Below are positions 1 through 64,000 of a stretch of DNA of 64,000 nucleotides, piece by piece; the first letter of the stretch is position 1, and every line of letters starts with the position of its first letter. Under the pieces are notes generated by a model. That model was not told the DNA's origin and ran no database searches. It saw nothing but the letters and a program-made list of their open reading frames with translations. Source of the stretch: a virus; the IMG/VR virus record IMGVR_UViG_3300043438_001221. The stretch is one strand, 5' to 3'. A program made the translations under genes and the position numbers.

Positions 1-266
1 GACAATTCCTGCGTTTGTGCCGTAAGTGGACCATTGAGAAGATGTCTCACATAGTAATCAATATCCCACGTCTCCAAATCCTTCCCTTCTTCATCCAGCT
101 TGTTGATGAATTTCTCCAATTGGTTCAGACCCAATTCATAAATCTTCTTGAACTCAATCATGAATTCAATCTCTTTATCAGTAAAGGTGTCCCCCAGATT
201 TTGGATTTGCTCCAAATCTTCCTTGGAAAAGCACAAAGCTCTAAGAATTTCTACGTTAGATCGCAT
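1..266 (-). CDS. hypothetical phage protein, partial (runs off window start)
   Basis: Open frame MRSNVEILRALCFSKEDLEQ... read manually; start overlaps the 3' end of the 256..1569 gene. Confidence 0.6.
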   Translation of the reverse strand, partial: MRSNVEILRALCFSKEDLEQIQNLGDTFTDKEIEFMIEFKKIYELGLNQLEKFINKLDEEGKDLETWDIDYYVRHLLNGPLTAQTQEL

Positions 267-1569
267 CTTGTTTCATGATATTTTGGGGTCCAACATAACT
301 TTTGCAACACGAAAATTCATTTGTGTAACCGTCTCCTAGAAAAATGTGTCTCAATTCGTGGACAAACCATCTACCAAGCAGCTTTTCATCGCTCTTCTGC
401 TTGCCTTCCCCCACCTTGACAATATCAATGAATTTACCCCCGCCCCTATTGGCGGAACCAAGATTAGCAAAGATAGCTCTCAAATTATAAAATGTTAGAG
501 TATTAACCATTTCAGCTTCCACCATCTTTTCTGAATCCTCTACGGGATAAGGGGAACGGAAGTGTCGGAATTTCTGTTTGGTATTCTTGTTTTTAACAAC
601 GAATGGTTTGGGTTCTCCTCCAATTGCCTTGAAAGATTTGACGAATTTTTTCTCCCATTGTTTTTCAATGTCTTCCAGCTTCTTGATCCTTGTCTTATGA
701 ATACCCAGAATTGGATCATATCCATATACAATTGTATTAATAAAGAAATCGTTGTTAATACCATACATGGGAGTGGAGTAACCAATATTCTTGATACCAT
801 TGTTATACTCACTAATCTCCGCATCGGGAGGAGGGTTGTTATCATTGGATGTATCGCCCACATCAGCAAAATCAGATAAAGTAAATGCTTCCATCACACT
901 GTCCTTATTCTTTTCAAATATCTTGGAAAGCAAACGAAGCTGATACTTCTGCTTTTCTTCGTTGAAATGGATGAACCCCTTTACATACATATCCCCATCC
1001 TTGGCATAGTAATGTTTAAGTAGATAATTCATCAAATCCATGTATCGAAATGTCAGGGGGGGATGATACGTCAGGGTGAAATCACCGCTCTGCCATTCCT
1101 CTTCATCCACCATATCTTCTCCAAGCAGTTCCTTGAAAATATCTTTTAAAATATCCCCCGCCTTACCAGAACAGATTTTACCATAAGGGATAGTATCCAT
1201 GAATGGTAAAGCATCTTTATGCATCATGGAGAACTTCTTAATGTTCTCGGAACGGACTTCAGGATTTCCGAAATTCTCCTCGGAAAATAAAATAAAATCG
1301 TATTTCAACTTATCTTTCGGTTTGTCTTCAGGAAAGATTTCTATGGAAAACACGTCCCTACCATCTCCCCTGAGAAGATACTTGTCTTCCACCAGATCAT
1401 AGGGATTGGCAATCGCCACCGATCCATCCAGAAATGGATTGAAGAAATTGTCAGTGATCGTCAAACCACGCAGGGCAGATTTAGTGAATTTGACTTCCTG
1501 CCCATCAGGATTCTTGAGCTTGAATTCACAGTCATAATTGACATCATTTATTTTATAAATATCTCCCAT
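256..1569 (-). CDS. putative baseplate hub/tail protein (gp27-like position)
   Basis: 437 aa downstream of gp53/gp48-like genes; C-terminal LLGRWFVHELRHIF resembles the G-x-W/Y-x-V-x-x-x-x-H motif of hub proteins. Confidence 0.55.
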   Translation of the reverse strand: MGDIYKINDVNYDCEFKLKNPDGQEVKFTKSALRGLTITDNFFNPFLDGSVAIANPYDLVEDKYLLRGDGRDVFSIEIFPEDKPKDKLKYDFILFSEENFGNPEVRSENIKKFSMMHKDALPFMDTIPYGKICSGKAGDILKDIFKELLGEDMVDEEEWQSGDFTLTYHPPLTFRYMDLMNYLLKHYYAKDGDMYVKGFIHFNEEKQKYQLRLLSKIFEKNKDSVMEAFTLSDFADVGDTSNDNNPPPDAEISEYNNGIKNIGYSTPMYGINNDFFINTIVYGYDPILGIHKTRIKKLEDIEKQWEKKFVKSFKAIGGEPKPFVVKNKNTKQKFRHFRSPYPVEDSEKMVEAEMVNTLTFYNLRAIFANLGSANRGGGKFIDIVKVGEGKQKSDEKLLGRWFVHELRHIFLGDGYTNEFSCCKSYVGPQNIMKQDAI

Positions 1570-1970
1570 TAGAAATGTCTTCCTCCAAATATAGTATTTT
1601 GTGTGATATCTAGATAGAGTAGAGTTCTCAGTTCCGTCTTGAGAACCTTCAATTGTGTTCCTCCTTCCACCCAGAAAGGAACTCCTGTAAATTTATCCTT
1701 GTTAAGAAGATATATAATCCACCAAGAACGAATATCACCATAGACATTGAAAGATACTGTTGTCAGGGGTTGGCGAATCTGGACATTGTGGAACTCAATC
1801 ACAGATGAGTCCAATTCCGGTATTTCAATCTTCTTGAGAATGTTATAATATGGGAATTCCTTTCCATTGATGGAATCGTAATAGACCTTGAATATCCTTT
1901 CATAGCTTTTGATATCCAAAGCTGATAAGGAGGGAATCTGATTCTGGTATTTTCCGATATCGTCACTCAT
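1569..1970 (-). CDS. gp53: baseplate wedge protein, T4 gp53-like (LysM-type)
   Basis: LTTVSFNVYGDIRSWWIIYLLN motif; baseplate cluster. Confidence 0.75.
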   Translation of the reverse strand: MSDDIGKYQNQIPSLSALDIKSYERIFKVYYDSINGKEFPYYNILKKIEIPELDSSVIEFHNVQIRQPLTTVSFNVYGDIRSWWIIYLLNKDKFTGVPFWVEGGTQLKVLKTELRTLLYLDITQNTIFGGRHF

Positions 1971-1973
1971 ATA

Positions 1974-2837
1974 TTATTCTTCTTCTGAAATTTTATCCAT
2001 GAAATTGGAAACTTCGGTTGTGAGAGAGGTGAATGTCATGCTGATAAGATATCCCTCTGGTATGAGTTCATTGCCGTGCATTTGCCTAGCACCCAAAAGC
2101 TGCACTGCAAAACTACTACAACTAGCCCATTTTATATATCTAATACCCGGAATCCTAATCTCATAAATCCTTGGTGGTTCCATGACTAAGGCGTTTTGCC
2201 GGAAAGGACGGTTGATTCTTGTGAGTCTGTTGATCATATTTATATTGTCCTGCACCCCATCAGCATTGAGGGTGTTTGATAAGACGAACGATACCTCCAA
2301 TCCTGCATCATTTTGAGCATATTGATATAATTTTGGCGTTTCAATATATGAACCCGGAGCAGTGGAATATCCCTTATCCATCTCCTTGTTGGCAGCTTGC
2401 ATGATTCCCTCTATATTTTTCCCTTCAAACGCAGCTTCGCCCCCCTCCCTTGTGCCGTTGGTGTGATTGACTCCCATCAACGATCCGACCTTGCCATATA
2501 ACTTTGAAACTCCCATCAATGTTGAATCAACCCCCGCCAAAAAAGCGGATTGGAAGGTGTCCCCATATTCGTTGCTAAATGAACGTACAGCATCCCCTAA
2601 AAACGGGAATATAAAGGTGTCATCGGGGTTTGCTATGTCGCCATATAATTTGTTATAGAATTCCTCGGCATCCACAGCTTTTGCAACGTTGACATAACTT
2701 CTGATCCGATTCAAAGCTTCGCTGGAATTGATCTTAAATGATTGCACACGAACCCTCGGAGCATTGCTTCTCAACACACTGCGCCGTGGAATACTCGTCC
2801 AATCATAATCTCTAACAACATTAAAGGTTTTGGGCAT
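1974..2837 (-). CDS. baseplate tail-tube cap, gp48-like
   Basis: Tube-fold signature (EPPRIYEIRIPG...ISMTFTSL), position next to gp53-like gene, TAAATA box upstream. Confidence 0.55.
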   Translation of the reverse strand: MPKTFNVVRDYDWTSIPRRSVLRSNAPRVRVQSFKINSSEALNRIRSYVNVAKAVDAEEFYNKLYGDIANPDDTFIFPFLGDAVRSFSNEYGDTFQSAFLAGVDSTLMGVSKLYGKVGSLMGVNHTNGTREGGEAAFEGKNIEGIMQAANKEMDKGYSTAPGSYIETPKLYQYAQNDAGLEVSFVLSNTLNADGVQDNINMINRLTRINRPFRQNALVMEPPRIYEIRIPGIRYIKWASCSSFAVQLLGARQMHGNELIPEGYLISMTFTSLTTEVSNFMDKISEEE

Positions 2838-2845
2838 ATCATTAT

Positions 2846-5071
2846 TTAAGCAAGCGCATAGGCGGATGATCCATAGTCCCCGCGATTGGAATTCATTGAT
2901 ATGGGAGATGATTTCTGACCGGGAGTGGGGGATGAAATCGGTATAACGGTGTTCCTATTACTTCCCCCCATACTAGAATCCATTTTTTTCAGGATTTGTG
3001 CTGCAATGCCCTTGATATCGCCCATGATCTTGATCTGCGTCATACCGATATTATGAAGGAATTCCAAGGATTGTTGATTACCAGATTGCACAACAGGCAA
3101 TGTGTTTGGATTTGGTGTATTGGATACTTCCGGTTTGGGTGATTTGACCGTTTTGATAGCATCTGATACCACAGCATTTTTATTTTTACCCCAATTGGAT
3201 TTTTCATATTCCTCGACGGTTTTCCAACCCATCGCTTTGGCTCTTCTCTCCATTTCTTCGGGAGACACCCAATCGCCTTGTTTCCAGCCAGATTTTTCAT
3301 ATGCTTTATAATCGGGATGACCCATTTTGTTGGCTGCTGCAATTTTCTCCTGATCTGTTAGCTCCCTAGATTTCTGATTCTCCGCTGGTTTGGCGGGTGT
3401 TTCCTTATCAGAAGACCAAAGACTCTTGATCCACCCCACAACACCACCAACAAAATCATCCAAGAATTTACCAATCTTATCAATCGCTGGTTTGAAAATA
3501 TTGGAAAGGGATTGGAAAAATTTACCAAAATTTTCAATCATTCCCTTGTAGAGCTTCATTCCCAACTCAACACTCTTGAAGAAATTTTTAACCATATTCT
3601 TCCAAAGAGCAGAGGTTTTACTCCTATACCATTCAAAGCCCTTAGAGAAGCTTTGGGACGCAGATTTCCAAAGAGCAGAGGTTTTACTCCTATACCATTC
3701 AAAGCCCTTAGAGAAGCTTTGGGACGCAGATTTCCAAGTCTTACTGGAGAACTCTTTCATTTTATCATATCCATCTCCCATGCTTTTGGAAAAACCACTT
3801 ACAGAATCTCCATCACCATCATCCAGAATACCAAACCATTCCAGAGGCTTTCTGAGAGCATATGGCAAATCTTTCAACTTCTTCTTGATCCATGCTTTCA
3901 GACCAGAGAACCATCCCGTTTTCGGAGATAAAGATTTATCGGATTCTTTCTTTTCTCCAAATCCTAACAGCATTTCAATACCCGTAACAATCGAACCAAG
4001 ACCGCCAAATGATAACATGGATGCACCAAATTGATAAAGACCCCCCATGATGTCCCCGCTTTTAAAAGCGTTCCAAGACATTTCCATTCTCTTAAATCCA
4101 CCTATAACGGGAATCCATAAGGCATTTTTCCATACCCACTTACCAATTCCTTTAGCCATGTCTCCCAGCAAGTCCATCTTAGCACTATTTTTATTCTTGG
4201 CACCCGCTGTCTTGATATCAATAAAAGCATTAAGAACGTCCAAACCTATAGATAGTGTTGTGCCAAGTCCGGGGGCAACCAAATCAAGCAATCCTGCCAA
4301 CCCGCTCAACACATCAATTACCCCACCAACGGTATCTCCGCTACTGAAGCGGGAAATCGCAAAACCGAAAGAAATAATTGCCCCGATTAAAGGAATTCTT
4401 TTTAAAACCAACAACATCGGTTTTAAAAATTTAAATATTTTAACCATAAAACCACCACCTTTGGCCATACCACCAAGAGCCTTAAAGGGTGCGCCCAACA
4501 TTCCTTTCAGAGATGTTATAAACCCTTTGATACCGTTAGTAATTATATTACCTATGAAATTTTTAGGAATTAACCCTTTAAATAATTTATTATTAATATT
4601 GAATAATAATTTTAGTCTCGATTTGGTCATTTGTAATAATGCCCTAAAAGTCAATTTCAACATACCCTTGAATGGGCTATCTGTCATTAATCCACCAATC
4701 AATGCTGCAATTGCTCCGACTAACGGCCATATAATCTTCCATAATAAAGATTTTGCTTCCGCTTTCCCATCTTTTTGCTGCATTTTCTCCCCTGTTTTAC
4801 CCGTGACTTTTTGAATGGAAGTCTTGATCGCCTTATCAGGAGTCTTTTTCTTCTGATATTCAAAGAATGTCTTGGCGAAGAGGGAGGCGATTTCCGTAGT
4901 TCTCTTGCGCTCATTGCTATTAAGCGTGGGAGTCACCCTTTTATTGGGATCGGAGGGATTATTACCCTGCAATACGTTCTTGTCCTCTATGGATTCCCCC
5001 TGCGGAACGCCAATGGTTTCATTGAGCGTTTTCAACAATCCTAATAAGTCTTCTAACAAAGCGACATTCAC
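2846..5071 (-). CDS. tape-measure-like / tail length protein (gp29-like)
   Basis: 741 aa; Gly/hydrophobic helical blocks (LKRIPLIGAIISFGFA..GD..GG), periodic Trp/Phe repeats, tail cluster. Confidence 0.65.
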   Translation of the reverse strand: MNVALLEDLLGLLKTLNETIGVPQGESIEDKNVLQGNNPSDPNKRVTPTLNSNERKRTTEIASLFAKTFFEYQKKKTPDKAIKTSIQKVTGKTGEKMQQKDGKAEAKSLLWKIIWPLVGAIAALIGGLMTDSPFKGMLKLTFRALLQMTKSRLKLLFNINNKLFKGLIPKNFIGNIITNGIKGFITSLKGMLGAPFKALGGMAKGGGFMVKIFKFLKPMLLVLKRIPLIGAIISFGFAISRFSSGDTVGGVIDVLSGLAGLLDLVAPGLGTTLSIGLDVLNAFIDIKTAGAKNKNSAKMDLLGDMAKGIGKWVWKNALWIPVIGGFKRMEMSWNAFKSGDIMGGLYQFGASMLSFGGLGSIVTGIEMLLGFGEKKESDKSLSPKTGWFSGLKAWIKKKLKDLPYALRKPLEWFGILDDGDGDSVSGFSKSMGDGYDKMKEFSSKTWKSASQSFSKGFEWYRSKTSALWKSASQSFSKGFEWYRSKTSALWKNMVKNFFKSVELGMKLYKGMIENFGKFFQSLSNIFKPAIDKIGKFLDDFVGGVVGWIKSLWSSDKETPAKPAENQKSRELTDQEKIAAANKMGHPDYKAYEKSGWKQGDWVSPEEMERRAKAMGWKTVEEYEKSNWGKNKNAVVSDAIKTVKSPKPEVSNTPNPNTLPVVQSGNQQSLEFLHNIGMTQIKIMGDIKGIAAQILKKMDSSMGGSNRNTVIPISSPTPGQKSSPISMNSNRGDYGSSAYALA
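3600..3737. repeat. perfect 66-bp tandem duplication (22 aa WKSASQSFSKGFEWYRSKTSAL x2)
   Basis: Identical copies start at 3600 and 3666. Confidence 0.95.
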
Positions 5072-5090
5072 TTTATTATTTAATCAGGTA

Positions 5091-5177
5091 ACACAACACG
5101 GCGCATCACATAACGCCTACCATCCGTGTAATTAATTCACAAGTCCATCGTGGCGTATGTGTGCTTTGACGTTCGGC
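5091..5177 (+). other. attC: integron attC-like recombination site
   Basis: AAC(5095-97) + 5-nt spacer + GCAtCACATAaCGCC ... GGCGTATGTGTGC + 6-nt spacer + GTTCGGC; 13 paired bases with two extrahelical bases. Confidence 0.75.
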
Positions 5178-5216
5178 AGAAATTGATTATCCCAAGCGAA
5201 ACAACAAACAAAGCGC

Positions 5217-5435
5217 ATGACCAAAGAAACCATGTCAATATATTACAGTGCCAATTCAAAAAGTGGTAAGTGTCCTGTATGTGAGAGCGAATCTTATCAT
5301 TCCCTTGGACAATCATCGTTTCCCATTGTTGCAGAACAAGGAGAGAAGCGTGATTTGAAGGTTTATCAGATTGCGTGTGGGGGATGTGGTCTTGTCATGT
5401 CCTTCTCTTCCTTGGTCGTTGACGGGACTGAGTAA
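5217..5435 (+). CDS. small Zn-finger protein, cassette-like
   Basis: CPVC...CGGC; starts 40 nt after the attC GTTCGGC core. Confidence 0.6.
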   Translation: MTKETMSIYYSANSKSGKCPVCESESYHSLGQSSFPIVAEQGEKRDLKVYQIACGGCGLVMSFSSLVVDGTE

Positions 5436-5504
5436 GTGTTCACCCCACCCCAAACAATTTTTATGCCCAAAATTTTCCTTTCGATATTTTTCTTCCGCTG
5501 TCAT
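5313..5504 (-). pseudogene. possible truncated late gene (MTAEEKYRKENFGHK...) running into the antisense of the cassette ORF
   Basis: TAAATA(5510-15)-5nt-ATG at 5504. Confidence 0.35.
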
Positions 5505-5525
5505 ACCATTATTTAGTCCAACAAC

Positions 5526-5726
5526 ATGAATAACCAAGAAATTACAGACTATCGTTTACTCTACGCAAGAGAAGATCAAATCACTGAAGAGGTGATAAGA
5601 TTTATCAATGCCAAGAAAGGATGGCAACCGTATGGTAGCCCTTTCAAGATGGGGACGGTTGATGATGACAAGTATGCTGATGTGATCCATACACTCATAG
5701 GACAGGCAATGGTCAAATACAAGTGA
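5526..5726 (+). CDS. DUF1737-like small protein
   Basis: GWQPYGSPF...GQAMVK motif. Confidence 0.65.
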   Translation: MNNQEITDYRLLYAREDQITEEVIRFINAKKGWQPYGSPFKMGTVDDDKYADVIHTLIGQAMVKYK

Positions 5727-5733
5727 TTAACAT

Positions 5734-5937
5734 ATGAATATCAGACTAATCTCACCAGAGAATAAATCAATCCCAATCACTTGTATCCGATTTGAGAATG
5801 AAGAAGGTGGTTATATTGATACAACGGGTGATTCAATAAGAGTGAATACCGTATATGGAGTTCCGTTCTTGAATATCAAGATCAAGACGACAAGACAAAG
5901 CGGATCACTTTTCGATTTTTGTCTCTCCAAAGACTAA
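5734..5937 (+). CDS. hypothetical protein
   Basis: Follows previous ORF after 7 nt. Confidence 0.45.
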   Translation: MNIRLISPENKSIPITCIRFENEEGGYIDTTGDSIRVNTVYGVPFLNIKIKTTRQSGSLFDFCLSKD

Positions 5938-6222
5938 AACTGAATGAGATAGGGTTCCGTATTTCAAATCCGAACGAACCAATACAATTTCACAAAAATC
6001 GTGTGCCATTTGACGGAATTCGGGATCAGCGTTTGCCCTTTCACGATGTTCGGGACTTGCGAATTTATACATCAGCTTGAAGAGTAGTTCCCTATCAACA
6101 TCCCACTGATCCAATGAAGAAGGCGAACAAGCCGTCACATCCAAGCCCTCTCCGGCTTCCAGACGAGGTTCGGCTTGTTCTTGAGGGCTGGATGGACTAT
6201 TACGTTGTGTAGAATTATTCAT
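5905..6222 (-). CDS. hypothetical protein whose N-terminus reads through an attC-like half-site (GLDVTACSPSS)
   Basis: TTGACA-16nt-TAAATA upstream of the ATG at 6222. Confidence 0.55.
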   Translation of the reverse strand: MNNSTQRNSPSSPQEQAEPRLEAGEGLDVTACSPSSLDQWDVDRELLFKLMYKFASPEHRERANADPEFRQMAHDFCEIVLVRSDLKYGTLSHSVLVFGETKIEK

Positions 6223-6254
6223 AGGATCAATATTTACCACAGATTTTCAGGATG

Positions 6255-6989
6255 TCAATTATCAAAGAAACTCACATCAATATCAAACGCCTTTTCTTCC
6301 CCATTGATCGTAACTTTCAAATGGGATTGTTCATCCTCCTTAAACGCTTCAATATATTTGATGATTTCCTTGTTGATCGATAGAGGCAGATTTTCCACAA
6401 TTTTCACACGATCCTTCACCGGAGTATCACCAAAGACAATCTCATTCTCTCCGAATTTCACGGATTTGATGAATTTTACGATCTCAAATGTGTAAATATT
6501 ACCGATATTCTTACCAGCATCCTTGTCCCCATCCTTTTTGAGAATTTCAATGGCATAATTGATGATCTTGTTCTCTTCCTTGAGAGTTGGGGTAGTCAGA
6601 ACCACATCCACCGCACCATTGATCGTCTTTTCCTTGGGAGATTTGATCTTACGGGAGCTTTCCACGTTATTTTCAATATTTCCCACTTCCCCATCCAGCT
6701 TCAGATCATATCCAAGGCTTTCTCCCCGAATTCTGAGAATCAGGGGCAACTTATCCTCAACTTTAAGGGTATCCGATTCGGTATTTTCAATAAGAATATC
6801 ATTTAGGATTTTCTGGAACTTGAGAACACCCACAGTTCCATCTGCTACCGTGGCGATAATATCTTTCTGTTGTTTGAACGTGAGGGGGGAGCAATCCACT
6901 TCCTTTTTGGTAGAAGCTTGGTATGCCTTGAATTTCTTTGCCTTGAGTTCCTGAATGCTGTCGAGGAATTGTTGAACGTTGTTTTCCAT
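6255..6989 (-). CDS. gp26: baseplate hub subunit, gp26-like
   Basis: PLTFKQQKDII...D..LILRIRGESLG and terminal DVSFF typical of T4 gp26 family. Confidence 0.7.
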   Translation of the reverse strand: MENNVQQFLDSIQELKAKKFKAYQASTKKEVDCSPLTFKQQKDIIATVADGTVGVLKFQKILNDILIENTESDTLKVEDKLPLILRIRGESLGYDLKLDGEVGNIENNVESSRKIKSPKEKTINGAVDVVLTTPTLKEENKIINYAIEILKKDGDKDAGKNIGNIYTFEIVKFIKSVKFGENEIVFGDTPVKDRVKIVENLPLSINKEIIKYIEAFKEDEQSHLKVTINGEEKAFDIDVSFFDN

Positions 6990-7011
6990 ATGTGTGTTTA
7001 TTTAAATTTTA

Positions 7012-7215
7012 TTATTTTGGATTTTTCTCAAAGTAATGTTTGCAAGCATCTTGAACATTTTTTATTCGTTTTAACATATCCGTTAGTGCAGCGTCTCTCT
7101 CTTCAAAAGAGCCTTCGAAAATACGTTCAATTGGTAATTTTTGTTGATAGTCCATTGTTTCCAACACTTTTTGGATCAATTCATCGTTTGTTTGTATGTT
7201 ATCCACAATAATCAT
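7012..7215 (-). CDS. hypothetical protein
   Basis: 67-aa ORF in operon orientation. Confidence 0.5.
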   Translation of the reverse strand: MIIVDNIQTNDELIQKVLETMDYQQKLPIERIFEGSFEERDAALTDMLKRIKNVQDACKHYFEKNPK

Positions 7216-7238
7216 ATTTACATCACCGAATCAAAAAA

Positions 7239-7940
7239 TCAACCCAATTCTGGTGTTTTTTCGGAACTATTTTCCGTATTGAGCTTATCCACGAAATAAT
7301 CTATATCACGCATGGTGGAATTCAGAAGGATATTGCCGTCTATCTTAGATGACAAGTGGTAGATGATGTCGCGGTAGTAATCTTCCCCATACGGATGGCA
7401 AAGACCCTTTAGAAGCTCAAGGGGAGCATTTCCCATGAAATTTATATTTATGTTTTTCAGGGATGAATTGGTAAAACGGATTGTTTTGGATTCATTCTTG
7501 AGAAGGGCATTGATCAGCATATTGTAGGTGGATGCGGGAAGTTGTTCAATCAGAGAGATTCTATCCCCAACATTGGCAAAATCCAGCACGGATTCCCCGT
7601 ATTTCACCTTTCGGATCGTCTCCGATATGGAGAAAATATCGTAATCCTTTTTAAATAGAGGGGGGGCATCCAATTCAAATTCCAGATTATCGGTTTTGAT
7701 GATCAGAGGTTCCTTATCCCAATTTTCCAATTCTTTTATAAAATATGAAAGGGATACCTTCACATTCTTCTCTTCCACGGTGAATCCCATATCATAGGAG
7801 ACATCACGCTCCCAACATTTGAGAACTGTTAAGAATTTTTCATAAATATTATCTCCTGAAAAGTTGTTGAGATAATCAATCAGGTGATCATCCCCGTTTT
7901 CGGAGATTTCTTTGAGTGCTTTGAAAGTGATTTTCATCAT
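7239..7940 (-). CDS. putative baseplate hub assembly protein (gp26/gp51-like)
   Basis: Position between tube-like and gp26-like genes; ATGA coupling. Confidence 0.45.
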   Translation of the reverse strand: MMKITFKALKEISENGDDHLIDYLNNFSGDNIYEKFLTVLKCWERDVSYDMGFTVEEKNVKVSLSYFIKELENWDKEPLIIKTDNLEFELDAPPLFKKDYDIFSISETIRKVKYGESVLDFANVGDRISLIEQLPASTYNMLINALLKNESKTIRFTNSSLKNININFMGNAPLELLKGLCHPYGEDYYRDIIYHLSSKIDGNILLNSTMRDIDYFVDKLNTENSSEKTPELG

Positions 7941-8782
7941 GGTCTGCCTAAACTCCTCCGACGATCTCTTATATTTTGGACTTTTTGTTGAATTGCTTGT
8001 GCTTTAGCTAAAGCATCTCCAGTTAAAGGATTACCATTTGCATCGGTTAATATTCCAGTTATTGGTGCAATTTTAAAACTAAAATTTTCCGTCAGTGTAG
8101 GTGGTTTTGGAGTTGATGGTTTTGGAGTTGGTGGTTTTGGAGTTGGTGGTTTTTGGGATTGTGTAGCATTTGGTTCTCCTAAAAGCTGTTCATAATCCTC
8201 GCAAGCAAATGTCACACTCTTGATCGGGTAATCGGTGTTTTCATAATCCATCGTGAATCCTTCAACAGCAACAGGAAATGCCCGTTTGAATCGGTATCCT
8301 TTCCTAAGCTGCCCATCGTTGGTGTATTGTTTCACGGTGATGGTTGATTTGAGATTCACCCCCCTTTCAATCAGACCTTTGATATTAATTGCAATCTGCC
8401 AAGGACGAAAATACTCATGTTCCAAATCCTGCCGTGTTTCCAGAAAATTTATGGAGAATTGGCGGGAGAGGAAATCGGCACGGGAATTCATAGCATACCC
8501 CGGCAGGAAACCACCATAGGAATCTCCTGCCACCATGGGAGAGAAATTTCCACTCTCTTGAGGGATAGCCACCGCTTGTGCTGGAAGGACGGTTCCATTC
8601 TTTGTCATGGCATTGGGAGCGATCTTGGCTTGCCATTTTTGTCCAGCATCCGATAGAACGCTATTGATTGCTGATTCCGCGACACCATCAATGGATACAG
8701 TCCATAATACTGGTATGGATAGGCAGTATTTGGCATCGCCAGAAAATGCCTGAAGGAAATCGTTAATTTGAGGACCAGCCAT
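7937..8782 (-). CDS. tail-tube-fold protein (gp54-like initiator) with Pro-rich C-terminal extension
   Basis: YRFKRAFPVAV...SVTFA tube motif; KPPTP repeats. Confidence 0.6.
   Translation of the reverse strand: MAGPQINDFLQAFSGDAKYCLSIPVLWTVSIDGVAESAINSVLSDAGQKWQAKIAPNAMTKNGTVLPAQAVAIPQESGNFSPMVAGDSYGGFLPGYAMNSRADFLSRQFSINFLETRQDLEHEYFRPWQIAINIKGLIERGVNLKSTITVKQYTNDGQLRKGYRFKRAFPVAVEGFTMDYENTDYPIKSVTFACEDYEQLLGEPNATQSQKPPTPKPPTPKPSTPKPPTLTENFSFKIAPITGILTDANGNPLTGDALAKAQAIQQKVQNIRDRRRSLGRP
8100..8157. repeat. 15-bp tandem repeat encoding KPPTP/KPSTP
   Basis: About 3.5 copies of ggtggttttggagtt. Confidence 0.85.
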
Positions 8783-8819
8783 ATGTTATTATTTAACGGG
8801 CTGCTGTGATCACACTGTA

Positions 8820-9389
8820 TTATTCAAGACCATTGTAGAAATGATATGAAAAAGTGGCACTGAAGTTTAGAACTTCACCAGTTCCATCTGCAATTTGATA
8901 TCCAATTTCCCCAATATCTCTCAAGGATGCGCCAACAAGTTCAATCGTCTTGATTGTTTCCAGTGATCCACCACTTGTAACATTGGTTCCACGTTGGCAA
9001 GGAATTTGAAGAACGTCTAAAGTAATAATTGACTCGTATCCCGGCATACATAGATTACCAGTAGTGGTATTATTATCGAATAAAGTTCTACTCGCATTTT
9101 CAAGCTTGGTGCGAATATCTAACGATTGATCAACGTAAAATTCAACACTCCAACCTTCAGCACCCGGATATGTTGATTTTCCGGGAATATTAAATGTTTG
9201 ACCACTGAAATTGACTTGTTTATTCTCGATATTGCGTCCGGGTAAGGATGCACTACGAGCATAAATCAAATCGGTTTCCCCGTTCAGGGATAATCCGGTG
9301 ATGCTGATCTGTTTAATGCGGAATAAGAAGTCCCTCGCAAATTGTTTTTGCGAAGCCTGATTCATAAAGTCGGTGATTACTGTGGCCAT
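8820..9389 (-). CDS. gp19: tail tube protein
   Basis: ARSASLPG...PGK.TY...W.V.F...F.ATFSY pattern; directly after sheath. Confidence 0.85.
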   Translation of the reverse strand: MATVITDFMNQASQKQFARDFLFRIKQISITGLSLNGETDLIYARSASLPGRNIENKQVNFSGQTFNIPGKSTYPGAEGWSVEFYVDQSLDIRTKLENASRTLFDNNTTTGNLCMPGYESIITLDVLQIPCQRGTNVTSGGSLETIKTIELVGASLRDIGEIGYQIADGTGEVLNFSATFSYHFYNGLE

Positions 9390-9410
9390 GATATTATTTA
9401 GTATGAATGA

Positions 9411-11738
9411 TTAGATTAATTCTTCCAGATTCGCATCCGATCTGGAGGCCGTAAAGGTCACGAGGATGAATTCGGCGGTTCTCGTTGGTTTGATAAGAAT
9501 ATCAACCTTCATTTCATTGGTATCAATGACTTGAGGAGTATTATTCCTTTCGTCACAAACGATCAGATAATCGTAGCAACCACCGTTCTGTTTCGCAATT
9601 TCAAAGATTGGAGTAAGAACGTTCACCAAGCGAGTGCGAGTGAATTCGTTGTTGGGTTCAAACACGAAGAATTGAGCAGCTTTCTTGGTAGGTCTTTCCA
9701 GAGCAAGGAAGAGCCTACGAACATTGATGCGATCAAATGCACTTGGTTTGCGGCTCATGGTCTTTTGACCGAACACAACCACACCTTGGGCGGGGGAGAA
9801 CATGACAGGGTTGATGTTGATCTTGTAGAACTCATCACGCTGTTTCTGATTCGGATTGATTGCGATATCCAGCGCATTCGTCACCAGACCACGGGTGAAT
9901 CCGGCAGGAGCAGACCATGGGAATTCAGCAGCATCGGAACGAGCCATGATAGCAGCTTGGTATCCAGAGAATGGAAGCCAAACCTTTTCACCAGTGAAAT
10001 CGTCATAACCCAGAATCCAGTTGCCATAGGTGGCAGCATAGGAGGTGTTTACCAATTCAAATTGGTGACGCATTGCCCAATAAACATCCCTTTGGAAGTT
10101 CTTGGTTCTATCTGAGAGAATCTTGGTGTTCCTACCAGTGACAAGAATGTGACGGATCGGATCAGCGATGAACATACAGTCACCGCGACCACCCGTTTTG
10201 CTTGGGAGGTTACAGAAATTCTCAAATTGATTGAAGATCGCACTGTAATTGGCACGAAGATCGGTTGCTAATGCATCGTAGAAAATATCTTGAGAAGTTC
10301 TCAGAGAGTCCACCTTAGCTTTTAAAGTGCCATTATAGAGGGTATCATCATAATATACGGTTCCAGCAGCAGATGCCATTGTAAAGATCGTTCCCAGACC
10401 ACCTTCAACGACTACATCAATATCATAGATTTCATCATTTTTGATGCTTTCCAGAGCGCGGTTGATCTTGGTTGGAACATGGCCAATGATTTTTTGGGTG
10501 ATCTTGACAGGATTGTATGCTCCCAGAGGATACAGGGCATTCGCAGTTCCCACAGCAGCGTTAAGACCCGAAAGGACTTGTTGCGTGGTTCCAAGGGCAG
10601 CGGAAATGCTATTATAATTGGTTGTAAGTAAGCTCTCAGTGACCACGCGAACTTTCTTGAGGGGATTGCCCGAAGAATCCAGCGAGGATTGGGTGAACTT
10701 GTTAGAGATGTATGGGTTGACCATAATCTCCACATTGCGGGAATTGGTGTCTTGTGTTTCAAGGAAGAATGGAACAGATGGTCCACCATTTGGATTGAGT
10801 TGTTGGCGGAAGGTATCAATGGAACCCACGATACGATCATCAAGCACATAATCCAGCTTGAATGCTTCAGTGGCATACACACTCTTACGGAGTTTGAAAA
10901 CACCGACATTCAGAAGATCATCGTCTTCCCTACCGTCAATGTTATAGTCGGTAAGGTTTTCCATGACTTGGGAGATACTACCAGTCGCACCTCCAGCAGT
11001 AGCGGAGAGGTTGAATTGAAGCGTTCCGGTTGGAATCTGTGTGTAATTGGAAACAACACCAGCAGTAAGGCTTGTGGTATATGCACGGGTGATTGCGTTG
11101 AAGTCGGAAGCAGGATTGAGGTTGATATTATCTGCAATACCAACATAATAACCTTCAAATTGGCTATTGATCGTGGTTTGAGCTTTATCAAAGACAATGA
11201 CACCAGCACCGCCCATACTGGTAAGGGCGAGGGATTTCGTTCCTTCGAACGAGGATGTGAGGGCAGCAAGGGAACTCCAATCAAAGAGTGTTCCTTCCAT
11301 GGCTTGAGCAAATTCGGTTTCCGTGAGAGTTACTTGATAAGGCTCCCCAAGGAAATAGGTTGCAGCGGAAAGATCAAGGCTTCTCGTTGTGGTTACTCCG
11401 GTGGGAGTAGCGGCAACAACAGGATAAATAAGGGCGGAATGTTGTGTCCCAAATCCATCACCAGAACCGGAACCATATGGAAGGCGGAAGGTGTAGATAT
11501 TTGCGGGAGAATTCAATAGTTCACGGACGGTGTAATAGAAATAGCGTTCTGCGCTATTGGTCGGAGTTCCGTAAATTGCTTCCAGTTCGTCTCTAGTGGT
11601 GATTTTCAAAACCTCGTCGGAGTAACCTTGGGGAGTATATCCAGCTACAAAAATATTTGTCCCCACATTCGTCTGTGCGACAAGACCTAAATCTCTTTCA
11701 AAAATTTCTACTCCTGCGGAATTTATCGTGCGTTGCAT
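9411..11738 (-). CDS. gp18: contractile tail sheath protein
   Basis: PWSAPAGFTRG, FGQKT, SAFDRINVRRLFL, FEPN, CDERNNTP motifs; start moved to ATG 11738 (TAAATA-5nt). Confidence 0.95.
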   Translation of the reverse strand: MQRTINSAGVEIFERDLGLVAQTNVGTNIFVAGYTPQGYSDEVLKITTRDELEAIYGTPTNSAERYFYYTVRELLNSPANIYTFRLPYGSGSGDGFGTQHSALIYPVVAATPTGVTTTRSLDLSAATYFLGEPYQVTLTETEFAQAMEGTLFDWSSLAALTSSFEGTKSLALTSMGGAGVIVFDKAQTTINSQFEGYYVGIADNINLNPASDFNAITRAYTTSLTAGVVSNYTQIPTGTLQFNLSATAGGATGSISQVMENLTDYNIDGREDDDLLNVGVFKLRKSVYATEAFKLDYVLDDRIVGSIDTFRQQLNPNGGPSVPFFLETQDTNSRNVEIMVNPYISNKFTQSSLDSSGNPLKKVRVVTESLLTTNYNSISAALGTTQQVLSGLNAAVGTANALYPLGAYNPVKITQKIIGHVPTKINRALESIKNDEIYDIDVVVEGGLGTIFTMASAAGTVYYDDTLYNGTLKAKVDSLRTSQDIFYDALATDLRANYSAIFNQFENFCNLPSKTGGRGDCMFIADPIRHILVTGRNTKILSDRTKNFQRDVYWAMRHQFELVNTSYAATYGNWILGYDDFTGEKVWLPFSGYQAAIMARSDAAEFPWSAPAGFTRGLVTNALDIAINPNQKQRDEFYKININPVMFSPAQGVVVFGQKTMSRKPSAFDRINVRRLFLALERPTKKAAQFFVFEPNNEFTRTRLVNVLTPIFEIAKQNGGCYDYLIVCDERNNTPQVIDTNEMKVDILIKPTRTAEFILVTFTASRSDANLEELI

Positions 11739-11775
11739 ATTACTATTTAGCAAATCCCGAACAAAAATTTCCTAT

Positions 11776-12384
11776 TTATGAAATCGTTTGATTATAACGG
11801 TCGCATCCCAGCAATTCTATATGCATCTGTGAGAATACAAATGTGAAACCAGACTCCAATTCCATTTCTCCAGATTCTTGAGCCGAGTATGACAATTCAT
11901 CAACTGAAGTCACAAAAGCTTTGGTGTATTTAAAACTAACGATTTTATTATCATACTCATCAAGTCCATACATCGTAATATCCGTCTGGTAATCCGAAAA
12001 ATTACCATCCACTATGATACCTTTCGCATTAAATTGACCTGTCTTTTGGTCATGTTGGAGATTCAACCATTGATAAATTGCCCAATAATTATTATATCCT
12101 GAATCCACCTTGAATTTGACGTTCACAGGAGGATATGGGTCTTTGCTATGGCTTGACACATAAAGCGTATCCCCCGCATATCGGGTGGCAACCGCTTTGA
12201 TCGTTAATCCCGGAACCATCGTCCCATAGATGCTGAATTGGACGCTATCGGGAATGATGGTGTTGTCATTCCTTGTGTAATTGGATTGGATTCTCTTGAG
12301 AATGGGGGGTAGATCGAAAACGAGAAGGAATTTATCCTTCCTGCTGCGGTTTAAGAACGATTGTCGGACTTCCGTATTACTCAT
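11776..12384 (-). CDS. tail completion / tube terminator, gp3-like
   Basis: F.VD..Y.NYW.IYQWL and F.YTKAF.TS...LSY pattern. Confidence 0.65.
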   Translation of the reverse strand: MSNTEVRQSFLNRSRKDKFLLVFDLPPILKRIQSNYTRNDNTIIPDSVQFSIYGTMVPGLTIKAVATRYAGDTLYVSSHSKDPYPPVNVKFKVDSGYNNYWAIYQWLNLQHDQKTGQFNAKGIIVDGNFSDYQTDITMYGLDEYDNKIVSFKYTKAFVTSVDELSYSAQESGEMELESGFTFVFSQMHIELLGCDRYNQTIS

Positions 12385-12883
12385 CAAAAATACTTAATGG
12401 AAAACATTCTTTTAATAGTGTGTAAAACGGTTCATAAAAATAAACATTATCTGGTGGTTGTTTTACAGCCCACATCTCCACCATTTCTTCCACCGTATAA
12501 CCGTTGTATCCCGGCTTCGCGTCTTGAGCGACATAAAATTTGTATCGGGGATTGTGATAAGCGTAATGATAAAATTTTTCAATATTTTGTTTTAATTGTT
12601 TTTTGGGAATGGATCGTTTGGCTCCCGGTTTTGTGACGGATGGGATTGCATAGGATTTACCTTCTCGCCCTTCTTGAATACCTTCGGCACATCCCTTTAC
12701 GTTCCATCGACCCTTCCAACCATTCTCTTTCAGATGATAATCATATTTTCTCCAAACATTACCAAATTCTCCAAATGATGCGTATCCTGCCGATCCAGCA
12801 CCGGAAAAACCATCCAGATTGCTCGTAAAGACGAAGACTTCATCATCCTTTAGATCAGTAATATAGTCAGAATAACATTTCAT
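12377..12883 (-). CDS. conserved phage non-structural protein (VFVFxSNLxG..GAG family)
   Basis: EVFVFTSNLDGFSGAGSA, G.QG..YAIP motifs. Confidence 0.6.
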   Translation of the reverse strand: MKCYSDYITDLKDDEVFVFTSNLDGFSGAGSAGYASFGEFGNVWRKYDYHLKENGWKGRWNVKGCAEGIQEGREGKSYAIPSVTKPGAKRSIPKKQLKQNIEKFYHYAYHNPRYKFYVAQDAKPGYNGYTVEEMVEMWAVKQPPDNVYFYEPFYTLLKECFPLSIFDE

Positions 12884-13071
12884 TTCAACAATTCTCTCGC
12901 CAATTCTTTTATTTCATCAGAATACGATGATTCCAAATCGGAACCACCCTTTCCATCCAACTCATTATCCCTACAAAACATGTCATATTCATAATCGGAA
13001 AGGATCGGTCTTCCCAAACAATAATACATATATTGATGAACCATCATAATTTCTTCTGGTGTGTATCTCAT
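12880..13071 (-). CDS. stand-alone NAD-dependent DNA ligase domain Ia-like protein
   Basis: YMYYCLGRPILSDYEYD matches LigA YY...P.xSD.EYD. Confidence 0.65.
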   Translation of the reverse strand: MRYTPEEIMMVHQYMYYCLGRPILSDYEYDMFCRDNELDGKGGSDLESSYSDEIKELARELLK

Positions 13072-13361
13072 AATTTCTTGGCAATATATCTCATCACAGA
13101 CACAACATTGAACGATGATGGCATGATTTCCCTATTATTCTCCTTACAACCCTTTTCAATCGCATCAGCCATTGCCAGAAGTGCCTTGGATTCGTTTAAA
13201 GGCTTATCACCGGGAAGTTCACCATGTTGCCATCTGTAGAGTTCCACTTTAGCCCAAGAGTCCGCTGGATTGGGGAGCTTATCATATTTTTTAATGTTTC
13301 TGGTTTTTCTTTTCATATCATCCTCCATTACAAGCATTACCATCCATAATGTTCGCAGCAA
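13068..13361 (-). CDS. hypothetical protein (true start probably further downstream)
   Basis: ORF in coupled accessory run. Confidence 0.5.
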   Translation of the reverse strand: MLRTLWMVMLVMEDDMKRKTRNIKKYDKLPNPADSWAKVELYRWQHGELPGDKPLNESKALLAMADAIEKGCKENNREIMPSSFNVVSVMRYIAKKL

Positions 13362-13539
13362 TTCTCAACGCTCTAGCATTGTCCATGGCACAGTGGGCGT
13401 TATGTAATTCAAAATCTATGAATAGCTTCAACGCTTCTTTTTCGTAGATACTGGCTTTGTGATGCATGTCAGCAATGAATTTTTGATAATATTCTTCTTT
13501 CACCAAATGCTCTTCTCTTGGTAGTAATTCTTCACTCAT
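13318..13539 (-). CDS. hypothetical protein
   Basis: ORF in accessory run. Confidence 0.5.
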   Translation of the reverse strand: MSEELLPREEHLVKEEYYQKFIADMHHKASIYEKEALKLFIDFELHNAHCAMDNARALRIAANIMDGNACNGG

Positions 13540-13569
13540 ACCAACAACTTATCACAACAATTCTCCAAG

Positions 13570-15177
13570 TCAACCGAAATATTTATCCATAGCTGCCCAT
13601 TGATCGGAAGAGATATTCCTCTCAGGATTGGAGAACACCGAATGATCTGGCAATGCCCATCCAGCAGCTTCCAATTCCGCCATGTCGCTAACAGCAGCAC
13701 CTCCCCATCCTCCGAAGAGCATGGGAGCGATATTGGAATTCTCAATCTTGGCCACTTCCTCGTTTGTATAGATGGAAGTTGCCGATCTGTATTGGTGAAG
13801 TCCCTGATCAATTGGTTTGATCACCAGAGGCTTATCGCAATCATCCAATTCCTCAATTTCAAAATATAATTCCGTGATATCCTTGTAGAGTGCCATCAAT
13901 GCCCACACAAATGCCATCACACGGTCATCGTGTTCCCCTGATTTGGCTTTCCAAGAGCCATTGGGATATCGCACAAAAGTCTTGAACTCTTTCAAGGTGT
14001 CTATATTGCGGAATACCACGGATTGTGCTTCATTTACGAAATATCTTTGGTTTAGAACGGCCTTATATTTGGTGTTGATGTGGGAAATCATACCGTTCTG
14101 CTTGTTCTTATGTGCTTCCTTGGCTCCCCAAGACACAAGGTTCTGATACATGTGGGTATTTGCCAGAGTATCACACACACCTGTTCCTTGGTTATTGCGT
14201 TCTATGAGAAGCAAGGGATTTCCCCAATGTCCGCATATTTCAACGATTTCATTGGTGAATTCCGATGGCCCAATCATATTGTTGTGGTATTCCGCAACTT
14301 GTATGATTTCGTTTGGATTTGTAATGTCTAAAACTTCCAATACGGATGCGTCCAGACCAACACCTTCGGAAACGTCCCCCCCAATAACATATATTTTTTC
14401 TGGATCGTATTCTTCCCATATTTTATAAGCACCATTTTTAAGGATGTGTTTCGGGGAATTACAATCATTTTTAAGACGTTCGAACAATGCTTCATCCAAA
14501 GACGATTCACTATTGTCTAAAAATTCACAATTATATTCCTGTCCGAACAATTCGTAAGAACCAAGTCTAGCAACTTCTTTCAATTTCCACGCTTCATCTC
14601 TTCCCGGAACTTCATCCCATTTGATCTCCTCTGCGTGAAATTCATTCCACTCGTCAGTGCCTTTTTTGGTGGCAGCATTGAACATTTTGTAGAAAACATT
14701 ATCCTTACCTCTGGGTGTTGAAGTAATTAATATTTTCGATGTTTTGGCTCTTGAAATTGTGGGTAGAACCGATGACATGAAATCAACAACCAAGCTATCG
14801 GGGGATACCCACGCTAATTCGTCCAAAAGTAGGCAGTTTTTAGACAGAATTCCATTAATATAATACCTATTAACATCTTCAACCTCCAATAAATCATACA
14901 TCAATTCATCGTTTTCATATTGAAATATGTCTAAAACTTCAACATCGTTAAAAACGATATCTCCAATTTCCAAATCCTCCACGTTTTTATATTCATCATC
15001 AGAAATGAATATTTTATGTTTTGGCGTGCATGTCAGACTCTCTCCATTGGAGAAATTAATTTGTATTTTTTGCGGATTTTCACCAATGATAACACCAACA
15101 AAATTTTTAAAACCATCATCAGTTAAAACCTCAAATCTATCATTTTTATATGTTTTATGTGTTATTAAATCTGCCAT
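13570..15177 (-). CDS. gp17: terminase large subunit, C-terminal half, preceded by split-intein IntC
   Basis: After ...NGILSKN/C: Walker B LLLDE, ITSTP, QEYNCEF, RNase H-like D-x-S-E-G, HDDRVMA. Confidence 0.93.
   Translation of the reverse strand: MADLITHKTYKNDRFEVLTDDGFKNFVGVIIGENPQKIQINFSNGESLTCTPKHKIFISDDEYKNVEDLEIGDIVFNDVEVLDIFQYENDELMYDLLEVEDVNRYYINGILSKNCLLLDELAWVSPDSLVVDFMSSVLPTISRAKTSKILITSTPRGKDNVFYKMFNAATKKGTDEWNEFHAEEIKWDEVPGRDEAWKLKEVARLGSYELFGQEYNCEFLDNSESSLDEALFERLKNDCNSPKHILKNGAYKIWEEYDPEKIYVIGGDVSEGVGLDASVLEVLDITNPNEIIQVAEYHNNMIGPSEFTNEIVEICGHWGNPLLLIERNNQGTGVCDTLANTHMYQNLVSWGAKEAHKNKQNGMISHINTKYKAVLNQRYFVNEAQSVVFRNIDTLKEFKTFVRYPNGSWKAKSGEHDDRVMAFVWALMALYKDITELYFEIEELDDCDKPLVIKPIDQGLHQYRSATSIYTNEEVAKIENSNIAPMLFGGWGGAAVSDMAELEAAGWALPDHSVFSNPERNISSDQWAAMDKYFG
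14836..15177 (-). other. split intein C-part (114 aa)
   Basis: Block B TCTPKH, block F MYDLLEV, block G YYINGILSKN followed by +1 Cys. Confidence 0.9.
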
Positions 15178-15181
15178 GATA

Positions 15182-16024
15182 TTATTGTTTCGGTTTTCTC
15201 CCTTTTATAAAATTGTTGGGTATTTCATCTTCATTTTTAAATCTACGCTCCTGCATAGTAACGGGATCATATGCAAACACTGAATTTTTATGGAGATTAA
15301 GATAATTCCAAGAGTTTTTCGGGCCGCTCCCTTTAACCCACCCATCGGGAATTTCTTCATTTGCTTCAATTCTTTTAGCTTTTTTCTCAACTGGATTGTA
15401 AATATATTTCATACCACCACCCTTAGATTTCGGACCATTCTTCAAAAATGCCGCTTTCATACCTTCCGACATATTCTTTTTAGCTTCTTCCGATCTTTTC
15501 ATCCCTCTGTGTTTTTCAGCCATTTTAGCAATTTTATCTGGATTTTTATTAATTTTTTCCATCCTCTCAGCATGTCTTTCTGGATTGTTTTGAATCCAAT
15601 TTATAGCACTATCAGATCGTCTTTTTCTATATTTTGGTGTTATCACTTTTTTTCTAAATTCGGGATCACTCCACATTTTTCTTCGCATTTCCTTTATTTC
15701 ATCTGACATTTTTTTAGACCACTTACAATTACCATATCCGCCTTCTTTAAGATTGTAATTTGTATTTTCATTAATAAAATCAATTGTTACCAATTCTTTT
15801 TCAGCTTCCAATGCTTCTTTATAAGTCGGAAAAAATTCTATAATTTCTTTCTTAAAATTATCCGTTCCATATTTATTTTTCGCCTTAGCTAAAAGGTTCC
15901 CAGACCCCATATACCCATCATCCAAATTATCCGTTCTGTGGACACCTATGTAAATTTTACCATTCACCACATTAGTTAATTTATATACATAATTATACTT
16001 TCTATCAATATTTGCGTAATACAT
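15182..16024 (-). CDS. GIY-YIG homing endonuclease (Seg-like, NUMOD3)
   Basis: YVYKLTN..NGKIYIG.H..Y.GSG, YNL..GG, HRGMKRSEEAKKNMS; AT-rich. Confidence 0.9.
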   Translation of the reverse strand: MYYANIDRKYNYVYKLTNVVNGKIYIGVHRTDNLDDGYMGSGNLLAKAKNKYGTDNFKKEIIEFFPTYKEALEAEKELVTIDFINENTNYNLKEGGYGNCKWSKKMSDEIKEMRRKMWSDPEFRKKVITPKYRKRRSDSAINWIQNNPERHAERMEKINKNPDKIAKMAEKHRGMKRSEEAKKNMSEGMKAAFLKNGPKSKGGGMKYIYNPVEKKAKRIEANEEIPDGWVKGSGPKNSWNYLNLHKNSVFAYDPVTMQERRFKNEDEIPNNFIKGRKPKQ

Positions 16025-16069
16025 ATTAATACTTAGCGTTTATTGACAAATTTTTAGATGAAATAGCAT

Positions 16070-16714
16070 TTATTCAACTAAAAAAGTATCAATTTCACCG
16101 TTTTTCTTCAATATATTAGACAAAGACTCCATTGAAATATCGAAAATCACTCCAGTCTCTTTATCTCTTAGAGTTATGATACTATTCCCTTCAACACATT
16201 GGATGGTGCTTCCCCGTGCTGCTGAACTACTTGTAGTTGCAATTCCAATATTAGAACCATTGGAAAATTCGGTGCTTTCCTGACCCCATGTTGTAACTCC
16301 GGGTTTCAACCAGTTGGGCAATTCCTCATATGCCAATTTGACACGCTTGAAGATCATTTTGGCAGTGTCTTCCTTGTTTGCAACGATCACGGTATTTCTA
16401 TAATCCTTGAAACAAGTCTCATGCAATGCCAAGATGGTTAGACATGTAGTTTTTCCCGATTGACGGCTTGAGTTTACAATATTGAATCTATTATCCCTAA
16501 AAGCATTTAATAACCTTTTCTGATATGGTAACAAGGGAATTTTTATCTTCCCCAAATCCGGCTCAATAATAAAGAAATAATTTTCTGCAAAATATAAAAT
16601 ATCATCTTTACATTTTTGAATCTCCACCACCATTTCTGGAGTATATTCAAACGTAGCATTTGCAGTGGGAAGATTCGGATTCCCCATGTAAGAATGTTTC
16701 TTTTTAGCTGCCAT
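16070..16714 (-). CDS. gp17: terminase large subunit, N-terminal half, ending in split-intein IntN
   Basis: YMGNPNL, PYQ, Walker A SRQSGKTT, YEELP.WL..G, RGS as in T4 gp17. Confidence 0.93.
   Translation of the reverse strand: MAAKKKHSYMGNPNLPTANATFEYTPEMVVEIQKCKDDILYFAENYFFIIEPDLGKIKIPLLPYQKRLLNAFRDNRFNIVNSSRQSGKTTCLTILALHETCFKDYRNTVIVANKEDTAKMIFKRVKLAYEELPNWLKPGVTTWGQESTEFSNGSNIGIATTSSSAARGSTIQCVEGNSIITLRDKETGVIFDISMESLSNILKKNGEIDTFLVE
16073..16198 (-). other. split intein N-part (42 aa)
   Basis: Block A CVEGNSIITLRD after ...RGSTIQ, then stop codon. Confidence 0.88.
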
Positions 16715-16723
16715 TTGTATTAT

Positions 16724-17515
16724 TTAGAAATAATTCCCGTAAACACTACCATCACTACCTCCGGTGGATGGGGGGAACACATCCCTTTGCACGATTTCAT
16801 CGGAATTTTGTGTATAAATCTTGTTATCGTCCAGCACACTTGAGAGTTCGGGGAACATGACGGAGGACAGCTTGCCAAAATACGAATTGTCTGCAATCTG
16901 CTGGTTATATTCCTCCCTTGGTTCGTTGGTGGTGAAGTTATGCTCACTACGGACAGCTTTGAGCCTCCACACATAATGTCCCATTGCTGGATTGAGTTCC
17001 GCCTGATCCTCATCTAAGGCTTCTGTCACCTCAAATATCTTGGCTCCCCTACCATTTGGTCTATCACAACCGAATGGATACACAATGATCTTATCCTGTG
17101 ATTTGGGTTCCACTGGATGGTTCTGGAAATAGCTTAGGGATGCGAATTTTGTTTCGAAATCGTCAATATGTAGATATAATGTTATGGTATCGGGAGAATC
17201 CATACCAGCCAGAGCATATATGGGGGAACCGTTCTCCATCTGGATATATGCCTTGATTTCCACGGCACTCAACCAATACATGGTTGTATGTTCCCCATAT
17301 ATGGAATTCATCTGATCGGGTTCAAACGTGTTGACTTGGTATCCGATTGTCACTCCATAGTTATTGATAAGTTCCCCAAATTGGGAATTGAATATTGCCC
17401 GTTCCGCCTGAAAGTTGGACGGATCGGCAAATCCCCCACAATTGGGGCGATAAACACCAGCGAAGATGTTTTCAGGGGTGAGACATGATAAAGGTATTGT
17501 AGGACATCCAGCCAT
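16724..17515 (-). CDS. neck / head-closure protein, gp14-like
   Basis: IYGE...IKAYI, P...D.I, FEVTE, YVWRLKA pattern; upstream of terminase. Confidence 0.7.
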   Translation of the reverse strand: MAGCPTIPLSCLTPENIFAGVYRPNCGGFADPSNFQAERAIFNSQFGELINNYGVTIGYQVNTFEPDQMNSIYGEHTTMYWLSAVEIKAYIQMENGSPIYALAGMDSPDTITLYLHIDDFETKFASLSYFQNHPVEPKSQDKIIVYPFGCDRPNGRGAKIFEVTEALDEDQAELNPAMGHYVWRLKAVRSEHNFTTNEPREEYNQQIADNSYFGKLSSVMFPELSSVLDDNKIYTQNSDEIVQRDVFPPSTGGSDGSVYGNYF

Positions 17516-17871
17516 TATTTTTTAATTTCTACGATTTTCCCACATTGTTGCCCATGAAGATTTGTAAACAGCTTCAATATCTGATTGCTATTTTTTCTTT
17601 TGATCTCCTTACCATCCTTGAACTCCACACCATTGAGTTGTCCCAATTCTTTCAACAGATCATCCCCAATCAAAATCTCTCCCGCTGTTCTGATCTTCTT
17701 ATATGGTCCTTTGTTCCAAGGTATCTTTCTTGTGAGGGGATCGATTGTGATGTTTTCACCCTTCCCATTACTCGGATGAATGGATTGTTTGATACCCCCA
17801 AAACCATCCTTGTGTCGATACTCAAGTATCACACCATTGCGCTCTTCGAAAAATTCCAGAAAGGACTTCAT
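17515..17871 (-). CDS. putative capsid-internal protein
   Basis: Starts MKSFLEFFEE (T4 capsid-targeting-like) after TAAATA-5nt. Confidence 0.6.
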   Translation of the reverse strand: MKSFLEFFEERNGVILEYRHKDGFGGIKQSIHPSNGKGENITIDPLTRKIPWNKGPYKKIRTAGEILIGDDLLKELGQLNGVEFKDGKEIKRKNSNQILKLFTNLHGQQCGKIVEIKK

Positions 17872-17884
17872 GATACTATTTAAC

Positions 17885-17916
17885 AAAAAAAGAGGGAATC
17901 ATCACGATCCCCTCTT
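17885..17916 (-). terminator. rho-independent terminator
   Basis: AAGAGGGAATC/GATCCCCTCTT stem followed by a T-run on the minus strand. Confidence 0.7.
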
Positions 17917-17941
17917 CTTAGGTTTATTTTTTTTATTCACA

Positions 17942-18994
17942 TCAACGGAAGAAGTCTTCCGCTTGTCTGATGTCTGAAACTTTGTTCTGTTTGCCCATAT
18001 CGGGTTGTCTTGCACCATGGAGAGCATGACCGTAATCACCGTCATTACCAACCTTATCGGTGGTTCCCACTACCTTGGTTTTTTGACCCTTTGGTTGGGG
18101 ACGACCATTAACCTTGTTGCTACGACCTTGGAGTTTGTGTTGTTGACCACCACCTTTGCCATCCTTGGCACCTACGGTTCCGTCATTACCAACCTTATCA
18201 GTTGGGAAGGTTCCGCGCTCTTCATCTTCGTCATAAGAGAAATCGTCATCCTCTTCTTCGTTGTCTTCATCCATTTCATCATCTCCACCAAAATCATCTT
18301 CGGTATCAAAGTCAAGATCATCATCTTCACCCATGTCCATGTCTTCTTCTCCACCACCGACAGCGGCTTGAAGTAGGTCGAGGAATTGTTGGGCAACGGC
18401 ACGATCAATGGTAAGAGTAACTTGATCCTCTTCACCACCAAATTCGTCATCTCCAAACTCATCGTCCATGGGGGCATCACCAAGGCCAAGGGCATCAACT
18501 TCTTGAGCATCCTCTTGTTGGTCAAAATTATTACCCATAACGGATTCAAACAACTTATCAAATGTAGATTTCTTAGTCATAAATGTATTTAGTCTATCTC
18601 TTGCAATTTTTTTGGATTCCTTGTGAATTCTCTCTTCCGCTTCCTCTCTTTGGATTCCACTCTCCATTCTTGCAATTTCTTTTTTAAGAGATTCTTTCTG
18701 TTTATCAGAAAGATTGGGATTCTTCAACTTTTCTTTAAGCTTATCAAGATTATCATACTTACGCTCTTCATCCTCATCATAAGTATCATTCAGAGCTTTA
18801 TGATAACCGCTTTTCTCAGATGGGCCACCTTTTTGCAAGGGATTTGTTTCATTGAAAGCGTTTTTGGATTGCTTGGGAATTTTTTTGGACTTGTTGATCA
18901 CTTCATCAGCACATAGATCACATTTTTCCTCCACTACGGCAACTTTTTTAAGCATTTGTCCGTAGATATCCCCCAATGTTGGTTGTTTTTTCAT
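17942..18994 (-). CDS. acidic late protein (prohead core/internal-like) with nested in-frame start at 18580
   Basis: Long D/E tracts; DKVGNDG twice; late boxes at 19001 and 18586. Confidence 0.7.
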   Translation of the reverse strand: MKKQPTLGDIYGQMLKKVAVVEEKCDLCADEVINKSKKIPKQSKNAFNETNPLQKGGPSEKSGYHKALNDTYDEDEERKYDNLDKLKEKLKNPNLSDKQKESLKKEIARMESGIQREEAEERIHKESKKIARDRLNTFMTKKSTFDKLFESVMGNNFDQQEDAQEVDALGLGDAPMDDEFGDDEFGGEEDQVTLTIDRAVAQQFLDLLQAAVGGGEEDMDMGEDDDLDFDTEDDFGGDDEMDEDNEEEDDDFSYDEDEERGTFPTDKVGNDGTVGAKDGKGGGQQHKLQGRSNKVNGRPQPKGQKTKVVGTTDKVGNDGDYGHALHGARQPDMGKQNKVSDIRQAEDFFR

Positions 18995-19030
18995 ATAAAG
19001 TATTTAATGATTGTCGATGATTTTTCAATA

Positions 19031-19441
19031 TTATACTGTGAGTGATGCTCCCAACGTGAATAATTCATCAATTTCATCAGAATCTAATCCAAGCACTGTC
19101 GCAATATTGAGTATGGTTGGGGAATTTCTTTCGAAATTTGCCCCGTTTTGAAATGCAGTAATGGCCAATATCTTTTCAGCACCATCGGGAAGAGCGTTGA
19201 GAATTTGAACAACTGCATCATATAATGTTGCATCACCATAAGGAGTAAGCTTGAGTGCCGTATGTGCTTGCCAAGCCGATATAGAGTTTGACAATCCGTT
19301 TTTTAAACTCACTTCAAACTTATCAGCATTGTTAGAACTACCCTCCCAAATTGTATAAGGAGTGGATGTGGTAGTTCCTTCCGCATTATCAATACGTTCG
19401 ATAATTTCTTTAGTGTCTGCGTTGTAAATGATACGTGTCAT
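19031..19441 (-). CDS. tail-fibre-associated (chaperone-like) protein
   Basis: ISAWQA..AL...FERNSP.I..IA..LGL...IDELF pattern; directly after the repeat fibre gene. Confidence 0.55.
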   Translation of the reverse strand: MTRIIYNADTKEIIERIDNAEGTTTSTPYTIWEGSSNNADKFEVSLKNGLSNSISAWQAHTALKLTPYGDATLYDAVVQILNALPDGAEKILAITAFQNGANFERNSPTILNIATVLGLDSDEIDELFTLGASLTV

Positions 19442-19445
19442 GATA

Positions 19446-20720
19446 TTAGGCGTTAAGTGTTACCGTAGCTCCACGGGCAATGAGAGTATTTCGAGCAGTT
19501 ACGGCGGCGGGTGTTAGTGCGGCAAGACCAGAACTAGTTCCCCCTGATAAATTAACTGCCCTACCCGATCCCCATGTGGTTGTTCCGTTGGTTCCGTTGA
19601 GAGTTGCAAGAGCCACTAGAATGTTCTCAACACTAGCTTGGGTGAGGGCTGCACCAGTTATTGAGACGGGACCACCGATATTTTTAAGAGTTCCGTTTGT
19701 GGGTATAGTTACATTAGCCAATGATGGAGTGACGCTGGTAGAGATACCAGACCCAACAGTAACTAAAGCTGGAAGACTTAACGTAGTGAGGGACGACATG
19801 TTGTTTGGCGAAACGAATCCACCAACAGTAGTTAGAGCCGAGGCACTTAAAGTAGTGAGGGAACCCATAAATGCTGGGTTAAGATTACCCCCAACTGTAG
19901 TCAATGCTGGAATACTTAAAGTTGGGAGGGAAGCCATGTTGTTTGGGTTAAAACTACCCCCAACTGTAGTTAGAGCTGGAAGACTTATTACTGTGAGATT
20001 AGCTGCACTGGCAGGAGCAAACGTGGTTCCGACTGTAGTTAGAGCTGGAAGACTTATTACTGTGAGATTAGCTGCACTGGCAGGAGCAAACATGGTTCCA
20101 ACTGTGGTCAATACAGGTAAGTTAAAAGCGGTGAGAGACGGCATATTAGTAGGAATGATACCACCCCCCACAGTCATCAATGTTGGAAAACTCAAGGTAT
20201 TGAGTGTAGTCATATTGGTAGTGTTCAAACTCAACCTAATTGTAGATAGGGATGGGAAACTTAACGTGCTTAGAGAAGGAAGTGCGCTTGAAGTCAAATT
20301 ACCTCCGATGAAAGCCAGACTAGAAAGGTTTACACTAGAAAGTGTCGGTATATTAGTGGGGTTATAGTCATTGGCAATCATTACCAAATCAGGTAATGAG
20401 ATTCCCGTAAGTGTAGTTGCACCCAATTCATTAGGAGAAAATCCACTTACACATGGTTTTGGATCGGTGACTCCATTAGATGTGACAATACGTATATCTA
20501 ATGGGATTAGCATGATCGGTTGTGATGGTGTGCCTGTTAGTGTCATTATGGGCATACGAGAAGATTGTGATGCCTCAATTTGTTCATTGGCTCCAATGTT
20601 GGTGTATATCAATATATTACTAAGAGATGCGGTATAAGTATCCCCCGATTGGTTCAATATAAAACTCTCATGCCCATCGATGGGATTCGGTGCTACATCT
20701 AATTGGGAAATCTTTGGCAT
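19446..20720 (-). CDS. LRR/receptor-L-like solenoid protein, putative receptor-binding or decoration fibre
   Basis: About ten 23-aa repeats (LxxLSxPALTTVGG); start reassigned to MPKISQL at 20720 (TAAATA-5nt). Confidence 0.7.
   Translation of the reverse strand: MPKISQLDVAPNPIDGHESFILNQSGDTYTASLSNILIYTNIGANEQIEASQSSRMPIMTLTGTPSQPIMLIPLDIRIVTSNGVTDPKPCVSGFSPNELGATTLTGISLPDLVMIANDYNPTNIPTLSSVNLSSLAFIGGNLTSSALPSLSTLSFPSLSTIRLSLNTTNMTTLNTLSFPTLMTVGGGIIPTNMPSLTAFNLPVLTTVGTMFAPASAANLTVISLPALTTVGTTFAPASAANLTVISLPALTTVGGSFNPNNMASLPTLSIPALTTVGGNLNPAFMGSLTTLSASALTTVGGFVSPNNMSSLTTLSLPALVTVGSGISTSVTPSLANVTIPTNGTLKNIGGPVSITGAALTQASVENILVALATLNGTNGTTTWGSGRAVNLSGGTSSGLAALTPAAVTARNTLIARGATVTLNA
19963..20105. 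repeat. near-perfect 69-bp tandem duplication of one solenoid repeat
   Basis: Copies start at 19963 and 20032. Confidence 0.9.
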
Positions 20721-20772
20721 GGTAATATTTAACGATTGACATATCAAAAACTCTAAATAAATCCCTACATCA

Positions 20773-20994
20773 ATGAAGAAAAACACAATACTAAAAAAAT
20801 TGGAACTCCACGAAGAGAAAATCATAAAATCCATAACAGATTTACAGGATTTTCTTCATACCGTGGATGATGAGGAAATTTCTCAAATGGCAGACGATCT
20901 ATGTGAGACTTTACAAGAATGTCTATATGAGAATGACATTTGCAATTTGGAAAACATCAGGGAATTTGTAGAAAACGTATATGAACAAGCTTAA
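20773..20994 (+). CDS. hypothetical acidic protein
   Basis: First gene of the sugar/clamp-loader run. Confidence 0.55.
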   Translation: MKKNTILKKLELHEEKIIKSITDLQDFLHTVDDEEISQMADDLCETLQECLYENDICNLENIREFVENVYEQA

Positions 20995-21898
20995 TTTATT
21001 AATTTTAGGAAAGGGTTACGTTGGTAATCATCTTCACAATCATTTGAAAAATGATTTCAATGTGATTATTAGATCGGCGGAAGAAATAGATTACCATAAA
21101 ATGGAAATCCTTCATAAATTTCTTCTCAATAATGATATTGACACCGTAATAAATTGTTCGGGTTTCACTGGAAGACCCAATATCGATGAAGCGGAGAGAA
21201 AAAAAGAACTTTGCTGGGAACTCAACACCGCTTCCCCTCTAAGGATAAATACCGTATGCAATTTGAGAGGTGTTAATTATCTTCATGTTTCATCCGGCTG
21301 TGTTTATGATGGTTATGAAAAGGTGTGGAATGAGGAAGATTCCCCGAATTATGGATTATTCTGTAATAGAGCTTCATTCTATTCCAAATCCAAACATGCC
21401 TTTGAAAACCTATCAAAAACCATGGATAACGTAATTCTACGGGTTCGTATGCCATTTCATTATGAATCATCCGGTAGGAATTATCTGGATAAGATTCGCC
21501 AATACAACGATCTGATCAATTTCCGCAATTCCAAGACATATATTCCCGATTTCTGCGAATTCGTAAAGAATCTCTTGATTAAAAAAGTTGGTAAATGGAA
21601 AGGACAGGATATTTATAATGTCATCAATCCGGGAGCATTGACTACTCAGGAAGTATGTGATACCATGAAAGAATACGGATTCCACAACGATAATTGGAAA
21701 TTTGTATATCTTGCCGATCTTCCCATTGCCACTGGTAGGAGCAATTGCGTTCTGGATGGCTCAAAATCAAAAGAAATCTACGAGATGAGATTTGAGAAAG
21801 ATGTGATGAAAGAGTGCTTTGAGAAAATGCTTGAGAAACAAGCGGAAGATAAAAGAATTAAAAACGAAATAGAGGAGAAATATGCAAGAAATGATTAA
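20981..21898 (+). CDS. NDP-4-keto-6-deoxyglucose 3,5-epimerase/4-reductase (NRS/ER-type, RmlD-like SDR)
   Basis: GxGxxG, TGRPNID, SGCVY, SFYSKSK (YxxxK), LRVRMP. Confidence 0.8.
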   Translation: MNKLNLLILGKGYVGNHLHNHLKNDFNVIIRSAEEIDYHKMEILHKFLLNNDIDTVINCSGFTGRPNIDEAERKKELCWELNTASPLRINTVCNLRGVNYLHVSSGCVYDGYEKVWNEEDSPNYGLFCNRASFYSKSKHAFENLSKTMDNVILRVRMPFHYESSGRNYLDKIRQYNDLINFRNSKTYIPDFCEFVKNLLIKKVGKWKGQDIYNVINPGALTTQEVCDTMKEYGFHNDNWKFVYLADLPIATGRSNCVLDGSKSKEIYEMRFEKDVMKECFEKMLEKQAEDKRIKNEIEEKYARND

Positions 21899-22634
21899 AC
21901 GTGGAATTGTGCTTTCTGGAGGAAAAGCCACGAGATTATACCCGATTACCAAGGTTATATCGAAGCAACTTTTACCAATTTTCAACAAGCCCTGCATCGC
22001 ATTTCCACTTCAAACGCTGAAAGATATGGGATATTTTGATATTCTCATCATTAATGCCGACGAGGATCAACAGAAACAATTCAAGATTCTACTTGGAGAT
22101 GGGAGTAAATTCGGATTAAATCTATCATACGCAATCCAAGATTCTCCCAAAGGATTAGTCGATGCTTTTATCGTTGGGGAAGAATTTGTCAAAGATGCAG
22201 ATGAAATCTGCCTGATTCTTGGTGATAATGTTATTATTGGTAATTCCCCAATACAACCACAACCGAACACCATCTACACATATAAAGTGAAAGACCCATC
22301 CGCCTATGGTGTGGTTGAAACAGATGAAGATGGCAATATTATTCAAATTGTGGAGAAACCGAAAGAATTTATTTCCGAAGATGCAGTGATTGGTCTTTAT
22401 GTGTTTTCCAATGAAGTTGTGGAAATGGCTAAGAAAGTCAAACCATCTGCTAGAGGAGAACTGGAAATTGTTGACCTGATTCGCATGATGAATGATAAAG
22501 AAGGTGTTGGTGTTGAGAAATTGGATGGATTTTGGTTCGACATTGGTGACACTAATTCGCTCCTAGACTGTGCAAATTTGGTTCGGACTATTGACAATCG
22601 CTCAAACCATGCTATTGGTTTGGTAGGCATATGA
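21882..22634 (+). CDS. rmlA: glucose-1-phosphate thymidylyltransferase
   Basis: GIVLSGGKATRLYPIT...SKQLLP, LILGDN, EKP, SARGELEI. Confidence 0.92.
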   Translation: MQEMIKRGIVLSGGKATRLYPITKVISKQLLPIFNKPCIAFPLQTLKDMGYFDILIINADEDQQKQFKILLGDGSKFGLNLSYAIQDSPKGLVDAFIVGEEFVKDADEICLILGDNVIIGNSPIQPQPNTIYTYKVKDPSAYGVVETDEDGNIIQIVEKPKEFISEDAVIGLYVFSNEVVEMAKKVKPSARGELEIVDLIRMMNDKEGVGVEKLDGFWFDIGDTNSLLDCANLVRTIDNRSNHAIGLVGI

Positions 22635-23545
22635 GCAATCCTTGGACAGAACGTTACAGACCACAGACGCTAGACGATTTAATGGTGGATGATACCACCA
22701 GAAAAATCATTGAAGATTTTGGCAAAGATGTTCCAAATCTATTATTGACGGGGGTTTGTGGTGTTGGTAAGACAACCTTGGCTAAAATATTGGCAAAGGA
22801 TATCCTGAATTGTGATTATCTTTATATCAATGCTTCGGATGAGAATGGTGTGGACACAATCAGGGACAAAGTTATCGGGTTCTCTCAAACGAAGAGTTTT
22901 GATGGGGGATTGAAAATCGTCATTTTGGATGAGGCTGATTATCTCTCAAAAAGTTCCATGGCTATCTTGAGGAATGTGATGGAATCCTATTCATCCACCA
23001 CACGCTTCATCCTCACAGGCAATTACAAACATCGCATCATTCCCGCCCTACAATCGCGTTGCCAGAGTCTCACACTTCATACATCCCTGAGAGATGTCAC
23101 CCGTAGGTGTCTGGAGATTCTTAAAAAAGAAAATGTTGAGATTCCGAATGAACAAAAGAAACCTTTGGTTGCTCTGATCAAAAGCCATTATCCTGATATC
23201 AGGAAATGTATCAACGAATTGGAAAAATATTCCAAATCGGGGATTCTCTCCATTGAGACGAAAAAGGATACCAATCAGGTGATGGATTTGATCTACACCA
23301 ATCTCAAATCGGGAGATACCCTGAAAACCCGCAAATTCCTGATTGAAAATGAGGAATTATTTGATTCCGATCATGAATCACTGTTGAAAGACCTGTTGAA
23401 TTATTTCTACGATCTCTCCATGGATGATACAACAAAAAAACAGGCTATCCTTATCATTGCGGAAAGCCTGTTTAAGATGATGTCCGTTACGGACAGGGAG
23501 ATTTGTGCTATTGCTTGCTTGTTACAGCTTGAGGAATTGTTTTAA
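22631..23545 (+). CDS. gp44: clamp loader AAA+ subunit
   Basis: PWTERYRP, GVGKTT, INASDE, LDEAD, LQSRC. Confidence 0.93.
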   Translation: MSNPWTERYRPQTLDDLMVDDTTRKIIEDFGKDVPNLLLTGVCGVGKTTLAKILAKDILNCDYLYINASDENGVDTIRDKVIGFSQTKSFDGGLKIVILDEADYLSKSSMAILRNVMESYSSTTRFILTGNYKHRIIPALQSRCQSLTLHTSLRDVTRRCLEILKKENVEIPNEQKKPLVALIKSHYPDIRKCINELEKYSKSGILSIETKKDTNQVMDLIYTNLKSGDTLKTRKFLIENEELFDSDHESLLKDLLNYFYDLSMDDTTKKQAILIIAESLFKMMSVTDREICAIACLLQLEELF

Positions 23546-24138
23546 CGATCCCAAAACATTTTATCCAAGTCTTCTTCCTGTTCGGGAGCAGCATATTTGG
23601 CAAAGGGGTCTTTCCGCACCTTACCTTTACGGGGATTGGCAGTTGGTTGTGCTTTAGGCTTCTTTTTGATTGCTTTTTTATAAGAATAATCCACGGGATT
23701 TTCCGGCTCATCTTCATCAGGCTCCGGTTTAGACGCTTGCTGTTTGGGTAATGGGGGCGGGGTTGCATTGATACCAGACACGATTTCAATGTTACCAATG
23801 TCCAGACCAAGCTTTTTGATATCATTTTTGATATCAGCAACAAACGAGTCAATACGTTTGTCAATATTCTTTTGAAGATACTGGACTTTGGCATTATGAC
23901 CGGAAACCATACCTTCTCCAGCGGATCGTTGACCTTGTTGGGATAATTCTTTACCTTTTTCTTTACCAGCCATCGTCAGAGCAGAACCAGCAGCTTGTTG
24001 AAAGCCACCTTTGATTTGTTGCCCCACACCTTTGGCGGAACCCAAAGCTTCGGCTCCCCGTGCCTTGAGACGATCCATCCATCCTTCCTCAAGAAGTTCT
24101 TCCAAATTGCGCTGATCGTTGTTATTATATTGTGCCAT
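23542..24138 (-). CDS. late hypothetical protein (possible head-internal)
   Basis: TAAATA-5nt-ATG; LLEEGWMDRLKAR. Confidence 0.65.
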   Translation of the reverse strand: MAQYNNNDQRNLEELLEEGWMDRLKARGAEALGSAKGVGQQIKGGFQQAAGSALTMAGKEKGKELSQQGQRSAGEGMVSGHNAKVQYLQKNIDKRIDSFVADIKNDIKKLGLDIGNIEIVSGINATPPPLPKQQASKPEPDEDEPENPVDYSYKKAIKKKPKAQPTANPRKGKVRKDPFAKYAAPEQEEDLDKMFWDR

Positions 24139-24146
24139 AATGTTAT

Positions 24147-24701
24147 TTAAGCTTTTCTGGATTCCATATAGATATCGGCAAGTTCCTTAGTATAGTCCCA
24201 AGCCTTGGATTCTCCCGCCAATTTCAGATCGGTGGGGGTATTCTTACCATTTCCCTTGTCAGTGACGTTGGTGATGATCTTCGGATCAATTTTTAAGGGC
24301 TTGGGCTTGATAATGACCGTATCCTTGCGCTTGAATTGATCGGGAACTGGAATTCCTGCGCTCACATCCACCATATCAACCATATCGGGACAGACAACCA
24401 CTCTACCATAAGTTCTACCGCCACCATGATCGGCAGCAATGGTGAGAACGATCTGTGATGCTGGTTTGAATTGATTTCCAATGGAATATCCTGATTGCTT
24501 GTCTCCAACTTGGACGACTTTGATGTTCAATCCGCAAGTCGCCAATTCATCCACTTCATTTTTCAAAGGGGTTGGCATATACTTGTATGTTTCGGTGTTT
24601 TTATAACCATCACGAAATTTTACTATATCGCCCGGCAAAAAACCTCCCGCTTCAGAACGCTGAATCACACTCTCATACACAAAATCAAATTTCTTACCCA
24701 T
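24147..24701 (-). CDS. late hypothetical protein
   Basis: TAAATA-5nt-ATG; MGKKFDFVYES. Confidence 0.65.
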   Translation of the reverse strand: MGKKFDFVYESVIQRSEAGGFLPGDIVKFRDGYKNTETYKYMPTPLKNEVDELATCGLNIKVVQVGDKQSGYSIGNQFKPASQIVLTIAADHGGGRTYGRVVVCPDMVDMVDVSAGIPVPDQFKRKDTVIIKPKPLKIDPKIITNVTDKGNGKNTPTDLKLAGESKAWDYTKELADIYMESRKA

Positions 24702-24724
24702 ATTATTATTTAGCTATATACAGA

Positions 24725-25639
24725 CTATTTACCCATTTCCTCCAATCTTTTTATTCTATTATTCTTTCTAGCTTGTAACATTTTAATTTTTTGTTCCTCT
24801 GAGATTCCTCTATTTTTAGCGGATATTCTCATTTTTTCTTTAGATTCCTCCGACATTTTCTTACCTTTTTGAGATTCTCCTATTTTTCTTTTATGTTCTT
24901 CGGTATGTTTCCTCCCCATTATTTTTTGTCTATGCTCTTCTGTCCATTTTTTACCCAAACGGGCTTTTCTCGCCTTTTCAGCATGTTCGGGCGATAATTT
25001 TCTACCCCTAAGCTTATTTTTATGTTCTTCGGAAAGTTTTTTTCCCATATTAGCTTGTCTCAATTTTTCTATGGTTTCTGGCGATTTAACTCTTCCAGTG
25101 TGTAATATTCTCAATTTTTCTTTTGTTTCATCAGAATGTTTCTTACCTATGTTAGCTTGTCGAACCTTTTCTTTATGTTCTTCTGTTAATTTTTTACCTA
25201 ATTGTGCTTGTCTCATCTTTTTTTTAGTTTCTTCAGAAAACGTTCTACCCAATAATGATTGTCTAATATTTTCTCTGTGTTTATCTGATAAAGGCTTACC
25301 ACCAGTATCCGTTGAATACTCACATATATTATATCCTTTATCATGATTAGTAGATTCAAATAATTTGATGTAGTATGATTCCCTATCAAGTAACCGATCA
25401 TTATCACCAACACCATCAAAATTTTCAAAAATCTCTAAAATCTCAACTGAGAAATTCTCCCAACCATGTTTTGTTATAGCATTCTGTAAGCGATATTTAT
25501 TAGTGGTAAATTTAGCACAATTTTTGTGTCTATTAATTCTTTTATATAAATTAGTAGCTTTGCCGATATACACCTTGCCATTGTTATTACAGATTAATTT
25601 GTATATTCCCGCCGATTCTGGATATTCTCTTACTCTCAT
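24725..25639 (-). CDS. free-standing GIY-YIG homing endonuclease with many NUMOD3 repeats
   Basis: GIYKLI...KVYIG, GYNI, repeated G(K/R)xxS(E/D)E(H/T)K. Confidence 0.92.
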   Translation of the reverse strand: MRVREYPESAGIYKLICNNNGKVYIGKATNLYKRINRHKNCAKFTTNKYRLQNAITKHGWENFSVEILEIFENFDGVGDNDRLLDRESYYIKLFESTNHDKGYNICEYSTDTGGKPLSDKHRENIRQSLLGRTFSEETKKKMRQAQLGKKLTEEHKEKVRQANIGKKHSDETKEKLRILHTGRVKSPETIEKLRQANMGKKLSEEHKNKLRGRKLSPEHAEKARKARLGKKWTEEHRQKIMGRKHTEEHKRKIGESQKGKKMSEESKEKMRISAKNRGISEEQKIKMLQARKNNRIKRLEEMGK

Positions 25640-25753
25640 GTATATATTTAGTCATAATATCAATTTTATCTATCCACCAATCATATTACCCCTTATTACT
25701 AATTCATAAATTATCATAAAACACAAATTTAGTCATTTACTCTAAATATTAAC

Positions 25754-27562
25754 ATGAAATTCGATGATCTATATAATTTGGCACTGGAAGCAAAGGACGC
25801 TCGTGGAGGAAATGCGTATTTTAGGGCGCAACAAAATATAGGACCACAGAATATCAGTGGGCAACAAGCTGGTATTACAGCCGATGGGGGAGTTGCTGGT
25901 GCATCCTCTTCCGGTGGGTATTCTGCCAGTCCTGTAGGTAAAGTGGATAACTTTGAAAAACAAAAACCAATAGATCAGATGAAAAAATATCTTTTCGATC
26001 CATCCAAAGTCAAAGGTGATGGTCTGAGAGATACATATGAGTTGGAAGCTGAAAATAAAAAACGGATGAGAAATGCGTTTTCCTTGCTTTTCAATTCCAA
26101 GAATTTCTTTTCAGAATTTAAAAATATTTATAAAAATTACCTTACAAGAGATAGCATTTCACTGGCAGATGAGAAAGAATGGAATCGTCTGAAAGACGAA
26201 GTGAATGCCAGAGCATCCAAAACAACACAATTTCGTTCAGAACTGGATGGTGTGAACAAGTTACTTGCCGATGCTGAAAACGCTGGGATGAAAATATCCG
26301 AAATACAAGCATATATTAAAAGTTTAAAAGCGAAGAAATCGGGAACAAAAAACAAGGAACGAAGAGATAGCTTGCAAGATGAAATAGATTCTGCTGAAAT
26401 CGATATCAGCAATCTCAAGAATTCCGCGAAAATGTCCAGTATTGATGGGTATCGGAAGCAATCCAAAAAGGCGAAGGATGCATTGGTGTCGGAAACCGAA
26501 AGGGAAATGATTGCTAGAGATGCCCTCACTGAAATTGAAAATAAAATAAGCTCAGTCACAGCAAATAATAAAAAATCAAGTGATAATGTCATCATGTTGG
26601 TGAAGAAACTTATTAAAAACAAAGCAGAAGGGTTGCTTGATCGCTACATGATTGAAAACAACATCTCCGATGAGGAGATTGATTCCAAAAACGTGGATTT
26701 CGCCAATGTTCCACAAGACCTCGTATCCAAATTGAAATTGCTTAAAGAATTAACAACCGATGACAACCCGATTTTCGCTTTCATAGATTACCATGACGAG
26801 GAATTTGGGAAAAGGTTGGAAGAATTTGATGATAAATTACTGAACACCAATATCAACATTGGATCAATGAGAATGTTTGATAAATTACCAGCCAAAATTC
26901 TTGGAAAATACTTCTCCAGTGTTGCTGGAACTGGAATGGAGCGTAAAGTGATTCCTCTGGAAAATCTAGATGCTGATACTGGTTATTTGGCAATCGATTC
27001 TTTCATCAAGAAATTGGAACAGATTAACACCAAAGAACAGTGGGAAGCTGCAAAACCGGAGTTGAAGAAACTTGTCAAGGATTTGCCGCTCAAGAAACCA
27101 TCCAAAGATGTTGTCCTTTCAAGACTCAAGGGATTTTGGTCGGTGTCAAGAAGTGGTGCCAATAGCGCAAAGCAATTGCTGACCACGTTGCAACAAATGA
27201 GAAATGAGGAAATGGTGAATGAATCCTTTGATGAATTGGCAAACAAATACGCGTCATCCTTCAATGTTGATATCAACGATTTCATGATCGATCTTCAGGA
27301 AGTTGCAGTGTTTTTAGAAAAATCGAAGAAATGCACCAAGGTTACTCAAAAAGCATCCAGTGATCGTAAGGGTAAAAAATATACTAAGTGTGTAAAAGAC
27401 CCTGATGGTTCTGGTTATAAAAGAATCCATTTTGGACAAAAGGGTGTGAAAGCAACTGGTGATAGTGGAAACACCGATAGAAAGAAAGCGTTTCGAGCAA
27501 GACATGGTTGTGATAAAGCAAAACCCGGAACTCCAAAAGCTGAAAGCTGTAAGAATTGGTAA
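25754..27562 (+). CDS. large late coiled-coil protein with basic Cys/His C-terminal domain
   Basis: MKFDDLYNLALE start; C-terminal IHFGQKG...RKKAFRARHGC...SCKNW. Confidence 0.7.
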   Translation: MKFDDLYNLALEAKDARGGNAYFRAQQNIGPQNISGQQAGITADGGVAGASSSGGYSASPVGKVDNFEKQKPIDQMKKYLFDPSKVKGDGLRDTYELEAENKKRMRNAFSLLFNSKNFFSEFKNIYKNYLTRDSISLADEKEWNRLKDEVNARASKTTQFRSELDGVNKLLADAENAGMKISEIQAYIKSLKAKKSGTKNKERRDSLQDEIDSAEIDISNLKNSAKMSSIDGYRKQSKKAKDALVSETEREMIARDALTEIENKISSVTANNKKSSDNVIMLVKKLIKNKAEGLLDRYMIENNISDEEIDSKNVDFANVPQDLVSKLKLLKELTTDDNPIFAFIDYHDEEFGKRLEEFDDKLLNTNINIGSMRMFDKLPAKILGKYFSSVAGTGMERKVIPLENLDADTGYLAIDSFIKKLEQINTKEQWEAAKPELKKLVKDLPLKKPSKDVVLSRLKGFWSVSRSGANSAKQLLTTLQQMRNEEMVNESFDELANKYASSFNVDINDFMIDLQEVAVFLEKSKKCTKVTQKASSDRKGKKYTKCVKDPDGSGYKRIHFGQKGVKATGDSGNTDRKKAFRARHGCDKAKPGTPKAESCKNW

Positions 27563-28048
27563 ATGAACATCAAAATCAAATCACTCCAAGCATCCAAGAT
27601 TGACGAAGCATCTCTGAAACAAGATTATTTGTATAAAGATGTGTCGTTTGATCTGGAACCGTCATATTCTTTCAACAACCAACTCAACCGTAAAGAGCAA
27701 TTGAAAGATATTCAAGCTATTTTCGATGTGGAAGCCATCAAGACAAGCATTTCCAACGCATTCCTGACATCTCCCGGTCAAAAGATACTCAATCCGACCT
27801 TTGGTATTGATCTGAGACGCTATCTGTTTGAACCCGTGGATGAATTCACAGCGGAAGACATTCAGGATGACATTGAAAGGAAATTACCCCGTTCGGAACC
27901 ACGCATTGTCGTGAGAAACGTGAGCGTTGTGGGTAATGAGGATTTACAGGAATATGATGTGTCTCTGCAAATTGATGTCCCGTCTCTGGGTGTTAAGGGA
28001 CTTTCCCTGAAATCGAAGTTGAATTCCACAGGTTATTCAATTATTTGA
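27563..28048 (+). CDS. gp25: baseplate wedge protein gp25
   Basis: AIKTSISN..LT.PG....P.FG..L..YLFEP, EPRI. Confidence 0.9.
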   Translation: MNIKIKSLQASKIDEASLKQDYLYKDVSFDLEPSYSFNNQLNRKEQLKDIQAIFDVEAIKTSISNAFLTSPGQKILNPTFGIDLRRYLFEPVDEFTAEDIQDDIERKLPRSEPRIVVRNVSVVGNEDLQEYDVSLQIDVPSLGVKGLSLKSKLNSTGYSII

Positions 28049-28283
28049 ATTGTTTTGGGGATTGATTGAGGCGACCGATCACAACCCGTAGCCACAGAAC
28101 ACAAAATTGCCAAAGAACCACACCATCCTTTGCTTGGGATCGACATATTGTAAATAAATGTGTTTGTCGCGTCTCATTAACATCGTATAATGTGTTATAC
28201 CATAGTGTTCGGCTCATAGTGATGTCGATCATTAATTCATAAATGTGGACGTTGGCAATTTTTATCAGAGATTCATTTTTCAT
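28041..28283 (-). CDS. small antisense accessory ORF with its own sigma70-like promoter
   Basis: TTGACT-16nt-TATAAT-6nt-ATG. Confidence 0.55.
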   Translation of the reverse strand: MKNESLIKIANVHIYELMIDITMSRTLWYNTLYDVNETRQTHLFTICRSQAKDGVVLWQFCVLWLRVVIGRLNQSPKQFK

Positions 28284-28354
28284 ACCCGCATTATATCCTA
28301 TTTTTTAAAGAAGTCAATCTTGGAGATATTCAGCTTCACCATTAAATAATTCTG

Positions 28355-30163
28355 ATGAGCGAATCACTTGAATATAATTTACCCAAAAATGCGTATATCA
28401 ACTTCGACGCACTTTCCCTGAAAGATTTCATCATCCAACGGTTGAATGAGAATCCCAAATTCACGGATCAGAACTATGAGGGGAGCAATTTGGCTTCTTT
28501 CATTGATATCATCGCTTACAGCTACCACACCCTGCTTTTCTATTTGAACCAGACAGGATCAGAAGCATTATTCTCCCAAACATCACTCTATGAGAATATG
28601 AACAAGATCGTGAACCTTGTGGGATACAATCCTACGGGTAAGCAAACGTCCCTTGTTCCCGTCACTTGCATCGCCAGTGCCTCCCTAGCGGCAGGGAACT
28701 ACACTCTCCGCAAGTATTCCTATTTCCTTGTCAATAACATCCAATACACCGTCCTTAACGATTTCTCCTTTGAGAAAACCACAAGCGGATCGGAGAAAAT
28801 CGATTCCATTGAAAACAATCTCATTCTCTATCAGGGAACCGTTCAGGAATATCCAATTTACACGGCGGAAGGTAAGGAATTTGAAACCTTTCCAGTTGTC
28901 GTTGATAATCTGGTGGATGAGAACGATGACCGTTTCATTGCCCATGGAACTCTCAGTGTTTATGTGAAAGAAATCGGAGATGCCACTTGGTATGAATGGG
29001 AAGAGATTGACAACCTGTTCCTCACTCCCGATTCCGATAGATACTATTCGGTTCGTCTCAATGAGAATGGTCATTATGAACTCAAATTCGGTAATGATGT
29101 GTTTGGTAAGAAACTTGCCGAAGGGGATCAAGTTGCCGTCTATTATATCCTGAGTGATAATAACAAGGGTATTATCAGCAAGAATGTCATCAATGGTAAT
29201 AAATTATTCAATTTCAACACTTCCCAATTCACAGCAATCTACAATGATGTGATTACCGTTGATCCTTCGTCCATCATTGACCTGACAAACAACGCCACCC
29301 TGAATTTCTCCAATACCGCCAATTCCACGGCAATTTCCGATGGGGAGACGGTGGATCAGATTCGTCAAAATGTTCCCAAGTATCTTAGTTCCCAGCTTAG
29401 GCTTGTGACAGAGGTGGATTATGACACATATCTTACCAAAAACCTTTCCAATGTGCTGCAATCGGTGGAAGTGGTGAACAACAAGAGATTCATTGATGAA
29501 TATATTGATTATTTCTATAGTATCTGTGTTGACCCCAACAAATCCAATCGGGTTATATTGAATCAGGTCAATTTCGCGGATTCCTGCGACTTCAACAACG
29601 TGAACATCTTCGTGGTTCCCAAGTTTGTCGTCCAAACGGATGCTGAGTATCCCCCATTCCTTTCAAACAGTCTGAAAAACCTCATCATTGACTCCACATC
29701 TGATAAAAAGATGCTCAGTCATGAAGTTGTTCCCCGTGATCCGATCTACACAGCCTTTGATATTGGATATTCGGCTCAAGCTGCCGATAAGGATGTGTAT
29801 TTGACATCCAAATTGGAAATCGTTCGCACTTCCAATTCCAAGATCAACAAAGAGAACCTGAAAAAGCGGATTATTAATATTATTCTGGATTTCTTCAATC
29901 CTCTCAACAATTCTCTGGGACAAAGGCTTGATCTTTCGTCCCTGACTTCCACAATTCTTGGATTGGAAGGTGTTGACAAGATCAGAACCAGTAATGGGAA
30001 TGAGATATTCAATGGAATATCATTCATAAGTTGGAATCCTGTCTATGAGGGGGTGGATGAAGAGTTCGTAAACCAAACCACAACACTCCCATTTTTCAAA
30101 TTCCCCTATTTTTATAGACCACAAACAATCGGAGATAGAATACTCATTACAGATAGTGAATAA
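28355..30163 (+). CDS. gp6: baseplate wedge protein gp6
   Basis: FTDQNYEGSNL..IDIIAY, LGY.P, ELKFG...FGK, Q.RLVT..DY. Confidence 0.9.
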   Translation: MSESLEYNLPKNAYINFDALSLKDFIIQRLNENPKFTDQNYEGSNLASFIDIIAYSYHTLLFYLNQTGSEALFSQTSLYENMNKIVNLVGYNPTGKQTSLVPVTCIASASLAAGNYTLRKYSYFLVNNIQYTVLNDFSFEKTTSGSEKIDSIENNLILYQGTVQEYPIYTAEGKEFETFPVVVDNLVDENDDRFIAHGTLSVYVKEIGDATWYEWEEIDNLFLTPDSDRYYSVRLNENGHYELKFGNDVFGKKLAEGDQVAVYYILSDNNKGIISKNVINGNKLFNFNTSQFTAIYNDVITVDPSSIIDLTNNATLNFSNTANSTAISDGETVDQIRQNVPKYLSSQLRLVTEVDYDTYLTKNLSNVLQSVEVVNNKRFIDEYIDYFYSICVDPNKSNRVILNQVNFADSCDFNNVNIFVVPKFVVQTDAEYPPFLSNSLKNLIIDSTSDKKMLSHEVVPRDPIYTAFDIGYSAQAADKDVYLTSKLEIVRTSNSKINKENLKKRIINIILDFFNPLNNSLGQRLDLSSLTSTILGLEGVDKIRTSNGNEIFNGISFISWNPVYEGVDEEFVNQTTTLPFFKFPYFYRPQTIGDRILITDSE

Positions 30164-30172
30164 TTGGGAAAT

Positions 30173-30805
30173 TTACAATGTTAATTCGCCGCCAAATTGT
30201 TGTTTATAATCTTTTAAAATATTTTCCCTGTCATCTACCGCATTTTTAATGTTTTTAATGTTGGGATTTAATTTTTTCCATGATTTACCATCATTTTCTG
30301 AATAAGACGATGCTATGAAAATTTTAGGATTCCATATTACGACTGTGTGGGTTTCGTTAGATTTATAAAATAAACCATCTTTTTTTAAATAAAATCTTTC
30401 GTGGTTATGGGCATATATATCACCATGTTTTAAACTGTGTAATATTTCTTCCACTGATAATCCCTGTTCATAATATAAATATTTCTCAAAATTATCATTA
30501 GGTCTATATTTCTCGAAAATTTCTTTATCAACTATTAACATGTTGGATAAATTCACTTTACCCTTTATTATATATTTTCCATAATTTTTCATCTCATCTG
30601 TCAATTGATCACTCAAAAACGAAGTTCCATATAATCCTTTTCCATACAACGCAGCTTCATTTTTATGATTATTGATCCCATTTAAATGTAGATTACCCGT
30701 TTCGGGATTTGTTCTGGTTCGATGATATATCCAAGCAGCCGCGCCAAATACCTTTTCATTTATCAACGATTCCATCAATCTACGATACAGCGTATCAAAT
30801 TCCAT
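30173..30805 (-). CDS. putative ADP-ribosyltransferase-fold protein, possibly capsid-internal
   Basis: YHRT...LYGKGLYGT...YG.YI...DG..Y...VVIWNP; capsid-targeting-like N-terminus; late box. Confidence 0.55.
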   Translation of the reverse strand: MEFDTLYRRLMESLINEKVFGAAAWIYHRTRTNPETGNLHLNGINNHKNEAALYGKGLYGTSFLSDQLTDEMKNYGKYIIKGKVNLSNMLIVDKEIFEKYRPNDNFEKYLYYEQGLSVEEILHSLKHGDIYAHNHERFYLKKDGLFYKSNETHTVVIWNPKIFIASSYSENDGKSWKKLNPNIKNIKNAVDDRENILKDYKQQFGGELTL

Positions 30806-30840
30806 ATGATTATTTAATATCAAGTCCTTAAATAATATCA

Positions 30841-32925
30841 ATGGCGAGCTTTAGCGATATAGAATTTGATGTTCTGGATTGGAAGAACGAGAATGTGTTG
30901 AGTTCCTATGCCTTGGAACAGACACCGCTTCGGTTCATTCCCGATCTGGATGATTTCAGCTATGTTCGGGTTCTATGGGACTTTGGAGATGGAACCATTT
31001 CCAGTTCTTTAACCGCTCAGAAGTATTGGGAGAATCCGGGTAAATATGTCGTCAATTTCACTCTTTATGATTGCTATTCCAATGCGGTGATTTCCACAGA
31101 ATACAAGATCATCCACATTATCGATTATCTCAAGCACACGTTCACCGTTGATTTTGATAGTCCATCCTATTATGACAATATTTCATGGAAATGCGGGAAG
31201 ATTAGTGATCCCATCACAATCAAAGCGTATTATCCCCCTACCATTCCAATCACAAGCCTGTTCTATCGTATCAGTGGCAGCAACAGCGATTACTATTTTG
31301 ATGATGTGAACAAATTTCGTCATTTGGATAAAACCTATTCTTTTCATGAGAAAATTTATAACAATTATCTCTCAAGCTTCCAATATCAGGAAATTGATCG
31401 CATTACAACCGAAAACACTTCGGTTTATGCTAAGATATCGGGACTCGATCTGATCAATGCCACGGAAGCAGATAACAATTCATTTTTTGTGGGTGTATCA
31501 GGAACCAAGGATATCCATTTCAAGGACGATTCCATCAATCGTATCAACATTGACCTGTTTTTTGATAGAAGTGTGGAATATCTCAACAATCGGAACAATA
31601 CCAAGATTTCCCTCTCCGCTCTTATTGTGGATAATGATGAAGTGGAGGATTTATCCATCACAAGCAATGGAATGGATGGAGAGTTCTATGAGATTGATTC
31701 TTTCAAAATTGATGGTAGAAAAAATTCCAATGTTGATATTCCATTTGTAGTCAAGATTAAGGATTCTGAGAATTTCAGTGTGAAGAACTTTCCTTTACTA
31801 TCAGCTTCGGATATTACTGTATTGGTATTGTCCAGTGGAGATGTTATGGATTCTTCCTATTATGAATTGGAGGATGTGGGGGCTTACTATGGTGCAGCCA
31901 GAGGTAAGGTGAAATTCAACACCAATGATGTTGTTCATTATGTCCAGTTGAGTGCTTCCCTAACCACCACCAACGATCAGGGCAGTGCCTATACCTTGGC
32001 GGGGATCACCGATTATTTTGATGTATATCCCAAAAATTATATTTCCATTGAAAAGAGAAATGAGGATTTTGATGCCCAAGAGACATTCAAGGGTCTTCGT
32101 TTTCAGGAATTCCTTCTGGATAAGACTATATTGTTCGATGATTTCATGGGATCGGTGTTTGGAACCCTGAGTTCTTCCTATGACACTCTTGGTAAGAAAA
32201 TCTATGAAAAGATCACCAATTTCGTGGAGAATACCCAAGATGTGGACAGGGGGGAGATTTTTTCCCTGATTTCCCAAATGAAAATGACGGGAGTTGACAA
32301 TGATGTGTTTGAGTCCAACCTTTTTACATATCCAGAGAAAATCAAGCGTATTCTAGATTTGGGATCAATCAGTAAAAACAAGTTGATTGGATATAATAAC
32401 AAATTTAAGGAAAATTTTGATATCAAGGGATTTTCTTCCAAGGAAATCTTTGGAACCAATCTGGGAAATGAGATCAATACCAACACCTATATCATATCAG
32501 CGGGAACTCCCATTGTCGCTCTGGAAAAGTTCTCTAACCGTTATGTGTTGCTAAACACCGAACAACCCACAGAATCAACTGGTTTGAGTGCTTATATGTT
32601 ATCGGGATACAACACAAATTGGGGTTGGCCTTTGGTTCTTCCCGATACCTACCAATATTCCGATCTGGAGAAGTATTATCTGTTCTTTGAATATCAAGCA
32701 GGGTATGAAAACACCCTTGTTGATAATACAATTGTGTATGATTACACCCTTTATGATAATCTCTCTTCCAAACATGTGTTGAGGGATGAGAATGGTGATC
32801 CAATACTCACTGAGACATCCCAACCGATCTTTGAAGAGTTCGATTTTGATTATAATTCGGAAATGATGAACATTTCTCTAAGGGATACCCTATATCAGAG
32901 CTTGTCATTGTATCATTCGCCTTAA
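30841..32925 (+). CDS. virion structural protein with N-terminal PKD domain
   Basis: WDFGDGT...PGKYVV; late box; baseplate cluster. Confidence 0.75.
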   Translation: MASFSDIEFDVLDWKNENVLSSYALEQTPLRFIPDLDDFSYVRVLWDFGDGTISSSLTAQKYWENPGKYVVNFTLYDCYSNAVISTEYKIIHIIDYLKHTFTVDFDSPSYYDNISWKCGKISDPITIKAYYPPTIPITSLFYRISGSNSDYYFDDVNKFRHLDKTYSFHEKIYNNYLSSFQYQEIDRITTENTSVYAKISGLDLINATEADNNSFFVGVSGTKDIHFKDDSINRINIDLFFDRSVEYLNNRNNTKISLSALIVDNDEVEDLSITSNGMDGEFYEIDSFKIDGRKNSNVDIPFVVKIKDSENFSVKNFPLLSASDITVLVLSSGDVMDSSYYELEDVGAYYGAARGKVKFNTNDVVHYVQLSASLTTTNDQGSAYTLAGITDYFDVYPKNYISIEKRNEDFDAQETFKGLRFQEFLLDKTILFDDFMGSVFGTLSSSYDTLGKKIYEKITNFVENTQDVDRGEIFSLISQMKMTGVDNDVFESNLFTYPEKIKRILDLGSISKNKLIGYNNKFKENFDIKGFSSKEIFGTNLGNEINTNTYIISAGTPIVALEKFSNRYVLLNTEQPTESTGLSAYMLSGYNTNWGWPLVLPDTYQYSDLEKYYLFFEYQAGYENTLVDNTIVYDYTLYDNLSSKHVLRDENGDPILTETSQPIFEEFDFDYNSEMMNISLRDTLYQSLSLYHSP

Positions 32926-32934
32926 ATAATACCA

Positions 32935-35499
32935 ATGACTCTAGCATCATTAGGTTATCCAAACATTCCCAAGTCCATCACCAATCCAAATGTGGTGGTT
33001 CGTGATGCTCTGGATGTGAATACCCCCCTTTCTTTCTTACAATTCATCAAAACGATGGATGTGTCTTTCAATCCATCCAAAAATCAAGATTATTACACCG
33101 CATATCTCAAGGCATGGAATTTCGTAAAGAATACCAAGACAGTGGACGATAATTCGGTGATTATTGAGCGTTATCGGGAATTCATTCAGGATGTCAATCT
33201 GGAATACACCACTTTGGAGGAGCAAAAGTTCCTTTCCAAGTTGGATTTCAACGATCCCCTCGACCTTGACATCGCAATTCCGTTTTATTCCAGAAAATTG
33301 ATTGAAATTTCGGAATATTACAATAAAAAACGGGATGAGTCCAAATTCCAAATCACCAAAAAGAGAATTTCGGGAACAAATTTTGGCTTGACCAAGGATA
33401 TCAAAGATATTACCATCAATTATCTAGAAAATCTTGATAATAGTAAGATTAATTATGACTTTTCCAATCTGAAAAACAATTTGGAAGTTGAAATTGAAGA
33501 ATTGTATGAAACATATCCTGAATACTTCAATCAGACTCCCAATGATCAGATATATGACAACAAGGATTTGGATTATGGGTTGGATATTTTCCTCAAAACC
33601 AATGCGGAACTCATTCCTGAAATCTTCGCGGGTGTATCCGCTCCCCTGATAGAACTGAAAGAAGGGGATTCCTTATTGGATAATAAAAGAAAATTGACGG
33701 AAAAATATATTTCCTCCAATTATTATTATCTTTCCACGGGTTCCACTGTATATGATTTTATTTCTGGTAAGATGTTGGACGCTGATAATCCGGCAGCTTC
33801 TTTTTTCAATACCAAATACCCCACAACAGCCTCCACGCAGAGAAAAGAGTTCAAAACACCCATGGAAATGGGGTTCTTTCGCCCCCACAAGCTTTCCATC
33901 CTCTTGATTGATGGTGAAAGACCTTCATATTCTTTCAATTTTGACAATTTAGAACCCAATACCATCTACTATTTCCCTGATCCTGATATCAGAGGTAATA
34001 ATGATGGTGTTCTTACGTTTGTGAACAACGATTTGTTCCTGAAACGCAACGATTCATCGGGAAAGGCCAAGAATCAACCGATCAGCGATAAAAGCGATTC
34101 CCAATATTATGGATATATCTCACAAACGGAGACTACACCATCAAAATATCTGGACAAGGTGTTTGAATCCGGTTATATTCAGGATGCCAAGGAGGACATA
34201 TATAACAATCTCTATGGGCTGTTCAAGAATGATGGAAGTTTCAAACAAACAATCAAAGTTGTGTCGGAAACTGAAAAACAATATTACATTCTGGATGGAC
34301 ACACATTCTATGATTTCAAATATGGGGAGGGATATTCATTCGATTATTCAACGGTTGATGATTCGACCTTCCAATACACAACCAGATCGGGATTATCCTC
34401 ATACACAGGAGGTTTCACCACTGATTTCTCCCGACATTACATCCTATTCGGAGGAAAATTCACGGACGAGTTCGTGTATCCTCCCGATTATTATCCAAAT
34501 TGCCAAATTCTGGAGGGTTACAGCGTTTTCCGAAATGGTATTCCAACAACAGACACCATATCATCTGATTTGAGTGGATATCCTCTTAGTGGCACTTACT
34601 ATTACTCCCGACTGATTGAAGGAGGTATTCATGATTCGTCACCCCTTCAAAGAGCCTTGGTCGATCCATCATATCCAACTCTGACTGCAAATGCAACTCA
34701 AGAAATCGTTCCGAATGAAACAACAACTTTCATGATTGATGGTGGCAAGGCAACCAATTCGTTGTGTGACACACCTTTCCAATTCCCATCCATCTATTAC
34801 GATCCCACGGTATTGCAATCCAGTGTTTACAATCTCTCATCTTCCCCGACTGAGAATTACTTCACAAGGTTGTCGTCCCATGGCACACTTTACGTTAGAA
34901 ACGCATACACCAAAGAGGTTAAACCACTTCAAACAACCTTCAGTTACCTCTCAACAACCCTGTTGAGTTCTGTTTATAACGAATTATCGGGTGTTTCCTC
35001 GTTCGAAGTGGTGGGAGACACCATGTTCATCCAAACCGATAACAATCTAATCGTTCAAAAAATCCTTTTTGATAATGGAGCTTTTGTAAATCCCAAGGAA
35101 TCCACATATGTTACATCGTTCAACGATAATCCTTACCAAAAGGTGTCCAAACGATTCAAGAAAAAGGATAAGGTGTATTACGCAAGATTGGATGTTGAGA
35201 CTTATCCAGTGGTGGGCAACAATTTCAAAATATATCCAACAATTTATGAGATTGATACCACCAAACATATTAGAAAAATCCATTCTGTTGGTAATTTAAC
35301 TAATTTCTATACAATATCGGGAGGGTTGAACACATACATCAATGCTGAAGAACCCGTATTCGCATACGACAATCGTTCTGATCAATATAACATATCATTC
35401 CTGATGAAAACAGTTGATAATCAATTTATCATCCAAGAATTTGATTTCAAATTGAATCCGTTCTCCATGATTAACCATAAGCAAATCAAACAACGATGA
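32935..35499 (+). CDS. large virion structural protein
   Basis: 854 aa, late box, baseplate cluster. Confidence 0.7.
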   Translation: MTLASLGYPNIPKSITNPNVVVRDALDVNTPLSFLQFIKTMDVSFNPSKNQDYYTAYLKAWNFVKNTKTVDDNSVIIERYREFIQDVNLEYTTLEEQKFLSKLDFNDPLDLDIAIPFYSRKLIEISEYYNKKRDESKFQITKKRISGTNFGLTKDIKDITINYLENLDNSKINYDFSNLKNNLEVEIEELYETYPEYFNQTPNDQIYDNKDLDYGLDIFLKTNAELIPEIFAGVSAPLIELKEGDSLLDNKRKLTEKYISSNYYYLSTGSTVYDFISGKMLDADNPAASFFNTKYPTTASTQRKEFKTPMEMGFFRPHKLSILLIDGERPSYSFNFDNLEPNTIYYFPDPDIRGNNDGVLTFVNNDLFLKRNDSSGKAKNQPISDKSDSQYYGYISQTETTPSKYLDKVFESGYIQDAKEDIYNNLYGLFKNDGSFKQTIKVVSETEKQYYILDGHTFYDFKYGEGYSFDYSTVDDSTFQYTTRSGLSSYTGGFTTDFSRHYILFGGKFTDEFVYPPDYYPNCQILEGYSVFRNGIPTTDTISSDLSGYPLSGTYYYSRLIEGGIHDSSPLQRALVDPSYPTLTANATQEIVPNETTTFMIDGGKATNSLCDTPFQFPSIYYDPTVLQSSVYNLSSSPTENYFTRLSSHGTLYVRNAYTKEVKPLQTTFSYLSTTLLSSVYNELSGVSSFEVVGDTMFIQTDNNLIVQKILFDNGAFVNPKESTYVTSFNDNPYQKVSKRFKKKDKVYYARLDVETYPVVGNNFKIYPTIYEIDTTKHIRKIHSVGNLTNFYTISGGLNTYINAEEPVFAYDNRSDQYNISFLMKTVDNQFIIQEFDFKLNPFSMINHKQIKQR

Positions 35500-35978
35500 A
35501 CACCAAATTCCTATCATTGTCTTCAACAAACACCAATCAAACCATGACTTATTCGACAATCATGGTGGTTGATCATACCTTGTTGACATTATCGCTATCG
35601 GGAGCCACTGAACGGATTCTGCCAACACACCTAACCATTGATTGGGGAGATGATGTGGAGGATTTCTTCGAGAATGATATTTTACAAAACCAAAACATTG
35701 CATCGAACGTGTTTTCATCCCTTCTGATAAACACCTACACACACGAATACTTCCCATCTGCCATCTCCACAAGCCAAACACTGACAGCGACGGTTTCCCT
35801 TTATTATACCAATTCCGATATATCAACTTTTACCTTACCTTTATCAATAACCAATTATGATTATGCAACATCAGTTGGAGATGTTAGGCTTGTAAATACC
35901 GATTATTTGCAGAGTGGTTCCAAGATTCATCAGTTGGTGACGAATGAGGGTGGTTATCTATTGGAGCTTCGCTGTTAA
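35496..35978 (+). CDS. virion protein, PKD-like
   Basis: IDWGD...YTHEY; ATGA coupling. Confidence 0.6.
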   Translation: MNTKFLSLSSTNTNQTMTYSTIMVVDHTLLTLSLSGATERILPTHLTIDWGDDVEDFFENDILQNQNIASNVFSSLLINTYTHEYFPSAISTSQTLTATVSLYYTNSDISTFTLPLSITNYDYATSVGDVRLVNTDYLQSGSKIHQLVTNEGGYLLELRC

Positions 35979-35986
35979 ATAATCTT

Positions 35987-38212
35987 GTGGCTATTTTGTT
36001 TGATAAATTATCCTCCTGCGAATCCGTTACACTTTCCTCAAATTTGGAGGATGTGAGGTTTCAGAATTTTTCAAGATATTACAACGGAGATTATACGTTG
36101 ACGTTTTACAAAGCTCTTTCGGGTATCGTTGATGTCAAAAACAAAAATTATACCAATTTCTTACTGACTAGAAACACCAAAATATCAACTATTCTGGAAG
36201 AAGAAAATCAAATTTTAAAATCCGATTCGTTGTTAACCAATCTTAATTTTGGGGGAAATTTCTTAGCATTCCAAAGAGCGGATACCAGAAGATTGGGATT
36301 GTCGGGCATCTACAACGAAAGTGAATACTACGGGAATTATAATTTCTCGACAAACGGTGATACTTTGTCCACAAATTTTATCATTACACTAAAACCCAAC
36401 AATGTTTGCAACATTTATCAATATTATGACTATAAGAAGTATTATTTGACTAGAGATGTTAATAATGAATTAAATTTCTATACCCAAAATTTGGGATTAA
36501 CTGCATATGATTTCAAATACATCTATTCCCGCCCAAACAAAGCGATATTCCTATTCCAAACCTTATCGGGAGTCCCCCACTTTGTCAGAAAATCGGGTAA
36601 TTTGCTGACATTATCACCATCCACATCGGCAAATAAAGCGAGTGTATATACAAACCCGATTTATCTAAGCAAAGATATCTATTCCAATTTTAATATCAAT
36701 TCCAACACATCTTATGTAGAATATGGAGATGATAATATTATACCAGAAAATGGAATACTGAAAGATTTGGAAAATAATTATCTTTTACATAGGGAAAATG
36801 ATTCAACTGATATAATCATTCTAAAGAACCAACTTACCCAAGATAACACATTCACATCGGGAAATACATTACTATCTTCTCAAGACCTGAAATTTTTCGT
36901 TGATGGTATGCGAAATTATACATCCATTTTCAATGATGTTGATACTGAAAAAGATGAGACTTTAGCTTTAAATTATGTCCTTTACAACAAATCATACAAA
37001 ATCCTTCCCGGATTGAATCGTTTTACATCACCTGATGATATGTCCCCATTCAGCAGGATCAACATTCACGACACGAAATTCGTAGAATCGGGAGCGTTTG
37101 GATATCCCACTCCTGAATATGCTGATAAGGTGTATCGTTCTGATATTTCAGTGGATTATGATGATGGGCAAACCTATCTATGCACTTGGTTATCGGGTTC
37201 CCCTCTTGGTAGTGATAAAGTGTGGGTTGATCGTTACTATTATCCCGATTTGATTGAAAAATCCTTGGCACTGGTGGGAGATAATTCATTCAATCCCACA
37301 TATGATGATGTTGTAGAGGAATTGGTAGCTGGAAATACATCAATACAGGACAGTATCTCATCTTTCACGGTGTTTGATAAAAAAAGTGATATGTTATTTG
37401 TCCCAAATGGAAAATATGCATATGAAAGGATTCAAGCAAAAGAGCCTGTAACCGATCCGGTAGTGATAACTCCATGTCAGTCTCTTCAAACAACAGGAAA
37501 CAATATCAATTATTTCAAACAATTGAATGATGCTGGAAAATTCACAGTCAAATTCTATTTTGAAGGTGATAGTCAAAATTGGAAATTCAAAAGCAAGCGA
37601 AATAATACTGATGGGGGACTCACGATTGACAAGAAAGGAAGTAATCTAATTTTTACGATGAGCCTTTACAATCCCGGATACCTTGAAACCATCAATTTCA
37701 CGGAAACCGTTAAATATAAACCATCCCAACGTAATTTTGTATGTGTTTCCATTGATGCTATTACAGGAAAATTATATTTCTTCCTAAACAACCAAATTGT
37801 GGGATATTACACTTTCGATATCTACCAATTTTATGGGAAAAGGTTGGTGTTTGGAGATTTTGTGTTAAATGATGTAGATATTTTCACCCAAAACACCTTA
37901 TCCAAAATTGGTATAACACCGGAATATATTTCAGAAAACCTCGCGTTCATAACTCCAATGCTCGATGGGGAATCTAAAATAGACCCAATTACAATTACTT
38001 TACCTTGTGGTATGAGAAACAGCACTGACACGATAGAATATCTTCAGAGTGTATGTAGTGATCAAGCATATAAATCAAATTTCGTCAACATATTCGTCAA
38101 GAACGTTGAATTGGAAGATTCTGATATGGATGGACTTCGTAATCGTATATCTTCGGAGATTGTTGATCGTTCCCCGATTACAACAGAGATAAATAATCTA
38201 ACTATACCATGA
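35987..38212 (+). CDS. virion structural protein, possible LamG-like C-terminal domain
   Basis: FVCVSID..TGKLYFFLN pattern; late box. Confidence 0.65.
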   Translation: MAILFDKLSSCESVTLSSNLEDVRFQNFSRYYNGDYTLTFYKALSGIVDVKNKNYTNFLLTRNTKISTILEEENQILKSDSLLTNLNFGGNFLAFQRADTRRLGLSGIYNESEYYGNYNFSTNGDTLSTNFIITLKPNNVCNIYQYYDYKKYYLTRDVNNELNFYTQNLGLTAYDFKYIYSRPNKAIFLFQTLSGVPHFVRKSGNLLTLSPSTSANKASVYTNPIYLSKDIYSNFNINSNTSYVEYGDDNIIPENGILKDLENNYLLHRENDSTDIIILKNQLTQDNTFTSGNTLLSSQDLKFFVDGMRNYTSIFNDVDTEKDETLALNYVLYNKSYKILPGLNRFTSPDDMSPFSRINIHDTKFVESGAFGYPTPEYADKVYRSDISVDYDDGQTYLCTWLSGSPLGSDKVWVDRYYYPDLIEKSLALVGDNSFNPTYDDVVEELVAGNTSIQDSISSFTVFDKKSDMLFVPNGKYAYERIQAKEPVTDPVVITPCQSLQTTGNNINYFKQLNDAGKFTVKFYFEGDSQNWKFKSKRNNTDGGLTIDKKGSNLIFTMSLYNPGYLETINFTETVKYKPSQRNFVCVSIDAITGKLYFFLNNQIVGYYTFDIYQFYGKRLVFGDFVLNDVDIFTQNTLSKIGITPEYISENLAFITPMLDGESKIDPITITLPCGMRNSTDTIEYLQSVCSDQAYKSNFVNIFVKNVELEDSDMDGLRNRISSEIVDRSPITTEINNLTIP

Positions 38213-39987
38213 CATCCTATTTTAAATTTACATCCGGTGAAGCATTTACCTTAAATGGTGTCGATTACTCTGGATTCTTTCACGTTGAAGATGGTGTTGC
38301 ATATACGGAACGAAATAAAAGTGTAACTTCTGAACAGCTTACACCAAAGAACACTTTCATTTCAGATTTCTATCTCAATAAGATGGAATTTGATAATCAA
38401 TTTGATTCTATCACAGAAGCATCTGATATAACAGCTAATGTTTTCGATGTTCTCAACAAGGTTGAGATGGAAAGATTATTATCCATCATCAACCAGAATA
38501 ATCTAATTGTTTTCAAATCTCTTGTAGTTAATAATCCACAAATCATCGATTTTACGGAAAATGATTCCCATTATTACGGATTGTCGTCAACGCCAATTGA
38601 CATGAGAGCAGACGATCTCATGCTTGGGAAGAAAAACATTTCCCATATTGACCCATTTAGGTATTCCCCTGAATGGTCTTTTTTAGAAAAAATCAAATAT
38701 GGCGCATTGTTTGTAAAATCCGATCAAACCTTCAAATATTTATGTTCGACGGGGTTTGAACTCTACACGCTCAAAGGATCATTCACCGATGAAGGTTATA
38801 TTGAGTATTCCGTGCAGGAATTGGAAATGCCCCAAGAAATTTATGGGATTGATTACGACGAATTTGAAAACAAAATAACAATCATTACTCTCGGAGAATT
38901 AATGATATATGATTCCATCAATTTCATCGAATGTGATACTTTAGTATTGGTGGATTCCATCAAATTGGGGGATGTTGATTCTGAGGTATTTAAATGGAAC
39001 ACCGAGAAAAAATTCAAGGACTTGATTGGGAAATGGGGTCGTAAATTTTATAATATACCTAAATTTTCAACAAAATTCATCCGATTTGGTAATAATTACA
39101 GAACATCTATTGAAAATGATGTTCTGATTCTTACAAATAAATATTCAACGGAAAAAGTTATTGAATGTAATTTACCATCAATTGGTATAGACACATTATT
39201 GGATGTAAATATCAGAGTCATTGATGATTATGTTATAATTTTACATCAAAAATCCAACAATTTTCACATCACATTTTTTGATCCCTTGGATATTGCGGGG
39301 AGCTTAAAAGATTTTCAAATATTTGAATTCAAACCCAGCGATAATTACCGAGTATTGTTCTCCAACCACGATTCCAATTTATTTTATTTGAATAGTGTAG
39401 CGCAATGTCAGACGCGCACAATCTCAAATCCCACTTATCCAACGGGACAAATGCGAGAAAGTAATCTGAAATATGTGAAAAAGGAAACATTCAGAAATTA
39501 TATACAAAAATTTGGAAATGGTAATTTGAAATGGAATACATTATCTCTGGATTCAAATTATTTCACAAATTATATGTTTGATAGTATCACCAAAGCCGAT
39601 AAAAATTATATATTTTTGCTAAATTCCGGTAGAATATATCCACTTCATCAAAAAATTCAAAATGCTTATTCACCAGCAATATCCTTAGATTTGATAAAAA
39701 ATTATAATGGTATTCGTTGTTCTGATACTTCCTTTGGGTTATTTTTCAATAAAACCATATCATATATATTAAAAGACATATTAACTCTTTATACAAACGC
39801 TACCAACTCCTATTCAATCGGGAAAAATGACATATTTCTCACAAAAATTCAAGAAATCACCTACGACACCAATAATCTATACATGAATGGCAATGAAAGC
39901 GTCAACGTGTTGGCAATACAGCGGATTCTAACATTATTGACAGACCTTCAGAAACAATTGGTAGTTAATTTAACATCCACTGAATAA
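38209..39987 (+). CDS. virion structural protein
   Basis: 592 aa, coupled to previous gene. Confidence 0.65.
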   Translation: MTSYFKFTSGEAFTLNGVDYSGFFHVEDGVAYTERNKSVTSEQLTPKNTFISDFYLNKMEFDNQFDSITEASDITANVFDVLNKVEMERLLSIINQNNLIVFKSLVVNNPQIIDFTENDSHYYGLSSTPIDMRADDLMLGKKNISHIDPFRYSPEWSFLEKIKYGALFVKSDQTFKYLCSTGFELYTLKGSFTDEGYIEYSVQELEMPQEIYGIDYDEFENKITIITLGELMIYDSINFIECDTLVLVDSIKLGDVDSEVFKWNTEKKFKDLIGKWGRKFYNIPKFSTKFIRFGNNYRTSIENDVLILTNKYSTEKVIECNLPSIGIDTLLDVNIRVIDDYVIILHQKSNNFHITFFDPLDIAGSLKDFQIFEFKPSDNYRVLFSNHDSNLFYLNSVAQCQTRTISNPTYPTGQMRESNLKYVKKETFRNYIQKFGNGNLKWNTLSLDSNYFTNYMFDSITKADKNYIFLLNSGRIYPLHQKIQNAYSPAISLDLIKNYNGIRCSDTSFGLFFNKTISYILKDILTLYTNATNSYSIGKNDIFLTKIQEITYDTNNLYMNGNESVNVLAIQRILTLLTDLQKQLVVNLTSTE

Positions 39988-39995
39988 ATAACATT

Positions 39996-40601
39996 ATGGC
40001 ATTACCAAATTTAACCGACGAATTTGTAGCAGACAGCTTTTTTGGGGTATTACACACTTCAAATGTGCCTGTTTCTGGAGCAAACTTACCCCCTGTATAT
40101 GATGGGTTGGGTAATAAGACATCCCTTATTTTGGGATCAAATGGTAATGGTGCTTCAATTACAGGAACTCTCTCTGCTGATGGGTTGACATTGAAAGGTT
40201 TCACATCAATTATTGATTATATATATCCCATTGGATCGGTTCTATTTACCAACACCAGCACCAACCCGTCGGTAAGATTCACTGATACTACATGGGAGCA
40301 AACCGCAGAAGGTCGGTTTATAGTTGGAGTTGGTGTTGGAAATGATGGAATTGAATCTAAAATATTCGGGACTGGTAATACAGAAGGAACTTACAGCCAT
40401 ACTTTATCTGTCACTGAAATACCGCCCCACACTCATAGTATAACAGCGCGACCAGATCAATCATCCGTGGATTTTGATAATTCTGTTCAAGGGGGGTCTA
40501 ATGGCGATTGGACAGCAACCACAACCTCGACTGGTGGTGGTCAACCACACCAGAATACACCACCCGGTTTCGGTATGTATATTTGGCAAAGAACATCTTA
40601 A
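39996..40601 (+). CDS. baseplate/short-fibre protein with gp10-like collar domain
   Basis: IYPIGSV...NPS...TWEQ..GRFIVGVG, HTLS..EIP.H.H, GGGQPH.N.PP, WQRT. Confidence 0.8.
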   Translation: MALPNLTDEFVADSFFGVLHTSNVPVSGANLPPVYDGLGNKTSLILGSNGNGASITGTLSADGLTLKGFTSIIDYIYPIGSVLFTNTSTNPSVRFTDTTWEQTAEGRFIVGVGVGNDGIESKIFGTGNTEGTYSHTLSVTEIPPHTHSITARPDQSSVDFDNSVQGGSNGDWTATTTSTGGGQPHQNTPPGFGMYIWQRTS

Positions 40602-40607
40602 TATAAT

Positions 40608-41666
40608 ATGCCTGACATCTATATATCGAAAATTAAAGTTCGTAGAGGAACAAATGCAGAGATCAATTCAACACGTTTTGATCAGGGAGAACTTGTCCAT
40701 GCAACGGATTCCAAACGCCTGTTTATTGGTAACGGTGTATTGAGTGGAGGTAATCCGGTTTCCAGTAAAATTCATCCCCCTCTCAATAATTATTATAGTC
40801 TTAGCACCACGTTGGCGGAAGTTGGTGATCTAGTGTCCGTCAATTCCATATGGTATCAACTCACAGCAGCCCCTCATAGCAATGCTTCCAATTGGGGCAA
40901 TATGCGGACAAAATTCTCTTCCGAATTTGTATATGACACCACATCAACCGTCAATATGGCAGTTAGTGGGTTATCGGCATCCAAACTCAATGCCAACACC
41001 ATCACCAACGGTATTAAAATAGCGGGAGATAAACTTCAACTGGATTATAAAACCAATTTCTTCGAAATATCTTCAAATCAGCTTTCCATTAAAACCGGAG
41101 GTATTACAACGCGGGAAATTCTTTCGTCATCTTTTGCAAATGGATTGAGTGGTGGTAATGGAAGACCAATATCACTAACGGTGTCCCCGACAGATTTCAG
41201 TTTTAGTTCGGGTATTCTTTCCGCAAATTATAGTCGCATTTCAGCTTACGGTTTGAACACACAATCACATCTTCCGGTATCCGCCTATAATGCCCTCAGT
41301 GGACTTCCGGCTAAAGTTGGAAACATATCATCGGTTGACAGGGTGATCTATCAATTACAATCACTACCATCCACATCGTTATCCAACTGGGAAGCCATTT
41401 CCAAAGACGGATTGACCATTTATGATACCTTAACAGGTAATTCCACAAATAATTCCTTATCAGCACTCTTCAATGGTAGTCCATCCCAACTCACGGATGG
41501 TGTGGTTCCCGGCATACGACTAACAAGTTTCACAGCGTTGTCTTCCAACGGACTTTCCTCAGTATCTATCACATTATCTTCTGCTGGTTTTATCACATTT
41601 GCAAATGATATAACCGAAACCGGAAAAACCGTAAACAGATTCGCAATCCCAATCTTCACTTACTAA
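40608..41666 (+). CDS. tail fibre-like protein with Mtd/hyaluronidase-type N-terminal anchor
   Basis: KIKVRRGT...GEL...TDSKRLFIGNG. Confidence 0.7.
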   Translation: MPDIYISKIKVRRGTNAEINSTRFDQGELVHATDSKRLFIGNGVLSGGNPVSSKIHPPLNNYYSLSTTLAEVGDLVSVNSIWYQLTAAPHSNASNWGNMRTKFSSEFVYDTTSTVNMAVSGLSASKLNANTITNGIKIAGDKLQLDYKTNFFEISSNQLSIKTGGITTREILSSSFANGLSGGNGRPISLTVSPTDFSFSSGILSANYSRISAYGLNTQSHLPVSAYNALSGLPAKVGNISSVDRVIYQLQSLPSTSLSNWEAISKDGLTIYDTLTGNSTNNSLSALFNGSPSQLTDGVVPGIRLTSFTALSSNGLSSVSITLSSAGFITFANDITETGKTVNRFAIPIFTY

Positions 41667-41667
41667 T

Positions 41668-42135
41668 ATGCACATTTCAATTACAAATGACACTCTTCTA
41701 AAGTTGCTTGCTCGACAAGGAACTGATGCAGAACGTTTAAATGTCCTTTTAAACTCTGGAGAATTCGCATTCACCACCGATACCGAACGTCTTTTTATAG
41801 GTAATGGTGCTGATAATGGTGGCGTTCTAGTTGGTAATAAATTCAAGGGATCAAATCCTGATATAACAATATTCTCTCCTTCTGAAATTGGAGATTTGGC
41901 ATATAATAGTGATTCAAATGTGCTGTATCGTTTAAAAGAGAATGAAGGTTCGTTGTTATCCGATTGGGAGAAAATCGGGGGTTCTGGTGTGACTAGCGAT
42001 ACCAATCAGGCTCTTGGGGGTGTTAAAATTGATAATTTAGTTCGTGTGACTTCTGCCGCATGGTCAACTTTGTCAGCTTCCAATGATCCAAATACTTTTT
42101 ACATTGTTTCCAATGTGAATTATATAATCACCTAA
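41668..42135 (+). CDS. short fibre protein with the same N-terminal anchor
   Basis: RQGT...GEFAFTTDTERLFIGNG; C-terminal DPNTFYIV. Confidence 0.7.
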   Translation: MHISITNDTLLKLLARQGTDAERLNVLLNSGEFAFTTDTERLFIGNGADNGGVLVGNKFKGSNPDITIFSPSEIGDLAYNSDSNVLYRLKENEGSLLSDWEKIGGSGVTSDTNQALGGVKIDNLVRVTSAAWSTLSASNDPNTFYIVSNVNYIIT

Positions 42136-42145
42136 TCCATAACAA

Positions 42146-43099
42146 ATGATAACGTGGAGCCAAACTAATTCTGGGGGGGCGTGGCAAACCCTAAACAGCG
42201 GATACACCGTTGATTATAGGGTGGATGCTTCCGTGGAATGTGGAGGTGTTGCAGATACATACCAATGGGGTAGCTCCAATGGATATGTCACACTCGCCCC
42301 CGGAGACACCCTAACATTTGATTATTCAGTATCGGCTACTTTTGAAACCGCAAGAATCGGGATGGAGATTGCTGAAGTATATTTAGATGGTATTCCCGCT
42401 GATTATTTGTATAATAATGAAACTCTTCCTGAAACTTGCACAACTGAATTACAAACATCTTCCAACACCGTTTCATTCTATAATTCTTACGGTGTTGATT
42501 ACGATTATTATATAGATTTATCTTTCACCACTAGCGACGGTTTGTGGCACTCTTCTGATGTTGGGGTGATATTGGAAATAACAAATTTCACGATCACTCC
42601 AGAATCGACCACCTCTACCACACCATTCCCAACTACCACCTCTACCACACCATTCCCAACTACCACCTCTACCACACCATTCCCAACTACCACCTCTACC
42701 ACGACTACATTATCTGGGACTACAAGCACTACTACAACGTTGTCTGGGACTACAAGCACTACTACAACGTTGTCTGGGACTACAAGCACTACTCCCGATC
42801 CAAATACAAGCACTACTCCATCTGGATCGACTACCACAGAATCTCCAAGTGGATGTTGTGCGCCACCCCCAAATGATCCGATCATCAATCCTCCGATCAT
42901 CCCAAATTTCACAACCCTCACAATACCACCATTAGTGATTGGATTGATACCGCCAACATCATTGAATCCATTCACACTTCAAATCACGACAACCACCACT
43001 ACAATACCAAATACCACAACCACGACGACGATTGTTCCAAATACTGGAACAATCGCGCCTATTGAATGTGTGGGCTATTGTAAAAAGCTGGGATTCTGA
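42146..43099 (+). CDS. mucin-like Thr/Pro/Ser-rich protein
   Basis: TTSTTPFPT x3, SGTTSTTTTL x~3, further Thr runs, Cys-containing C-terminus. Confidence 0.75.
   Translation: MITWSQTNSGGAWQTLNSGYTVDYRVDASVECGGVADTYQWGSSNGYVTLAPGDTLTFDYSVSATFETARIGMEIAEVYLDGIPADYLYNNETLPETCTTELQTSSNTVSFYNSYGVDYDYYIDLSFTTSDGLWHSSDVGVILEITNFTITPESTTSTTPFPTTTSTTPFPTTTSTTPFPTTTSTTTTLSGTTSTTTTLSGTTSTTTTLSGTTSTTPDPNTSTTPSGSTTTESPSGCCAPPPNDPIINPPIIPNFTTLTIPPLVIGLIPPTSLNPFTLQITTTTTTIPNTTTTTTIVPNTGTIAPIECVGYCKKLGF
42608..42793. repeat. 27-bp tandem array followed by 30-bp tandem array
   Basis: accacctctaccacaccattcccaact x3.5; tctgggactacaagcactactacaacgttg x~2.7. Confidence 0.92.
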
Positions 43100-43110
43100 T
43101 AATTATTGAC

Positions 43111-43950
43111 ATGCGAAAACTTACGATTGGTATTCCCACCTACAATGATTACGATGGTTTATATTTCAGCATTCAAGCCATCCGCACATATCATCGGGAA
43201 GTCCTAAATGATATTGAATTTGTTATTATTGATAATAATCCTGATTCAGCACACGGACAATCCAATAGAAATCTCACGAATTGGATCAAGGAACCGTTTC
43301 AATACCTCCCATTCACCAAATACAACGCATCCACCGTTAAAAACAAGGTGTTTTCGTTGTCTGACTGTCCATACACCCTCTGCATGGACAGTCATGTGAT
43401 GATCGTCCCCGGTGCCTTGAAAAAATTGATCCATTTATATGATTGTGGGGGGGATGCTGGTAATCTTTTACAAGGTCCATTGCTTTATGATGATTTTCAT
43501 CATTATTCCACCCATTTCGATGACACTTGGAGTTCCCATATGTGGGGAACTTGGCAAACGGATGAAAGAGCCAAAGAAACGGATGCGCCCCCCTTTGAAA
43601 TACCAGCCCAAGGCATGGGATTGTTCTCCTGTAGAACAGATTCGTGGTTGGGCTTCAATAAGGCGTTTCGGGGCTTTGGAGGCGAGGAGAAGTATATCCA
43701 TGAGAAGTATCGCCAACACGGTAAGAAGACGCTCTGCTTGCCCTTCCTGCGCTGGCTACACCGCTTTGAACGTCCCGCTGGCATTCCATACAAGAACGAC
43801 CTAAAGGATCGCTTCCGTAATTACATGATTGGACACCACGAATTGGGACAGGATACCAAAGTTCTTCGGGAACAGTTCAAGGGTGTGGTATCCTTGGAGG
43901 ATATGGATAAGATTGAGAAGGAAGCTGTGATATTAGCCAGCATTAAATGA
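43111..43950 (+). CDS. GT-A (family 2-like) glycosyltransferase
   Basis: LTIGIPTYND, IIDNN, CMDSH (DxH), FRGFGGEE. Confidence 0.85.
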   Translation: MRKLTIGIPTYNDYDGLYFSIQAIRTYHREVLNDIEFVIIDNNPDSAHGQSNRNLTNWIKEPFQYLPFTKYNASTVKNKVFSLSDCPYTLCMDSHVMIVPGALKKLIHLYDCGGDAGNLLQGPLLYDDFHHYSTHFDDTWSSHMWGTWQTDERAKETDAPPFEIPAQGMGLFSCRTDSWLGFNKAFRGFGGEEKYIHEKYRQHGKKTLCLPFLRWLHRFERPAGIPYKNDLKDRFRNYMIGHHELGQDTKVLREQFKGVVSLEDMDKIEKEAVILASIK

Positions 43951-44154
43951 CGAACAAATCACACCCATTTCCATATCTTCTTTGGCTTCTCCAAGATATT
44001 CAACTTCAACATACTCGGGATAACACCACGACGAATACGAATTACCATTGGGGTTAATATTTCGAGCAGTAGTCTCATCGGGAGCGCATACTACAGCAGA
44101 GTCGAAGGTACCATATCCACGATTTTTTGTTTGTGATATATAGTATAATTTCAT
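43933..44154 (-). CDS. conserved small phage protein
   Basis: FDSAVVCA.DE..AR...VICSSFNAG. Confidence 0.6.
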   Translation of the reverse strand: MKLYYISQTKNRGYGTFDSAVVCAPDETTARNINPNGNSYSSWCYPEYVEVEYLGEAKEDMEMGVICSSFNAG

Positions 44155-44155
44155 T

Positions 44156-44386
44156 TCAAATATTTCCTAATTGATGTTCAATCCGAGTGTCCCAAAGCAT
44201 TGCCTCAAATCTTTCCTCAATATACTTTTCGATTGCTGCTGGTTTGATCATGTTGATTGGATTCACTTCAAGCTCTTCCGCCCTCTGTTGAATGAAATGG
44301 AATGCTTCCACCAAGCAAGCCCATTTTGCGAATTCCTCCATGGTCATTTTGACCAACCCCTTTTTATTTGTTTTTATTGTTATCAT
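44156..44386 (-). CDS. hypothetical protein
   Basis: Coupled ORF. Confidence 0.55.
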   Translation of the reverse strand: MITIKTNKKGLVKMTMEEFAKWACLVEAFHFIQQRAEELEVNPINMIKPAAIEKYIEERFEAMLWDTRIEHQLGNI

Positions 44387-44912
44387 TCAGTTTTGTTTTA
44401 ATTAGATTATCTATGTTCAAGTCTTCGATTGGTTCGGTAATTAGTATGCTATCAATCTTTAGAGTGACGGAATACGTATTATTACAGGCATCACATTTCA
44501 CTTCATATTCCTCCTCCGGTTTGAATATCCCCTCAAACATGTTCTGTCCACAATTGCAGGGAAATCTAACAGTCGCTTCGTCCAACATACTCTCGTAGTT
44601 TTTAATCACATCCTCCTGTTCAACCATCACGCCATCCGCTTCCTGAAGCATCTTTTCCAGAACAATCACACGCTCATCAGTCTGCTTTTTCTCAAGCTGG
44701 TTCTCTAAATCGGCAACCCTGTCATCCTTTTGCTTGCGGTTGTCCCACCAGAACATTCCCATTGCACATCCAATCATGGACAATACAAAATACCGTAGGA
44801 AATCCATCTCATTTGTAGTCAACCCGAAAGCCAGTCCAAGGGAAATGCCAATTCCTCCCAATATTTGCAATCCTATTCTTTTTGTTTTTTCGTTCATAAT
44901 TTTCATGTCCAC
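44364..44912 (-). CDS. two-TM membrane protein with coiled coil and Zn ribbon
   Basis: Two hydrophobic helices; CNC...CDAC. Confidence 0.6.
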   Translation of the reverse strand: MDMKIMNEKTKRIGLQILGGIGISLGLAFGLTTNEMDFLRYFVLSMIGCAMGMFWWDNRKQKDDRVADLENQLEKKQTDERVIVLEKMLQEADGVMVEQEDVIKNYESMLDEATVRFPCNCGQNMFEGIFKPEEEYEVKCDACNNTYSVTLKIDSILITEPIEDLNIDNLIKTKLNDNNKNK

Positions 44913-45283
44913 ATGTAACCGCGCTGTTCGATGATGATTCGCATCACTTCTGAATCCTCGCCATAAAGTTCATTCTCAATCCGCGTATATTCTTTCCAAT
45001 CCTCAATGGAGTCAAGCAATTTTTGGATTTCAACCCTTCCCACTTTGATCCAGTCATAACAATGTTTGATCAAAGCGTCCCTAGCTTTGATTTCATCCAC
45101 GTATATCTGATCAACATGACCATCCGCGATTTCTTTATCCCAATTCGCACCCCAATGGTCCAACCCTTTCTCTTTCTCCACATAATGAACCAGAGATTCA
45201 AATAAACAGATTTCCAGCAGTGCGTCTTTGTCCATCCAAGTTCCTTTGAGCTTGTCTGTAAGCCATTTTTGTTGATTTTTCAT
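44903..45283 (-). CDS. hypothetical protein
   Basis: Start reassigned to ATG 45283 (TAATG coupling). Confidence 0.6.
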   Translation of the reverse strand: MKNQQKWLTDKLKGTWMDKDALLEICLFESLVHYVEKEKGLDHWGANWDKEIADGHVDQIYVDEIKARDALIKHCYDWIKVGRVEIQKLLDSIEDWKEYTRIENELYGEDSEVMRIIIEQRGYMWT

Positions 45284-45441
45284 TACTTCACCTTTACTAC
45301 GTGCCACTTATCACCATCAATACCACAAATTTTTGCAAATTCAAGAACCAATTTAGCAATAAACCGAAATGGGTAAGATTTTGTGGATTGAAGGCGTTGC
45401 TTTGTCTTTTTATGCTGGATTTCGTATTTCACATCGCTCAC
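45283..45441 (-). CDS. small basic protein not in ORF track (SDVKYEIQHKKTKQRL...)
   Basis: Up to 52-codon frame between the 18-bp element and a TAATG overlap. Confidence 0.5.
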   Translation of the reverse strand: MSDVKYEIQHKKTKQRLQSTKSYPFRFIAKLVLEFAKICGIDGDKWHVVKVK

Positions 45442-45442
45442 T

Positions 45443-45460
45443 ATTGTATTCTAGTTTTTA
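45443..45460 (-). promoter_or_regulatory. TAAAAACTAGAnTAYAAT element, copy 1
   Basis: TAAAAACTAGAATACAAT. Confidence 0.75.
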
Positions 45461-45624
45461 ACCGATTACTCACTACATTCTACTTATCCAATACCACAGA
45501 GTATTATTCAACTTAACAAATTCTTGTGAAAAGTCTATAAAAATTGTGAATTGATTGCCTGATATAAACATCTTTAAAAAAAGTTTCACCGAAAGACTAA
45601 ATAAGTATATACACACTATACTAA

Positions 45625-46788
45625 ATGTTGAAGGCAATTAAAATCAGACTCTATCCAACTCAAGAACAGGAGAATTACATCTCCCAATTATTGGGTTCCT
45701 GTAGGTTTGTCTATAATAATTGTTTGGCATTGAAAATTAAAAATTATAACGACGATAAGAAATCAACATCTTTTAAAGAGCTTGGTAAGCATCTTACGGG
45801 CTTGAAAAGCCAAGAGGAAACAATATGGTTAAAGGATGTTCATTCCAAAGTTCTACAACAGTCTCTTATCAATCTGGAAGCTGCATATAAATCATTTTTC
45901 AAAAATGGCGCAGGATTTCCAAAATTTAAATCCAAGAGAAATAAACAATCTTGTAGGTTTCCAGTGGACGCAATTGGAAAAATAAATGGTAATAGAATCA
46001 ACATTATAAAACCTCTAAGAAATATTCATTTCAAATGCTCCAAACGAGACGAAACACATCTTAATAATTTTCAAGATGATATAAAATCAGCAACATTATC
46101 CAAAAATGGGTATGGTCAATATTATTTCAGTGTTCTGGTTGAGATACCAATTCAAAAGGAATTACCATTGTCTAATAAATCGATTGGCTTGGATGTTGGT
46201 ATCAAGACTTTTATCGTTGATTCCAATGGACATGAGTGGGAAAATATCAAGATAAAAAGAAACAATCAAAAGAAACTTGCCAGACTCCACAGACGGCATT
46301 CTAAAAAATTAAAAGGGTCTAAGAACAAAGAGAAATCAAGAATCAAATTAGCAAAATACCATGATAAATTATCAAACATAAAAAACCATTATCTTCATCA
46401 GGTGTCCAATAAGATTATAGAGGAAAACCAACTCATAATCATTGAAGACTTGAACGTTTCAGGAATGATGAAGAACCATAAATTGGCAAAGTCGATCCAA
46501 GAATTATCTATTTTCAGATTCAAAGAAATCCTTACTTACAAATGTAATTGGTATGGAAGGGATTTGATACAGATAGATAGATTCTTTCCAAGTTCTAAAT
46601 TATGTGGGAATTGTGGTTATAAAAATGACAACTTAACCTTAAAAGATAGAACTTGGAAATGTGGGGAGTGTAATACGATCCACTCAAGGGATTTAAATGC
46701 CGCTAAAAACATCCTCAAGGAAGGATTAAGAATTTCAAATATAGGGCTGAGTTCGCCCGAATTTACGCTTCAGGAGATTTGTCAATAG
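45625..46788 (+). mobile_element. tnpB: RNA-guided endonuclease TnpB (IS200/IS605/IS607-type; no transposase in window)
   Basis: N-terminal HTH (KIRLYPT..Q), GFPKFK, RuvC GLDVG / IEDL / RDLNAA, CxxC..CxxC. Confidence 0.93.
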
Positions 46789-46868
46789 ACGGGTCGTTGA
46801 ATGAAGAACAAAATGTTATTTCATGACTTTTCATAAGATAACGGAACTATTTCACATCAGTTAAAATT
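46740..46868 (+). ncRNA. putative TnpB omega-RNA 3' scaffold and guide
   Basis: Stems at 46744-58, 46769-801, 46815-42; loop AGTTC (46750-54) complementary to GAACT (46844-48). Confidence 0.6.
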
Positions 46869-47039
46869 ATCTTTATCTCTGAAAATATTGTCAATTTCCT
46901 TCAAACACTTTTCAACCCCTTCACTAGATAATGCGATATTTCGAGCAATATAGAGTCTATTGCAGATATCCTGCAATTCCCCAGCTTGATCGATAAAATC
47001 CATCACCATTTCCAATTCAAGTGTATTGTCGTCTTCCAT
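46857..47039 (-). CDS. small accessory protein
   Basis: Headed by the 18-bp element. Confidence 0.6.
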   Translation of the reverse strand: MEDDNTLELEMVMDFIDQAGELQDICNRLYIARNIALSSEGVEKCLKEIDNIFRDKDNFN

Positions 47040-47046
47040 GTTTAGG

Positions 47047-47064
47047 ATTGTAGTCTAGTTTTTA
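47047..47064 (-). promoter_or_regulatory. TAAAAACTAGAnTAYAAT element, copy 2
   Basis: TAAAAACTAGACTACAAT, 7 nt before ATG. Confidence 0.8.
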
Positions 47065-47412
47065 AAACCCGATGGTGAATTTCTCAAGCGTCTTATCCCC
47101 ATTTTGCATCAAATACATAATCATTTTCTCCAGATTACCCTTGAGCTTGATAAGTTCCCCGTTTTTCTGGAATTCCTCCATTTTCAGGAGATTTTCCAGA
47201 TTTTTAGATGCGGCAAACGCATTATCCACAATATTTGCCATTTGTTGGGGTAATTCCCCAAATTCAAACGGTAAAGTATGGGGAGCCTTGGCTTCTTTCT
47301 CATCCGTCTTGTATTTTCGCATCTGTTCCGAAGGATTTAACGAACTTTCAAAGTCGAAATCGATGGCTCCAGAGGCGATTGCTGTGGAATAAGGAGAATT
47401 TGAAGCAGACAT
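47062..47412 (-). CDS. late hypothetical protein
   Basis: TAAATA-5nt-ATG at 47412. Confidence 0.6.
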   Translation of the reverse strand: MSASNSPYSTAIASGAIDFDFESSLNPSEQMRKYKTDEKEAKAPHTLPFEFGELPQQMANIVDNAFAASKNLENLLKMEEFQKNGELIKLKGNLEKMIMYLMQNGDKTLEKFTIGF

Positions 47413-47445
47413 ATAGATATTTAACACTTTTGACTAAATAAAGGT

Positions 47446-47862
47446 ATGACTACCAAGTTTCACAACAAATTCCTCCGTATGCTCCAAGAAGCTCCCCAAC
47501 TTGACATTGATCCTGATTTGGAGCGTGGTGCTGCTGAAATGTCCTTAGACGATGATGTTGCCATGGATGATTATGACGTTGATATGGAAGTTGATCCATC
47601 CGCTGTTGATGAGATTGGGGATGCCATGGCTCGACAAAATGAACAGATGATTAGTGTTGTTGATAAGTGGACGGGTAATATTGACAAATTTATTAATTAT
47701 CTCAATGGTGATCAGCCAAATAGCATCCAAAGCGTTCTGGGAACTGCGAATCCCGAGTCTGTTCTGGGAGCCATTAAGAACCAACAGGTGAAGATTGGGC
47801 GGATTGCTTCCGATCTTGCTGCTTTGAAACAGGCGTTTCTCACTGCGAAGAAGTCTCAGTAA
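47446..47862 (+). CDS. late hypothetical protein (possible head-internal)
   Basis: TAAATA-5nt-ATG; MTTKFHNKFLRMLQEA. Confidence 0.65.
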   Translation: MTTKFHNKFLRMLQEAPQLDIDPDLERGAAEMSLDDDVAMDDYDVDMEVDPSAVDEIGDAMARQNEQMISVVDKWTGNIDKFINYLNGDQPNSIQSVLGTANPESVLGAIKNQQVKIGRIASDLAALKQAFLTAKKSQ

Positions 47863-48015
47863 TTATTTGGCTGTTTTTTCTCTTTTGAGAATATCCTTAG
47901 CCACTTCAGTAGGATTTTTTCCAAACCTACCATCCCATTCACAGTCCCAATCTCTACTCAAAAGAGCTTGGATACACGCTATCAATTCTTTTCTTGTCAC
48001 TCTCTTTTTGGTCAT
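47863..48015 (-). CDS. 50-aa protein not in ORF track (MTKKRVTRKELIAC...)
   Basis: Fills the gap after 48019..48264. Confidence 0.5.
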   Translation of the reverse strand: MTKKRVTRKELIACIQALLSRDWDCEWDGRFGKNPTEVAKDILKREKTAK

Positions 48016-48018
48016 AAT

Positions 48019-48264
48019 TTAACGATATTCCGGTGGGATATAATTAAATTTGGTTTCATCTTCAGAGTCTTTCATCGCATCTTGAATGGCTTTATCAGGT
48101 GTTGATCCCCATCCGATAGCTTTTCTATGTGGTTTACCCATTAGATGTTCATAAACAACCCAATTTCCGTCATAATCTCCGGTATCAGCGATTGGATATG
48201 ATTCATATACGATTTCTCCAGCATTTTCATCCAACCAATCAAATAATTCTTTATAATCGATCAT
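48019..48264 (-). CDS. small accessory protein
   Basis: Headed by the 18-bp element. Confidence 0.6.
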   Translation of the reverse strand: MIDYKELFDWLDENAGEIVYESYPIADTGDYDGNWVVYEHLMGKPHRKAIGWGSTPDKAIQDAMKDSEDETKFNYIPPEYR

Positions 48265-48271
48265 ATTTCGT

Positions 48272-48289
48272 ATTATATTCTAGTTTTTA
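48272..48289 (-). promoter_or_regulatory. TAAAAACTAGAnTAYAAT element, copy 3 (contains primase stop codon)
   Basis: TAAAAACTAGAATATAAT, 7 nt before ATG. Confidence 0.8.
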
Positions 48290-49305
48290 ACGATCAATTT
48301 CATTTTTACCGTTGCCGCCAAACCTTTGCAACTATTCTTTACAATCAAATCAACTGGATATTCATCGTGTTCGTAAGCCATACATAGAGCATTCAAGTCT
48401 TTAAACCTCTTTCCATCGTATTCTGGCCAAATAAACACCTTTTCCCCCATTTCTATGAGCTTTAGGGTCTTTTCCCTCGCTGTTTTATCGATCCATTGGC
48501 TATCCAACACCCAAATCCTCTCAAAGAACTTCAGACCATCCATCTGTTCCTGTTGGTATGCGGTGAAAAGCTGATCTCCCTTGGTAATACCCCCCAGACC
48601 AAGCCCATTTCTCACGAAACAGGCATCCAATGGACCTTCGATAATGAAAACCTTATCCAGATCGGATGAAATGCGCTCAATACCAAAGATACTCTTATCT
48701 CCCCCATCTTTTGACAGATATGATGGAGACTCATCATCCATCAATCGTCTGCTTTGGTAATAAACAATCTTACCCGTCTCGTCCTTGAATGGGATCACCA
48801 GACGCTTATCATGCTTTTCATCCTTCAAAGAGATATAAAAGGCATCTGGACGATTTACAGCGGTATCCAGTCGCCTTTCCTTGATGTAAGCCAGAGCTTT
48901 TTGGACGATCTTGTTGGTCTTGTAGTAATCCGTCTGATTTTTATCAGATAAATTGATGCTATCTATCGGCAGGGATGATGATTTGGGTTTGTCGGGCTTA
49001 TCTTCCATGTCCATGACATTGATCATCCCATAATTACCCTTCTCAATCTCATCCACCATCTGATTGAATGATAATCCCGACACTTCCTTGATCCACTTAT
49101 AAGGTTTGGATGACCATCCGCAATTATGGCAGAAAATATTGTCGTTTTCGGGAATGTAGAAGCATCTTTTCTTTCTCCCCCAGCTTTTTCCCTCGCGGCA
49201 TATGGGACAGCAACATTGATACGTGTTTTGTCCGGTGTTATGTTGGGGACGATACCCAAACTCGTAGAATTTGGACACCACATAGTCAGACGGAATCTCA
49301 ACCAT
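48280..49305 (-). CDS. gp61: DNA primase
   Basis: CPIC...CHNC zinc finger, RLVIPF, TOPRIM EGPLD, KDLN; likely start MVEIP. Confidence 0.92.
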   Translation of the reverse strand: MVEIPSDYVVSKFYEFGYRPQHNTGQNTYQCCCPICREGKSWGRKKRCFYIPENDNIFCHNCGWSSKPYKWIKEVSGLSFNQMVDEIEKGNYGMINVMDMEDKPDKPKSSSLPIDSINLSDKNQTDYYKTNKIVQKALAYIKERRLDTAVNRPDAFYISLKDEKHDKRLVIPFKDETGKIVYYQSRRLMDDESPSYLSKDGGDKSIFGIERISSDLDKVFIIEGPLDACFVRNGLGLGGITKGDQLFTAYQQEQMDGLKFFERIWVLDSQWIDKTAREKTLKLIEMGEKVFIWPEYDGKRFKDLNALCMAYEHDEYPVDLIVKNSCKGLAATVKMKLIVKN

Positions 49306-49573
49306 CCTCTTTTGCAAGGACTTCGTATTGGGCTTCGATAACGCGGCGGATATTTTTTGGGAGATGTTCAACGAATTCGATAATCTCATGTTCTTTGGCA
49401 AAGTCAAATTTTTCCATCGGAACTCTTTGGATTTTTATATCTGGAACGGAGAGAAACACGTAATCATCCCCATCTTTTTTAATGAAATTGAATAATTGCC
49501 CGACAAAATCTCCTGTTTGGACTGCATAAACATCGCCTTTTTCGATTTTTGGTTTTTTAAAGATGTTTATCAT
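49298..49573 (-). CDS. hypothetical protein
   Basis: Overlaps primase start. Confidence 0.6.
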   Translation of the reverse strand: MINIFKKPKIEKGDVYAVQTGDFVGQLFNFIKKDGDDYVFLSVPDIKIQRVPMEKFDFAKEHEIIEFVEHLPKNIRRVIEAQYEVLAKEDG

Positions 49574-49715
49574 ATTTTTCAAGTTCTCTATCTAAACAAT
49601 CAACGCAAAACGTCCTACCCCACTCTTCAACGTGTAATAATTGGTATATATCCACCCCACAATTCGGACACTTATCGTCAAATGTTTCAATTTCGTATAT
49701 GGTGTAATTTTCCAT
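49557..49715 (-). CDS. 52-aa Zn-finger protein not in ORF track
   Basis: MENYTIYEIETFDDKCPNCG...FCVDCLD; 6 nt after the 18-bp element. Confidence 0.6.
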   Translation of the reverse strand: MENYTIYEIETFDDKCPNCGVDIYQLLHVEEWGRTFCVDCLDRELEKYDKHL

Positions 49716-49721
49716 ATGTAA

Positions 49722-49739
49722 ATTGTAATCTAGTTTTTA
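49722..49739 (-). promoter_or_regulatory. TAAAAACTAGAnTAYAAT element, copy 4
   Basis: TAAAAACTAGATTACAAT, 6 nt before ATG. Confidence 0.8.
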
Positions 49740-50045
49740 AAAATCGTCGGCAATATTCATCCTACCAGCCATGAATTCCCCAAATTTCTGAATGAATAGG
49801 TTCTGCATGGCATTATCCTCCATCTTATTGGCGTGAAATGCGATTTCCACAACATTTCCATCCAGATCGTATCCGAAAAGTTTACCACAAGTCATAAATT
49901 CCTGTAAAGTGGCTTTCAGGGCAGCGTTGGATTGATTCTTACCCCCCTTACGATCTTTTTTAATCTTTTGTTTCAGAGAATCCCGAAGAATTTCCAAAAC
50001 CTGATCATCCACGAAGATTTCCTCCGGTTCTTCATCCTTCTTCAT
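49737..50045 (-). CDS. hypothetical protein
   Basis: TAAGTA-5nt-ATG at 50045. Confidence 0.6.
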   Translation of the reverse strand: MKKDEEPEEIFVDDQVLEILRDSLKQKIKKDRKGGKNQSNAALKATLQEFMTCGKLFGYDLDGNVVEIAFHANKMEDNAMQNLFIQKFGEFMAGRMNIADDF

Positions 50046-50373
50046 GATTATACTTAACATAATTTGAGTTAGGATACATTTGCTCCACCCCCTTTTCAAT
50101 CAGAGTAGTGACCACGATTTCCATGCTCTGTGTCTTGAGATTGAAGTTCTTGATGAAGCGATTACCCCCATCATTAAATTCAAACATCACATCCCCCAAA
50201 GCTTCCTTGTTCTGGTAACATGTGATGATCACCGAAGTATTGCTGGGATCAACCATGATCGACCATTTGCGGGGATCGTGTTGGGCATACTTGTCAAACA
50301 GCTTGATGGTGGCGAATCCCGAATCCCTAAGTCTCTTGATGAAATACCCCTGTGTGCTTACGTTGTTCTTCAT
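50032..50373 (-). CDS. hypothetical protein
   Basis: TTGACA and TAAATA-5nt-ATG upstream. Confidence 0.65.
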   Translation of the reverse strand: MKNNVSTQGYFIKRLRDSGFATIKLFDKYAQHDPRKWSIMVDPSNTSVIITCYQNKEALGDVMFEFNDGGNRFIKNFNLKTQSMEIVVTTLIEKGVEQMYPNSNYVKYNHEEG

Positions 50374-50401
50374 GTTATTATTTAACGAAAAATTTTGGAT
50401 G

Positions 50402-50555
50402 TCAAGCTAAGAAATCTTTCATGATTTCGCGGATAATGCGTCTCCCCTCTTCATTTGCAGAATGCACATAGACTTTGATATCACTATCGGGCGACATCTT
50501 TTCCTTCAGATACTTGGCACAGTGGATGCCACACTTGGTTTGGAAATTCTCCCTA
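50402..50555 (-). pseudogene. C-terminal remnant of a cyclic-phosphate-processing receiver-like domain
   Basis: Frame reads KCGIHCAKYL...VYVHSANEEGRRII; N-terminal LDD and DHDL motifs absent. Confidence 0.5.
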
Positions 50556-50804
50556 CACCAGAACACTACCACAGATTGTTGAATGGTTCAAACGATTGTT
50601 AAAATCCGACCATTTGATGGGAGTATCCAATGTCACCCCATCATTCCATCTCCATCCATCAGGATCAAGCAGCCGAATATCCGGCATTGTTTCAAGCCAT
50701 TCGTGAGCGGTCTTCTTGGCGAAGATGCGCTCCCAACCCTCATCATAGGCTTTATTCTGGATGCCAGTCTTTATTGCTTTTCCCGTAATGTCGTTATAGC
50801 TCAC
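50553..50804 (-). CDS. hypothetical protein
   Basis: NDITG..IK...Y..GW.RIF and LDPDGW motifs; likely GTG start at 50804. Confidence 0.55.
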   Translation of the reverse strand: MSYNDITGKAIKTGIQNKAYDEGWERIFAKKTAHEWLETMPDIRLLDPDGWRWNDGVTLDTPIKWSDFNNRLNHSTICGSVLV

Positions 50805-51036
50805 CGTAAATTCCCCTTTCCACCATTTTAGAATATTCCGAAGAATCACAGGGATAGCTATTGAAACAATGATCCCATAACCAAGGCTCCTGTTCTTCCG
50901 ATGGGTTGATTTCCACAATCAGCTTATCATATAGATCATTCTGTTGTTGTTGAAGCTGTTCAATAGCCGCTCGTGTTCCTTCAATCTTGCTCCGATGCTT
51001 TTCCATACCATCTATCGTATTTTGCTCTGTATTCAT
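50794..51036 (-). CDS. hypothetical protein
   Basis: Coupled ORF. Confidence 0.5.
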   Translation of the reverse strand: MNTEQNTIDGMEKHRSKIEGTRAAIEQLQQQQNDLYDKLIVEINPSEEQEPWLWDHCFNSYPCDSSEYSKMVERGIYGEL

Positions 51037-51667
51037 TTATTTTTTCCTTAATTTCTTCCAAATCGGTGCAATAATCCTCCATCTCAGGTATGATATAATA
51101 CCGTTGCGTAACTTCTTGAATAAAGTCAATCAGCTTTTGTTCAGGTGTTGGTCTTTCCGACCGATTCTTCCGCATATTGTCATCCATTTCCTTCCGGCTC
51201 TGTTTAACTTCTTTCAAATAAGCTTCCAATTCCTCGTCCGTTCTCTTGTAAGGAATATCGTGTTTCTCCAATGAGATATCAACAAATTCCCCACCCAAAA
51301 ATCCAACGACCCACTCAATACACCCACAGATAAACCTATGAGCTTCCGGTGTTCCACACTTCACATCATTATCTTCGGGGTGTCGATATGTTTCGTAAAT
51401 ACCGACAACTCCGGTGAAATCATGGGGTTCCCACCATTCCCTTTCAACCACAAATTCCATACCAAAGAATGGAATATTTTGATTTTCCACATAATGTCCT
51501 TCTTCTCTGAAGATTTCCAGCTTCTCTTCAGAATTCACCCTGAAATTCAGCATCAGATTTTCTCCCAAATCCTTGGTTTGAAATATCAGATTCTTCCGAT
51601 CAATCTCTGGTGGAAGATCGGGCAGATCGATGCTCTCGTCTATTGTTAAGCTGTTATACATTCCCAT
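50981..51667 (-). CDS. conserved phage protein (MGMY...FQTKDL family)
   Basis: MGMYN, FQTKDL, FTG motifs; headed by the 18-bp element. Confidence 0.65.
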   Translation of the reverse strand: MGMYNSLTIDESIDLPDLPPEIDRKNLIFQTKDLGENLMLNFRVNSEEKLEIFREEGHYVENQNIPFFGMEFVVEREWWEPHDFTGVVGIYETYRHPEDNDVKCGTPEAHRFICGCIEWVVGFLGGEFVDISLEKHDIPYKRTDEELEAYLKEVKQSRKEMDDNMRKNRSERPTPEQKLIDFIQEVTQRYYIIPEMEDYCTDLEEIKEKINEYRAKYDRWYGKASEQD

Positions 51668-51673
51668 ATTTTT

Positions 51674-51691
51674 ATTATATTCTAGTTTTTA
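51674..51691 (-). promoter_or_regulatory. TAAAAACTAGAnTAYAAT element, copy 5 (contains clamp stop codon)
   Basis: TAAAAACTAGAATATAAT, 6 nt before ATG. Confidence 0.8.
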
Positions 51692-52389
51692 AGACTCGAT
51701 AGGATGTATTCCATCTCAAAATCCCCACTTTTAGTGATGATGCAGCCGACTCCAAGCTTGGAATTGATCTTGAAAATGTTTCCGGTCTTGGATACCTTGG
51801 ACAACAGCTTGAGATTGTCGATCTTCAGAATGAACGATTCCAATTCAAAATCCACTTCATCTCCCACGATGCTCAGAGTATCACTGTTGGGAACAGTCTC
51901 ATCCCCCAGCTTCCACACCAGAGAATCATTCTCCGTGAAGAGATAGAGCTTGTTGGTGTTTGTAATGGATGATTTCTGAAGAACATTGGAAAGAAACTCG
52001 AAATCCAGATCAAATTGGAGATTGTATTCAAAATTACGAATTTTTTCCAGAGACAGCTTCGGTTTGGTGATCACCCCATCCTCATGGAGATGATATTTGA
52101 ACTTCAGGGTCTTGTCCTTATATTCCAGATGATTATTGTTCAGCTTGAGCTTGATATCATCGGAGGAAACCATATCCAAAGCTTTCCAAAGCTTCTTCAA
52201 AGACGGTAGATTGAGATTCTGCTCCTCATACTCTCCTGACAGGTAAGCATGGGCAAACATGGAATTGTCCTCACTGGAGGCAATCCCATGAATACCATCT
52301 TCCCTCAGTTCCAGAACACAAGTGTCATGGATTTGACCGAGGCTTTGGAGTAAGAACTGGAACTCTTTCTTTTTCAGGTTTAGCTGCAT
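51682..52389 (-). CDS. gp45: sliding clamp
   Basis: 235 aa, clamp-like two-domain pattern, K.DNLKLL, terminal EYI; replication cluster. Confidence 0.75.
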   Translation of the reverse strand: MQLNLKKKEFQFLLQSLGQIHDTCVLELREDGIHGIASSEDNSMFAHAYLSGEYEEQNLNLPSLKKLWKALDMVSSDDIKLKLNNNHLEYKDKTLKFKYHLHEDGVITKPKLSLEKIRNFEYNLQFDLDFEFLSNVLQKSSITNTNKLYLFTENDSLVWKLGDETVPNSDTLSIVGDEVDFELESFILKIDNLKLLSKVSKTGNIFKINSKLGVGCIITKSGDFEMEYILSSLKN

Positions 52390-52792
52390 ATTGCTTTTCT
52401 AACATACTATTCTGTTTTGTCAACTTTACAGAAATTTCTTTCAGTAAATTGATGATGATATCCACCTTGGATGGTTCCAGATTCAATTCCAATTGCCCAT
52501 CATCCACTTTTTGGGGCATGGGAGCATATTGGGGAACTTGTGGAAGTGGTTGGGGTGGGATATAAACGGGAACCGCTGTTGATCCCGTTTCACCATAATA
52601 ATGGGTTGGTTGTGCTTGTGGTTGAATACGTTCCCGCTTCTGTTGCTCTTGGTATTCCACAATACCTCGTTTGAGTGTGTTGGTGTTAGTAGCCAATTGT
52701 CCGGGATTTTGAATCATTAATGAATCAATGTTAGAACTCTCCCCCAACAGAGCAGCCATAGTTAAAAATTCTTCTGGTATTTCTGGATTCAT
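52325..52792 (-). CDS. hypothetical Pro/Gln-rich protein
   Basis: Contains DDGQLELNL. Confidence 0.55.
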   Translation of the reverse strand: MNPEIPEEFLTMAALLGESSNIDSLMIQNPGQLATNTNTLKRGIVEYQEQQKRERIQPQAQPTHYYGETGSTAVPVYIPPQPLPQVPQYAPMPQKVDDGQLELNLEPSKVDIIINLLKEISVKLTKQNSMLEKQYAAKPEKERVPVLTPKPRSNP

Positions 52793-52795
52793 ATT

Positions 52796-52835
52796 TTTAA
52801 AAAGGAAACCCTCCCCACCGACTTGATGGGGAGGG
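52796..52835 (-). terminator. rho-independent terminator after gp32
   Basis: CCCTCCCCA/TGGGGAGGG stem followed by TTTCCTTTTT on the minus strand. Confidence 0.75.
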
Positions 52836-52842
52836 AATCAGG

Positions 52843-53754
52843 TTAATCATCAAGTCCGGCAAGGAGTTCGTCAATGTCGTCGTCCTGCTTTTCCACTTTC
52901 TTGGATTTTGCCGCTGGTTTCTTTTCTTCGTGAACCATCGGAATATCATCATCGTCGTCTTCAACCTTAGCCGCTTCCTGCTTGGCTTTAGCAAGGGGCT
53001 TGCGTTCTTCCTTTTCCTCCCCAACAAAGAAGTGTTCATTGAGAACGTCCTGAAGCTCATCATAAGTCTTCACGGAATAAACCGCTTCCAGATCATGGAT
53101 TTCCGAACAAATCTTTTCGATCTCTTCTTCATCCAGAGTAGTCTTGGACTTGGTGGTGATAAGCGAAGATTCAAACGTGGTATATTCCCCCTTCTTCTCT
53201 GCCACAATCTTGAAATCATGTCCCTTGGTAGGATCAAAGATGTCCCAACCAAGTTCATCGGCACGATTACCTTCCGTAGCTTCGTCAATGATCTTCTTGA
53301 GTTGTGGCCCCATGCGAAGAATCTTCACAGTGCCGTTGTTCTCTGGCTTTGCAGGATCGTTGATCACATAGACATTCACAAGCCATTGCTCCTTTTGGGA
53401 GATTTCCGCACTATAGTCCTTGTTCTCAGCCTTGGGATTTTGTTCCTTCCAGCTTTTGAAAAGCTTCCACCGAAGCTCCGAAATCGGATCACGATCTCCC
53501 ATGGTTTGAAGACCAAGAAAGCTCATGTATTTACCGCTTGCCTTGCTGGTGAATCCATGCACCCAATGATGGAACAGACTCTTCTCAGGGTCTTCCACGT
53601 TGGGGATCAACCTAAGCGTGTAGGTGTTTCCTGCGGGAAAGCTCATGATATTGGAGAATTGACCTCCCGATGAATCGTTGCTCTTGTTTAATGCCGCTTT
53701 GATCGAATCGAACATAGCTGCTCCGAATTTTGTTTTTTGTTTTGTTGTACTCAT
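52843..53754 (-). CDS. gp32: single-stranded DNA-binding protein
   Basis: LRLIP, DPI, NVYVINDP..PENNG.VKI, FDP..G.DF, acidic tail. Confidence 0.92.
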   Translation of the reverse strand: MSTTKQKTKFGAAMFDSIKAALNKSNDSSGGQFSNIMSFPAGNTYTLRLIPNVEDPEKSLFHHWVHGFTSKASGKYMSFLGLQTMGDRDPISELRWKLFKSWKEQNPKAENKDYSAEISQKEQWLVNVYVINDPAKPENNGTVKILRMGPQLKKIIDEATEGNRADELGWDIFDPTKGHDFKIVAEKKGEYTTFESSLITTKSKTTLDEEEIEKICSEIHDLEAVYSVKTYDELQDVLNEHFFVGEEKEERKPLAKAKQEAAKVEDDDDDIPMVHEEKKPAAKSKKVEKQDDDIDELLAGLDD

Positions 53755-53757
53755 ATT

Positions 53758-54144
53758 TTAGTTATTTTGTTTGTTTTGTTGAGAATTAATTTTAATTTCG
53801 ATTGGTTTAAGAGAATGTCCAACAATATCAACCATGATTCTGTTGAATGTGTCTTCACTGTATTTCCCATCATATAGATCACTACCTCTTGTCCATGTCT
53901 CACCAACGAGAGGTTTTCTAGCTGAAGATGTGCAGCCTAAATAACTATCACCGTTTTCTTTCAACATTTTGGCATTGATAGAAAATTCAGTTTCATCTGT
54001 AAATAATTTTAACGTTACCGACTCTTCATTTACCAAAGCAAAAATGTTTTCATATCCAAATTTCATTTGGGAAAACCACTTTTTCAAGTCGGTGTATTCA
54101 TTCGGAAGGTCGTCTAATAATAATTTTTGTCTATCGTCTTTCAT
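53758..54144 (-). CDS. conserved phage hypothetical protein
   Basis: YLGC...RKP..GE.W.RG.DL.DG motif. Confidence 0.6.
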   Translation of the reverse strand: MKDDRQKLLLDDLPNEYTDLKKWFSQMKFGYENIFALVNEESVTLKLFTDETEFSINAKMLKENGDSYLGCTSSARKPLVGETWTRGSDLYDGKYSEDTFNRIMVDIVGHSLKPIEIKINSQQNKQNN

Positions 54145-54770
54145 GTTAATCGTGTTTGTATTTTTGTTATCGCAAGTTTTCCAAAATCCTTCATTTTTTT
54201 ACTGAGAAAGTATTTATTCCTTGTCTTCTGGAATGTAATCCAAAAATCAGAGAATATAAAATCCAGAATCCGATTCTCTACCTCGATTTTTGAAACACCC
54301 AATGCGTGAAGACAATACATGTTAATGTGATGGTTCTTTAAATGGTCAATCATGCAAGGTAGCGACTCCTCAGTATATAAGGGATATTCTTCCAAAGTCA
54401 AGCCCTTTTCTTTGCAGAAATTTTTAACAAATTTGAGACTATCCGCCAAACGCTTGAGAGAGCTTTCGGAATCGGGATCATCCATCTCAATCTTCTTCAT
54501 GTATTGGCTATAAGCTTTTTTAGCCTTGGATGTGAGAAAGAATTCCAGATCGAAGTAATCATCATCTTCAAAAATTGCGTAAGGGGCAGTGAAGTAATCA
54601 TCAATTCTAATATTTTGATAGCTGTTGAAGAATCTTTCCAAAGATGTAAGACGATCTAACTTGGTTTGATCCATATTGGAGAAATCCTTGCGGATACGAA
54701 ATGGTTTATCGCGCATCTTACGAGAGATGGCGAGATGGGAGTTATATATTCTTTTTTGAAAGTCGGTCAT
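54141..54770 (-). CDS. hypothetical replication-cluster protein
   Basis: 209 aa upstream of gp32 (position held by gp59 in T4; homology not established). Confidence 0.6.
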   Translation of the reverse strand: MTDFQKRIYNSHLAISRKMRDKPFRIRKDFSNMDQTKLDRLTSLERFFNSYQNIRIDDYFTAPYAIFEDDDYFDLEFFLTSKAKKAYSQYMKKIEMDDPDSESSLKRLADSLKFVKNFCKEKGLTLEEYPLYTEESLPCMIDHLKNHHINMYCLHALGVSKIEVENRILDFIFSDFWITFQKTRNKYFLSKKMKDFGKLAITKIQTRLT

Positions 54771-54898
54771 CAGTCTAATATACTACTAACCATAAATTGT
54801 TTCAATCCTCTCGGTAATCCGACAATCAACCAAAATGGCCAAGTTATGATAAACACCACCCAACAAACAATACCCAACATTTTTATACAGATATTCAT
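54770..54898 (-). CDS. 42-aa membrane peptide not in ORF track
   Basis: MNICIKMLGIVCWVVFIITWPFWLIVGLP...; ATGA and TGATG coupling on both sides. Confidence 0.55.
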   Translation of the reverse strand: MNICIKMLGIVCWVVFIITWPFWLIVGLPRGLKQFMVSSILD

Positions 54899-55194
54899 CG
54901 CCTGTTCTTCTCTTGATTCTCCCTAATCTTCCTAGCTCTCTCCAATGCCCTCTCAGCAGCCCGTTCGTATTGTTCCGCTGTGGGAAATCCAGCTATTTGT
55001 CCAATGCCAACATCTTCGTATTCTGTCAATTCTCTAATAATTTTACCATCCGATCTCACCATTCTCAGATGTGGTCGTGGTAAATCCTCTTTCCTCCCAT
55101 CCATGTAACCGTCACAATACGATTTGATTTCATTTTTGATGAAAGAGTTCCAATCATTTAGACATGGACATTGTATTGAGTAGGTGTATTTCAC
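54895..55194 (-). CDS. hypothetical protein
   Basis: Coupled ORF. Confidence 0.55.
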   Translation of the reverse strand: MKYTYSIQCPCLNDWNSFIKNEIKSYCDGYMDGRKEDLPRPHLRMVRSDGKIIRELTEYEDVGIGQIAGFPTAEQYERAAERALERARKIRENQEKNRR

Positions 55195-55475
55195 TTCTTT
55201 TTCTTTTTTTGTTCTTCCCTCACGTAACGTGTAACAAATTTTGATTTACAAAGCGTGTTGTCTTGCTCTAGGAAAACCTTAACAAGTTCCTGATCAGAGT
55301 CAAGAGACAATATCGTTTTCAGGATCGTTTTCAGCTTCTCCTCTTGGAGAGTGGTCACGAAAACGTTCTGGATGGACAATTTCTTACCCTTGAGATGGTT
55401 CACGAAGGAACAGTAGCAAAGGAATAGGTGGTCACTCTCGCTGGAAATTATTTCTGAAGAAGGATCAAAATTCAT
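55191..55475 (-). CDS. hypothetical protein
   Basis: Coupled ORF. Confidence 0.6.
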   Translation of the reverse strand: MNFDPSSEIISSESDHLFLCYCSFVNHLKGKKLSIQNVFVTTLQEEKLKTILKTILSLDSDQELVKVFLEQDNTLCKSKFVTRYVREEQKKKKK

Positions 55476-55477
55476 AA

Positions 55478-56182
55478 TTAAAATGTGTTGATGGAATATT
55501 CCTTAAAATTGGGAATCTGTTTTGTATCGTGTTCATATTTGAACCATTGTTCATCAAATCTTGCAGGGTTCATCTTTCCAAACATCCAAAAGTTATCAAG
55601 AATTACAGCTACATTGGAATGTCCTCTAGAAATACTCATATCTATATTTGCTGATTTAAATACAATATTTGTCGGGCTTTCGAAAAGCGAATTCCACTTG
55701 TTCATAAATTCTCGCTCATATAATTTGGATATATTTGAGTTATGGGCGAAATATACCACAAATTTATCATTGAAGGCGGTTTCATATGCAGCAATTGTTA
55801 AAAGTAATACGGTTGCGCCGAATTGTCTTTCACCATCTATATGTCCCCCATTTTTAATCATGGAATACGTCCGTTTTTGATTATCGTTGATAGAGAATTT
55901 ATTGAATTGTTTAAAGAATTTATAGAATTTATCATCTTCCGATTCTTCGGGGGCGTAGAACTCCCCAAGATACACCGATCCTTCCAAGGGATAATCATCG
56001 TTCCACGCCAAAAACAGCATACCAACCAACCTTCGCACATTATCCCAATCCTTTGGCTGTTTTTCGGTAGATTGTAGATTACCATTAACATTGGATACAT
56101 ATGAGACGAATCGCAATTCCTCTCCCATAACCTTGTTCTTATTATATTTCTCGTTTATGTGTTGAATTTCGTATAATTTCAT
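55478..56182 (-). CDS. hypothetical protein with degenerate terminase-ATPase-like domain
   Basis: GERQFGATVLL...SRG....VILDN; likely start MKLYE. Confidence 0.5.
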   Translation of the reverse strand: MKLYEIQHINEKYNKNKVMGEELRFVSYVSNVNGNLQSTEKQPKDWDNVRRLVGMLFLAWNDDYPLEGSVYLGEFYAPEESEDDKFYKFFKQFNKFSINDNQKRTYSMIKNGGHIDGERQFGATVLLLTIAAYETAFNDKFVVYFAHNSNISKLYEREFMNKWNSLFESPTNIVFKSANIDMSISRGHSNVAVILDNFWMFGKMNPARFDEQWFKYEHDTKQIPNFKEYSINTF

Positions 56183-56183
56183 A

Positions 56184-56666
56184 TTATTCTGGATTTCCAA
56201 AGTTGATTTCTCGTTTCTCCCCGCACTCATCAAACCAATGAAGATTTTCGAGTTTTAGATATTTATAAAATGCTCCTTGGGGACGCATCTTCCGCTTTCT
56301 GGCGCAATACAGCAGACAACCATCGTCTCCCGCATCAATCAGCGATTGTTCCAGCAGATTCCAATCATCAAGCTCCTCGCAATCACCGCAAGCCCACCAG
56401 AAAAAGTCATTACAATTGATAAAGCATGTCACCTTATCGTCTTCCAAGGTAAGATAACGATAATCTTCCACTTTCTCCAATAGAGTTCTCTGATTATCTT
56501 CCAGAGAGTAGAACCATTTTTCAAAAGCCACTACGTTGTCTAGAATTTTGGAGAAACATGCATTCCACCCCTCCTGCCACTCTGTTCGTTCAGTGGTGAC
56601 ACCATCTTTTGTGATGGATTGGGGGTAGATGCCGATGCTATCCAGTGCTATTTCGTAAAAGTTCAT
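56184..56666 (-). CDS. conserved phage hypothetical protein
   Basis: NCNDFFWWACGDCE...KRKMRPQ motif. Confidence 0.6.
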   Translation of the reverse strand: MNFYEIALDSIGIYPQSITKDGVTTERTEWQEGWNACFSKILDNVVAFEKWFYSLEDNQRTLLEKVEDYRYLTLEDDKVTCFINCNDFFWWACGDCEELDDWNLLEQSLIDAGDDGCLLYCARKRKMRPQGAFYKYLKLENLHWFDECGEKREINFGNPE

Positions 56667-57034
56667 CCTGTTATTTTTCTAATGTTTTGACAAACAATCC
56701 TTAAAAAACTTTTAATTGGTTTGTTTTTAAATGTTTCAATTGGCCATCCAAGCCTATCTTTCTTCCACCAACTCAAATGATCAAAATTTAATGTTACTGG
56801 TTCAGAAATACTTTCAGCATAATATTTATTTTCTGGAAATTCTGGGCGTTTTAACAATTTGTCTTCACTTTCATAGAAGTATCCATGTTTTCTCAATAAT
56901 TTCTCCAACTCCCGCTCGTTATATGTTTCAGCTTTAAAATTACCATAATAAAATATTTTACCTATCAAGGAAGCAATCTCCTCAAAATCTTTTTGTTCTT
57001 CTGTATTCATAATTTTATCATTACTTGTTGCCAA
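56663..57034 (-). CDS. hypothetical protein
   Basis: Coupled ORF. Confidence 0.5.
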   Translation of the reverse strand: MATSNDKIMNTEEQKDFEEIASLIGKIFYYGNFKAETYNERELEKLLRKHGYFYESEDKLLKRPEFPENKYYAESISEPVTLNFDHLSWWKKDRLGWPIETFKNKPIKSFLRIVCQNIRKITG

Positions 57035-57315
57035 GACGGTGCATCATTCCAATGCTGCTCATTGTTGGTGATGGTAATACCTTCCTGATCTTTCCACCAA
57101 AAAATACGATCAGGATGCTTTTCAATTTTCCATTCATATTTGTTACACTCTTCCACAATCGGAAAAATCTCATCAATATTATAAAATCGGGAATACCACA
57201 AAGCATACCCATCTCCTCCCGCAGAAATAACCTCATTTAGAATCCAATTCAACAGATTCTTGAGGTGTTCTTTGTTTTGATCATCTATGTTACTATAATC
57301 ACTCATGTTTTTCAA
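57007..57315 (-). CDS. hypothetical protein
   Basis: Coupled ORF. Confidence 0.55.
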   Translation of the reverse strand: MKNMSDYSNIDDQNKEHLKNLLNWILNEVISAGGDGYALWYSRFYNIDEIFPIVEECNKYEWKIEKHPDRIFWWKDQEGITITNNEQHWNDAPSWQQVMIKL

Positions 57316-57734
57316 CTCATCACCATCAAATGATGGTATTTTATTTTATCTTCGGAATTTAAAATAATCAATCCGGCTCGTCCTGACATTATAGGTAGAT
57401 ATGGAAACATATCATAGTAAAATAATCGATCACCATCTTGATATGATTCAACCATTTTGATGTATGGTGTGGTGTAACAATCAACCAAATCCGGTCTATC
57501 CACCCAATCTGATCTTTTATTTTCAGATAGGATAATACTTTTCATAGTCTCTTCTAAATTTTCAGATTTGGGAAATTCAAACTCTGTTCTGAGAGATTTC
57601 TTCAAAATATAACTTTTTTCACCTTTGGTGTTTTCATAAACATCATCGTAAATGGTTTCCATTTCATGATTGGGGAAATCATGAACGTAATTGTGATAAT
57701 CTGCTTTTAAAAATTCTATTAAGTCTTTTTTCAT
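57312..57734 (-). CDS. hypothetical protein
   Basis: Coupled ORF. Confidence 0.55.
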   Translation of the reverse strand: MKKDLIEFLKADYHNYVHDFPNHEMETIYDDVYENTKGEKSYILKKSLRTEFEFPKSENLEETMKSIILSENKRSDWVDRPDLVDCYTTPYIKMVESYQDGDRLFYYDMFPYLPIMSGRAGLIILNSEDKIKYHHLMVMS

Positions 57735-58585
57735 ATCTCCGTAAGTGTTTCGCTAAATTTCAAAAATTCTTTGGTGATTTTTCCACCAGCAGCCCATTCG
57801 CCGCCACCACCGTCACATAGATTAGCAGCCATTTTCGCAATGTCAACCTCCGATTCTTTGTATTTGCGAAAAGATACGAATTGTGTATCAGCATTCATGA
57901 CGATCACAGCGTCTCCTTGGTAATTTTCCATGATGGCATGGGATAATTCGTTCACCGAGAACTTGGAAATGGTGGAAATGACCTTGAATCCTTCCCATTC
58001 TCCCGAATATAGGGTGATTTCTTCCAATTCCTTCTCCAATTCCTCAAAAAAGCTATCAGCAAGCTTAATTTCCGTGATTGTGAATCCATCCACTCCGTTC
58101 CAAAAACGATTTACGAAGTTAATGAAGCGATTTCCTCCTGATTTACGATAAAGAGCATTGAGATACTTGGTTTCTTCGTGTTTCAGATCATAAGAATTGT
58201 AATCATCCACATAAAGGAAGAATTTCTTCAAATCCTTAGTAAATTCCACCTTTTCCTTGAATTTTTTGTATAACATCTTGGTGCAAGATGAACATTCTTC
58301 CTGAATCTTGGTGGAGTCCCACACTTTGAAGTCGTCAGGACGATCTGAAACGAACACAACACGATGGTCATCAATCTTTTTGATTAGATTTTGATCAAGA
58401 ACCATGCCAACAATGAAGATTTTATCGTAATCCTCTGCGTTTTCCTTAGCCCAAGGTAGATATTGCTCCTCAAATTTGCCGAAGAAACAGTGACGATACT
58501 CAAAATTCTTAAATAAATTGCCTAAAAGGACGGTAGAACCTATACCATCCAAATCTGAGTTGACCCAAGCGAAAATTTTCGACAT
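57731..58585 (-). CDS. DHH/DHHA1-family protein with degenerate catalytic motifs
   Basis: NSDLDG, VSFR, GGGGEWAAGG; DHH motif reads SDR; likely start MSKIF. Confidence 0.7.
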   Translation of the reverse strand: MSKIFAWVNSDLDGIGSTVLLGNLFKNFEYRHCFFGKFEEQYLPWAKENAEDYDKIFIVGMVLDQNLIKKIDDHRVVFVSDRPDDFKVWDSTKIQEECSSCTKMLYKKFKEKVEFTKDLKKFFLYVDDYNSYDLKHEETKYLNALYRKSGGNRFINFVNRFWNGVDGFTITEIKLADSFFEELEKELEEITLYSGEWEGFKVISTISKFSVNELSHAIMENYQGDAVIVMNADTQFVSFRKYKESEVDIAKMAANLCDGGGGEWAAGGKITKEFLKFSETLTEI

Positions 58586-58661
58586 ACTATAATTAGTATT
58601 ATCGAAAGATTTGTCAAGTTTTGATCCCATATAGGAATCTTAACATAAAATCAGATAATAT

Positions 58662-58883
58662 CTATCCAATATATTGAACTTCATGAATTAGATATGTGGT
58701 TCCTCTATATTTTTGTTCAGCCCATGTTACCCATTGTTCTGCCTTTTCTTCCGTATCCGATATAACATGAATATCATGGGAACCATCGATTACTACAAAT
58801 TTAGTAGGCACTTTTTTTACTCCAAATTCTTCACGATTTTCCATTAGAATTTTACCTATTTCAAGTTGATCTTTTTTAGTCAT
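58662..58883 (-). CDS. hypothetical protein
   Basis: AT-rich small ORF. Confidence 0.5.
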   Translation of the reverse strand: MTKKDQLEIGKILMENREEFGVKKVPTKFVVIDGSHDIHVISDTEEKAEQWVTWAEQKYRGTTYLIHEVQYIG

Positions 58884-58912
58884 ACCATTTTTTAGTAAAA
58901 AAATATTTTTTT

Positions 58913-60229
58913 TCAGCTTGAAAGCTTTTGCAACAAGTCCAATTCGTCATCGTCCATAATTTCTTCCTCATCATCTTCCGATTGGTAAATGGAGAGCGTG
59001 GAGTAATCAATTCTCATGGCTTGAACCATACCACGGGGACCAAACCTATTTTTCATCATTCCCAATCGAATTACTGCCATTTCCTGATCCTCTTCGTTTT
59101 GGAAGATGGAAACGATGCAATCCGCAGTCATAACAATTGCCAAAGACTCCGCAATTCCAGACATATCAGGGTTATTTTGGCCAACGGCAGACCTGTTCAA
59201 TTGGGCAGCACTGATAAAGGGGCATTTGAACACGTAAGATAGCGCACGGACTTGTTCGCATATCTTTTTACCCTGTTCATAGCTATTACTACCCGCAGCG
59301 GTGAGCAAAGTGAGATAATCTATCACCACAGCATCGATTCTGATACCCGAATCCTTCAATTTCTTGATGAATGCTCCCAATTGCTTGGGGGTGATCGTAG
59401 ATGGGGGAAATTCCTTGATATAAATCCTACCATCAGTGTTCTTATGCTCCTCTTCCAGAGCATGTCTAAGCGTAGGAACACAATTACGGAACTCCTTCAT
59501 GGGAATCTTCGTCACATTGGACGCAATTCTCTTGGCATAGAGCGTTTCAGACATCTCCAGAGTCACGACAAGCACATGCTTACCTTGGGATGCCATGTTT
59601 GCCGCCACATTACCAAGGAAAATGCTCTTCCCAATGTTGGATTGTCCTGCAAACACATATAAAGCCTTACCAGCTTCTTGAAATCCACCCCCAAGAGCTT
59701 CATCCAACCATGGCCATTTGGATGAAATGGTCGCTTCATCACTCAAAATGTCATCAATGACCTTCTCAACGTCCCCATAAAGCTCAATTCCCTTATCAAC
59801 ATTGAGATTAATACCCGCAATCTTCTCAAATTTCTCCACGATCTTGGCAGTATCGGCTTCTCCTTCCGATATTTCTTCCGCTGACTCCAAAATGGAGTGA
59901 TACATTCCCCGTTCTTTGAGGAATCTTTCAGTGTTCTCGTAGAGTTCGTCTTCATTGTGATTACTGTCAATCTCCTTGAAGGACTCAATCAGCTTTTTGA
60001 AGTTGGTCTTGAGTTCATCTGTGGTGAGATAGGTTTTTACTTCGGAAAATGTGGGGAGAGATTGTCGTTTCTCATAGAAATCTGCGACAATCTCAAAATA
60101 TTTTGCAATGTTTTTGTCTGTGAAGTATTTTGGTTGAACGTAATCTGCGATGGATGCCAGATAAGCACCATTCGTGATCGCGTTCTTTACCAGAACCTTT
60201 TCAAAATAGTCGAAATCAATTTCACTCAT
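58913..60229 (-). CDS. gp41: replicative DnaB-like helicase
   Basis: GQSNIGKS, TLEMSE, IKEFP, IDYL, AQLNR, MKNRFG. Confidence 0.95.
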   Translation of the reverse strand: MSEIDFDYFEKVLVKNAITNGAYLASIADYVQPKYFTDKNIAKYFEIVADFYEKRQSLPTFSEVKTYLTTDELKTNFKKLIESFKEIDSNHNEDELYENTERFLKERGMYHSILESAEEISEGEADTAKIVEKFEKIAGINLNVDKGIELYGDVEKVIDDILSDEATISSKWPWLDEALGGGFQEAGKALYVFAGQSNIGKSIFLGNVAANMASQGKHVLVVTLEMSETLYAKRIASNVTKIPMKEFRNCVPTLRHALEEEHKNTDGRIYIKEFPPSTITPKQLGAFIKKLKDSGIRIDAVVIDYLTLLTAAGSNSYEQGKKICEQVRALSYVFKCPFISAAQLNRSAVGQNNPDMSGIAESLAIVMTADCIVSIFQNEEDQEMAVIRLGMMKNRFGPRGMVQAMRIDYSTLSIYQSEDDEEEIMDDDELDLLQKLSS

Positions 60230-60233
60230 TCAA

Positions 60234-60554
60234 TTAATTCAATACAGCAACGTCATCTTTAGTTAAAACCACCCACTTACCATCTGGTTTAATGATTCCA
60301 CATGGTTCCGTCTGTCCTTTGAATTTACCATCAACCATAAACCAATTAGCTTTCACACCAGCATGATAAGCCAAAGAGAATCTTTCATCTTCTGTTAATT
60401 CTTCGGGGTTTTCTTTTGTATATAGTGTCTTTAAATTTTCTAAAATCCATTCGTCAAATGCCTTAATATGTTTTTGGAAATCAATTTCGTTTTCCAACTG
60501 CCATTTTTTACAAAAATCTGGAGTTTCTACATTAAATTTTATTTTATTTTCCAT
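60234..60554 (-). CDS. hypothetical protein
   Basis: Coupled ORF. Confidence 0.55.
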   Translation of the reverse strand: MENKIKFNVETPDFCKKWQLENEIDFQKHIKAFDEWILENLKTLYTKENPEELTEDERFSLAYHAGVKANWFMVDGKFKGQTEPCGIIKPDGKWVVLTKDDVAVLN

Positions 60555-61212
60555 ATTTCTGAATTACATAATCATTTCCAGCTTTCCAATCATCCGTGAA
60601 CTCTTGCAGTCCGGGAGACTCGTGAGTTATCATAACATCCCCAACGCCAATTTTCAAGCCTTTATTACACGCATCTAAGCTCATCAAAATGTCGTATCCA
60701 TGGAAATTTGATGGACAATCCTCATCAAATCTCACCGTCTCTATCGCTTTCCGATTAAATGCCATGAAAACACCATCAATCATCACCACGCGATGGGGAT
60801 ACACACCAAAGCTCGTCATATGCTTCCTATTAGCGTTACCATGCGCCACCGCACCGTGTAGATGTCCTTGCCCCATGAGATGCCAGAGCGCGGGAGACTT
60901 GATTTCGGCTTGAGAACATCCCGCCACACCAACGATATCAAATTCCTGAAATAGCTTCTCCAGCTTTGGACGGGGATCGTGTTCCAGATGAACGTCATCG
61001 TGAATGAACATAACGTATTCAAATTTCTCCTTGATGGCTAGGTCTAGGAATTCGTTGTAAACCTTGGCAAGTCCTTGGCGATTATTAAACTTTGGATGAA
61101 TAAAGTTATCCAAATCCAATTCCAATGCTGTTCTGGATAAAGGGAAGTGCCAATTATTGCCTTTGGTTGCTGTGAAAATGGCGATATTGGAGGAGACGTT
61201 AGGATTTTCCAT
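60544..61212 (-). CDS. GT-A glycosyltransferase
   Basis: GLAKVYN, FIHDDV, DIVGVAG, IDGVF, FDE...FHGYD, HESPG. Confidence 0.85.
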   Translation of the reverse strand: MENPNVSSNIAIFTATKGNNWHFPLSRTALELDLDNFIHPKFNNRQGLAKVYNEFLDLAIKEKFEYVMFIHDDVHLEHDPRPKLEKLFQEFDIVGVAGCSQAEIKSPALWHLMGQGHLHGAVAHGNANRKHMTSFGVYPHRVVMIDGVFMAFNRKAIETVRFDEDCPSNFHGYDILMSLDACNKGLKIGVGDVMITHESPGLQEFTDDWKAGNDYVIQKYGK

Positions 61213-61218
61213 GAGTTC

Positions 61219-61246
61219 AACTTAACACATGGGAGGATAATGTCAA
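61219..61246 (-). promoter_or_regulatory. sigma70-like promoter
   Basis: TTGACA-16nt-TAAGTT with TG extension, 6 nt before ATG 61212. Confidence 0.55.
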
Positions 61247-61265
61247 ATTTTCATTAAATAATATC

Positions 61266-61697
61266 ATGCTTGAGGATTTACAAAAATTATATGAGGAGAT
61301 TTTGCTGGAATACAGAACATCCCCCCATCAACTTTCCGATATGAGTCTCAAACAGGCTTACAACGAATGTTATGAGATTTTCAAGGATTTGGGATTCACC
61401 ACGGCATCCACTTTTGCCATTTGGGATTATATCTATCGAAACTTACCAGATAAAATCAAAACGCCGGAAGTCCAACAATCCAAGAAAAAACATTATGGGA
61501 CGAATCTTCGCCCATTCATCGTCAATCTAATCAACTCAAACATGGCAAAAATAAATCTAAAAGACCTGAAATCCAAGATGTTAAACCGCGATCTAATCAA
61601 ACAATATCTTGATCGAAATGAGTATGGCAACAGACGAACAGGACTTTTGAAAAAATTATCCGCCGAATCGGAGAGAGATATTGTAAGAGATTACTAA
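61266..61697 (+). CDS. late hypothetical protein (possible head-internal)
   Basis: TAAATA-5nt-ATG; LQKLYEEILLE. Confidence 0.65.
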   Translation: MLEDLQKLYEEILLEYRTSPHQLSDMSLKQAYNECYEIFKDLGFTTASTFAIWDYIYRNLPDKIKTPEVQQSKKKHYGTNLRPFIVNLINSNMAKINLKDLKSKMLNRDLIKQYLDRNEYGNRRTGLLKKLSAESERDIVRDY

Positions 61698-61705
61698 ATA
61701 GTATT

Positions 61706-63232
61706 ATGAGAAATTACGGATTTGATTATTTGGTGGAAAAGGTTCAGGTTTTGTCTGAGATGTCCAAATTGGGGGGCGACAGAGCTTGGATGACTGTTCA
61801 AAAATTTTATGATATCTACTTAGAAACACAATCTGCTATGAATGAAACCAGATTGTTTCCAAAATCAGCAGTGCGTGAAAATGCACAGATGGTGTTTATG
61901 GCAGAAACGCTTATGAAATTTTTAAAAATGGGGGGTGGGTTCTCGACACTTCGGCAAGCATCAACTGTAGAAAAAATTCCACCAGAAGAAAGAGAAAATC
62001 CTAAAGTATCGACCAGACTTACGCAGGGATACGCAAATTTTTGGAAAGCTTTTAGAGGTGGCGAACCTAAAAAAGATGGTCCAATGCAACAAAAATATAC
62101 TTTATATAAACTCGTAAAGGATAACTATGAAGTTGCCACTTCCGATAAATTTAAACAATTTGTCACCAATCCTGAAAATATTAAACAATGGGTTGAGGCG
62201 GGTAGAGAAGGTAGCTTAGATGCGTTGGACAAATCAGGAACTTCGAATGTTGCTGCAAAAATGAAACGAACCAAGGAAGGTATTTATGAAAGACCGCTTG
62301 AAGATATTTACAGAATCCAAGCTCAAGCAGCACCTTTGGTAAAAATGATTAACCGTTTGATGAGAAAAAAACGGAGTAAAAAAGGAGAGGTGTGGTCAAT
62401 TGATGATGAAAAGGCTACCCCCGAAGTTCATTTGGCTAAGGAGCTTGCCGAAGAATTATCATACATTCTTCCCTTCACAAATAAAGGATTTCAAGACTCA
62501 TCAAGTGATACCGAAAATCAAGGAGGATCGCTTTTTGCCAAGCGGGAAATGAGTAATGAAAAATCTTCCAATCCCAGAAAATATTTCGGTAAAAAATTTA
62601 CACAATCAGAAATAGAACAATTAATCGGATTTCTTGAGAGCAGGGAAGAAAGTGGACTTGGTATTACCGAAACTCAATGGACAAACTTGATAAGTAAAAT
62701 GAAAACATCCAACCCCATCATCTCCGAGTTGGGGGAATATCTATTAAGTGTTACACAACGCGAAAAAGAGGAAAATATTGATGAAAGTGGAGAGTTTGAG
62801 GGATATGATAAAGAATCCCTAGCTCAAGTTTTGGATACTCCTGAAAAAGAAGATATCTTTCGATCATTTTACGAATTGAAACAAGCTGAAGCTGATAAAC
62901 AATCGGAAATTGATGAAAAAAGATTCGCCGCTGGTCTTAAAAAACATGAAAGATATCAACAATCAGCTTCAGGAACAGGAATTGAAGCTCAAATTGAAAA
63001 ATTAATGCTCAGAGCCGAAGAATCTGATAATCCATCTGAAATAAAGCAGATAAAGAGAAAAATTGAAGCTCTTCTGAAAAAGAGAGATGAGCCGGAAGAT
63101 GAAGAAGGTGTCATGGGCTATATGACTGAACAAGTCAATAAAGACAGACACCTCAACAACATCGGGGAATACAAGGATCGTGGATTTAAGAAACCAGTAA
63201 ACTATAATCACTGGATGATGTTGAACTCCTAA
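61706..63232 (+). CDS. late hypothetical protein (possible head-internal)
   Basis: TAAATA-5nt-ATG; FDYLVEKVQVLSE; internal YMTEQ. Confidence 0.7.
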   Translation: MRNYGFDYLVEKVQVLSEMSKLGGDRAWMTVQKFYDIYLETQSAMNETRLFPKSAVRENAQMVFMAETLMKFLKMGGGFSTLRQASTVEKIPPEERENPKVSTRLTQGYANFWKAFRGGEPKKDGPMQQKYTLYKLVKDNYEVATSDKFKQFVTNPENIKQWVEAGREGSLDALDKSGTSNVAAKMKRTKEGIYERPLEDIYRIQAQAAPLVKMINRLMRKKRSKKGEVWSIDDEKATPEVHLAKELAEELSYILPFTNKGFQDSSSDTENQGGSLFAKREMSNEKSSNPRKYFGKKFTQSEIEQLIGFLESREESGLGITETQWTNLISKMKTSNPIISELGEYLLSVTQREKEENIDESGEFEGYDKESLAQVLDTPEKEDIFRSFYELKQAEADKQSEIDEKRFAAGLKKHERYQQSASGTGIEAQIEKLMLRAEESDNPSEIKQIKRKIEALLKKRDEPEDEEGVMGYMTEQVNKDRHLNNIGEYKDRGFKKPVNYNHWMMLNS

Positions 63233-63804
63233 ACCTCATTACCCCACGCATCCCACCCCTCAAATTTGTCTCTAGCAAAGAGTTCAATCTTGTTTAGATC
63301 ATCTTTAACCATTTCCTCAATCCTTCGTCTCACTTCGTCGGGTTTCTTGGAATGATGTTCTCGTTTGGAGCTTAGGAATGATCGGACTTTACGACTCTTT
63401 ATCAATTTGCGGGGAGTTCCTTTGGAAGCCAATAAGCATAACTCAATACCGCTTTTCATGGTGTATTGTCCACCTTTCATTTCAACTGGTTCACCTTGCT
63501 TAGTCAATTTTTGCCACGCAAATCCTACGGTTCGATAAGTGAACCCCCAATCCTCAATCACCCTCATACATTTTTCCATGTGGTAATCACTCGTCCATAT
63601 CAATAATATGGCGGTATCGTCTGTAATATCCTTGACTGGTATCTTCCTAATATCTTTTGACGATAAGACTGGATATGGGGGATTTATGTGAACATTGTGA
63701 CCACATTTATCTGGAGTGGTTGATGAGTCATTGTAATACGACCATGGAGGATCAGCATAAATGACTTGATATTTCTTACCAGTATTGACAATATCTTCAA
63801 TCAT
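63229..63804 (-). CDS. MT-A70 family N6-adenine methyltransferase
   Basis: YADPPW, WGF.Y, HSKKP, IELFAR, GWDAWGNE. Confidence 0.92.
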   Translation of the reverse strand: MIEDIVNTGKKYQVIYADPPWSYYNDSSTTPDKCGHNVHINPPYPVLSSKDIRKIPVKDITDDTAILLIWTSDYHMEKCMRVIEDWGFTYRTVGFAWQKLTKQGEPVEMKGGQYTMKSGIELCLLASKGTPRKLIKSRKVRSFLSSKREHHSKKPDEVRRRIEEMVKDDLNKIELFARDKFEGWDAWGNEV

Positions 63805-64000
63805 TCGTCAGTATCCACATCATCCTCTTCCAATGCCACCAGATCATCGTCTTCAGGAGAAGAACCATATGCCCAATGGATTTTGATACGCTTCTCAAGT
63901 TCGGGGAGCAATTTGGTTTCCCATAGATCAATATTACGACTGAAGCTCTTGTAATAACCCAACTTATTTCCTTCCCAATCGGTGTAGGATGAGCCAGAAT
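63801..64000 (-). CDS. probable UvsX/RecA-like recombinase C-terminus (partial)
   Basis: Manual translation SGSSYTDWEGNKLG...IKIHWAYG plus acidic tail; upstream of the gp41 region as in T4. Confidence 0.55.
   Translation of the reverse strand, partial: SGSSYTDWEGNKLGYYKSFSRNIDLWETKLLPELEKRIKIHWAYGSSPEDDDLVALEEDDVDTDE

Follow-up and report, generated by a model that had tools for sequence, protein, structure and literature searches.

Two attC sites and a probable integron-type cassette between late tail genes of an uncultured T4-like phage lineage

A variable block between two intact tail genes

The DNA analysed here, referred to as the window, is a stretch of 64,000 nucleotides from the IMG/VR virus record IMGVR_UViG_3300043438_001221. 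The window contains T4-like core genes, namely gp32, the clamp loader, sheath, gp25, Gp10_C and a T4-type terminase. The Pfam tally of its 86 ORFs further includes two GIY-YIG endonucleases, an MT-A70 methyltransferase and two Mtd_N proteins, and the window also encodes an RmlA/RmlD-type sugar pathway and glycosyltransferases. Searches against GenBank phages gave no match by DNA or by the hub protein, and a 16-mer scan of viral contigs yielded mostly chance matches. Relatives were found through the tape-measure-like tail gene, which is shared at 50–81% identity with 18 related loci and viral contigs (designated with L numbers where they need to be told apart).

We focused on the region between this tape-measure-like gene and a baseplate-hub-like gene, both of which are encoded on the minus strand (Table 1). 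The hub gene directly abuts the tape-measure gene in eight of the related loci (L009–L015 and L017), where the block between them is absent. This means that positions 5087–6250 of the window are an insertion. Both flanking tail genes are intact, with protein matches to relatives that span all or nearly all of their length. In the closest relative (L001, which is the same locus as L020), the hairpin region at the left end of the insertion and the adjoining 45-nt leader are kept up to the ATG, where other genes follow downstream. The other end of the insertion, with the hairpin site at 6122–6210, is conserved as well. At the same junction, other relatives carry unrelated insertions without any attC site (L004/L007, L005/L018 and L016), so that the junction between the hub and tape-measure genes is a general insertion hotspot.

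An earlier description of the window, made from its letters alone (the sequence-only reading), had placed an integron attC site at 5091–5177, followed by a zinc-finger ORF antisense to the tail operon, and had proposed that this ORF cuts off a phage late gene starting at 5504. The ORF is present as described, as a CxxC...CxxC reading frame on the plus strand facing minus-strand tail genes. The truncated late gene does not hold: the minus-strand ORF at 5313–5504 is contained entirely in the inserted cassette and runs antisense to ORF72. As this ORF is internal to the cassette and the flanking tail genes are full length, no late gene has been truncated. The single database homologue of the 5313–5504 ORF belongs to a further copy of this cassette.

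Table 1. Features at the insertion and its flanks, with positions in the window.
Feature	Position	Strand	Size	Remarks
Tape-measure-like tail gene	2846..5071	-	741 aa	Intact left neighbour; PHROGs tape-measure families
Late-promoter-like leader of the tape-measure gene, TAAATA-N5-GTG	5072-5086	-		Kept; also in insertion-free relatives
Left attC site, L-type hairpin	5091..5177	+	87 bp	Read as the resident docking site
Integron-type cassette	5172..6204	+	1033 nt	Starts at TT of the left R', ends at G of the right R'
Conserved cassette leader	5172..5216	+	45 nt	Reaches the ATG of ORF72
ORF72, small zinc-ribbon protein	5217..5435	+	72 aa	CxxC...CxxC; weak Zn-ribbon Pfam matches
ORF66	5526..5726	+		Weakly DUF1737-like (Pfam E 0.004)
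ORF67	5734..5937	+		Conserved in L074
Minus-strand ORF	5905..6222	-	105 aa from ATG 6222	Full-length homologues 55-86% identical
Right attC site, R-type hairpin	6122..6210	+	89 bp	The cassette's own site
Tail of the inserted block	6211..6254	-	44 nt	Promoter-like element and ATG 6222
Baseplate-hub-like gene	6255..6989	-	244 aa	Intact right neighbour; Pfam T4_baseplate, PHROG baseplate hub

Both ends of the insertion have attC geometry

An attC site is defined by AAC as the sole conserved triplet, an unpaired spacer of 5–6 nt on each arm, two or three extrahelical bases that in the top strand lie on the arm with the AAC and whose first and last members are separated by a 6-bp stem, a T on the bottom strand as the distal extrahelical base, and a length of 57–141 bp with a variable terminal structure (PMC5027507). 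The left site begins with the R'' box ACACAAC (5091–5097, with AAC at 5095–5097), a 5-nt spacer (5098–5102) and a 5' arm of 15 nt (5103–5117). This arm forms 13 bp with the 13-nt 3' arm (5152–5164) and leaves T5106 and A5113 bulged, which gives a stem of 3 bp, bulged T, 6 bp, bulged A and 4 bp around a loop of 34 nt (5118–5151). A second spacer of 6 nt (5165–5170) leads to the R' box GTTCGGC (5171–5177, with GTT at 5171–5173). The sequence-only reading of this hairpin was right in every coordinate, spacer and bulge and in its total of 87 bp.

That reading contained no mention of a partner, which we found on the same strand at 6122–6210. The right site has a sequence unrelated to that of the left site but follows an identical plan. 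The R'' box GGCGAAC (with AAC at 6126–6128) and a 5-nt spacer precede a looped stem of 3 bp, bulged A, 6 bp, bulged A and 6 bp, from which a 6-nt spacer leads to the R' box GTTGTGT (with GTT at 6204–6206). Both sites thus have the AAC/GTT triplets, spacers of 5 and 6 nt, bulges at arm positions 4 and 11, and lengths (87 and 89 bp) of an attC site. In each of the six phage and five bacterial hairpin cores that we compared, the distal bulge is a top-strand A, which reads T on the bottom strand. The proximal bulge of the window sites is a T or an A on the top strand and not the usual bottom-strand G (C on top). The loops are wholly different between hairpin types, and also between L034 and the other L-type sites.

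The R boxes of the two sites are complementary across the cassette. The right R' (GTTGTGT) is the exact complement of the left R'' (ACACAAC), and the left R' (GTTCGGC) complements the right R'', which reads GCCGAAC in relatives and GGCGAAC in the window. This complementarity is kept in every intact copy. Such swapped R boxes match the product expected when a circular cassette is inserted at the G|TT of a resident site with ACACAAC...GTTGTGT. From the TT of its R' onward, the sequence of the left site is that of the inserted cassette. The left site is therefore a hybrid, whose own R'' and R' match at only 4/7 positions. The L hairpin accordingly runs into GTTGTGT in L036/L038 and into GTTCGGC in L019–L022. 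The start of the cassette (TTCGGC) pairs with its own R'' (GGCGAAC) at 6/7 positions in the window and with GCCGAAC at 7/7 positions in L020, L022, L021, L074 and a metagenome-assembled genome (MAG) of Spartobacteria. In L019, the predicted start of the next site (GCCGAAC) was confirmed; this second site had been missed by our geometry scanner because its R' has lost the GTT. Measured against the consensus RYYYAAC/GTTRRRY, ACACAAC, GTTCGGC and GTTGTGT each have one mismatch and GGCGAAC has two. Similar departures from the consensus (e.g., CTCGAAC and GTTCGCT) are seen in the host lineage at sites next to true IntI genes.

Geometry and covariation support the sites

We searched the window for AAC, 4–6 nt, 3 bp, a bulge, 6 bp, a bulge, 4 bp, a loop, the returning arm, 4–7 nt and GTT, allowing no mismatch. 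The window has two exact matches (5091–5177 and 6122–6210), each on the plus strand, and 200 Markov shuffles searched on both strands had none. Hairpins with the same bulge geometry that lack the AAC/GTT anchors occur three times on the minus strand of the window, where about 0.3 per strand are expected by chance. The folding energy of the site is no better than that of shuffled sequences (z = 0.1–0.7). As the long loop dominates the folding energy, stability is not a discriminating feature. A search of Rfam gave noise only and no match for the site. With folding and Rfam being uninformative, the case rests on geometry and on comparison.

To obtain a model that is independent of the phage sequences, we trained a covariance model only on 12 bacterial attC sites, eight beside true intI genes and four from a canonical array. 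The model detects 5091–5177 at 31.1 bits and 6122–6209 at 31.8 bits (E about 1e-6), and no other match was found in the 64 kb up to E = 10. It also matches many sites in the related phage loci and nothing in the four related loci devoid of attC sites. A covariance-model check thus picks out exactly the two window sites, here with our own model built from bacterial sites.

The six distinct phage hairpin cores retain the geometry while 8/13 pairs have changed on both sides, and their second bulge is always an A. Covariation was counted by script, as a MAFFT alignment of all phage sites placed the 3' arms wrongly; the sites counted had been pre-selected for perfect pairing, except for the L-variants, which co-vary at a pair outside the search pattern. 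That stems co-vary while geometry is conserved implies selection on the fold.

Cassette genes and their putative expression signals

The cassette begins with a leader that is shared by cassettes of different cargo in L019–L022. A word-based homology search with ORF72 recovered only ORF72 itself, and an exhaustive search identified two homologues, P0033 (59% identity, E 2e-20) and P0034 (44%, E 4e-10). These two sole homologues are both single-gene cassettes in canonical attC arrays, one of which has at least 10 homogeneous sites of 127 nt that are very similar to one of the phage hairpin types. ORF66 has a related ORF of 57 aa in the L021 cassette. Compared with L074, ORF66 has five nucleotide differences, all at third codon positions and without amino-acid changes, and ORF67 has 19 nucleotide differences, 12 of them at third positions, with seven amino-acid changes. 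PADLOC, Pfam, PHROGs and the ESM Atlas assigned no function to the cargo.

The 105-aa minus-strand ORF has its ATG beyond the cassette boundary and enters the cassette by way of the bottom strand of the right attC site. Some 20 database proteins match only its attC-encoded N-terminus (about 35–45 aa) and have unrelated C-termini. The tail of the inserted block contains a sigma-70-like promoter, with TTGACA at 6258–6253, a gap of 18 nt and AATATT at 6234–6229 (promoter scan, 10/12 matches). A promoter and ATG that read into the attC site on the minus strand in this way are seen in the window, L074, L022 and L038, and homologous tails follow attC sites in L074. On the left side, the flanks in L021 (345–385), L002 and L022 (8116–8148, minus strand) contain an outward promoter-like site, TTGACA...TAAAT, that faces the displaced downstream tail gene.

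Cassettes are gained, lost, exchanged and relocated among related phages

A comparison of the locus in related phages for cassette turnover had been proposed as a check. A cassette-free form exists: L036/L038 share the left flank and the L hairpin of L022, and there the hairpin is joined straight to GTTGTGT and the right flank. The L'-hairpin is followed by four unrelated continuations right after the GTT (in L021, the Spartobacteria MAG, L074 and L050). The window block 5208–6258 reappears at 93.8% identity at another junction, beside glycosyltransferase and helicase genes. There, the relocated cassette is docked behind a different hairpin in a four-site array. Units of the same design are also found at the junction between the hub gene and a 233-aa gene (L021 and L002), between homologues of window genes 50981–51667 and 51682–52389 (L022 and L051), and near gp32 (L071). 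Cassettes are thus present, absent, exchanged and relocated within this lineage, with the break at G|TT. Taken together, structure, an independent model of bacterial sites and this comparative turnover support the reading of these sites as integron attC sites.

Not all features of the blocks follow from crossover at this point. Homology between copies at different junctions extends 48 nt past R'. As the leader is also conserved across different cargo, exchanges other than the G|TT crossover have shaped the blocks as well. Flanks of the blocks contain repeated phage regulatory motifs, such as a direct repeat around the block in L019. In some relatives, the GTT is mutated to ATT or CTT (both sites in L051, and the right site in L036, L038 and L039), which may lock a cassette in place.

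A 177-kb relative contains an island of 53–60% GC in a genome of about 40% GC (L048 10000–11500, corresponding to 170.0–171.5 kb of G001). Within it lie two co-oriented attC sites that score 52 and 39.5 bits with the bacterial model. From its composition and sites, this island looks like a separate capture of foreign cassettes.

Related arrays in Spartobacteria point to a probable host

We searched one genome each of 185,579 prokaryote species for the pattern of the L-type hairpin. A single genome matched, a MAG from Spartobacteria (Verrucomicrobiota, PVC). The match lies on a 282-kb contig of 55% GC, in an island of 47% GC with at least four co-oriented attC sites, three of which were identified by script or by eye and one more by the covariance model. 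The leader of the MAG cassette is 91% identical to that of L021 and 84% identical to window positions 5168–5215, and this cassette ends in an attC site that is 93% identical to the L021 site, loop included. The island (L061 2800–8300, C1 42.8–48.3 kb) encodes a 460-aa STAND/NB-ARC NTPase, an HNH/LprI protein, and an M23 peptidase. The NTPase and the HNH/LprI protein are defence-like cargo.

IntI was not found in the MAG, which has only Xer-like recombinases; its nearest tyrosine recombinase is without the IntI insertion. Among 41 relatives of the MAG, 14 encode an IntI that scores above the curated cut-off and has the IntI-specific insertion. Directly beside three of these intI genes (G003, G008 and G034), we found co-oriented attC arrays of the same geometry. 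The suggestion from the window sequence that the phage had captured part of a host integron array is strengthened by the near-identical attC site and leader of the MAG and by how common IntI is among its relatives. Likewise, what had been offered as a tentative hint at a PVC host gains support from the MAG array. The host is probably a Spartobacteria-like verrucomicrobium whose arrays have the same family of attC sites and leaders, as judged from these sequence matches.

No integrase was found in the phages

No Phage_integrase is among the Pfam families listed for the window ORFs. A search with PF00589 found nothing in the 177-kb relative, which is 87% complete, and tblastn searches, with one Xer and three IntI proteins as queries, yielded noise only. 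Thus, the window, the 177-kb relative and the other phage loci all failed to yield a tyrosine recombinase.

A complete integron has intI with attI and Pc beside the cassettes, and the window lacks this arrangement. Its two co-oriented sites are separated by 945 nt (from 5177 to 6122), and its 64 kb yielded no integrase. These are the characteristics of a CALIN, a cluster of at least two neighbouring attC sites lacking an integrase. We take this spacing to be within the distance threshold for a CALIN. As no tyrosine recombinase was found, the structure is classified as a CALIN and not as a complete integron, and the recombination that formed it would have been catalysed by an IntI supplied from elsewhere. 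Both this catalysis at the window sites and the direction of transfer between phage and bacterium are what we infer from sequence.

The window does contain a solo TnpB gene (45625–46788, plus strand) with OrfB_IS605, Cas12f-like TNB and HTH domains, 39 kb from the sites. Elements of the IS200/IS605 (PATE) class have subterminal hairpins with no AAC/GTT core and depend on a Y1 (HUH) transposase encoded in the genome. The sites differ from this class: there is no Y1_Tnp among the listed Pfam matches, and the hairpins have attC geometry and partner-swapped R boxes.

A docked cassette as the probable reading, and the alternatives

The reading that we favour, with a probability of about 0.8, is that window positions 5087–6250 consist of a resident attC site, one integron-type cassette with its own attC site, and a 44-nt tail, and that recombination of the attC x attC type, presumably by the IntI of the host, placed the cassette at the resident site. 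In this model, the bottom strand of each site would fold into a hairpin with an unpaired spacer of 5–6 nt and two extrahelical bases that are six base pairs apart. The hairpins would act as structure-specific recombination sites of the IntI kind, with strand exchange at the G|TT of R'. Recombination of the incoming cassette with the resident site would have left hybrid R boxes, ACACAAC...GTTCGGC on the left and GGCGAAC...GTTGTGT on the right. As no integrase was found in the phage, the enzyme would come from its host, as the IntI of what is probably a Spartobacteria-like verrucomicrobium.

The alternative that deserves most attention, although we consider it unlikely, is that the attC sites are relics. 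Illegitimate or homologous recombination would then have brought in the block, either from another phage or from the integron DNA of a bacterium, IntI would not recombine the sites in the phage, and the turnover would be ordinary phage recombination at shared leaders and tails. The leader after the GTT and the 48-nt tail after R' are indeed conserved across junctions and cargo, the flanks have repeated phage regulatory motifs such as the direct repeat around the L019 block, the GTT is mutated in L051 and L036/L038/L039, and the same junction accepts unrelated insertions that lack attC sites (L004/L007, L005/L018 and L016). However, recombination at leaders and tails would have to produce a cassette-free form at the same junction that breaks exactly at the GTT, and four different continuations after the GTT of one hairpin type. 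The relic reading is also at odds with R boxes that remain complementary from one end of the cassette to the other in all intact copies, and with stems that co-vary around a conserved geometry and thereby imply selection on the fold.

A different hairpin-dependent mobile system, either an IS200/IS605-type PATE with a Y1 transposase or a cassette system that uses a Xer-like recombinase, could be suspected from the TnpB (OrfB_IS605) gene in the window and from the failure to find IntI in the phage. We regard this as very improbable, because the Pfam matches listed for the window ORFs include no Y1 transposase, and because neither the window nor the 177-kb relative yielded a tyrosine recombinase of any kind. 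In addition, the geometry is the one seen in the host lineage next to bona fide IntI genes, and the phage sites are found by a model trained on bacterial attC sites. Least credible of all, to the point of being negligible, is a chance inverted repeat or a regulatory hairpin or promoter element of a divergent intergenic region. The left site does lie upstream of a plus-strand ORF in a divergent intergenic gap, its folding energy does not exceed that of shuffles, and Rfam has no match for it, but chance or regulation would leave unaccounted for a geometry seen in none of 200 shuffles, a second site of unrelated sequence with identical geometry, the covariance-model matches to both, and sites that are conserved and co-varying across many contigs and present in bacterial arrays.

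If the docked-cassette reading is correct, a further step can be proposed tentatively, and we hold it to be rather less likely than not to survive in full. The phage lineage may keep single attC docking sites in the intergenic gaps of its late operons and use the host IntI to capture genes during lytic infection, with sites adapted for expression and a two-way cassette trade with the verrucomicrobial host. In that case, the leader would drive genes on the top strand, and the promoter and ATG outside the cassette would express promoterless bottom-strand genes as fusions to an attC-encoded N-terminus. This would amount to an integron platform without integrase or attI that belongs to a virulent phage.

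Integron cassettes are usually regarded as a property of bacteria. The loci described here reveal natural variation within one uncultured phage lineage, in which cassettes are present, absent, exchanged or relocated at the attC crossover point. They point to a route of gene flow in which cassettes would pass between virulent phages and the integrons of bacteria, and they allow a probable host, Spartobacteria in the Verrucomicrobiota, to be proposed from sequence for T4-like contigs of about 120–210 kb without a match among GenBank phages. The small cargo genes may act in phage–host conflict. In addition, the loci supply concrete sites and cassettes for recombination assays.

Comparison with known systems

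The window shares with CALINs and their attC sites the layout R''-L''-loop-L'-R', the AAC/GTT triplets, a spacer of 5–6 nt, bulges 6 bp apart and a length of 87–89 bp. It also shares a cassette start complementary to the cassette's own R'', the break at G|TT, and an integrase-less pair of sites about 1 kb apart. Unlike the usual CALIN, it is located between late tail genes of a T4-like phage. The sites differ from usual attC sites in R boxes that are off consensus at one or two positions and in a proximal bulge that is T or A instead of G. The cassette differs from a usual integron cassette in that it has several genes, with ORFs on both strands, and travels with a leader and a promoter-bearing tail.

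The arrays of Verrucomicrobiota have the same site geometry as the phage sites and similar 5' halves (AAC, AAGxC, then GC(A/T)(T/C)CAT..CAAC). As in the phage, the R' of one site is complementary to the R'' of the next, and homologues of ORF72 occur as cassette cargo. However, the bacterial arrays are long, co-oriented and mostly composed of single-gene cassettes, whereas the phage sites form isolated two-site units in which no intI was found.

Stem-loops around variable small genes are also familiar from T4-type phages. Arbiol, Comeau and Krisch are said to have described in 2010 the PeSLs, mobile regulatory cassettes of T4-type phages that combine a short conserved stem-loop with promoter modules. 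PeSLs reportedly flank variable small ORFs and mediate modular shuffling in T4-type genomes. The window block resembles them in having stem-loop and promoter modules around variable small ORFs. Its sites differ from PeSLs in that each type has one copy in the 64 kb, in their attC geometry, and in their occurrence in bacterial integron arrays. We rejected a PeSL-like repeated promoter cassette, as a sequence-only model found single copies in the window and as the second site has the same geometry in an unrelated sequence.

The closest precedent is the integrase-less attC clusters of virulent phages, which are already known and include those of a metagenomic myovirus with several ORFs between its sites (Qi et al. 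2023, PMC9892861). In that study, IntI1 recombined 5/6 of the phage attC sites that were tested (Qi et al. 2023, PMC9892861). Compared with those phages, the present lineage has no match among GenBank phages, its relatives display gain, loss and relocation of cassettes at G|TT, and a bacterial array contains its cassette family, so that a candidate host can be named. What these comparisons appear to add is the natural turnover and relocation of cassettes within a phage lineage, a cassette family shared with a bacterial array, and a probable host.
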